A stretch of DNA of 63,146 nucleotides, filler included, from Octopus bimaculoides (Eukaryota): assembly GCF_001194135.2 (NCBI RefSeq). It is 3 parts of 2 records of this genome, joined end to end, with 100 filler letters (N's around TTAATTAATTAA, not from the genome) between each part and the next. Parts side by side here need not be neighbours in the genome. Positions count along the whole stretch, not along the records: positions 1 to 30,583 come from NC_068982.1; 2 more parts are not named here. One strand, given 5' to 3'. Below, piece after piece: positions 1-63,146 of the stretch. How positions within the stretch are numbered: the first letter of the stretch is position 1; each line of letters begins with the position of its first letter. The notes under the pieces were generated by a model. That model did no database searches. It had not been told where the DNA came from and saw nothing but the letters and a program-made list of their open reading frames with translations. Position numbers and translations under genes: made by a program.

Positions 1-53
1 GGGGGGGGGGAGAAATTCATTGCATGCCCAACCCCAGAAGTCACCGCACCCCA

Positions 54-92
<39 letters not shown>

Positions 93-771
93 CTCAAAGA
101 AATTCCAACTTTGATTTTCACATTTTATTTAGAATCTTAATTTAATATAAGATAATATAAAGTAATGAAATGGTAGAATATTAAATGCCCATTCTGATTG
201 AACTAGTACTTTCATGCATTAACCTATAAAATCTTTAGGTTCATGTACTATTGGTAACAGTTGTGTTTTACAATTTACAACTGTGGTGAGATGGTTAAAC
301 TGTGTGCCTTAAATACATCTGTACAGACTCCAGAATGTTAATTTTTGCAAACTGTATTCTGACCAATCAATGTGTGATTTTACTGAGTTACTTAAGTTGA
401 TTGGTGTTTGGTTTAGGCATCACAGTTTGTGGAACATGTCGAGAGACCTGTAGTTTGACCCTGGCCAAAGCAGTAATTGTTGGGCTATTTTTAGAAATGT
501 TGTAAACATTTCCCAGGGATTTTTACATTTCATTTATCATCACCATTATCATCTCCTTTATTATTGTTGTTGGTGGTGGTGGTGATGGTAGGAGTAGCTG
601 TTGTAATAGAACTTTGAACCCAAAAATAAGATTATTTTTACTGACTTTTCTCTTGACTTAGCTAGTATTTTCCTGCTATTGTCATCATTGGCACCTATAG
701 TATCGTTGTTGTTGTTAGTGGTAGTGGTCGTAGCAGTAGAAATAATTTTGGGGGAGGGGGCGGGCTAAGAA

Positions 772-1006
772 GGCAATGAGCTGGCAGAAACGTTAGCATG
801 CCGGGCGAAATGCTTAGCGGTATTTCGTCTGCCATTACTTTCTGAGTTCAAATTCCGCCCAGGTCAACTTTGCCTTTCATCTTTTCGGGGTCGATAAATT
901 AAGTACCAGTTATGCACTGGGGTCGATGTAATCGACTTAATCACTTTGTCTGTCCTTGTTTGTCCCCTCTATGTTTAGCCCCTTGTGGCAATAAAGAAAT
1001 AAGAAA
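772..1006 (+). mobile_element. tRNA-derived SINE family A (representative copy)
   Basis: A box TGGCAGAAACG and B box GAGTTCAAATTCC. More decayed minus-strand copies at about 1135-1345, 9825-10025, 15355-15540, 17115-17315, 20220-20430 and 28335-28545. Confidence 0.85.
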
Positions 1007-1441
1007 TAATATCTCTAAGTATTGGTATTATTGTTTATTTAGCTTGGGTTGGAATCTATTAATAAACTTCTATTCTCTGATTTTTCACTGAATTTCACTT
1101 GGACTGTGTAGTTTGTAGAACGGAAATATTATTTTCTTTTCTACTCTAGGCATAAAGCCCGAAATTTTTGGGGAGGGGGTCAGTCAATTAGATCTACCTC
1201 AGTACACAACTAGTACTTAATTCATCGACCCTGAAAGGATCAAAGACAAAGTTGACCTCAGTGGAATTTGAACTCAGAACGTAAAGACTGATGAAATACT
1301 ACCAAGCATTTTGCCCAGAGTGCAAACATTCTGTCAGCTCACCTCCTTGTAGAATGGAAATATTATAAATATCTTCTGACCACATGTTGCTTGATGGTTA
1401 CTCAAAGGTATCTGAGAGACATCTGAATCTCTAATTTGCTG

Positions 1442-2320
1442 TCAGTGCATACATGAACGTTTTGATAATGCCTTTCCAGTCTGACCTACATATAGTTCTT
1501 CACAATTTGGGCATTTAATGCAACAAATTAAATTTCTGCTTTTGTAGTTCATATTTGCATTTGTGAATATTTTTCTGGTTTTTGTGTTCATATATTGGTT
1601 GGTATTGCATTTAGATACAGTGAATGATTGGTCTTTGTTGCGAAGGTCATACTTTGCTTTGTTAATAATTTTTGGTAATAATTTTTTATTAAGAACCATA
1701 GCTTGATCTGTGATTATATCTTTTAATTCATTACTTTGAGCAATGATTGTTAGGTTTACTTTGGCAATGCTGAAGATATTCTGATGACATTGGTTGTGTG
1801 TCACTATAAATGGTATGACTTGTTCCCGTTTTCCTCTTCTTTGGATTGTTCTGTATTGTTGTATGGGTATTTCTATAACCTGCTTTATGCCATTTTCTAT
1901 AAGTAGAGATGGGTATTTTTGTTTGAGCAAAAATTCTCTTAGTTCTGTTAGGCATTTGTTTCTGATATTTGCATCTTCTACAATGGTAAAAATTCTTCTG
2001 GCTAGGCAGTATGGAATATTGCATTTTGCATGTGGGGGATGGCATGACTTAAAATTCATGTGTTTGTAGTATGCCTCTGTGGTAATGGTATTGTCCTTTT
2101 TAATTACCATTATATCTAGGAATGGTAATTTGGTACTACTCATCTCCTTTGTAAATTGGAGAAATTGGTGTAGGACATTCAGTAGGATATTGAACTCTTC
2201 CAGAGTTGGGAGCTTACTTTGACAATCATCTCCATTACCCATTACAAAGCCAAATATGATGCGATCAATGAGATGAAATATCAAAACTAATGACTGGCAA
2301 TAGAGCAGAAAAAAATGCAC
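1442..2320 (-). mobile_element. Penelope-like retroelement relic (RT thumb + GIY-YIG endonuclease)
   Basis: ORF contains LPFLDIMV, SCHPPH..NIPY.LARRI and a degenerate GIY-YIG segment NLICCIKCPNCEELYVGQTG..LSKR. The RT catalytic region is decayed. Confidence 0.85.
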
Positions 2321-2735
2321 GGACTCTGAATCAGAGATATCTTAAATGAAGAGAGCAGATCAAGAAAGTTATGGCAGCAGAAACAGTTATTTCTCAATAA
2401 ATATGCTACCAATTATGGTAAAGACTCTAGAACTCTGAGAAATAACATTAAAAATGGACAATTTCACCAACATAACATATGCCAGAACGCATGGCAACAT
2501 GAACACTCATTTCCCGTTTTGTATGCAAACACCCTAATGCACACAATATGAAATGCACACAATCATACAAACCCATGTGTGTATATATATATATATGAAA
2601 TAATATAAAGAATATATATGAAATAATATAAAGAATATATATACATTTCGTTGTTCGAAAAAATAGTTCATATTCCATGTACTTGTACTTCATATTTTTT
2701 CTTGTACATGTTTCATGATGTCCTGTGCCCACATA

Positions 2736-2767
<32 letters not shown>

Positions 2768-3121
2768 NNNNNNNNNNNNNNNNNNNNNNNNNNNNNNNNN
2801 NNNNNNNNNNNNNNNNNNNNNNNNNNNNNNNNNNNNNNNNNNNNNNNNNNNNNNNNNNNNNNNNNNNNNNNNNNNNNNNNNNNNNNNNNNNNNNNNNNNN
2901 NNNNNNNNNNNNNNNNNNNNNNNNNNNNNNNNNNNNNNNNNNNNNNNNNNNNNNNNNNNNNNNNNNNNNNNNNNNNNNNNNNNNNNNNNNNNNNNNNNNN
3001 NNNNNNNNNNNNNNNNNNNNNNCATTACGTGGCACCTTGGGCAAATGTCTCTACTATAGCCTCAGGCCGACCAAAGCCTTGTGAGTGGATTTGGTAGACA
3101 GAAACTCAAAGAAGCCTGTCG

Positions 3122-3154
<33 letters not shown>

Positions 3155-3959
3155 ATACGTTTGTGTGTCTGTGTTTGTACCCTCAATATCGCTTGACAAC
3201 CGATAGTGGTGTGTGTGCACCCCTGTAATTTAGCATTTCGGCAAAAGAGACCGATAGAATAAGTGCTGGGCTTACAAAGAATAAGTCCTGGGGTCGATTT
3301 GCTCAACTAAAGGCGGTGCTCCAGCATGGCCACACTCAAATGACTGAAACAAGTAAAAGAGTAAAAGAGTAAAGAGTATATATATATATATATGCGCGCA
3401 CGCACGTGTGTATACACACACACACACACACAAATGCACACACATATGAGTGAACAAATGAAAAAGTAGCACTCAATACCTTTAGTAGGAGTTACATATA
3501 TTATTTAATAACAGTTTGATTTAGCTCCAAATAACTTCAAATTTCATGGGGATATATGACATGTCCATCTCATCAGAAGTTAGATGGTAGAGTCTGCTTC
3601 CTTATGGGGAACTAAGTCCAACCGTTGTTTAATGTGTGTGTATACATATATATATATACAGAGAGAGAGAGAGAGAGAGAGATAGATAGATAGATAAAGC
3701 TGCTCTATGGGATTACTCTGGGTTTCCCGTCCATAAGGTGCTTAGCTTTACAACATATCAAACCCCAAAACCTGTTAGCACAAGGCCTCTGTAGCAAGTG
3801 ACCTCTCTAGAAAATGGAGGAGGAAAAGATTTTGTTACTCTGTCAATGAAAGGGGATTGTCTCCCTTTGGCTGTTATTCATAACCGACTTTTTTATTGTG
3901 TCCCAAGATCCCAGGACATTAGCAGGAATTTTCTGGAAGTGCAAATAGGGTCTGAAGAC

Positions 3960-4075
3960 TTCCATTCTGAAGTTAAGAATGTTCCCTTGCCCATTCAGCT
4001 ATGCACAGTTTACAATGCTTGGTCTTGTTTATGTAGGGGCCTGGATTTTTTTAAGAATCTCCATGATATTACATG
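3960..4075 (-). mobile_element. Short Penelope-like C-terminal fragment
   Basis: Minus-strand PGPYINKTKHCKLCIAE resembles the PY...KRCNLC..EK terminus of PLE ORFs. Confidence 0.45.
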
Positions 4076-5062
4076 TTGAATTCCTTCATCCTTCAACTAC
4101 CATATATCCCCCGAACCCGCCCTGCCGTTTCCCGCCTCCCTTTTCCCCTCATCTACCATTCCACCAACCTACCCCTCCAACGCTCCATTCTCCGAGCTTT
4201 CCGGCGCCTCCAGTCCGATCTCTCCACCTCCCACATCTTCCCTAATCGACCCCTCCCCTCCTTCAAACGAGCCCATAACCTACAAGACCTCTTGGTCCAC
4301 AGCTTCTTCCCCAACCCAACCTCCCNNNNNNNNNNNNNNNNNNNNNNNNNNNNNNNNNNNNNNNNNNNNNNNNNNNNNNNNNNNNNNNNNNNNNNNNNNN
4401 NNNNNNNNNNNNNNNNNNNNNNNNNNNNNNNNNNNNNNNNNNNNNNNNNNNNNNNNNNNNNNNNNNNNNNNNNNNNNNNNNNNNNNNNNNNNNNNNNNNN
4501 NNNNNNNNNNNNNNNNNNNNNNNNNNNNNNNNNNNNNNNNNNNNNNNNNNNNNNNNNNNNNNNNNNNNNNNNNNNNNNNNNNNNNNNNNNNNNNNNNNNN
4601 NNNNNNNNNNNNNNNNNNNNNNNNNNNNNNNNNNNNNNNNNNNNNNNNNNNNNNNNNNNNNNNNNNNNNNNNNNNNNNNNNNNNNNNNNNNNNNNNNNNN
4701 NNNNNNNNNNNNNNNNNNNNNNNNNNNNNNNNNNNNNNNNNNNNNNNNNNNNNNNNNNNNNNNNNNNNNNNNNNNNNNNNNNNTCGCTCCTTTGTGCCAC
4801 ATGGGCTCAACTCCCCTCCCCTCTTCATCTAACCCCCCTCCCCCTGCCTCTCTCTAACTTCCGGTCAGCCATTACTATGATTGACCGTTGACTGAACACT
4901 ATTCAATTTTTTTTCTCCGTGTTTTTCTCCTTGTCTCCGTATTCTTTCTGTTGAAGAGCGTAGCTCGAAACGTTAAAGACTTTCCTGAGCGTCATACTAA
5001 TACATCCTTTTGTTGTTTACACCACCTGTCCTCATCTGTTGTTGTTTTTTAGTACATTCTCC
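4073..5062 (+). mobile_element. Younger Penelope-like element 3' portion with terminal repeat, interrupted by a gap
   Basis: RLPFPLIYHSTNLPLQRSILRAFRRLQSD...PLPSFKRAHNLQDLLVHS is a typical PLE linker region. The 3' part 4880-5060 is similar to 61685-61872 and ends at (TA)n. Confidence 0.7.
4943..4979 (+). ncRNA. Variant hammerhead-like motif in the Penelope terminal repeat
   Basis: TCTTT-CTGTTGAA-GAGC(GTA)GCTC-GAA-ACGT-T-AAAGA: stems I and II and a palindromic mini-stem III are present, but the core reads CUGUUGAA rather than CUGANGA. Confidence 0.45.
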
Positions 5063-5401
5063 CATATATATATATATATATATATATATGGTTTCCTTTT
5101 CGGGACACTCAGATTCATCAAGCAGGAATAATCACTGGGGTCAAGTAACTTTTTCTAACTCGTGTATCATTAACATTCCCTGTGGTTAGTCAACATTTAA
5201 AAATGATTTAAAAGGTAACACAGTAGTAAGCACTAGGATTACATATCCCTTTGAACCCATTTTTAGAAATATATATATATATATATACACATACAGGCGG
5301 ACAGACGATTATGAATGTTAGAATTCATAAATTCCGATAGTTTATGATTAAAATTTAGTGATCAGTTGAGTCACAGAAATAGCAATTAATAGTAGACTTA
5401 C

Positions 5402-5651
5402 CTCCAATGGTTGATTTTCTTCAGAAGCCAATACAATAATACTCGGTACACCAACAAATACAGCTCGTAGATTCCTGAGAAATCCTCCAATAAAAGGCAC
5501 TACTTTACAGTCTGGAATATCTAAGGACCTGTTGACTGCTTCCCGAAATTCTCTGCTTGGTTCAGCAGACAATAATAGCTCTGATAAGGATTGGAAACTC
5601 CTCCTTTCATTTTCACTCAAATTTAACCAAAATGGTTTCAGCTTATCAGAT
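5402..5651 (-). CDS. PLCE1: Phospholipase C-epsilon exon, RasGEF (CDC25) domain
   Basis: 250-nt exon with acceptor ttttaataaatttcag| and donor gag|gtaagt, phase 2 to 0. Translates (R/K)SDKLKPFWLNLSENERRSFQSLSELLLSAEPSREFREAVNRSLDIPDCKVVPFIGGFLRNLRAVFVGVPSIIVLASEENQPLE, matching the remembered human PLCE1 segment [28 protein letters not shown]...QEETLE. Confidence 0.88.
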
Positions 5652-6493
5652 CTGAAATTTATTAAAAAGATATCATCATCATTATCATCATCAATTTAAT
5701 GTCTTCTGTGCTTGCATGAGTCAGATGGAATTTGTTGGGGTAGATTTTCTGTAGCCAGATGCCCTTCATATTAGCATTTCTTATCTGATTTGAAACTAGG
5801 TAATATTTCACCATGATTGGACATGTTATACAAAGGTTAATTAAAAACAAATGACCCCACTTGTAGGACAGTGGAGCTTATTTTACAAACACTATGTGAT
5901 GTCATGTCAAGACAAGGGGACAAAAATACACATACATACATACATACATACATGCTGGCTACAAACTGATACATGATGGCTACAAAATCATGCTTGAATA
6001 TAGCCATCACCTGATTGAAAGTCCCTATGACCAGCCATTTTTGTGATAGGTCTTACTTTTTTTTCAAGCAATGCCTGTGCCTGATGACTTTTTATCATGG
6101 TGAAAGGATTTGCACAAATTCAACTCCACTCTCTGAACATGGACAACAGAAACTTGGAAAGAAGAAGTAGTCTACATCATCGAATATTGTCTCGCTCTCT
6201 CTCTCTCTCTCACACACACAGAAAATGAACTTCAGTTTATATGTACCAAATTCTATGTACCAAATTACATGTACCAAGTTCAGCTTGCCCAAGACTACAC
6301 ACTTTAGAGTAACAGGCCCAAAATAAACTATATGTATGTGAGTGTTTTCTATTTTTAATTATTTGATGTCTTCTTGTAAAGAAGGAGCTGGTTTGTAACA
6401 AGGATACAAAGCTAAATCATTGAAATATAGATAGCAGTAATGTCACATGCTGAACTTGATAAAATTCTTGCAGAAATTTACTGTACCACTTAC

Positions 6494-6524
6494 AGATTGT
6501 AATATGTGCATGAATGCTTCATAT
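6494..6524 (-). CDS. Candidate 31-nt micro-exon, (R)YEAFMHILQS
   Basis: atatcag|...tct|gtaagt; phase 2 to 0. Resembles the remembered helix [11 protein letters not shown]. Speculative, and no connecting exon to 5651 was found. Confidence 0.25.
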
Positions 6525-7019
6525 CTGATATACAGTTACAGTTTGATCTAGATAAACTGTTTACTAGACTCTACCAACCTGACACAAAAATGTTTTCAAT
6601 TAATCTTTAATATATAATCTACCACTGAGCAATAAGACAATGAGTTTCAGTATCTTAAAGAAGTAAAATAAATCAAAGAAGACAGTGACAATGAGCAAAG
6701 ACATTCATGAGAACATAATACATATTTTAACATGACTGGGGAATTTCATTTATCAGCTACCAATCAGAATCAATGTGATTTCGATACACTCTCTCACTCT
6801 CACACACATTCAAGATATCTCTAGGTTTGCTGCTTGATATTACCTGCAGCAAACTAAATGTCAACACCCTTACGAGAATATTCTTATAAAATGTTTAACA
6901 AGGAAGAAAAACTGTTAATCTATGAATAAAGTGTTTATTTCATTATAGACTAAAATGAAAACTAAAGAGAACAACTCAGTCACAGCTTCATTAACTTCTG
7001 ATATTGTAGATATTCACAC

Positions 7020-7037
7020 CTGTCATCAGTTCTTAAA
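7020..7037 (-). CDS. Candidate 18-nt micro-exon, (S)LRTDD(R)
   Basis: ttttgcacag|tttaagaactgatgacag|gtgtga; phase 2 to 2. Speculative. Confidence 0.22.
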
Positions 7038-7389
7038 CTGTGCAAAACAGCTGATCAAATATCGTTGTTATTTGTGGTTAAAAAACTGAAACTAAGCACT
7101 CTTCTGTAGTGAAACAAAGTCTAGCCACATTTTAAAAAGAAATTCCTCCCAAAAGATTTATCAGTTTGCATTTTGTGTTTATTTTTTTGTGTTTTATCAA
7201 GTAAATTTCCCAGATTTTTTCCTCCTTTGATTTTCAAGCAAAATGCTAAGTAATACTTTAAGAATTGAGAAAAATTTAGTGATATTATTTAATAAAGAAA
7301 TCAATGCCAAGGAATGGATGTCTTTTAAATTATGTGAAAACAAAAATGTAGTAAATTGTAACCAGTTGGCAGGTGAAAGAATATGATAC

Positions 7390-7525
7390 CTGCCAAGTAC
7401 CAGCAATGTATGCCTATGATCAGCAAATTTTATCAAATTTCTTGCAATAGCTATATTTTTATGGATATCTTTACCAGACAAACTACTATCAAAATCTGCA
7501 GTTTCTATCAGGATTGAGAGATTAT
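7390..7525 (-). CDS. Candidate 136-nt exon, (D)NLSILIETADFDSSLSGKDIHKNIAIARNLIKFADHRHTLLVLG
   Basis: Open frame bounded by tag| and cag|gtatca; phase 1 to 2, compatible with both neighbouring candidates. Lacks the conserved FNE..W motif expected here, so homology is weak. Confidence 0.28.
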
Positions 7526-7855
7526 CTATATAAAGTGCTACAAAACTTTAAGAGTTAATATAACTAGGATACACAGAAAGAGGGAGAGAGATAGAGAGAC
7601 ACAATATACATTTCTGACAATAATCATGATCCAATTTTGTGACAATCTAGCACAGAATAGAAAATAGTCAGGTGAGAAATCTTTAAAGAGCTGCTGATCC
7701 CCATCAGCTTTATATCTGTAAGTGTTTTCATCACATTTTCTATATCTATCTTTTTTCTTATCTTTGTTCATAATTGTCTAAAAATTTAATGTTTTGTTTC
7801 ATGGATATCTATAAGCCTTATTTCACTGAAGCTTATCGTTCTGTTCAGACATCAT

Positions 7856-8071
7856 TATGAAGGGGTGCTGAAAAGTTCCTGGCTTTAAGGGTGTCATGAA
7901 AGGCCTGGCTGGAGGCCCAGTCTTTCAAGTTCTTTTATCAGGCTTTGAAAAACTGAAGGACTGCTGCAATAAGTGTGGGAATCTGAGAGGGGATATGTTG
8001 ACTAAAATCTTAACTGAACTGCCTGTATTTTCTTTCAACCAATGACAAGAACTTTTCAGCATCACATCATA
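7856..8071 (+). mobile_element. Non-autonomous mariner-type element
   Basis: Terminal inverted repeats TATGAAGGGGTGCTGAAAAGTTCCT / AAGAACTTTTCAGCATCACATCATA with TA ends; interior resembles a mariner transposase C-terminus. Confidence 0.65.
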
Positions 8072-8738
8072 CAGGCTCCAGGACAAAGCAATGCATTGGA
8101 GGCCCCAACATATACAAATGCCATACATAGATTAGCATTGGACCCTCACCTAGACCCATGGGGCATCCAGGGAACTTCTAAGTGTACACATATCTTAAAA
8201 CAGCACTGCACATTTACAGGTAATGCAAGCATTATTCTAAGTGCGACCCATAAATTTGGGTCAACATCCTGTAACTTACTTTACTGTTAGTGGATCTTAA
8301 GGCTTTTGTTGGAAACTTTTCATCTACAAGAAATAATTCTTTTGCATTATCTGATTCAGTCAAGAGAACACACCATTAATATCATTTACACAATGTTTTA
8401 AAATAAGCCTAACAACTTCCCAGTAAACACATCTTGTTTGTATTTTTGTTGTGTGGACGACCCCAGGCGATAAGTATGCTAGTCCAATATGTATAAATAG
8501 GGGATGTGACAGCTAGACAAAAAACGTTGCGTAGACCGAGCCGGAGCCGTTGGTAGACTAGATGTCGAGTTCTGTAGAGCGTGTGTGCGCGCGTGTGTGT
8601 GCATGTGTGTGTGCATGTGTGAGTGCATGTGTGAGTGCATGTGTGAGTGTGTGTGTCTGTCTGTCTGTCTATTTATATTCTGTGCTTTTCATAAAAAAAG
8701 CACTGAGCTAAGAATGGTGAAGGTTATTGATTCATTAC

Positions 8739-8770
8739 CTGTCAACAAGTTGTCCACTAGCTTTACACTT
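8739..8770 (-). CDS. Candidate 32-nt micro-exon of PLC-epsilon, (R)SVKLVDNLLT
   Basis: Strong acceptor tttatattctctatgttttcag| and donor cag|gtaatg; phase 2 to 1. Loosely resembles remembered RRVLPVDYLCFLT. Hand-picked. Confidence 0.35.
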
Positions 8771-9019
8771 CTGAAAACATAGAGAATATAAAATTCTCAT
8801 ACTTGAGAAACAGAACAGAAAGTGTATCCAGCCTTAAAACAATCCCTAAATGACATGTATTCCTCTAACCCATGTTAGCATGGAAAAAATGTATTAATTA
8901 AATGGACAAACTTGTGGATGATTTATTTCAGCTTTGTTTTTTCTCATAATAAAGCATTTGCTGTTGGTGAATTACTGTTCTATTCTTCCTTAGTTTAATG
9001 CCAATCAGGAAGGACATTT

Positions 9020-9345
9020 GGTATGTAACTCAACCCTGTGATATTCCACCTGTACTTCAAGTACAGCACACCATCATCCCTATGCTTTATATGCGCCCCT
9101 TCTTTCCCTGAATTCCTTGTATTTTAAGCACTTTCTTTATGTGCCCACTACATATCTTGCCTTCCAAGGCATGTTACCTTGACAACAAGGTTTTTACAAT
9201 TTTTGTTTCTATTTTTTTTTATCGTAGTGGTTGAGTTGTTTTATTATTGCTATATGGCTTGGGAACACAAGAACTTCCTTCAGATCCACCTGCACCTTCC
9301 AGTCATTAGCACCATTCAGAAGTTTCAATCTTGGCTTTCCTACAC
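9020..9345 (-). mobile_element. RLE-type non-LTR retrotransposon relic (HERO/NeSL-like)
   Basis: Minus-strand LLNGANDWKVQVDLKEVLVFPSHIA and MPWKARY...RKCLKYKE match the DW...DL..L.FP.HI and VPWE...ERK..KY motifs of such elements. Confidence 0.65.
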
Positions 9346-10989
9346 TACATTACACTACACACACATGCATGCACACACACACACACACAAACATACAATA
9401 TAATATCTAATGCACATGCAGTTGCAAAGTTATTTTAACTAAGCACTTGATTAATTGAATCTAGCCTAATGCCTGGGGCTATGCAACAACCATAACTTTT
9501 ACTATCATCATCATCATGATTATATCCCTATTATCATTCTTACCTCCCCTTTCTTTCTTCCTTCATTATCATCTTCATTATCACTGTAGTACTTGTTATT
9601 TATTTATGTATTTATTTATTCATTCATTTTGATAATTTTGGTGTAGGTTGTACAGGTTTACAATACAGTATGTTTGTTTTTTTTCCTAGCTGAACCATAT
9701 ATAGCAAATCCTTCATTGGTTTCAACAATGAACATTCAGTTGTTTGATTAACTGAACTACCCACTTGTTATATCGAACATATAAGTGACTGAGTATTCTA
9801 CAGGCTTGTGAAACATTGATATTGCTTTCAAATTTTGGCACAAGGCCAGCAATTTTGGTGAAAGAGTTAAGTCAACTACATTGTCTCCAGTGCCTATTTT
9901 ATCGACCCTGAAAGGATGAAAGGCAAAATCAACCTTGGCAGAAATTGAACCCAGAACATAAAGACAGGTGAAATGTTACTAAGCATTGCACCCAGCATGC
10001 CAATGATTCTGCAAGTTCACTGTCTTATGTGTAATATTAATATTTCCATGCTGAATCAGTATGAGGTTATATGTATCAAGGCCAGACATTTGAACTACTG
10101 GTTGAATAAATCCACTGAAACTTCTTACAATTTCTCTCAACCCAAATTCACTCTCAAGACTTGGGTCATCTCAAGGTATCATTTTCCCAAGATACCTCCT
10201 TTTGAGATTGAAACTAGGGATCCATGATTGCAACGCAAACTTTTTAACCATTTGGCTTAGTCTGAATTTGAACTATGCATCACATGATCTATCTAGTTTA
10301 TTTCAATTCTTGTTTGACCATTGTCTATAACTGATCTTCATCAGCATTATTTTTAAATCCAGTTTTTCATGCTTGTACGAGGCAGATGTAACTTGCTGAG
10401 GTAGATTTTCTGTTGCCAGACATGTTTACGCAGAAGATTGGAAATGAAGGACACATCTTGGAATATGGTAACATCACATGATGTCAAAACAAGAACACAC
10501 ACACACACATACACATGCACAATGGTGACTATTGTGGTCAATCTGATATGTAGATGTATGTAATTACTGCTCATGTGAAAGCAACATACCAAGTATGAGA
10601 AAAATTGAGCTACAAAGTGCAATAAGATTACAAATGCTTATTTCTACATAAGTGTTTTAAATGTTACATGTATTGTATCATATCTGTATAAATAATACAT
10701 ACATCTTAACATTGTTATTTGAACATAGCATTGTAACATTACACACATAAAGAAATAAGCCAAGTGGCATTTCAAAACAAATTACAAAAATAAATAAATA
10801 AATAAATAAATAAACCCCCAAAAATAAACACCACTCAATATGTACATTTAAATACAATTGTGAAATTAAAAACAACCCAAAAGGAAAGATTACCAAACTG
10901 TGAACAACTTTAAATTTAATTCAGACAAAACTTTGTCAAAACTTTTAAAGAAGATAATTGTTTGCTTTGAAAAACAAAAGCAAATATCA

Positions 10990-13140
10990 GTGAATAGATA
11001 AAATCATCATGGCTAAACATATAAGACTCCTTCAACCAACTCATGACTACAATCACTGTATAGAATGGGCCTACAGTTTTAACAAAGATTTATATGAAGC
11101 ATATAATGTATAGTCTGACCCTCAAAAGTTCAGATTTATGCAAGGGCTAAAAACTTTGTGAAACTCCAAACACCCAGATTTAGATTTTTCTCTGAAACAT
11201 TTAAATGAACAAGCAAAACATATCACTAGATGTAAATTGAAACATCTAACAGAAGTGTTTGATTCAGAGCAAACTGGCACTATAAAACCAGCCATTGAAA
11301 TAATCATTCCACTTCAAATGAGGGATAGCTAGAACAGTCTGCTAAATCTGGTAGTAAACAACATACCAGCAGTTTAGCAGAAATTCATATCTGTATTGTA
11401 CAAGCAGAAGAATACCAAAAGCTTGTGGATGCCTTACAAGTGATCTGAAATGGTATGTTTCAACAGGTCCACAACCTTAATTTGAATGACAGGCCATACA
11501 ACACCACTATAAGTAAAGAACCCAGTAAATTAGAATTAGAGGCAGTAAGTGAAATTACAAACAAATATAAGATCACACAGTCCAGAGGTCTGAAAATACC
11601 CTACAAAACCATTAATCTTTCGATATATGTCTCACCTATTATATTACTAGTGTATCACAAAGAGCTAAAGCCACATGATTGAGATTCAAGCAGAAAGCCT
11701 GAACTAGCATGGGCACATAAACATAAAAATAAAATTTAATTCCTACAAAAAAATAAACCAAAGATTGTTTTAGTTATGAAATGTAATACAGAGAACAACT
11801 TCTCACAACATCAGGAGGACCTCAGAAAAAATACAAAGGCAATTTAGTGAACCAGGATTGAAAAACCTAAACTCCAAACTGCACCAGCTGAAACAACTCA
11901 CAGCTACAGCTGAAAAGCTAAAATATAAATCTACGGCATATGAATGACAGACCCAGACCTCATAACAGGTTACTAGCTGAAGAATTTCATCTTTTATATG
12001 TGTGATCTCTTATGGTTGTATAGAGAATGTATCAAAGGCACATAAAAACTTCCCCAATGAGTATGAAATGCAACTACTCTCCTCATCCCCCAAAACAGCT
12101 AAACCATCCTTGATGAAAATTATCACCCTATACCCTGCCAGAACCTCATATACAAATTATACACTGGGTACCTCAATCTGTTCTTGCAGGATCATTGTGC
12201 CAACTAAGAAAATGTAAGGCTGTATACATCAGCAACTGATTAATAAAATGCCCCGGGGAAAAAAACAGTAAAAGATTACAGAAATTTAACCAGTGTGGCT
12301 GGACTACCAGCAGGCTTTTGATAACATACCACATGGGTGGATTATCAAAGCTTTACAGTTAGCAAAATTCTCAGCAACTATTGAATACTTGACCAAGACA
12401 TGACACACAACTTTATTCCTCAGGAGTGATAAGGAGCAAATTGAGTCGGATAGCACTCACTACAAAAATGCATCTTTCAGAGTGATAGCCTGTTGGTATT
12501 GCTCTTCATTCTCTCATTAAATCCACTATCATACCTGCTCACAAAACATAGTGACCACAGAAATAGATCCAGAAGTATCTCTAATCTTTTTTTTGTTGAT
12601 GAACCGAAGCTGTATGGCTCAAATATCAACCACATAAAATAATAACTGGATCACATTACCCAATTTTCTACAAATATTGGAATGATTTGTGCATCATTAA
12701 CCTGCTAGAGGAGATGTCCTCTTGTGGTTAAAAAATTGCAGTAGAGTTCACTCAGATGGATAGCCATGCTAAAGTGGCTAGTGATATTACTTGTCACCTA
12801 CAGATAATGTTGACTATATTGAGAGTGATGGGTCAAAAGAATTTTGGTGGAACTTAGAAATTAAGACAGCCATCGAGTTAAAACATCGCCAATCAGACAT
12901 TGTTGTGTGAGACTACAAGGAAAAACTATGTTGTTATGGAAATCAGCTGCCCTCTGGATACTAATGTGATTAGAAAAATACAAGAGAAATAGGATATCTA
13001 CGGACCATTGATAAGGAGTTTGCAAATCCAGTACTCAACATATGCTTTCAGCTGCATACCTATTATTATTGGAGAGACAGGATGCATATCAACCAGTCTG
13101 GAGAAAAGTTTGGCTGAACTTCGGAATTTGGGGATGATGA
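10990..13140 (+). mobile_element. Decayed R4/Dong-like non-LTR retrotransposon
   Basis: Frame-broken motifs DYQQAFDNIPHGWIIKALQLAK, NPLSYLL, FVD(D)xKLYG and the RLE segment KHRQSDIVV...EISCPLDTNV..K..EK...Y..L...IPIIIGETG. Confidence 0.8.
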
Positions 13141-14715
13141 GACTAAACGAATAGTTGCAGATATGGCTGAGTGCTTAGGAAGCTTGCTCCCTAACTATGT
13201 GGTCTTGGGTTCAGTCACATTGCATGGTACCTTGGGCAAGTGTCATCTACTACAGCATCGGCCCAACCAAAACATTGTGAATGAATTTTGTAGGTGGAAA
13301 CTGAATGATGCCTGTCATACATATTTGTTTGTCTATCTATCTATCGATCAACACATATGCATGTGTGTGTGTGTGTGTGTGTGAGTGTGTGTTAGTGTGT
13401 GTACTATTGTCTTGACAACTCATGATGATTGTAAATGAGCATCACCATCATACAAGCAATGTTTTTCATTTCCAGTCTTTCATGTAAAACATGACCAAGA
13501 GGAAATAATAACTTGCTTGGAAACAGGTTAAGGTTGACAACAGGAAGGGCATTCAACCATAAGAAAAATCTACCTCAACAAATTCCATCCATTCATGTAA
13601 GTATGGATATTAAATGATTATGATGATAAATACCAACAGCTTGAATTACACCACTCTTAGAGAGCCTGCAAGGTCCATGAGTACTAACTTGCCCCCTTTG
13701 ATTTACTAGTAAAACAGCTACAAATATACTGTGTCTCTCTTTCTCTCTCTCTCTCTCTTTCTGCTGTTACTTATTCTATTATTGCATAACGTGAATAAAT
13801 CATCCATGCCTTGCCCAGTGATTTGTAGTTAGTCAGAAAAGCTAGTTTTGTTGTTGCCCCGTATGACAATTGTGCTATGGCATACTCCAGCCAATCAGGG
13901 CTGGGAATGTATGAATACTAGTCGCAGTTCTCTGTCTAAGCAGAGAAGTGGAGTTTTAATTTAGTTAGCGGAAAGACAATGGACCAGTAACATCTGTTTT
14001 TTATCATGGAACAGTCACTTTACTTTGCACACCAACTTCGTGTCTGCTAGCTTTGAATTATATCACATCTCAACTTGCAACATCAGGAACAGCCCTTTGT
14101 TTTCACATCAACTTCACGCAGCTAACTCTGAATTATAGCAGGTCTCGCCTTAGCATTAAAATCATATTTGAAATGTAAGTGTTAAAAGCCTTTTCCTGAC
14201 TCGCATACACACAGGCTACACATCTTATTACTTGTCAGCTCTTCTTAATTAAAAAGTATTTTCATTATAAAAATTGCCTTCTGATATTTTTCCTTTTACC
14301 AACTTTCACATAATAAATTAGACAACACCCTCACTAAACTGGTGACACTATAAATGGACTCTCTTAAATGCACTCACACTAAATTGGTGACCTTCTACAC
14401 TAGTGATTTTTTTTTACATTGATTACTTTCTACACTGGTGATCTTTTTACAAACTCAATATAGCAATAGTGGAGAGCTGCATATATGTCTGCTATTATTG
14501 TTGTTTAACCCTGAACCAGCCTGGACTGTATAGACTTATGATCAGAAGCATTCCTTCTTGACTGCGTTATCTTTTTTGTATATCATCAACTACATTGGAC
14601 CACGTCTTTCTTTCTTTGATGGAGAGTTTACTGTTATTTTCAACAGTTTCAGTAACCAAATAGAGGCTCTTTTGTTAGCTTGTACTCTTGTAGCTTACAC
14701 TTTTTTGCGACCATA

Positions 14716-15150
14716 GGTGCAGGAGCGGCTGTGTGGTAAGTAGCTTGCTTACCAACCACATAGTCCCAGGTTCATTCCCACTGCATTGCAGTTTGGGCAA
14801 GTGTTTTCTACTATAGCCTCAGGCCAACCAAAACCTTGTGGGTAGATTTCGTAGACGGAAACTGGAAGAAGCCCGTTGTATATGTGTGTGTATATATATA
14901 TATATATATGTATGTATATGTGTGTATATGCTTGTGTGTCTGTTTGTCCCTCCAGCATCGCTTGACAACCAATGCTGGTGTGTTTACATTCCCGTAACTT
15001 AGCGGTTTGGAAAAACAGACCGATAGAATAAGTACTAGGCTTACAAAGAATAAGCTCTGGGGTTGATTTGCTCGACTATAAAGGCGGTGCTCCAGTATGG
15101 CCGCAGACAAATGACTGAAACAAGTAATAGAGTAAAAGAGTGTAAGAGTA
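14716..15150 (+). mobile_element. tRNA-derived SINE family B, near full length
   Basis: Head gcaggagcggctgtgtggtaag...ggttca, TTGGGCAAGTG core, internal TA/TG microsatellite and (AAAAGAGT)-like tail. Other copies at about 3023-3373 (+), 13160-13330 (+), 18893-18990 (+), 21715-21880 (+), 26195-26340 (-) and 60960-61050 (-). Confidence 0.85.
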
Positions 15151-15635
15151 TATTTCTAATGAATCATACATTTTATTTAACTTTGAAAGTAATCAAGAAG
15201 TTGGAGGGAAAAGGTAAAACAACTGACTTTGCCTTTTGATACCAACCTGCCTGTAACTACCTCTGGTTCTGTAATGCAAACTTCCTATTTTAAAGGATCT
15301 AAATTAAAACTTTCTTTCAAAATTGATCTATGTTTAGAACACCTGTTTAATAATAGCTTTTAAATTTTGGCACAAGGCCAGTACTGTCAAGGTCAGTATT
15401 CAACTGGTACTTATTTTATTAACCCCGAAAGGATGAAAGGTTAGTCAACTTTGGTGGAATTTGAACTCAGAACATAAAGATGGATGAAATGCCAAGAAGC
15501 ATTTTGTCCAGTGTGCTAACAATTCTACCAACTCACCACCTTTAAAAGATGAACTACAACTCAGAATGTAAAGAGCCAGAAGCAATACCAGCAGCTACTT
15601 GGTCTGACAGTCAAACAATCCTATCTTTAATGATT

Positions 15636-17044
15636 ACTAGCAGAAATACCCGGCATTGTCCGGGTTAGGGATTCACACAGACAGACAGACAGACAGACAC
15701 AAACACACACACATTCCCAATACATGTAGGATTCCTCACCATACAGGTGACAGGCACAGCTGTAAGATGCATTACGGATCTATAGCAATTGGAAGGGCAT
15801 GACCCAATTGAAATAACGTGTGACGTTTGGAGTAAAGGGAAATGAAAGTGTCGCCTCTGGAGTTTGCAAATGACCACTATACCGATAGGTAACTGTGCAG
15901 ACAAAATTTACAGTCGACAAATGTCTTAGAACAACCAGTCTCTCATCTGGGAAGGCCTTGAAATCAATGTTACCAACTGGGGACTATGTGTGTCGCAGTG
16001 ATAATAAAAAGACTGAAAGGCAGTCTGCAATGAAATAATTTTACTCAACACTTTGCAAGTGAATCAGTGGAGGCAAAGATGTGTCTCATTTACTTGACAA
16101 TTTATGCACCAGATTGCAGAAATCACAATGTAAGTATATCTGAAAGGATAGTCTTACACTGTTGTACCGTTGAATTACAAATAATGCTCATCTATTATNN
16201 NNNNNNNNNNNNNNNNNNNNNNNNNNNNNNNNNNNNNNNNNNNNNNNNNNNNNNNNNNNNNNNNNNNNNNNNNNNNNNNNNNNNNNNNNNNNNNNNNNNN
16301 NNNNNNNNNNNNNNNNNNNNNNNNNNNNNNNNNNNNNNNNNNNNNNNNNNNNNNNNNNNNNNNNNNNNNNNNNNNNNNNNNNNNNNNNNNNNNNNNNNNN
16401 NNNNNNNNNNNNNNNNNNNNNNNNNNNNNNNNNNNNNNNNNNNNNNNNNNNNNNNNNNNNNNNNNNNNNNNNNNNNNNNNNNNNNNNNNNNNNNNNNNNN
16501 NNNNNNNNNNNNNNNNNNNNNNNNNNNNNNNNNNNNNNNNNNNNNNNNNNNNNNNNNNNNNNNNNNNNNNNNNNNNNNNNNNNNNNNNNNNNNNNNNNNN
16601 NNNNNNNNNNNNNNNNNNNNNATATATATATACATCTACACCTATGTATACATATACATGTATGCATATAGATCTATATGTATATATATATCTATACATA
16701 TACGTGTACATATACATCTATATGTATACATCTACATCTCTCTCTCTCTCTTTCACTCTTTATCTCTTTCTTTCTCTCTGAAAGTATCTGTCATTACAGT
16801 ATCGAAATGTGATTGTTTTATTTAGTGGAATAGTTTCATTTTTAAAGTGAAAGTATTTGACATGAGTGTTTTTGTTTCACTTTTGACACGTAATACTTAA
16901 ATAGTGGAGAAGATATTATGTTGCCGTGGGCTCGAATTCTGCAAGAAGTTAAAAATTTGTTTTGACTAAAACACAACTGGAACCCTAAGTAAGGCATCTG
17001 TAAAATTTGAATGAAATTGGTTGCGTAGTTCTCGAGTTTTAGGG

Positions 17045-17075
<31 letters not shown>

Positions 17076-17098
17076 TTCTCATTTTTATATATATAGAT
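15636..17098 (+). mobile_element. Helentron/DINE-1-type non-autonomous element
   Basis: 5' ACTAGCAGAAATACCCGGCATTGTCCGGG with a short subterminal inverted repeat, internal microsatellites, and 3' end ...aaatttgaatgaaattggttgcgtagtt...ttttatatatatagat. Confidence 0.6.
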
Positions 17099-19009
17099 AT
17101 ACACAAGTTTAATAATGATTTCAAATTTTGGTACAAAATCAGGAAGTTCGGTGGTGGGGAGGGTTAAATCAATTACATCAAACCAGTGTTCAACTGGTAC
17201 TTATCTTATCGACTCTGAAAAGATGAAAGGTAGAATTTGAACTCAGAATGTAGACAGATGAAATGTTGCTAAGCATTTTGCTCAGCATGCTAATGATACA
17301 GCTAGCCCACTGTCTTGTTCACAAATTTAATAATGATAGTTATTTTAATAAATTCTTCATTATTTTAAAAATTAATTGAAACCGAGTCAGAGTATTCCAA
17401 CAGATATATAACAAAAAGGTTAAGGTGATGCCTGGAATGTAGCTGTACAAATTGTTCTTACATATAAAATGATAGAAAATTAGATATTAAATAAAATGAA
17501 AGGCAATCTTAGGTAAGCATATGAAAAGAGTTAAACAAGTGGCCAATATTTCACTCATTTAGCTAGTAAAAAGCCTCAGGAACCAGAAATTGAACCAGAA
17601 ATTGAAAAATCAGAATGTAGATTTAGATTGATGAGAATTCAAATAAGTTGTTATATTTTTCCCTTCACAACATGCTCACACAAAATTTATTAGAAATGCA
17701 AGCAGTTGTAATAAAGGGGTTTAAAGTTGTTTAAAGACAATAGTTGACTGTCATTTCTGACAAGTAGTGCTTTATTGGAAACGTGAGCCAAATATGCTCA
17801 TTCAAAATGCATGAGCAATATGGTTTCAAACTGGTTCACAGAATACCATTCTATTGAAATGAATACAGGAAAATGTGAATAACTATTACTCTGTCTGTCT
17901 GTCTCTCTCTTGATTATATACATATATATATATATATATATATAATCATTTAGCGTCGGTTGTCCATGCTGGCATGGGTTGGACAGTTTGACCATGGTTG
18001 GTAAGCTGAGGGGCTGCACCAGATTCCAGTCTGATTTGGGATAGGCGCTTTTACAGGCCACCAGCATGGATGCCAGTTGTGTGACACCAGTATCTGCCAC
18101 GACTAAGATTTCACTCCGCTTGATGGATCTTTCTTCTCAAGCACAGCATATTGACAAAGATCACGGTCATTTCATGTTGCTTCTGTGAAGCCCAGCACTT
18201 GAAAAATGCATTTTATCTTCAAGCGGCATGGTTGGTAGTTCTACAACACCAGCATCTACAACACCACATTGCCTCCATGAAGCCCAACTCTTGAGAAGTG
18301 CCTATTGTGTGCCTCCGGTATGGGTGCCAGTTATGTGACACTGACAACAGCCAGAACTATGATTTCACTTGGCTTGATGGGTCTTTGCAAGCATGGTATA
18401 TTGCTAAATGACTTAGTTGCTAGTGATTGCCACTATGAGACCCAGCATTCAAACATCATGCTTCACCACTACATCCCATGTACTTCTTCCACAGCTTTTA
18501 CACACACACACACACACATATATATACACTACTGAATTTCTTCTGACCTGGTGGTCTAATAGCACAGTTCAGTCAATGTTGTTGATTGTGTTTTAGTTAA
18601 AGCTATGGCTTTAAATTTGCTAGAGTTACCTCTCTTCAGTATCTCTCATTGTCAATGACTAAAGAGCTAGAAATGCTGTGTCTGGGAATGTGACAGGATT
18701 CAACACATGGAAGATATAGTGTTTTTACACCTTTTACCATAAGGCAGAATATTTTCTCCATGGTAACATCAATGAATTTGATTTCAGAAGATAGAACCTG
18801 TCACATGCATATTTTTACTAACCTAAAGTTTGCTTGTTCCTAAACACAGCTTGCTTGCGTGCGTGCGTGCGTGCGTGTGTGTGTGTGTAGATGCCGGTAT
18901 GGCTGTGTGGTAAGAAGCTTGTTTCCCTAACACCTGGTTCCAGGTTCAGTCCCACTGCATAGCACATTCTATTGCGTAAGTTGGGCCATTTTGTATCTAA
19001 ACATGGCAC

Positions 19010-19335
19010 GCCCATGCTGGTGGTATGTAAAAAGCACCATATGCGTGTGGTCAATGCCACTGCTGCCTGACTGTCACCTGTGCTGGTGGCACATAAAAAG
19101 CACAATTCAAGTGTGGTCAATACCAGTTCCGCTTGACTGGCCTCATGCCAGTGGCTCATAAAAAGCACCCACTACACCACTCTCAGAGTGGTTGGCGTTA
19201 GGAAGGACATCCAACAGTAAAAACCTTGCCAGATCAGATTGGAGCCTGGTGTACCCTCCTGGCTTGCCAGTCCACAGTCAAACCACCCAACCCATGCCAT
19301 CATGGAAAGCAGACATTAAACTATGATGATGATGG
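19010..19335 (+). mobile_element. Dispersed repeat family C (SINE-like, (GAT)n tail)
   Basis: Internal roughly 60-bp subrepeats tgctggtggca..taaaaagcac and 3' end ccatgcca.catggaaag..gac.ttaaa.gatgatgat. Relatives at about 17945-18500 (-), 25650-26125 (+), 13400-13625 (+), 58620-58880 (+), 5690-5900 (-) and 10350-10500 (-). Confidence 0.7.
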
Positions 19336-19648
19336 TGATACCTTGTATATTGACCTGCCGAACTTGCTTATCTTTACATTTACTCCTATATGTATATGTG
19401 TGTTTGCATATGTTTTAAGAGCAAACAGTTCTACTAGTGCTGCAATCACTTTTACAATACTTATATAAGCATCCCTCTTGCAAGGCATTGATTTCTCTGT
19501 TAAGGCTTGGTATTATTTTTGTTCTAAACAACTTGATACAAAGTATAAGTTAAAATATGGTTTCTATTTTACAAGCATAATATCTGTTAACATTAACTGG
19601 AAAAGAAATTCATCACAAGTGTAGTTTTGGATACTTTTAATAACTTTA

Positions 19649-19741
19649 TTGGCAGTGACTTTGAAGTTTCACCAGTGCTTTCCTTGTCAGACCACATACT
19701 GACAAGGCCGACCACTGACAAAACTTTGAAATCACTGCCAA
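19649..19741. other. Imperfect 93-nt hairpin
   Basis: Arms ttggcagtgactttgaagtttcaccagtgctttccttgtcag and ctgacaaggccgaccactgacaaaactttgaaatcactgccaa around an 8-nt loop. Confidence 0.8.
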
Positions 19742-19963
19742 CAAACCACACACACACACACACACACACACACAATTATGTATTTTTACAATTGCAGTAT
19801 GGAAACAGTGAAGATATATAATTCTGAATTCCAGTTAAACTCTAACAAAAAATTCTGATAGAATTGAATCAAATATGTTATATACTATCCCAGAGTTATA
19901 AATGTATGATGCTAATATGTGTGTGTATGTGTGTGTGAGTGGTAATGTGCTTGTGTGTGCATA

Positions 19964-20016
<53 letters not shown>

Positions 20017-21877
20017 CAAACCATAATTACATTCATTAGATTACAGAGCAAAGAAATGTGTCCAATATTTTTGTCTTTTGTAAATAATATTTTTGTGAAC
20101 CAGACAGATTTGAGGATGTGAATAGTTGTAAATATATCTGAATTCTATATCAAATCATGTGTATATCAACTTATGCAATGATATCCATATATTTAAAGCC
20201 ATCAGCATATGTAATATCAGTTTCAAGTTTTAGCACAAGGCCAGAAATTTTGGGAGAGGGAGTTAGTCAATTTCATCAACCCCAGTGCTCAACTTGTACA
20301 TATTTTATCGACCCTGAGAGGATGAAAGGCAAAGTTGACCTCAGCAGAATTTGAACTCAAAATGTAAAGATGGATGAAATGCCACAAAGCATTATCCCAG
20401 GATGCTAATGATTCTACCAGTTCACTGCCCCATCAACATATGTAATATCAACAATGGGCAAAATGGTTAGTTCTGTGTTAATATCTTTTGGACTTATAAG
20501 TCTTCCATGTTTTCTCATAATTTGGTTACATTTCCTTGCTCAATCAACATCCATCGGAATATAATTGACATTTAACCATTGCTGTTGATGATGATTGATA
20601 TATCTTCCAGGGATCAACATCCACTGGGATTTATATTTCTCATGTCACTTTCTACCAGTGATAAATTCCTTTTATTATTCATATTTGATGTGAAATCTAT
20701 ATAGATCGCTTGTGCTTATAATTCTGCAGTCATTTCTTTTGATTTGGTAATACAAAACTACTTAATATATATATATAAAAGTAAGTTACAAATCATTTCT
20801 AAATAATATAGTGGCATTTGACAGTAAATTAATCTTCAAATATGCATGTAATCTGTCAGTATCCAAGTTGTACATCAGTCATGTCATCTGTACAAAATCT
20901 ATTAGTATAATTGCTTCAAAAAAACGTATATCATTTGATATTGATCAAAATGTATCTGCTGTGTAAAACTTCTTGTTATGTCACATCAATACATTATTCA
21001 TGATGCAATAAATGCTAATATATGCTACAAGGCTTGTGTCATTTCTTTACTGTCTCTATCATAACTACAACATCATCTGCTCCTTTAAGCTATCATGATA
21101 TGCTTTGATCAAAATGCATTGCAGTCATCAGTTCTTTGATTCAAACCATTCTTTCCCTAACTACTATTGACCAGTCATTCTGACAATTTACCAAAATTTC
21201 ATTTATTGGGTATTTCTGTATTCATGGTTACACATGGCAACAAATATGGTTCACCTTAAATTAATCTAAATTAGTTAATTGCTAATTACTTGAATAGTAA
21301 TTTTGAATATCTTTCAATATACATACATACATACATACAGACAGACAGACATACATAAAGACAGACAGACAGACATATATATATATAGCTTATACACAAA
21401 GACTCCATAATTAAGCAACATCTGTTACATCTGTAACAAAATTGATACAGATACAAAGGCAGGATATATACACTTTATACCTGGAAGAAATTAAGCAAAT
21501 AAAAAACTGATTCAAAGTCAAAAGGTATTTGACATCAGATAAACAACATTTGTACAAGGAATGTCCCATATATTAGACTGCTTCCAGTTGTTAAATGTCT
21601 TATACTAGTGAACTGTTTATATGTGTGAGGTAGAGCAGGGACTTGTCAGTAGACCAAAGTTTCACATGACTTAAGGTTCCTGACACTGAAAATAAAGAAA
21701 ATTTAAAATTAATTGATGCAGACATAGCTATGTGGTTAAAAGGCACATTTTGCAACCCCATGGTTTTGGTTTCAGTCTCATTGCATGGCATCTAGAGCAA
21801 ATATCTTCCACTATAGCCACAGGCTGACCACTGTCTTGTGAGTGAATTTGGTTGCTAGATATTGTGTGGAAGTCCAT

Positions 21878-21924
<47 letters not shown>

Positions 21925-22329
21925 GCACACACACACATACACACAATCATATCACTGAACATGTGTCTTCCATGCTGGCATAAGTTGGATGATTCATGAT
22001 TCAATAGGATTCAACAAGCCAGAGGATTGTATTAAACTCCAGTGTCTGCTTTGGGGAGCTTTCTATGTTTGAATGCTCTTTCTAATGCCATCAGTTTTAC
22101 AGAGTGTACTGGGTACTTTTTTCTTGGCAATGGCCTTTGTAAGATCAGCAAGGACAAAGTCCTCTGAGTAGAGGTTTCCTAGACAGGAAAGTGGTTTTAT
22201 GACAAGGTAGAAAAGCTTAAAGTAGGATAAAGAGAGACAACTATCTATTTATCTGATTGTTCATCCATCCATCTATCCATCCATCTACCCATTACTCCCG
22301 CCTCTCTCTCTCTCTCTTTCTCCAATATA

Positions 22330-22706
22330 TACACACACGCATATCTAATATATACACACACACATATCTAATATATACACACACATATCTAATATACACA
22401 CACACACATCTAATATACACACACACACATATCTAATATACACACACACACATATCTAATATACACACACACACACATATCTAATATACACACACACACA
22501 CATATCTAATATACACACACACACACATATCTAATATACACACACACATATCTAATATACACACACACATATCTAATATACACACACACACATATCTAAT
22601 ATACACACACACACATATCTAATATACACACACACATATCTAACATACACACACACATATCTAATACACACACACACATATCTAATACACACACACACAC
22701 ACACAC
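22330..22706. repeat. Minisatellite of about 20 bp, (CA)n-TATCTAATAT
   Basis: Well over a dozen tandem units of acacacatatctaatat with variable CA number. Confidence 0.9.
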
Positions 22707-22772
22707 GCTCATGAGCACATATGTGCAAAGCAATGTGGAGAAAATATAGTAAGTATATATATATATATATAT

Positions 22773-23058
22773 ATAAGCCAGCTGGAGGAGATGTCCTCCT
22801 GGGGCTAAAAGCAACAGTAACATCCACCACTAGGGGTCAGCCACACTTAAGTGGCAATATACTACACTTTATCGTGCAGTTACTGTTAATACTTCATTTA
22901 GAGAATTAACATTGCTTGTTTTCACCTTTTCAATATCAGTGAAGAATTTCACTGGAAAAGAAGATATAAGGTTTGCCAGGTTTTTGTCTCTCTCACCAAG
23001 GTCAGCAGCTGTCGAACGCCGATGAAGGGAAATAACCCTGAAATCCGGATACGTTCGT
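22773..23058 (+). mobile_element. Retrozyme-like / Penelope pLTR-like repeat, copy 1 (right end runs into a gap)
   Basis: About six differences by eye from the reverse complement of 30238-30583. Starts at a (TA)n tract, contains a hammerhead fold and several hairpins. Confidence 0.75.
23013..23057 (+). ncRNA. Type I hammerhead ribozyme
   Basis: CGAACG-CCGATGA-AGGG(AAATAA)CCCT-GAA-ATCCGGAT-A-CGTTCG: 6-bp stem I, core CCGANGA (U4C variant of CUGANGA), 4-bp stem II, GAAA, palindromic stem III, predicted cleavage after AUA at 23051. Confidence 0.82.
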
Positions 23059-23384
23059 NNNNNNNNNNNNNNNNNNNNNNNNNNNNNNNNNNNNNNNNNN
23101 NNNNNNNNNNNNNNNNNNNNNNNNNNNNNNNNNNNNNNNNNNNNNNNNNNNNNNNNNNNNNNNNNNNNNNNNNNNNNNNNNNNNNNNNNNNNNNNNNNNN
23201 NNNNNNNNNNNNNNNNNNNNNNNNNNNNNNNNNNNNNNNNNNNNNNNNNNNNNNNNNNNNNNNNNNNNNNNNNNNNNNNNNNNNNNNNNNNNNNNNNNNN
23301 NNNNNNTGTGCAAAGCAATGTGGAGAAAATATAGTAAGTATATATATATATATATATATAAATATACATGTACATATATTCTTT

Positions 23385-23599
23385 TATTCTTTTATTGTTT
23401 TACTTGTTTCAGTCATTTCACAGTGGCCATGCTGGAGCACTGCCTTTAGTCGAACAATTTGACTCCAGGACTTATTCTTTGTAAGCCTAGTACTTATTCT
23501 ATCGGTCTCTTTTGCCGAACTGCTAAGTTACAGGGATGTAAACACACTAGCATTGGTTGTCAAGTGATGGTGGGGGGACAAACACAGACACATATACAC

Positions 23600-23685
<86 letters not shown>

Positions 23686-23902
23686 AATTTAAATTTTAGG
23701 GTCCAGCAAATATTGCTTCACCACACACCGACAGTTAGAAATAGCAGCCAAAACTACTATTTCTCTACTAAAATACTACTCCCAAAACAGTAATACTCGC
23801 AAACTACATATTTACCGATAATGGTTCTTAATACACCGAGCTACTTGGTGAAATTACTAATTATCAATTGATTATTAATTTTTACCCTACGTCTGTATGA
23901 TA

Positions 23903-23937
<35 letters not shown>

Positions 23938-24438
23938 GGCAGGCTTCCTTCAGTTTCTATCTACCAAATCCACACACAAGGCTTTGGTTGGCCCAAGGCT
24001 ATAGTAGAAGACACTTGCCCAATGTGCTATGCAGTGGGATTGAACCTGGAGCCAGTGGCGAACTGGCCATGCTGCTAGCTTGCCTGATGGCAAGTGGACC
24101 CCTGTACCATTAGAATCCATATATGGGGGCCCATGATTGTATCTAAGGGGCCCATCCCCTCAAGTTTGAAAATTTTTTATTCACTCCTGGAAGAATGCCT
24201 TAGTTATTTCAGCCTGGCTGTGCTTGTAGACAGTTGAAAAGAATACTTTTAACAAAAAACAAAAATTAAATGATAGCATTGTAGTTGTGGGTGGGCCCCC
24301 ATGTTGCTGTGGGTGGGCTCCCTTAGTCTCCTGGCAAACAATATTTTTAGACCCAGTCCGCCACTGCCAAGAACCATGTAATTGGTAACCAAGTTACTAA
24401 TCACACAGCCACTTCTGTGCCTATAGCCACTCATGCAC

Positions 24439-24440
<2 letters not shown>
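23385..24440 (-). mobile_element. SINE family B split by two nested insertions
   Basis: 3' part at 23385-23620, middle at 23930-24052 and head at 24367-24440, interrupted by an unclassified repeat (about 23680-23900) and the hAT MITE. Confidence 0.75.
24053..24366. mobile_element. hAT-type MITE inserted into a SINE
   Basis: 14-bp TIRs CAGTGGCGAACTGG / CCAGTCCGCCACTG (1 mismatch) and a decayed 8-bp target duplication cctggagc / ccaagaac. Confidence 0.75.
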
Positions 24441-24481
<41 letters not shown>

Positions 24482-24484
<3 letters not shown>

Positions 24485-25617
24485 TACCTGACATACCCTG
24501 TAATTCCCGGGAAAGTAGGGCTTATCCCTTGGAACCATTCTCATAATTGTTTTGCTAATCCAATAACAACAATACAAAGTATGTAGCCCTTAAAATGTTT
24601 TTCATGCATTTACAGAGAATACCAAACTGTCTTACAAAGGATCATGTTTTTAGAAATTCCCAATGAGTTATCAATACCCAAATTGTGATGTCAGTTATGT
24701 AATAACATGAAATTAGTTACCCGGTAGTAAGGATTCAAATAAAGTAGCCCCGAAAAGGGCTTTAATGTGTTCCCAGTGTATATAGAACGTAGGAGGAAAT
24801 ACTTGTAAGGCATGTATACTAAAATCGTGAAGCATGTAATGTAATAACAGGCTAATCAGATTTGAGATCATAACAATTCAAAGCAAATAACCCTGAAAAT
24901 GGCTTTTGTGCATTCCCAGAGAATATTACCCTCAGGGGCACTAGTGTTGGTATATACACACACACACACACACATATATATATGTGTGTGTGTGTATATG
25001 TTTGAGTGTCTGTGTTTGTCCCCCCCAACATTGCTTGACAATAGACACTGGTGTGTTTACGTCCCCGTAACCTAGCGGTTCAGCAAAAGAGACTAATAGA
25101 ATAAGTACTAGGCTTCTGAAGAATAAGTCCTGTGGTCGATTTGATCAACTAAAGGTGGTGCTCCAGCATGGCCACAGTCAAATGACTGAAACAAGTAAAA
25201 GAGTAAAAGAGTAAAAAAAGAGTAACCAAAATAAGTAGATCTATTGTTTAGGAAAATACAATTTACTTGTTTAAGGGTTGTACTGGATAAATTGCGAAAA
25301 TAACTAACAGTTTAAATACTAAAAAATGAGCATACTTAATTTCCTTTTTACTAAATAATTTAGGAAAATAAGTGGGTTATTTCCTTTGGCTATATATAAG
25401 GATCTCTTCCAGGGGCGAATGGGTTATTTCCCTTGGTTTTTAAAATAAAATATATTAGATATATATATATATATAAGGATCCCTTCCAGGATCCCTATCA
25501 TCGATTTTTTCAACAGCCTGAGTATACCATGCGGTTTCTAGACATGAGCTCTACTCATGTGTCAAGTTTCATTAAAATCGATAAAACAATGTAGGAGTTA
25601 GCTAACAACTCCATATA
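24482..25617 (+). mobile_element. Probable Helentron-type element carrying a SINE fragment (24985-25225)
   Basis: Start ACTACCTGACATACCCTGTAATTCCCGGG resembles the start at 15636; internal recurring ACCC/GGGAAATAACCC motifs; gtcaagtttcattaaaatcg near the end. Confidence 0.4.
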
Positions 25618-26122
25618 TGACCTTCAAATGTTGGGCCTCACAAAGGCGATGACAAGTGAGTGAGATGTTGGGAGATATGCTATGCTTGAAAAGACCTGGC
25701 AAGCCAAGTGAGACTGTAACCATGGCCTATGCCAGTGCAGCATAACTGGCCCGTTTAAGAGTACCTTTCAATCATTGGGCAATAAACTGTACTTGCAAAG
25801 ACCTGTTGAGTCAAGTGATGTCATTGTTGTGGCCAATGCTAGTACCGCTTGACTGGCACCTGCACTGGTGGCATGTAAAAAGCACCATTCATGCATTGTC
25901 ATTACCAGTGTTGCCTGACTAGCCCTCGTGCTGGTGGCACATAAAAAGCACTCACTACACTCTCAGCGTGGTTGGCATTAGGAAAGGCATCCAGCTGTAG
26001 AAACTTTGCCAGATCAGTTTGGGGCCTGCTGCAGCCTTCTGACTTGCCAGCCCTCAGTCAAACCGTCCAACTCATGCCAGCATGGAAAGTGGACATTAAA
26101 TGATGACGACAACAACGATGAT

Positions 26123-26178
<56 letters not shown>

Positions 26179-27849
26179 TGTATCTATATATATGACAGGT
26201 TTCTTTCAGTTTCTGTCTACCTAATCAACTCATATAGCTTTGGTTGGCCTTATTTTGTTGCAGAAAACACTTGCCCAAAGTGTCATGCACTGAACCTGGA
26301 ACCATGTGGCTGGAAACAAAGTTTCTTACCACACAGCCTATATATATATATATATATGAAAGCAGGAGTTAAATGGCAGGACTACCTAATTTTTTTTCAA
26401 CAGAGTAACTAAATAAATAACCATTCACACATATTTAGCAATCAATAGAATTGTAAATTCTTTTCACGTTTTTATAGTTCAATATTCACAATGGTTGGTT
26501 GAAATTTATATTGTTCGATTTCTTCTGTTTTATTTTTACTTACTTTTAGACTGTCAATAAGCAAAATTCTAAAATTTGTTTTGCTTAATGTAGATCAACT
26601 GGCTAGCACAGCCTGACCTCTATAAATAGAGTAGCAGTTTTGTTTCTTGTTCTTTCTTTAGTATCCTCTAAAGAAGCTTCATTCCAAATTTAGGCACCAA
26701 AAAATTGTGTGTAAGACCAGGAGTTACAATTGAAATATTTCATATATAGATACTGGGTATGAGATATGGATATTTGGTAGCAAGGGATATATATATTTCA
26801 CACAGTACATCATAGTCTTAACAAGATATTTTAAACCAAAACTGAGCAGTAGATGTTCATATATATTATGAAATATCATATATGTACTAAGTCTGTACAG
26901 TGAAAAAGTAAACAGAGAGAATCAACTTCCATTACATCATATAAAAGAAATATGTGTGACCTTACATCATAACAGATTTAAGCAACTACACTACCAGTTT
27001 CAAGAATTATGCCTTTTATCTGGCGGAGTATACAAAAGTAGAAAAAAGTAGAGATCCTCTCTGACCTTCAATATAAGGTCATCAGTCATGTGAGGTTAGA
27101 TGGCAAATCCAACTAGAATGGATGGATGTACTCAAAAAAGACAAGTGTTTTTATATGCAACTCATCAAAAATGCCTTTTGAAGAAAAGCTACAAAAAAAC
27201 GACTTTTGAGGAAAAGCTACAAAAAACGATTTAACAAAAAATAAAAACAAAATAATTTAACTTATTGTACAGTCCACATGGTAAATCATATTTGATTTTA
27301 GGTATTTCTTGCAGAAAGTGCTAAACATGTCTTCATGTTTGTGTTTGCATCTATCTATCTATCTAACTATCTATCTATCTATCTATCTCTCACACACACA
27401 CACACACACACACACCATCATCATTGTTTAATGTCTGCCTTCCATGCTGGCATGGGTATATATCATGAAATATGTGGAACTATGGCATTAAAGCTTATTG
27501 AATGAAAGAATGGAGTCAGCTCTGATATTGACATAAAGGAAATATGTGGGATCTTGCTTCGCAGTGGGTCTTTCATTGCAGAACATAGTTTCAAGAGAAC
27601 CTTTAAATATCATGTGCATACACTCATGCATATATATATGTATATTCAAATACCTGTATGTGTGTGTGTGTGTGTGCATGTATATATATATATATATATA
27701 AATATATAGATATGTGTGTGTGTGTATGTATGTATGTATACATATATATATATTTATACATATATATGTACATACATACATATGCATACATTATTTTATT
27801 TGTTTCAGCCTTGCAGCTGTGGCTGTAGTACTACTGTGGTACATATGTA

Positions 27850-28860
27850 TATTACATGGAAAAGAGCGAGCAATGCATTACAGTGCCTGTACTGATACCA
27901 ACATTTAGGATATTTGACTGGTGTATAAAGGAACTCCATTCTTTAGACACTAAATTCTGTAAGATTCTGACAACAAAAATTTCCCACAAGAACAATGATG
28001 TCAACAAACTATTACAGAAGAAAAGAGTGAAAAAGAAGCCTTAAATTAGTGCAGTGAGCCTTTGAATGCCAAATGATATCACTCAGATAGCACCTTCTAA
28101 ACAACTGCAGCAAAAGAAAATACATCAACTAAGTGCTGAAAATGGAAGTAAAAGACAAACTGCAAGTTGGCAATGAACTCCTCAAGAACCACCTATTTCT
28201 TTATTACCTCACACACAAATCCAGAAGTGCAACACTAGCATATCTCAACACATTTCACCTGGAAGAGAAACATTTTGTATATTCACAAAATGCTATGCAT
28301 GTGTAAGGTTTCCATAGACTTGAAAACATTGATAATATTGGCTTCAAATTTTAGCACAAGACCAGCAGTTTCACGGGAGGGGTTAAGTCAATTACATCGA
28401 CCTCAATACTCAACTGGTACTTATTTCATCAACCCTGAAGGATTAAAGGTAAAGTTGGTGGAATTTGAACTCTGGACATAAAACCCGGACGAAATGCTGC
28501 TAATCAATTTTCCCAGCATGCTTACAACTCTACCAGCTTGCTGCCTTGGAAACAGTGATGATATTAACCTGAAATGAAACCTCTCCTAAACCTGTGACCA
28601 CTATATCAGACCTCAACAGTTATGGTTTTGCAATCCAAAGGCATGAGATGCCTCCAAAATATCTAGTGAGCAGATGAGACAGTGTAACCCATAAAATCCC
28701 TGGATGCACCAGCAATTGTCAATTGTCTCACAGTACAGATAATGAACAACTGTCTTAAAATGTCAACAATATACAATTCCATCTGCAGAAAAGACTCCCT
28801 GGGATAAATATCAAAAACACTGCTGCTTTTGAATACATACAAATACAACAGAAGGAATAC
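27850..28860 (+). mobile_element. R4/Dong-like LINE relic interrupted by a SINE at about 28335-28545
   Basis: 28620-28850 aligns by eye with 59540-59830 (tttgcaatcca...; aactgtcttaaaatgtcaac vs agctgtcctaaaatatcatc; ccatctgcagaaaagactccctg vs ccatccgcaaaaaagactgccctg). The upstream part is assigned by position only. Confidence 0.55.
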
Positions 28861-29819
28861 TGGGAATTACTGTATGCAAAGTGGTAACATTGGTAGCTGG
28901 CAGCAAATTTGTAAAAGAGGGATGAGTGGAAATCTATTCTGATTTACTAAAAGCAGTTCAAACCAATGAAGACAGACTTTTTACTGATCTGATGACATGG
29001 GATGAAATGGGACCTTATTTTTATGATCTGAAAAAAAAAAAGTCTCAGTTCATAGAATGATGTCATACCTCTTCTCTAAGGCTTAAGGAGTTCAAGAGGT
29101 AGTATGGTGGTGACTGATGTTTTGAGATGAACAAGGAGTCAATTCTCCTTGATTTTCCAGTATGTGGCTGTTCTATGAACAGTGAATGAAGCATCGTAAC
29201 ATTCAAAGGGCTTAGAAAAACCAATTTAGCAGAAGAGATGAAGTAAGGTTTTAAAACAGATCAATGGTTACCATGACAATACATGACCATGCACATCTTT
29301 AGAAACAAGTCAAGCAATTGGCAAATTGGGTTGGTCAGTTGTCCCCCCACCAGTCACTACAACCCATATCTGGTACTCTCTGACTTCTAACTGATTGGGC
29401 CAATGAATGAGATCTGAGGGACAAGGCTATAGACAAAATGCAAATATTCTGAATCACCATTGTGATTGTCATTGTTGTTGTCATAGTCACCCACATTGTT
29501 GTAATCCTCTTCCTGCTGCTGCTCATCCTCGTCGTCTTCATCATCGTCATCATTGTCGTCGTCGCCGTCGTCGTCCTCCTCCTCCTCCTCCCCCTCCTCA
29601 TAATCGTCATCATCAGCATCATTTAACAATGATGTTGGGTATGATTTAGAATGTTTACATTGTGTCTACAGATTTTAGATTTCATTCCTGAAAGTTTATA
29701 TATATATATCTATATCTATCATTAACTATATATATCTATAAAATATATATATATGTATACATATACATATATGTATACATATACATAGATACATACATAC
29801 CTCTCTCTCTCTCTCTCTT

Positions 29820-30205
29820 TTTACTCTTGTACTTGTTTCAGTCATTTGACTGTGGCCATGCTGGAGCACCGCCTCTAGTCGAGCAAGTCGACCCCAGGAC
29901 TTATTCTTTGTAAACCTAGTACTTAGTCTATCAGTCTACTTTGCCAAACCGCTAAGTTATGGTGATGTAAACACACCAGCATCGGTTGTCAAGCAATGTT
30001 GGGGGGACAAACACACACACACACAAACACATACACACACATATATATATATATACATATATATGACGGGCTTCTTTCAGTTTCCGTCTACCAAATTCAC
30101 TCACAAGGCTTTGGTTAAAAACACTTGCCCAAGGTGCCATGCAGTGGGACTGAACCAAGAACCATGTGGTTCATAAGCAAGCTACTTACCACACAGCCAC
30201 TCCTA
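29820..30205 (-). mobile_element. SINE family B, near full length
   Basis: Reverse complement of the 14716-15150 family. Confidence 0.85.
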
Positions 30206-30237
30206 CACCAATATATATCCATATATATATATATATA

Positions 30238-30583
30238 GTGTAGTATATTGCCACTTAAGTGTGGCTGACCCCTAGGGGTGGATGTTACTGTTGCTTTTAG
30301 CCCCAGGAGGACATCTCCTCCAGCTGGCTTATCGACACACGACTGTGTCCTGTTTGTCAAGGGAGTTATCCCTCTCACCGCGACCAGCAGCACGAACGTA
30401 TCCGGATTTCAGGGTTATTTCCCTTCGTCGGCGTTCGACAGCTGATGACCTTGGTGAGAGAGACAAATCTGGCAAACCTTATATCTTCTTTTCCAGTGAC
30501 ATTCTTCACTGATATTGAAAAGGTGAAAACAAGCAATGTTAATTCTCTAAATGAAGTATTAACAGTAACTGCACGATAAAGTG
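30238..30583 (-). mobile_element. Retrozyme-like repeat, copy 2: one complete 343-bp monomer running into a scaffold join
   Basis: Reverse complement reads segments B-C-A whereas copy 1 reads A-B; the CAC at 30581-30583 recurs at 30238-30240, defining the unit length. The other end abuts (TA)n. Confidence 0.78.
30393..30437 (-). ncRNA. Type I hammerhead ribozyme, second copy
   Basis: Minus strand: CGAACG-CCGACGA-AGGG(AAATAA)CCCT-GAA-ATCCGGAT-A-CGTTCG. The only change from copy 1 within the motif is at the variable core position N7. Confidence 0.82.
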
Positions 30584-30683
30584 NNNNNNNNNNNNNNNNN
30601 NNNNNNNNNNNNNNNNNNNNNNNNNNNTTAATTAATTAANNNNNNNNNNNNNNNNNNNNNNNNNNNNNNNNNNNNNNNNNNNN
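30584..30683. other. Artificial 100-bp scaffold join (44 N + TTAATTAATTAA + 44 N)
   Basis: The palindromic 12-mer gives stops in all six frames; an identical layout recurs at 55349-55448. Confidence 0.9.
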
Positions 30684-30719
<36 letters not shown>

Positions 30720-30744
30720 CGTGTGTGTGTGTGTATGTGTGTGA

Positions 30745-30781
<37 letters not shown>

Positions 30782-30785
<4 letters not shown>

Positions 30786-32046
30786 GCGTGTGAAGGGTAA
30801 ATTGTCGCAATTTTGTCCTTTTAAATTCGTGCATGTGCATTTTTTATTTATTTTATCGACTACACAGTATAATAGGGTCAGTTGGGCATTGTCTGTGAGA
30901 AAAACAGCACCATGGCGCAATTCACTATACCAGTAATTTGAAAACAACATGCTGTACTACTTGGCATTCGCGCTGGAAGCTCAAATACGAACATTTCAGA
31001 GTGTTTGGGTGTCAATCTGAGGACAGTGCAGAGGAATGGGAAAGAGTTGGATGCGTCTTATGGTGATTACGAAGGTACGGCAGCTCAGAAAACCCAGTCT
31101 CATTATTCTGATAAGAAAGGGATAACTGAATTTGTTGATGAAATCCAGGCCATGATTGACAACGACCCCTCCAGTTCAATCAGGTTCATCGCCAGGGACA
31201 TAGAAGTGTCTGAGTCTTTTATCAGGCAGGTAGTACATGAAAACATTCGGTATTCCTCGTGAAAGATGAGAAAGGGCCAATTTTTATCCCAAGCCATCAA
31301 GGACAAGTGCAAAGACCGCGCTATGAAGCTTTTGAACAAACTCAAGCAATCCCTCCAACCGAACATGCTTTGGTTTTTCTTAGACGAGAAAAATCTCTGC
31401 CATGATCAGATGGTCAACACACAGCACAACTGTTGGCTTACCGTGTCCCCAAAACATGTGCCGGGAGTGATAAAAATCAAACAGCCAGTCAACATCATGG
31501 TGTTTGGAGTGATCACTAATGAAGGCGACAATATGCCTCCATTCACCTTTCCACACGGCTTCACACTCAACACGGAGGCCTACATCAAGTGCCTGGAAGA
31601 GATAGTGCTGCCCTGGGTCATGAGGATGACTACTGGTGGAACCTATGTCTAGCAACAGGACTCTGCACCATGCCACACAAGCAGGAGAACCCAGTCATGG
31701 CTATCAGACAATTTCTGCGACTGCGGCTACCTAACTCCCCACACTGCACACCCCTTGATTATTATGTGTGGAGTGCAGTTGAGCGAGAGACAAACAAAAC
31801 TTTTTGTAACACCAAAGATGAACTGAAGGCAAGGTAGCATCCACCAACTTGCACAAGGACTCCGTCCAGAAGAGTTGCCGGGGATTCCGAAGTTGTCTGG
31901 AGGCCAATGGCAATTTTATTGAATGAATTTACTCTTTAGTATTTCAAGATATTTTTATGTAATTTTGGTAAATATATCTGTTAAAATGAGATGTCAATGT
32001 TATATTCACTTTTGAGCAATTTAGACGACAATTTATTCACTGCACC

Positions 32047-32049
<3 letters not shown>
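30782..32049 (+). mobile_element. Tc1/mariner transposon relic, maT (DD37D)-like
   Basis: Pseudo-transposase with HTH, WFFLDEK, MVFGVIT, QQDSAPCH and NSPHCTPLDYYVW; stops and a small deletion prevent counting the D spacing. Ends share taaattgtcg; sits between (TG)n-TA and (CA)n. Confidence 0.85.
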
Positions 32050-32098
<49 letters not shown>

Positions 32099-32173
32099 TC
32101 TTTCATTCTTTTACTTGTTTCAGTCATTTGACTGCGGCCATGTTGGAGCACCCCCCCCCACATATAGATAGGC

Positions 32174-32243
<70 letters not shown>

Positions 32244-32290
32244 GTAGATAGATAGATAGGTAGATAGATAGATAAGCACACATGCATATA

Positions 32291-33166
32291 CAGGGTGGGT
32301 GGAAAGTAACTTGGCATTAGAAATTGCTCATAGAATTTTTAATATCACTGAAGTCACAGCGAAAACATTTTTTTACATATACAACACTAAGGGGGATCTT
32401 TTATTTTCTTATTGTCTTAATGCTTATTTATTATTTTCCAGATGACCGGTCGCTTGACTGCTCAGGAGCGAGCTGAGATAGCATCACGCTATGAACTGGA
32501 ATTCGATTGTTCTGGTTCAGAGATGGTGGCGTGTATGGAAAGGTAAGTATGCAACGCTACGTCCGGAGACAATAAAATGTTGTTATGCAAAGCTGATGAC
32601 CACGGGTTCTGTGGACGATGCAAGAAAAAGTGGCCGTCGAACCATATCCAGATCAGCGGAGAACGTGGAAACAGTGTAGAAATGTTTAATCGCAACTCGC
32701 AAAAATCAACACGTGATGCAGCTCGTGACAGTGGACTAACAAGACACACAATACGAAACGGCGTTGCATAAAGAATCGAATTTTCGTCCCTGGAAACCCC
32801 ATTATGTGCAGGATCTAAAACTTGAAAACTTTGACCGCTGAAGTCCAGAACTCCAAGAAGTTCACATCTCGCTCCATGTGACTTATACTCGTGAGGTTAC
32901 ACAAAAGAGGTGTACAAGGCAAAGCCTCGCACACTGGGGGACTTGGAGACACGTGTCCCAGGTGACGTTCTTCAGAAGGTTGTTCATTTCATCCCTGACC
33001 TTTGAGGAAACTGGTTGACGCCACCGGTGCTTACGTTGAAATATGAACATTTACTTTCATTTTCCCACGTAATAAAGAACATGTATCATTTGTTTCAATA
33101 AATTTGTAAAAGGAAAATGGATTTTATTACCAATTGTTAATGCCTACTTACTTTTCACCCACTCTA
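32291..33166 (+). mobile_element. Internally deleted Tc1/mariner-superfamily transposon
   Basis: TIRs CAGGGTGGGTGGAAAGTAACTTGGCATT / AATGCCTACTTACTTTTCACCCACTCT with TA flanks. N-terminus ERAEIASRYE...VQRWWR...KLMTTGSVDD..KSGR, then WKPHYVQ, then a jump to the C-terminus; the catalytic core is missing. Confidence 0.8.
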
Positions 33167-33199
33167 TATATATATTTATACACACGTAACACATACTTG

Positions 33200-33268
<69 letters not shown>

Positions 33269-33579
33269 TGTGTGTGTGAGTGTGTAGTGTATAGGTCTAG
33301 ACTGATATTTTCTGCTGTCAAATGTCACAACGCGGTCCTATTGTTGATTCACATAGGGGAGATCTAGTAGATCAAACTGTACAAAAGCCAATTTGTTGAT
33401 AAAATTTTTGAAAGTGAAAGTACCCTTTCAGAGAAGAGAAGTAGAAGAAATGAGGATTCCGCAAAGTTCCGAAAGGTCCAAAATACCGGCTGCATCTCGT
33501 TAAACAAATGATGCGTGCAGTGCGTTAAATGGACGCATCGTAGCGTCTCGGTTAATTTTCTTACAAGATTTGCAGTTTG

Positions 33580-34450
33580 GAGTAAAAACCATCCAGTTTT
33601 TTAAAGATGATTGTAAAGATGGTTGTAAATCCTTTTTTACTGGCTGAACTGCAGCAGAGTAGCAATGGGTGGAACATTCGGGCCATCTGGAATTATGGCA
33701 TTTCGTTTGGCTTGGGCCATACCCAAGAAGATGGTTTCAGTCACACGTTTACTTGTCTCCGATGAGTCAGAAGTGAAGCATATGCATTGGTGTAGTTAGT
33801 TAACCTAGAACTGACATAGCCCCGACTAGCCAACTGACTTTATGTACCTTAGAGTCTGGGAGCTGTTGGGGGGAAGGCGTTGCGTGGTATAAGGATGTGT
33901 GGTATAAGTGCAGAGAGCAAAAACAACCATTCTACATAGCTTTTGCTAACCTCTTAGATTCACTGAGTTGAGATGGTCTTTTCAGAATTTTTCTCAAGAT
34001 AAGGTGTAAATTGCACGACCCGATAGGTGCAGATATGATTTGCTAAAGGCCGGGTTTTAAGAAAAAGATCAAAGTTTTTTTGAAGTGCATGTGACCTGCT
34101 TAGAGATGGAACTAGCAGTAGGACAACATTGGGGTTGAAAAATATTCGGTTTATGCGGCATCATTTGATTTTAAGTATGAGAACAAAGAAGATTTGTTGG
34201 CATTGCTGTCACCGAGAACAACAGTATCAGAGAAAGGTAAATCGAGATAAATGTTCCTGATGTTGGAAGAGGTATTGTTAGAGAGGTGGTTGGAAGAGTC
34301 TAGTGAGAGATAGAAAGAGAGGATTGTATTTAAAAGAAGGTGAGGGGAGACTTTGAGCCAGAATAACTAAATGTCTTTATTGCTTAAGTCCAATAAAGAC
34401 AAATAATTCGGGAAGAGTAGAATCTGCATGTACACTGGCTTCATATTTCA
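33580..34450 (-). mobile_element. CR1/L2-like LINE relic (APE endonuclease)
   Basis: Minus-strand DLPFSDTVVLGDSNAN resembles the GDFN motif, followed by a degenerate DLFL segment. Confidence 0.55.
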
Positions 34451-34968
34451 GAATGAATTTAAAGTATGAAATATATCCGAGACAGCACAAATGGGTGATA
34501 AGAAAGTGTTGAGATTGTACTTCCGAATGAATCATCGTGAATAGTTTACATATTACTAAGAAGTGTTAGTTGGGTCAGAATGGACGGTTATTTAAAAAAA
34601 TGAACTGTCTACTCGATTAAGTATTATTAACGTGCATACAGTGTGATGTAGAACATGTTGGTGCATGATGAGTTCACGATAACGTTAACTTCCATCGAGA
34701 AGCCTAATCAGAATGCTCACGTGGAAGCCACTTTGGATAAAATTACCACTAGGCCAGGACAACGTTTTATACCAGAAGAAAGACTGTGATTCCCATGTGG
34801 ACCCCTCTGCGTGGCCACACAATCCTTCATAGATAACACGACTACACTGGACAATGTATTACTGACCACGTGATGTCTCAGAGCCAGAGAATATCATGTC
34901 AAAAGTATCAAAGATAATTGAAAGAAAATGCGGAATGTGATACTAGATATGCTCTCTCTGTCTGTCTG

Positions 34969-35002
<34 letters not shown>

Positions 35003-35159
35003 ACTCTCTCTCTCTTTCTCTCTCTTTCACTCTCTCTCCCGCTCTCTCATACACACACACACACACATTTTTATAACTATATACATTCACATAAATAAAT
35101 ATATATACATATATATGTATGCATGTATGTGTGTGTATATATATGCATATATGTGTATG

Positions 35160-35198
<39 letters not shown>

Positions 35199-35329
35199 CT
35201 ATATACACATTTCTATTTTCTATATATGTATAAATATTAATGCGTGTGTGTATTTATGTATATATGTATGTGTGCGTACGTGCGTGTCTGTGTTTACATA
35301 TACGTATGTATATAAATATATAGTCATCT

Positions 35330-35935
35330 AACTGCTTATAAAACCAGTTTCGTTCATGTGTTCTCCTGCAAGAAGCCAGTTCGGTATGTAATAGACTTTC
35401 GGGACTTTTCCATCTTACAAACAATATAAATGATTTAACCAGCAGAGGCATCGTTGTTGCACCAGGGAGAGGATTGAGGAGACTTAGTATTTCTGCAAGA
35501 ACCAAGAACTCTTTGTTCGTAATTCAGTAGTCCTCTTGAAGTTTTCAGAATCATTTTCAAGAAAGATATTTAGGCGGAAGGTATTGAGACGCTGCTCTAG
35601 TCTGGAGTAGCTGTTCCAAGCTCAGTAAAGTTCAATTTTTGTGTTTGCCTTAAGCTTAATGTTCTCCCAGACTCGCAATGTCAATATAGTTCGTGTTGAG
35701 GCTACTCTTTTCCGGCGGAAACGAGCACAGAACTTTGTTTCACTTCATTGGAAATGCTAGCGTATTTCTGAGAAGAGCTAACTGAATGACACCTTTAATG
35801 TTTGTGTAGGATGGCTAAACAATTATAACTAACCTCGGAGCACACAATCTTGAGAAAAATTCTGAAAAGACCATCTCAACTAAGAGATTAGCGAAAGCTA
35901 TGTAGAATGGTTGTCTTTGCTCTCTGCACTTATCT
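35330..35935. mobile_element. Further LINE-like relic containing an inverted copy of 33904-34000
   Basis: 35848-35933 is the near-identical reverse complement of 33904-34000, apart from a 10-nt indel. Confidence 0.45.

Positions 35936-63146: not shown

What the first reader, a model, noticed from the sequence alone, without database searches (positions are those of the whole stretch)
23013..23057. Type I hammerhead ribozyme in a cephalopod repeat
Seen: perfect stem I CGAACG/CGTTCG, core CCGATGA, stem II AGGG/CCCT with loop AAATAA, GAAA, stem III ATCCGGAT and NUH = AUA. The copy at 30393-30437 differs within the motif only at the tolerant N7 position. Known: type I hammerheads with short palindromic stem III occur in Penelope-like elements and animal retrozymes and cleave as dimers. 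Inference: this is a self-cleaving RNA with two unusual features, U4C and an A-U first pair in stem II. I do not know of a description of this family in octopus but cannot check.
Basis: partly seen in the sequence, partly recalled or inferred. Interest (0 to 1): 0.9.

Follow-up and report, generated by a model that had tools for sequence, protein, structure and literature searches.

The report
Octopus retroelement carrying a variant hammerhead
The motif is real and sits in a 343-base non-coding mobile repeat of an octopus genome of the known Penelope/"retrozyme" kind, so it is a new example of a familiar class with an off-consensus core whose self-cleavage remains untested.

Summary
The 45-nt motif is at 23013-23057 (+). 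It fits a type I hammerhead: 6-bp helix I, 4-bp helix II with a 6-nt loop, GAAA, an 8-nt palindromic helix III and an AUA cleavage triplet. Two features are off-consensus: C at position 4, and A-U at 10.1/11.1. No shuffle of the window reproduces it (0 of 400). Rfam does not report it.

The motif lies on the sense strand of a 343-nt, ORF-free, 45% GC, strongly self-paired unit. The unit occurs head-to-tail, ends at a fixed 3' terminus in (TA)n, and has older 5'-truncated and head-to-head relatives in the window and in Octopus sinensis. The left flank of copy A reappears after the assembly gap without the element. These are the hallmarks of Penelope-like-element-dependent retroelements (animal non-LTR retrozymes).

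A second, unrelated O. sinensis element carries a canonical-core hammerhead of the same architecture. Cofolding gives a double hammerhead, whereas the monomer is trapped in an inactive fold.

Self-cleavage is untested. U4C has a natural viroid precedent with reduced activity in vitro. Verdict: a new member of a known kind, of moderate-to-low interest.

The parts
22775..23058 (+). Copy A of the repeat. It begins with a 5'-truncated partial unit (about 22775/22777-22867, equal to unit positions ~251-343) joined head-to-tail to the start of a full unit (22868-23058, unit positions 1-189). It is then cut by the assembly gap.
   Evidence: Alignment with copy B and blastn of the unit against the window. 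The left boundary follows (TA)10 and is ambiguous by 2 nt.
22988..23058 (+). Extended hammerhead hairpin of copy A. It comprises the outer helix I strand CTCTCTCACC (22988-22997), the middle helix I strand CAGCAGC (23003-23009), the internal loop TGT, and then the 45-nt motif. The 3' partner strands lie in the gap.
   Evidence: Coordinates; pairing inferred from the complete copy B.
23013..23057 (+). Hammerhead motif, copy A: helix I CGAACG/CGTTCG, core CCGATGA (C at position 4), helix II AGGG/CCCT with loop AAATAA, GAAA, helix III palindrome ATCCGGAT, H17 = A. The predicted cleavage is between 23051 and 23052.
23059..23306 (.). Assembly gap (248 N) that hides the rest of copy A.
23307..23361 (+). 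A 55 nt stretch identical to 22722-22776 (the left flank of copy A including (TA)10AA), followed by sequence without the element. It is either an empty-site allele scaffolded after the filled allele or a target-site duplication of at least 55 bp.
30238..30583 (-). Copy B: one complete 343-nt unit (30580 down to 30238 on the minus strand), preceded by 3 nt (CAC) that match the end of a previous unit at the piece's edge. Its 3' terminus ...CTACAC abuts (TA)n at 30237.
30370..30462 (-). Complete extended hammerhead hairpin of copy B. Outer helix I is CUCUCUCACC (30462-30453) paired with GGUGAGAGGG (30379-30370). Middle helix I is CAUCAGC (30447-30441) paired with GCUGCUG (30391-30385), with one mismatch. 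An internal loop UGU/U follows, then the inner 6-bp helix I.
   Evidence: Fold of 30355-30475(-): -48.9 kcal/mol, z = -4.6; coordinates.
30393..30437 (-). Hammerhead motif, copy B (core CCGACGA, N7 = C). The predicted cleavage is between 30399 and 30398, read on the minus strand.
12670..12790 (+). An old, diverged (about 68% identical) fragment homologous to unit positions 224-341, the 3' module only. It has no hammerhead.
1442..2320 (-). A degraded Penelope-like element ORF (RT C-terminal part, linker and the start of GIY-YIG). It shows that candidate autonomous partner elements exist in this genome. It is not physically linked to the unit.
   Evidence: Relatives carry PF00078, PF26215 and PF01541.

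Best explanation
The motif is a genuine type I hammerhead by descent and architecture. It is carried on the sense strand of a 343-nt non-coding retroelement of an octopus genome that is mobilised by Penelope-like-element (PLE) machinery, and it is best filed with the animal 'non-LTR retrozymes'. What is shown: the unit is joined head-to-tail, has a fixed 3' end inserted in (TA)n, and has 5'-truncated and inverted relatives. The hammerhead has the canonical metazoan layout, with a helix III too weak to hold the monomer in the active fold. What is inferred: transcripts spanning two or more units pair their AUCCGGAU palindromes into a double hammerhead and cleave after A17. [quoted passage not shown] A PLE reverse transcriptase/GIY-YIG endonuclease then copies the RNA into (TA)n sites by target-primed reverse transcription. 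C4 and the A10.1-U11.1 pair probably slow cleavage and, by stabilising an inactive monomer fold, confine it to multimeric RNA. They are not expected to abolish it.
For: Motif and topology. Chance expectation: 0.003 per piece, and 0 of 400 shuffles with a palindromic helix III. Architecture: it matches the stated canonical metazoan type I layout of helix I 6 bp, helix II 4 bp and helix III 1-2 bp with a small palindromic loop (PMC4209133). Stem I continues through a UGU/U internal loop into about 17 more base pairs (z = -4.6). Unit properties: 343 nt, 45% GC, no ORF, MFE -118.6 kcal/mol, z = -5.6. This is within the 170-400 nt, below 50% GC, highly self-paired range given for animal retrozymes (PMC7229834). 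Head-to-tail junction: CTACAC|TTTATCG in copy A. Insertion hallmarks: the 3' terminus CTACAC abuts (TA)n in copy B, and the homologous terminus of a diverged O. sinensis copy (L006, z = 7.2, 0 of 300 shuffles) also abuts a TA tract. Diverged 3'-module fragments occur in the window (12670-12790) and as a head-to-head pair between (TA)n tracts in L007. Craig et al. 2021 describe this combination of (TA)n targets, partial tandems, inverted copies and assembly breaks for PLEs. Insertion event: the left flank of copy A is repeated after the gap without the element. Strand: the hammerhead is on the strand whose 3' end is fixed, that is, the RNA-intermediate strand. Partner elements: PLE ORFs exist in the window and in O. 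sinensis. Independent family: an unrelated O. sinensis element (L007 10703-10762) has a canonical CUGAUGA hammerhead that shares the A10.1-U11.1 pair, an 8-nt palindromic helix III, a UA/CG cleavage site and about 165 nt from cleavage site to a 3' end at (TA)n (0 of 400 shuffles). Dimer: RNAcofold's MFE dimer is the double hammerhead (-32.5 kcal/mol against 2 x -15.1), whereas the monomer's hammerhead fold is only -6.0 kcal/mol. Core variant: a natural U4C variant keeps enough activity in vivo for viroid infectivity (PMC3088659). Both copies share C4 at 97.6% identity, so C4 was present in their common source rather than arising after insertion.
Against: No cleavage data exist. U4 is a conserved core position, and U4C 'considerably decreases activity in vitro'. 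G10.1-C11.1 is also replaced. Rfam release 15 gives no hammerhead hit at gathering score or at E<=10; however, it also misses the canonical-core L007 motif. Only two near-identical copies carry the motif, so there is no covariation or purifying-selection evidence. Two consecutive hammerheads are never seen in one array here, because copy A is cut by the gap and copy B by the piece's edge. All older relatives lack the hammerhead region. No PLE ORF is linked to the unit. PLE clades without hammerheads proliferate well, so mobility does not prove ribozyme function.
Confidence: 0.55

Rival explanations
1. This is the same retroelement, but the hammerhead is a catalytically dead relic. On this reading C4 and A10.1-U11.1 inactivate it, and the element is copied by PLE machinery without any self-cleavage or circular RNA stage. 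The long hairpin, rather than catalysis, would be what matters, for example for RT recognition.
For: U4C lowers activity considerably in vitro. PLE hammerheads generally cleave very poorly in vitro even as dimers. [quoted passage not shown] The monomer is predicted to be trapped in a non-hammerhead fold that C4 stabilises by 2.2 kcal/mol. Rfam reports no hit.
Against: Every other core nucleotide, all three helices, the 8-nt palindrome and a stem I internal loop opposite a 6-nt loop 2 are intact in both copies. The only difference inside the motif is at the free N7 position. U4C is functional in vivo in a viroid. The family looks recently active, with 2.4% divergence and a possible empty-site allele.
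Confidence: 0.3
2. The unit is not an independent non-autonomous retrozyme. Instead it is the terminal repeat (pseudo-LTR) or a solo or internally deleted remnant of a full-length autonomous Penelope-like element, whose ORF-bearing copies lie elsewhere in the genome.
For: PLE hammerheads lie in pLTRs near the 3' end, and most PLE insertions are 5'-truncated and contain only the terminal repeat. A 2026 preprint argues that animal retrozymes derive from PLE pLTRs. Copy B is cut by the piece's edge after only 3 nt of upstream sequence.
Against: In copy A the 3' terminus CTACAC is joined directly to TTTATCG, and only 343 nt later copy B reaches the same 3' terminus, so a complete unit has no room for an ORF. 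The unit shows no similarity to the PLE remnants in the window or in L006/L007, apart from separate insertions. The hammerhead is of the 'canonical' type with loops for tertiary contacts, not the minimal PLE type.
Confidence: 0.2
3. This is a chance hammerhead-like arrangement inside a long hairpin of an unrelated repeat, with no evolutionary link to hammerheads.
For: The descriptor had to be relaxed at position 4. At about 0.003 chance hits per 29 kb, a genome of a few gigabases would hold a few hundred such matches. Relaxed descriptors do give poor hits in unrelated PLE loci. Rfam reports no hit.
Against: Requiring the palindromic helix III gives 0 of 400 shuffles. The motif lies on the sense strand of an element with exactly the insertion hallmarks of the one retroelement class known to carry such hammerheads. 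A second octopus element has the same architecture with a canonical core. The dimer cofold reproduces the double hammerhead.
Confidence: 0.07

Closest known systems
Animal non-LTR retrozymes (Cervera & de la Pena 2020, PMC7229834), including newt/axolotl satellite 2 (330-350 bp) and Schistosoma Sm-alpha
   Same: A short (170-400 nt), ORF-free, low-GC, highly self-paired unit arranged head-to-tail. There is one type I hammerhead per unit, with 6-bp helix I, 4-bp helix II, and a 2-bp helix III capped by a palindromic tetraloop, as in axolotl HHR_Amex2. Action is predicted to be dimeric. It coexists with PLEs in the same genome.
   Different: Only about 1.3 units are visible per locus here, not long arrays. 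The core has C4 instead of U4, and A-U instead of G-C at 10.1/11.1. Insertion into (TA)n with a fixed 3' end is explicit here. No expression or circular RNA data exist. No cephalopod example was found in the searchable literature.
Hammerheads in pseudo-LTRs of Penelope-like elements (Cervera & de la Pena 2014, PMC4209133; Lunse et al. 2017; Craig et al. 2021, PMC8557442)
   Same: Type I topology, a palindromic and very short helix III, and expected dimer dependence. The host element shows (TA)n targeting, partial tandems, inverted head-to-head copies, 5' truncation and assembly breaks.
   Different: PLE hammerheads are mostly 'minimal', with no helix III insert, a long helix II, a short helix I and no loop-loop contacts, and they flank an RT/GIY-YIG ORF. 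Here helix I, helix II and the loops are of the canonical type, and the 343-nt unit has no ORF.
Natural U4C hammerhead of a viroid (Ambros & Flores 1998, as cited in Perreault et al. 2011, PMC3088659)
   Same: The same core substitution (U4 to C) occurs in a natural, replicating RNA. It is reported to reduce cleavage in vitro while remaining sufficient in vivo.
   Different: That case is a plant viroid hammerhead in an RNA replicon, not a genomic animal retroelement. The primary paper could not be read here.
Octopus sinensis element at L007 10430-10925
   Same: Type I hammerhead with an A10.1-U11.1 pair, an 8-nt palindromic helix III (ACUGCAGU), a UA/CG cleavage site, about 165 nt from the cleavage site to a 3' end abutting (TA)n, and an inverted partial copy next to it.
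   Different: It has a canonical CUGAUGA core and a long two-part helix II (31 nt). It shows no detectable sequence homology to the 343-nt unit outside the motif (z = -0.3).

Membership tests
Hammerhead ribozyme, type I | Conserved core 5' strand C3-U4-G5-A6-N7-G8-A9 | tested here: inconclusive
   C3, G5, A6, G8 and A9 are present in both copies, but position 4 is C, not U. U4C is a documented natural variant with reduced in vitro activity, so the deviation neither excludes nor confirms membership.
Hammerhead ribozyme, type I | G12-A13-A14, the A15.1-U16.1 pair, and H17 (not G) before the scissile bond | tested here: met
   GAAA, then U16.1 and A17, are in the right register in both copies.
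Hammerhead ribozyme, type I | Three helices around the core, with helix I open and helices II and III closed | tested here: met
   Helix I is 6 bp and extends through an internal loop. Helix II is 4 bp with a 6-nt loop. Helix III is 2 bp with a CCGG loop, or 8 bp in the dimer.
Hammerhead ribozyme, type I | G10.1-C11.1 closing pair of helix II (highly conserved, not invariant) | tested here: not met
   The pair is A-U in both copies. The same A-U pair occurs in the canonical-core octopus motif in L007. Axolotl HHR_Amex2 has a U-U at the base of helix II yet is active as a dimer.
Hammerhead ribozyme, type I | Score at or above the gathering threshold of the Rfam hammerhead models | tested here: not met
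   There is no hit at gathering score or at E<=10. The control is weak, because the canonical-core L007 motif is also missed.
Hammerhead ribozyme, type I | Covariation or conservation of stems and core among diverged homologues | tested here: inconclusive
   Only two copies carry the motif, at 97.6% identity, with a single difference at N7. Older relatives cover only the 3' module. No further copies could be reached.
Hammerhead ribozyme, type I | Site-specific self-cleavage giving 2',3'-cyclic phosphate and 5'-OH ends | not testable with these tools
   This needs in vitro transcription or RNA end mapping.
Animal non-LTR retrozyme | Head-to-tail repeats of 150-450 bp, each unit with a type I hammerhead (two or more consecutive hammerheads) | tested here: inconclusive
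   A head-to-tail junction is seen in copy A, and 3 nt of a previous unit in copy B. The gap (23059-23306) and the piece's edge hide whether two hammerheads are consecutive.
Animal non-LTR retrozyme | No ORF, no LTR/PBS/PPT, GC below 50%, and a highly self-paired RNA | tested here: met
   The longest open stretch across a trimer is 92 codons, with 15-18 stops in every frame. GC is 45%. MFE is -118.6 kcal/mol with z = -5.6.
Animal non-LTR retrozyme | Expressed as linear and circular RNA of unit length | not testable with these tools
   No transcriptome data are available here.
Penelope-like element pLTR hammerhead | The hammerhead lies in terminal repeats flanking an RT plus GIY-YIG ORF | tested here: not met
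   There is no ORF within or next to the unit. The nearest PLE ORF remnant is about 20 kb away and unrelated in sequence.
Penelope-like element pLTR hammerhead | PLE-type insertion hallmarks: microsatellite (TA)n target, 5' truncation, partial tandems, inverted copies | tested here: met
   compared with the description in PMC8557442.

The most novel reading that the evidence does not exclude
The C4 hammerhead is not a defect but a built-in switch of a currently active octopus retrozyme. C4 lets core C3-C4-G5 pair with the CGG of the helix III palindrome, which locks monomeric or circular RNA in an uncleavable fold. Only multimeric transcripts, through the 8-bp intermolecular helix III, form the active double hammerhead. 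If so, octopus tissues would hold abundant 343-nt circular RNAs protected from re-cleavage. That would answer, for one family, the open question of how retrozyme circles escape their own ribozyme.
Probability: 0.15. Interest if true: 0.55.

Novelty: new member of a known kind. Interest (0 to 1): 0.3.

Why it matters
If the ribozyme is active, this adds cephalopods to the animals with retrozyme-type self-cleaving repeats. It would also provide a natural U4C core in an animal genome, in an element that looks recently mobile and may be polymorphic at this locus. That makes it a convenient natural test of how much core deviation the full-length, dimer-forming hammerhead tolerates, and of how such RNAs avoid self-cleavage once circular. 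If it is inactive, it shows that relaxed hammerhead descriptors pick up relics in PLE-derived repeats. In either case it does not change the current picture of hammerheads in animal retroelements.

Tried and rejected
1. Rfam at gathering score on the whole piece, and at E<=10 on both copies, gave no hammerhead, only weak miRNA-like hairpin hits. I did not take this as refutation, because the canonical-core octopus motif in L007 is also missed.

2. An exact 20-mer (helix II, loop 2 and GAAA) was scanned against metagenome contigs and viral contigs. It gave 5 and 0 hits. None of the 5 has a hammerhead core or helix I around it, so they are chance matches.

3. A protein-database search with the 92-codon open stretch of the unit, hoping for spurious ORFs on cephalopod contigs, found no candidates.

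4. A search with the RasGEF-like exon, to fetch the orthologous locus for an empty-site test, returned only about 63%-identical fragments on short contigs and no octopus orthologue.

5. PLE relatives on long ENA contigs (L008-L010) are not octopus. They contain no copy of the unit and only poor relaxed-descriptor hits.

6. I considered that copies A and B might be the two pLTRs of one PLE. I rejected this because they are convergent, B's 3' end abuts (TA)n at 30238, and the 7 kb between them holds SINE-like repeats and microsatellites but no RT/EN ORF.

7. I considered sequence homology between the unit and the L007 hammerhead element. I rejected it (z = -0.3).

8. Lunse et al. 2017 and Ambros & Flores 1998 could not be read.

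Full report
**Observation**

The second copy at 30393-30437 is the reverse complement, so it lies on the minus strand. It differs only at N7, with C instead of U. Copy A ends one base before an assembly gap (N 23059-23306).

A type I hammerhead descriptor that I wrote finds only these two hits in the piece on either strand, and no canonical-core hit. The descriptor requires the core CNGANGA, helix II, GAAA, U16.1, H17 and helix I. Dinucleotide-preserving shuffles give these expectations:
- 0.063 hits per piece for the relaxed descriptor
- 0.003 at the observed stem lengths
- 0 in 400 shuffles when helix III must be a perfect palindrome

The rate of 0.003 per 29 kb would still mean a few hundred chance matches in a multi-gigabase genome, so context has to carry the argument.

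**Anatomy of the repeat**

I aligned copy A with the reverse complement of copy B. Copy A starts right after (TA)10 with AAGCCAGC...CTACAC (about 93 nt) and continues TTTATCG...hammerhead into the gap. Copy B starts at the piece's edge with CAC|TTTATCG..., runs through the hammerhead and 59 further nt, and then through the same AAGCCAGC...CTACAC segment. It stops at (TA)n, with its last base at 30238.

The two copies therefore define one unit of 343 nt (TTTATCG...CTACAC), joined head-to-tail in copy A. The unit has these properties:
- 45% GC
- stops in every frame, with the longest open stretch 92 codons
- a stable fold, at -118.6 kcal/mol and z = -5.6

The hammerhead sits at the tip of a long imperfect hairpin. 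Its inner helix I of 6 bp is followed by a UGU/U internal loop, then 7 bp, a second loop and about 10 bp. This local fold has an energy of -48.9 kcal/mol with z = -4.6. Predicted cleavage is after unit position 182, which is 161 nt from the 3' end. Copies A and B differ at 7 of 286 aligned positions.

**Evidence that the unit is a mobile element of the Penelope type**

1. The 3' terminus ...CTACAC abuts (TA)n in copy B. A diverged 5'-truncated relative in O. sinensis (L006, minus strand, about 10965-11117) aligns to unit positions 203-342. It ends at the same terminus beside a TA tract (z = 7.2, 0 of 300 shuffles).
2. Further diverged fragments cover only the 3' module. One is in the window at 12670-12790. 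A head-to-head inverted pair lies in L007 at about 3600-3990, with both 3' ends facing (TA)n tracts.
3. The 55 nt after the gap (23307-23361) are identical to the 55 nt that lead into copy A (22722-22776). After them the sequence continues without the element. This is either an empty-site allele scaffolded behind the filled allele, meaning a heterozygous and hence recent insertion, or a target-site duplication of at least 55 bp. Either reading marks copy A as a discrete insertion.
4. The hammerhead is on the strand whose 3' end is fixed and whose 5' end is truncated. That is the strand of the presumed RNA intermediate.
5. Craig et al. 2021 list these traits for Penelope-like elements: (TA)n as preferred target, partial tandems forming pseudo-LTRs, adjacent inverted 5'-truncated copies, hammerheads near the 3' end, and resulting assembly problems (PMC8557442).
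6. The window contains a degraded PLE ORF at 1442-2320 (-). Its best match is an O. sinensis protein at 67% identity, and its relatives carry RVT_1 and GIY-YIG domains. This also identifies the window as octopus DNA.

The unit shows no sequence similarity to these PLE remnants.

**Comparison with known hammerhead-bearing elements**

Cervera & de la Pena 2014 define the canonical metazoan type I hammerhead as having helix I of 6 bp, helix II of 4 bp, loops that interact, and helix III of 1-2 bp capped by a 2-4 nt palindromic loop. They state that this makes the monomer inefficient and the tandem dimer active (PMC4209133). The window motif fits point by point.

Cervera & de la Pena 2020 describe animal non-LTR retrozymes as tandem repeats of about 170-400 nt and below 50% GC. 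They lack an ORF, LTR, PBS and PPT, and are highly self-paired. They were studied in a coral, a mussel and the axolotl, and coexist with PLEs, which are the proposed mobilisers (PMC7229834). A 2026 preprint derives vertebrate retrozymes from PLE pseudo-LTRs.

No paper in the library links hammerheads to octopus specifically. The giant squid genome paper does list 235 Rfam hammerhead-1 loci (PMC6962438), so type I hammerheads in cephalopods are already on record.

**A second octopus hammerhead**

In only 37.5 kb of O. sinensis DNA, fetched for other reasons, the descriptor found CTACG-CTGATGA-AGCTA...TAGCT-GAAA-CTGCAG-TA-CGTAG at L007 10703-10762. It shares these features with the window motif:
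- a canonical core, unlike the window motif
- the same A10.1-U11.1 pair
- an 8-nt palindromic helix III
- the same UA/CG cleavage context
- about 165 nt from the cleavage site to an element end at (TA)n
- an inverted partial copy next to it

No shuffle reproduces it (0 of 400). It is not homologous to the 343-nt unit outside the motif. This suggests that hammerheads of this design are common in octopus genomes and that the A-U pair at 10.1/11.1 is a lineage trait rather than damage.

**The core deviation and the fold**

Perreault et al. 2011 state that core variants are rare. They also say that the natural U4C variant of a viroid, although considerably less active in vitro, keeps enough activity in vivo for infectivity (PMC3088659; their reference 30). 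So C4 lowers but does not exclude activity.

For the 45-mer alone, the hammerhead fold is worth only -6.0 kcal/mol against an MFE of -15.1. In that MFE fold C3-C4-G5 pair with the CGG of helix III, and with U4 the trap would be 2.2 kcal/mol weaker. The MFE of two strands is exactly the double hammerhead, with an 8-bp intermolecular helix III, at -32.5 kcal/mol.

Rfam gives no hammerhead hit for either copy, even at E<=10. It also misses the canonical-core L007 motif, so this negative result weighs little.

**What could not be done**

No further motif-bearing copies could be reached. DNA scans of the metagenome and viral collections gave only chance 20-mer hits. Protein-route searches failed. 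Other PLE loci were from non-octopus organisms. Conservation and covariation therefore remain untested, as do array length, expression, circular RNA and cleavage.

**Verdict**

The most likely reading (0.55) is a genuine, probably attenuated and dimer-dependent, type I hammerhead in a PLE-mobilised, retrozyme-like 343-nt element of octopus.

The main rival (0.3) is the same element with a dead ribozyme relic. A chance motif is unlikely (about 0.07). Whether the unit is an independent non-autonomous element or a derivative of a full PLE's terminal repeat is a classification question that a genome-wide census would settle.

This is a new member of a known kind. The C4 core in a seemingly young element is its only mildly unusual feature. 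Interest is 0.3.

Noticed in passing
window 22722-22776 and 23307-23361: A 55-nt exact duplication of copy A's left flank appears on the far side of the assembly gap, followed by sequence lacking the element. It is probably two alleles (filled and empty) scaffolded in series, or else a long target-site duplication.
   Followed up: partly
window 1442-2320 (-) and 3798-4325 (+): A degraded Penelope-like ORF, 67% identical to O. sinensis LOC115230173, whose relatives have RT and GIY-YIG domains. A second stretch on the opposite strand (4073-4325) looks by eye like a PLE RT-EN linker and runs into gap 4326-4783. Together they look like inverted PLE remnants around assembly gaps.
   Followed up: partly
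window 5348-5620 (-): An open stretch with a weak RasGEF-domain match (E about 1e-3, below Pfam's cut-off). It is about 63% identical to fragments on short public contigs and is possibly an exon of a host gene.
   Followed up: partly
window 3050-3373, 14713-15153, 23379-23604, 25021-25219, 26123-26292, 29819-30212: A SINE-like repeat of about 200-300 nt, present in at least six copies in both orientations at 72-87% identity. It is also present in the O. sinensis loci L006 and L007.
   Followed up: no
window 22264-22765: A minisatellite with a period of about 22-23 nt (CTAATATACACACACACACATAT-like), immediately left of the (TA)n tract that received copy A.
   Followed up: no
L007 10703-10762 (+), element about 10430-10925: A canonical-core type I hammerhead motif in O. 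sinensis with an A10.1-U11.1 pair and the helix III palindrome ACUGCAGU. Its cleavage site is about 165 nt upstream of a 3' end at (TA)n. The first 93 nt of the element recur inverted at 10308-10402. Rfam does not report it.
   Followed up: partly
L007 about 3600-3990; L006 about 10965-11117 (-); window 12670-12790 (+): Diverged 5'-truncated relatives of the unit's 3' module. The L007 pair is head-to-head between (TA)n tracts. All four fragments are shorter than the 161 nt that lie downstream of the predicted cleavage site. This could reflect copying of self-cleaved RNA, but it is not statistically convincing (p about 0.05 under uniform truncation, and there is detection bias).
   Followed up: partly
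L008 9037-11179 and L010 8390-10855: Head-to-head inverted pairs of PLE ORFs (HTH_animal plus GIY-YIG) on long contigs of ENA assemblies ERZ25073285 and ERZ25073280, from an unidentified non-octopus eukaryote.
   Followed up: no

What the first reader, a model, noticed from the sequence alone, without database searches (positions are those of the whole stretch)
30238..30583. 343-bp circularly permuted tandem unit: candidate non-LTR retrozyme
Seen: copy 1 reads A-B, copy 2 (minus strand) reads B-C-A, so the A-to-B junction shows head-to-tail units. Unit length is 343 bp, with no convincing ORF and one hammerhead per unit; both copies run into assembly gaps, as collapsed tandem arrays do. Known: metazoan retrozymes are small non-coding tandem repeats with a type I hammerhead that yield circular RNAs and are thought to be mobilised by Penelope-like elements. 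Inference: an octopus retrozyme family, or the tandem terminal repeat of an unseen Penelope element.
Basis: partly seen in the sequence, partly recalled or inferred. Interest (0 to 1): 0.88.

Follow-up and report, generated by a model that had tools for sequence, protein, structure and literature searches.

The report
Octopus hammerhead-ribozyme tandem repeat (retrozyme)
A 343-bp non-coding repeat, present twice in this octopus-like sequence and joined head-to-tail, carries one hammerhead self-cleaving RNA motif per unit and sits inside (TA)n microsatellites, so it is most likely a new member of the known animal "retrozyme" family of small parasitic retroelements, not a new kind of element.

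Summary
The repeat is real. The unit is 343 bp. Copy 1 (30238-30583) holds one full unit plus 3 nt. Copy 2 (22773-23058, opposite orientation, 97.9% identical) reads straight across the unit's end-to-start junction. No reading frame crosses a unit and no protein homologue exists. The only CUGAUGA heptamer is not a ribozyme. The motif lies on the other strand (30437-30393; 23013-23057). It has the canonical metazoan type I architecture: helix I 6 bp, helix II 4 bp, and helix III 2 bp with a CCGG loop, giving the palindrome AUCCGGAU for a double hammerhead. In both copies the core reads CCGANGA, so U4 is C. Rfam finds nothing, but it also misses a canonical-core octopus hammerhead of the same build. 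Both copies abut (TA)n tracts at different unit positions. Copy 2 plus its gap is bracketed by an exact 55-bp duplication. This fits retro-insertion by a Penelope-type enzyme, and a Penelope RT/endonuclease remnant lies at 1037-2284. Best reading: a non-LTR retrozyme, a new member of a known kind. Not tested: ribozyme activity with C4, RNA circles, and array length.

The parts
30238..30580 (-). Copy 1: one complete 343-nt unit. The ribozyme-sense strand is the window's minus strand. The unit's 3' terminus in that sense, ...GGCAATATACTACAC, lies at 30238.
30581..30583 (-). Three further bases (GTG on the plus strand) that match the start of another unit. They are cut off by the edge of the piece and are only weak evidence that copy 1 is also tandem.
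30393..30437 (-). Hammerhead motif of copy 1: CGAACG-CCGACGA-AGGG-AAAUAA-CCCU-GAA-AU-CCGG-AU-A|CGUUCG. The predicted cleavage is between 30399 (A17) and 30398 (C1.1).
30211..30237 (.). (AT)n microsatellite abutting the 3' terminus of copy 1. An octopus SINE (29820-30205) precedes it.
22773..22867 (+). Copy 2, first unit. It is 5'-truncated: only the last 95 nt of the unit (h249-343 in ribozyme sense) are present, and it starts directly at a (TA)n tract.
22868..23058 (+). Copy 2, second unit. The first 189 nt of the unit (191 bp here because of a 2-bp insertion) are joined head-to-tail to the first unit and run into the scaffold gap.
23013..23057 (+). Hammerhead motif of copy 2. It is identical to that of copy 1 except at the free core position N7 (U instead of C), and C4 is present here too. 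The predicted cleavage is between 23051 and 23052.
22722..22776 (+). Left copy of an exact 55-bp duplication, TGTGCAAAGCAATGTGGAGAAAATATAGTAAG(TA)11A. It includes the (TA)n target tract at 22754-22775.
23307..23361 (+). Right copy of the same 55 bp, starting at the first base after the gap. It is either a long target-site duplication or the empty-site allele placed in the scaffold.
23059..23306 (.). Scaffold gap (248 N) that hides the 3' part of copy 2.
12670..12825 (+). Diverged relative (about 65% identity) of the non-ribozyme half of the unit (q307-343 followed by q1-120). It is collinear across the same unit junction. Local score is 84 against a maximum of 40 in 100 shuffles. No hammerhead is present.
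1037..2284 (-). Degraded Penelope-like element ORF (RT thumb, linker and start of the GIY-YIG endonuclease). It is the kind of enzyme thought to mobilise retrozymes, lies 20 kb or more from both copies and is not linked to them.

Best explanation
The 343-bp unit is a member of the animal non-LTR retrozymes: small, non-coding, tandemly inserted retroelements that carry one type I hammerhead ribozyme per unit.

Proposed mechanism, with each step marked as shown or inferred.
1. Inferred: loci with at least two units are transcribed on the ribozyme-sense strand.
2. Shown in silico only: the monomeric hammerhead has a helix III of just 2 bp (A-U, U-A) capped by CCGG and is outcompeted by an inactive fold. 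Two hammerheads of a multimeric RNA can pair through the 8-nt palindrome AUCCGGAU into a double hammerhead that leaves both cores unpaired.
3. Inferred: cleavage after ...GGAUA releases 343-nt monomers.
4. Shown in silico: in the predicted fold, helix I and its extension hold the monomer's 5' end; the 3'-terminal ribozyme segment folds on itself in that MFE. The molecule is compact and branched.
5. Inferred from other retrozymes: a host RNA ligase closes the monomer into a circle.
6. Inferred: a Penelope-like RT/GIY-YIG endonuclease nicks AT-rich DNA and copies the circular or multimeric RNA. This produces 5'-truncated, more-than-unit-length head-to-tail inserts.

The two loci seen here are probably such daughter insertions, not proven source loci, because neither shows two ribozymes. 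The C at core position 4, present in both copies, probably weakens cleavage. Whether the family is still active is open.
For: Unit and junction. No coding capacity.

Hammerhead. All three helices and 10 of 11 invariant core positions are present in both copies, and the single difference between the copies falls on the free position N7. The motif is unlikely by chance: 0.02 expected per window even when any single core mismatch is allowed, and 0 hits in 8.8 Mb with the stricter form. The architecture equals the 'canonical metazoan type I' description: helix I 6 bp, helix II 4 bp, helix III 1-2 bp with a 2-4-nt palindromic loop, active as a dimer (PMC4209133).

Folding. The cofold of two 61-nt segments gives the double hammerhead with an 8-bp helix III at -47.5 kcal/mol, against 2 x -21.3 kcal/mol for separate monomers. 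The monomer MFE is -118.6 kcal/mol, z = -5.8, with helix I pairing the monomer's 5' end.

Insertion signatures. Copy 1 ends at unit position h343 on an (AT)n tract. Copy 2 starts at h249 on a (TA)n tract. So these are two independent events, one with a 5' truncation. The flanks of [copy 2 + gap] carry an exact 55-bp duplication, and the other three gaps of the piece have none. PLEs favour microsatellite and AT-rich targets, and (TA)n is listed as a preferred target (PMC8557442, PMC11167929). Retrozyme TSDs, when present, are longer than 4 bp (PMC7229834).

Context. A PLE RT/EN remnant is present in the piece, with relatives annotated in Octopus sinensis. Unit size and GC (343 bp, 45%) are within the published range of 150-450 bp and <45-50% (PMC7229834). 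The Rfam negative carries little weight, because a canonical-core hammerhead of the same build in O. sinensis (L002 10703-10763) is also missed.
Against: The core reads CCGANGA (U4->C) in both copies. U4C 'considerably decreases activity in vitro', although a viroid carrying it stays infectious (PMC3088659). No Rfam hammerhead family matches at any threshold.

Only two copies and one diverged fragment were seen. No further copy was found in 37 kb of O. sinensis DNA or in three collection scans. Copy number, consensus core and array length are therefore unknown.

Neither locus is shown to hold two ribozymes, which release of a monomer requires. No RNA data were available. The 55-bp duplication could be an assembly effect of heterozygosity and not a target-site duplication. 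As a monomer, the MFE fold pairs part of the core.
Confidence: 0.72

Rival explanations
1. The repeat is the pseudo-LTR (terminal partial-tandem repeat) of a full-length Penelope-like element whose ORF lies in the gap or beyond the edge of the piece.
For: PLEs insert as partial tandems, carry hammerheads in their pLTRs and target microsatellites (PMC4209133, PMC8557442). PLE coding remnants are present in the piece. Retrozymes are reported to be related to pLTR sequences (10.64898/2026.07.22.740005). Both copies are incomplete on one side.
Against: Copy 1 reads from the unit junction through all 343 nt to a terminus on (AT)n with no ORF. The unit is therefore complete without coding sequence. 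Copy 2 plus its 248-N gap is bracketed by the 55-bp duplication, which leaves roughly 0.5 kb and not the 3 kb a PLE needs. There is no tblastn similarity to PLE proteins anywhere but 1037-2284, and no DNA similarity between the unit and that PLE remnant. The ribozyme has the canonical retrozyme-type build (helix I 6 bp, helix II 4 bp). It does not have the PLE 'min-HHR' build: helix II 7-8 bp, helix I 4-5 bp, and an extra base between positions 9 and 10.1 (PMC4209133).
Confidence: 0.08
2. It is an ordinary satellite or dispersed repeat in which the hammerhead is a dead relic (C4). No RNA is processed or circularised, and copies spread by DNA-level duplication or as passive passengers.
For: U4->C occurs in both copies, and U4C strongly lowers activity in vitro (PMC3088659). 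Rfam finds no hit. Only two near-identical copies and one fragment were seen, with no RNA evidence. PLE-type hammerheads are in any case weak in vitro (PMC4209133).
Against: The rest of the motif is intact in both copies, and the only difference between them falls on the free position N7. The two copies have different flanks and different end points, and both sit in (TA)n. This is the pattern of separate insertions, not of segmental duplication. The flank duplication or empty-site allele, together with 2% divergence, points to recent mobility.
Confidence: 0.17
3. It is an assembly artefact: the head-to-tail junction and the second copy come from mis-joined or collapsed reads.
For: The piece is a gap-rich scaffold. 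Copy 2 touches a gap, and the flank duplication may itself reflect allele mis-placement.
Against: The junction lies inside contiguous sequence 94 bp from one end and 190 bp from the other. The copies differ at 5 substitutions and one indel, so they are not the same reads. An old diverged fragment at 12670-12825 is collinear across the same junction.
Confidence: 0.03

Closest known systems
Metazoan non-LTR retrozymes (Cervera & de la Pena 2020, PMC7229834): coral 220-240 bp, mussel, and axolotl 330/350 bp repeats
   Same: Both are short tandem non-coding units with one type I hammerhead per unit. Both have moderate or low GC, no LTR/PBS/PPT, a self-paired monomer and long TSDs when present. The axolotl HHR_Amex2 also has a 2-bp helix III capped by a tetraloop.
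   Different: No sequence similarity was tested or found. The core has C4 instead of U4. 10.1-11.1 is A-U and not the usual G-C. Expression as circles is unknown here. Cephalopods are not among the taxa described in the papers I could search.
Newt satellite 2 (about 330 bp) and Schistosoma Sm-alpha (about 335 bp) hammerhead repeats (from my own knowledge; summarised in PMC7229834 and PMC4209133)
   Same: The unit length is almost the same. Both have a type I hammerhead with a weak helix III and a palindromic loop that works as a double hammerhead in multimeric transcripts. Both have a 4-bp helix II with a 6-nt A-rich loop.
   Different: These come from different phyla and are unrelated in sequence as far as tested. 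Those ribozymes have the CUGAUGA core and proven cleavage.
Penelope-like element pLTR hammerheads ('min-HHR', PMC4209133)
   Same: Both are type I, have a palindromic helix III, are dimer-dependent, and are associated with AT-rich and microsatellite targets and partial-tandem insertions.
   Different: min-HHRs have a long helix II (7-8 bp), a short helix I (4-5 bp) and an extra base after A9. The present motif has the canonical 6/4 bp build and no adjoining RT/EN ORF.
U4C hammerhead variant of a viroid (cited in Perreault et al. 2011, PMC3088659)
   Same: It has the same single core substitution and is reported to keep enough activity in vivo.
   Different: It is a plant viroid with a type III ribozyme, and a sporadic variant rather than the form seen in every known copy of a family.
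Type I hammerhead in Octopus sinensis scaffold VCDQ01011892.1 (locus L002 10703-10763, found here)
   Same: It comes from the same genus-level host. It has the same build (helix I 5 bp, A10.1-U11.1, helix III 2 bp with the palindromic tetraloop UGCA, UA|CG cleavage site), its element ends on a (TA)n tract, and Rfam also misses it.
   Different: It has the canonical CUGAUGA core, a long loop 2, no sequence similarity to the 343-bp unit, and only a single copy was seen.

Membership tests
Hammerhead ribozyme, type I | Invariant core C3 U4 G5 A6 N7 G8 A9 ... G12 A13 A14 A15.1-U16.1 H17 | tested here: inconclusive
   10 of 11 invariant positions are present in both copies, and U4 is C. U4C is a documented natural variant with reduced in vitro activity (PMC3088659). 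Activity was not testable.
Hammerhead ribozyme, type I | Three helices around the core, with helix I open (the 5' and 3' ends of the motif) | tested here: met
   Helix I is 6 bp (CGAACG/CGUUCG) with a further CAGC/GCUG extension. Helix II is 4 bp with loop AAAUAA. Helix III is A-U, U-A plus CCGG.
Hammerhead ribozyme, type I | Match to the curated covariance models (Rfam hammerhead families) | tested here: not met
   No hit at gathering score or at E<=10, even on 81 nt. The control, a canonical-core octopus hammerhead of the same build, is also not detected, so the test has little power for this class.
Canonical metazoan type I hammerhead (dimer-dependent) | Helix I about 6 bp, helix II about 4 bp, helix III 1-2 bp with a 2-4-nt palindromic loop allowing a double hammerhead (PMC4209133) | tested here: met
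   The build is 6 bp / 4 bp / 2 bp plus CCGG. AUCCGGAU is an 8-nt palindrome, and the cofold predicts the double hammerhead.
Canonical metazoan type I hammerhead (dimer-dependent) | Loop 1 - loop 2 tertiary contacts | not testable with these tools
   An internal loop (UGU/U) follows the 6-bp helix I, and loop 2 is A-rich. Whether they interact needs comparison with many copies or an experiment.
Non-LTR retrozyme | Short unit (150-450 bp) in head-to-tail copies, each with a type I hammerhead | tested here: met
   The unit is 343 bp. The junction is read through in copy 2, and 3 nt of a next unit are present in copy 1. Only about 1.3 and just over 1.0 units are visible, and two ribozymes at one locus are not shown.
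Non-LTR retrozyme | Non-coding; no LTR, PBS or PPT | tested here: met
   The longest open stretch is 92 codons, with no homologues. There are no terminal repeats other than the unit itself. PBS and PPT were not searched for specifically.
Non-LTR retrozyme | Low GC (<45-50%) | tested here: met
   The unit is 45.5% GC, against 36% for the piece. This is at the upper end of the published range.
Non-LTR retrozyme | Expressed as linear and circular monomer RNA; self-cleavage at the ribozyme site | not testable with these tools
   No transcriptome or read data for the host were available. Only in-silico folds were made.
Non-LTR retrozyme | Many dispersed copies and arrays in the genome | tested here: inconclusive
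   There are two copies and one old fragment in 30.6 kb. None were found in 37 kb of O. sinensis. No octopus genome could be searched.
Penelope-like element pLTR | The repeat flanks an RT + GIY-YIG ORF (units about 3 kb apart) | tested here: not met
   There is no PLE protein similarity near either copy. The unit is complete in 343 nt. About 0.5 kb lies between the duplicated flanks of copy 2. The far side of copy 1 is not visible.

The most novel reading that the evidence does not exclude
A recently mobile cephalopod retrozyme family whose hammerhead carries C at the normally invariant core position 4 in all copies and is nevertheless processed in vivo. This would be the first family-wide natural U4C hammerhead in an animal. 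Alternatively, it would be a retrozyme that keeps spreading through a Penelope enzyme although its ribozyme is crippled, showing that cleavage and circularisation are dispensable for mobilisation.
Probability: 0.2. Interest if true: 0.55.

Novelty: new member of a known kind. Interest (0 to 1): 0.4.

Why it matters
Animal retrozymes are a recently recognised and still poorly catalogued class of mobile element. They give rise to abundant small circular RNAs, and their link to Penelope-like elements is under active study.

A cephalopod family would extend the catalogue within molluscs, where a mussel has been studied. It would come with clean insertion signatures: a (TA)n target, a 5' truncation, and a 55-bp duplication or a filled/empty allele pair. 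These bear on how the elements integrate.

The fixed U4->C in an otherwise intact ribozyme offers a simple test of two questions. One is whether the invariant uridine is dispensable in a natural tertiary-stabilised, dimeric hammerhead. The other is whether ribozyme activity is needed for spread.

A practical lesson is that Rfam models miss this class of octopus hammerhead altogether, so genome annotations will not show them.

Tried and rejected
1. The plus-strand CUGAUGA at about 30442 as the ribozyme. Rejected: no helix II or GAAA, and the heptamer is mutated to CUGCUGA in copy 2.

2. Rfam at gathering score and at E<=10 on the whole piece, on both copies and on an 81-nt slice. No ribozyme family of any class was found. 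A control showed that the models also miss a canonical-core octopus hammerhead.

3. Fetching more copies through proteins. The four longest unit frames were concatenated as one query and found no homologue. A RasGEF-like exon at 5348-5620 was used to reach the orthologous or extended locus, but no protein shares words with it.

4. Two O. sinensis loci reached through the PLE ORF (37.6 kb in total) contain no copy of the unit.

5. Exact-pattern scans for the ribozyme core in metagenome, viral and prokaryote collections gave 0 hits, as expected for an animal repeat.

6. tRNA or SINE-like origin: no tRNA-like gene in the piece.

7. General gap-flank duplication artefact: the other three gaps have no unique-sequence duplication.

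8. Coding tandem repeat: rejected.

9. Similarity between the unit and the PLE remnants in the piece: none.

Full report
**What is in the sequence.**
The segment 30238-30583 recurs once in the piece, on the opposite strand. q155-346 matches 23058-22865 and q1-95 matches 22867-22773, and the two matches overlap by 3 nt. A gapped alignment of copy 2 against a dimer of the first 343 nt is collinear across the end-to-start junction (...GATAAAGTG|TAGTATATT...). It shows 5 substitutions and one 2-bp indel in 286 bp. The unit is therefore 343 bp. Copy 1 is one whole unit plus 3 nt that agree with the start of another. Copy 2 is the last 95 nt of one unit followed by the first 189 nt of the next.

Copy 2 runs into a real scaffold gap (N 23059-23306). 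Copy 1 is cut by the edge of the piece, so nothing can be said about a gap there.

A third, old fragment at 12670-12825 (about 65% identity; local score 84 against at most 40 in 100 shuffles) covers q307-343 followed by q1-120. It is collinear across the same junction. Continuity across the junction is therefore a property of the family and not of one locus.

**No coding capacity.**
In a tandem context the longest stop-free stretch on either strand is 92 codons, less than one unit, and 343 is not divisible by 3. A protein search with the four longest frames found nothing among 5.8 billion sequences.

**The hammerhead.**
Rfam reports no family at gathering score for the whole piece. It reports no ribozyme at E<=10 for either copy or for an 81-nt slice. 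The only CUGAUGA heptamer (plus strand of copy 1) has no helix II or GAAA behind it and reads CUGCUGA in copy 2. It is not a ribozyme.

A complete type I motif lies on the other strand:

5'-CGAACG / CCGACGA / AGGG-AAAUAA-CCCU / GAA / AU-CCGG-AU / A | CGUUCG-3'

It occupies 30437-30393 on the minus strand in copy 1 and 23013-23057 on the plus strand in copy 2. Its features are:
- Helix I is 6 bp, followed by an internal loop and a further CAGC/GCUG stem.
- Helix II is 4 bp with a 6-nt A-rich loop.
- G12, A13 and A14 are present.
- Helix III is A15.1-U16.1 and U15.2-A16.2 capped by the palindromic tetraloop CCGG.
- The cleavage triplet is AUA.

This matches the published description of canonical metazoan type I hammerheads: helix I 6 bp, helix II 4 bp, and helix III 1-2 bp with a small palindromic loop, active only as dimers (PMC4209133).

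The one departure is C instead of U at core position 4, in both copies. The only difference between the two copies inside the 45 nt is at N7, the one free core position.

A descriptor that allows any single mismatch in the 11 core positions, with helix I >=6 bp and helix II >=4 bp, gives 0.02 hits expected per window in simulated sequence. The version with C or U at position 4 gave none in 8.8 Mb. The palindrome was not used in either descriptor. The motif is therefore not a chance match.

**Why the Rfam negative carries little weight.**
While sampling Octopus sinensis DNA I found a type I hammerhead at L002 10703-10763. It has the canonical CUGAUGA core and the same build: helix I 5 bp, A10.1-U11.1, helix III 2 bp plus UGCA, and a UA|CG cleavage site. 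Rfam misses it too, both at gathering score and at E<=10 on 86 nt.

**Predicted behaviour of the RNA.**
Alone, the 61-nt ribozyme segment prefers a fold that pairs part of the core (-21.3 kcal/mol). The hammerhead fold of the 45-nt motif is worth only -6.0 kcal/mol, against an MFE of -13.8.

Two segments together are predicted to form the double hammerhead. The cores stay unpaired, helix II forms within each strand, and AUCCGGAU pairs between the strands as an 8-bp helix III. The energy is -47.5 kcal/mol, about 5 kcal/mol better than two separate monomers. This is the behaviour described for newt satellite 2, axolotl retrozymes and PLE hammerheads: cleavage in multimers and stability as monomers (PMC4209133, PMC7229834).

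The 343-nt monomer, written from the predicted 5' end C1.1 to A17, folds into a compact branched structure. Its MFE is -118.6 kcal/mol with z = -5.8 against dinucleotide shuffles. In that fold the 5' end is held by helix I and its extension, while the last 30-odd nt, which carry the rest of the ribozyme, fold on themselves. The complementary strand folds almost as well (z = -5.5), so this speaks for self-complementarity and not for a particular strand.

**Insertion signatures.**
In ribozyme sense, copy 1 ends at ...GGCAATATACTACAC directly on an (AT)n tract (30211-30237). Copy 2 begins, 5'-truncated at unit position 249, directly on a (TA)n tract (22754-22775). The flanks and the end points differ, so these are two separate events.

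The 55 bp TGTGCAAAGCAATGTGGAGAAAATATAGTAAG(TA)11A occur identically at 22722-22776, left of copy 2, and at 23307-23361, the first bases after the gap. The other three gaps of the piece show no such duplication. Two readings are possible:
- The insert made a target-site duplication of at least 55 bp.
- The insertion is heterozygous, and the empty allele was scaffolded next to the filled one.

Either way, an insert of roughly 0.44-0.55 kb (1.3-1.6 units, if the gap estimate is right) sits in a (TA)n tract.

Penelope-like elements insert as 5'-truncated partial tandems, prefer microsatellites, with (TA)n listed as a preferred target, and nick AT-rich DNA (PMC8557442, PMC11167929). Metazoan retrozymes have TSDs longer than 4 bp when any are seen (PMC7229834).

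The piece also carries a degraded PLE ORF at 1037-2284 on the minus strand. It spans the RT thumb to the start of the GIY-YIG endonuclease. It is 67% identical to an O. sinensis protein, and its relatives carry RVT_1 and GIY-YIG domains. A second PLE-like ORF lies at 4073-4325. Neither is linked to the repeat or similar to it.

**Interpretation.**
The pLTR alternative is unlikely for four reasons:
- The unit is complete in 343 nt.
- There is no room for an ORF at copy 2.
- There is no PLE coding similarity nearby.
- The ribozyme has the retrozyme-type build and not the PLE min-HHR build.

A 'dead relic' reading cannot be excluded, because U4C 'considerably decreases activity in vitro', although a viroid with it stays infectious (PMC3088659). 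Against it stand the intact remainder of the motif and the signs of recent insertion. Neither visible locus holds two ribozymes, so both are more likely daughter insertions than source arrays.

**Comparison and novelty.**
Size, organisation, ribozyme build and presumed dimer dependence match axolotl, newt, Schistosoma, coral and mussel elements (PMC7229834). A 2026 preprint ties such elements to PLE pLTRs (10.64898/2026.07.22.740005). A full-text search for retrozyme plus octopus found no paper describing one in cephalopods. A search combining hammerhead, Penelope-like and cephalopod found only the Naiad paper. This is a new member of a known kind. Its one unusual trait is C4 in every copy seen.

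**Limits.**
No octopus genome or transcriptome could be searched. Copy number, consensus, array length, transcription, cleavage and circularisation remain untested.

Noticed in passing
L002 10703-10763 (Octopus sinensis VCDQ01011892.1), plus strand: A canonical-core type I hammerhead, CUACG-CUGAUGA-AGCUA...UAGCU-GAAA-C-UGCA-G-U-A|CGUAG. It sits in a short non-coding element that ends on a (TA)n tract at about 10926. It is unrelated in sequence to the 343-bp unit and invisible to Rfam. Octopus genomes appear to hold several hammerhead-bearing small elements.
   Followed up: partly
window 1037-2284 (minus strand) and 4073-4325 (plus strand): Two degraded Penelope-like element fragments in opposite orientation. 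The first runs from the RT thumb into the GIY-YIG endonuclease, with stops and frameshifts beyond 1346. The second is cut by the gap at 4326-4783. No hammerhead was found next to either.
   Followed up: partly
window 5348-5620 (minus strand): A 90-codon ORF with a weak RasGEF-domain match (E = 0.00097, below Pfam's cut-off). It could be an exon or a pseudo-exon. No protein in the large database shares words with it.
   Followed up: partly
window 22324-22701: A 21-bp minisatellite (AATATACACACACACACATATCT, about 17 copies, 92% matches) lies 50 bp from the (TA)n tract that received copy 2.
   Followed up: no
window 29820-30205, 23376-23680, 24974-25213, 14912-15155, 3030-3371: Several copies of an octopus SINE (...GTCATTTGACTGTGGCCATGCTGGAGCACCGCC...), 82-87% identical to copies in O. 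sinensis. They carry internal (CA)n/(TA)n tracts. Both retrozyme insertions lie in (TA)n tracts next to such SINEs.
   Followed up: partly
window 19011-19169: A 66-bp tandem repeat (2.4 copies, 74% matches) of unknown nature.
   Followed up: no
window 29458-29600: A run of trinucleotide repeats (TCG/TCC/CAT). On the minus strand it would encode an acidic Asp/Glu-rich stretch, so it could be part of an exon.
   Followed up: no
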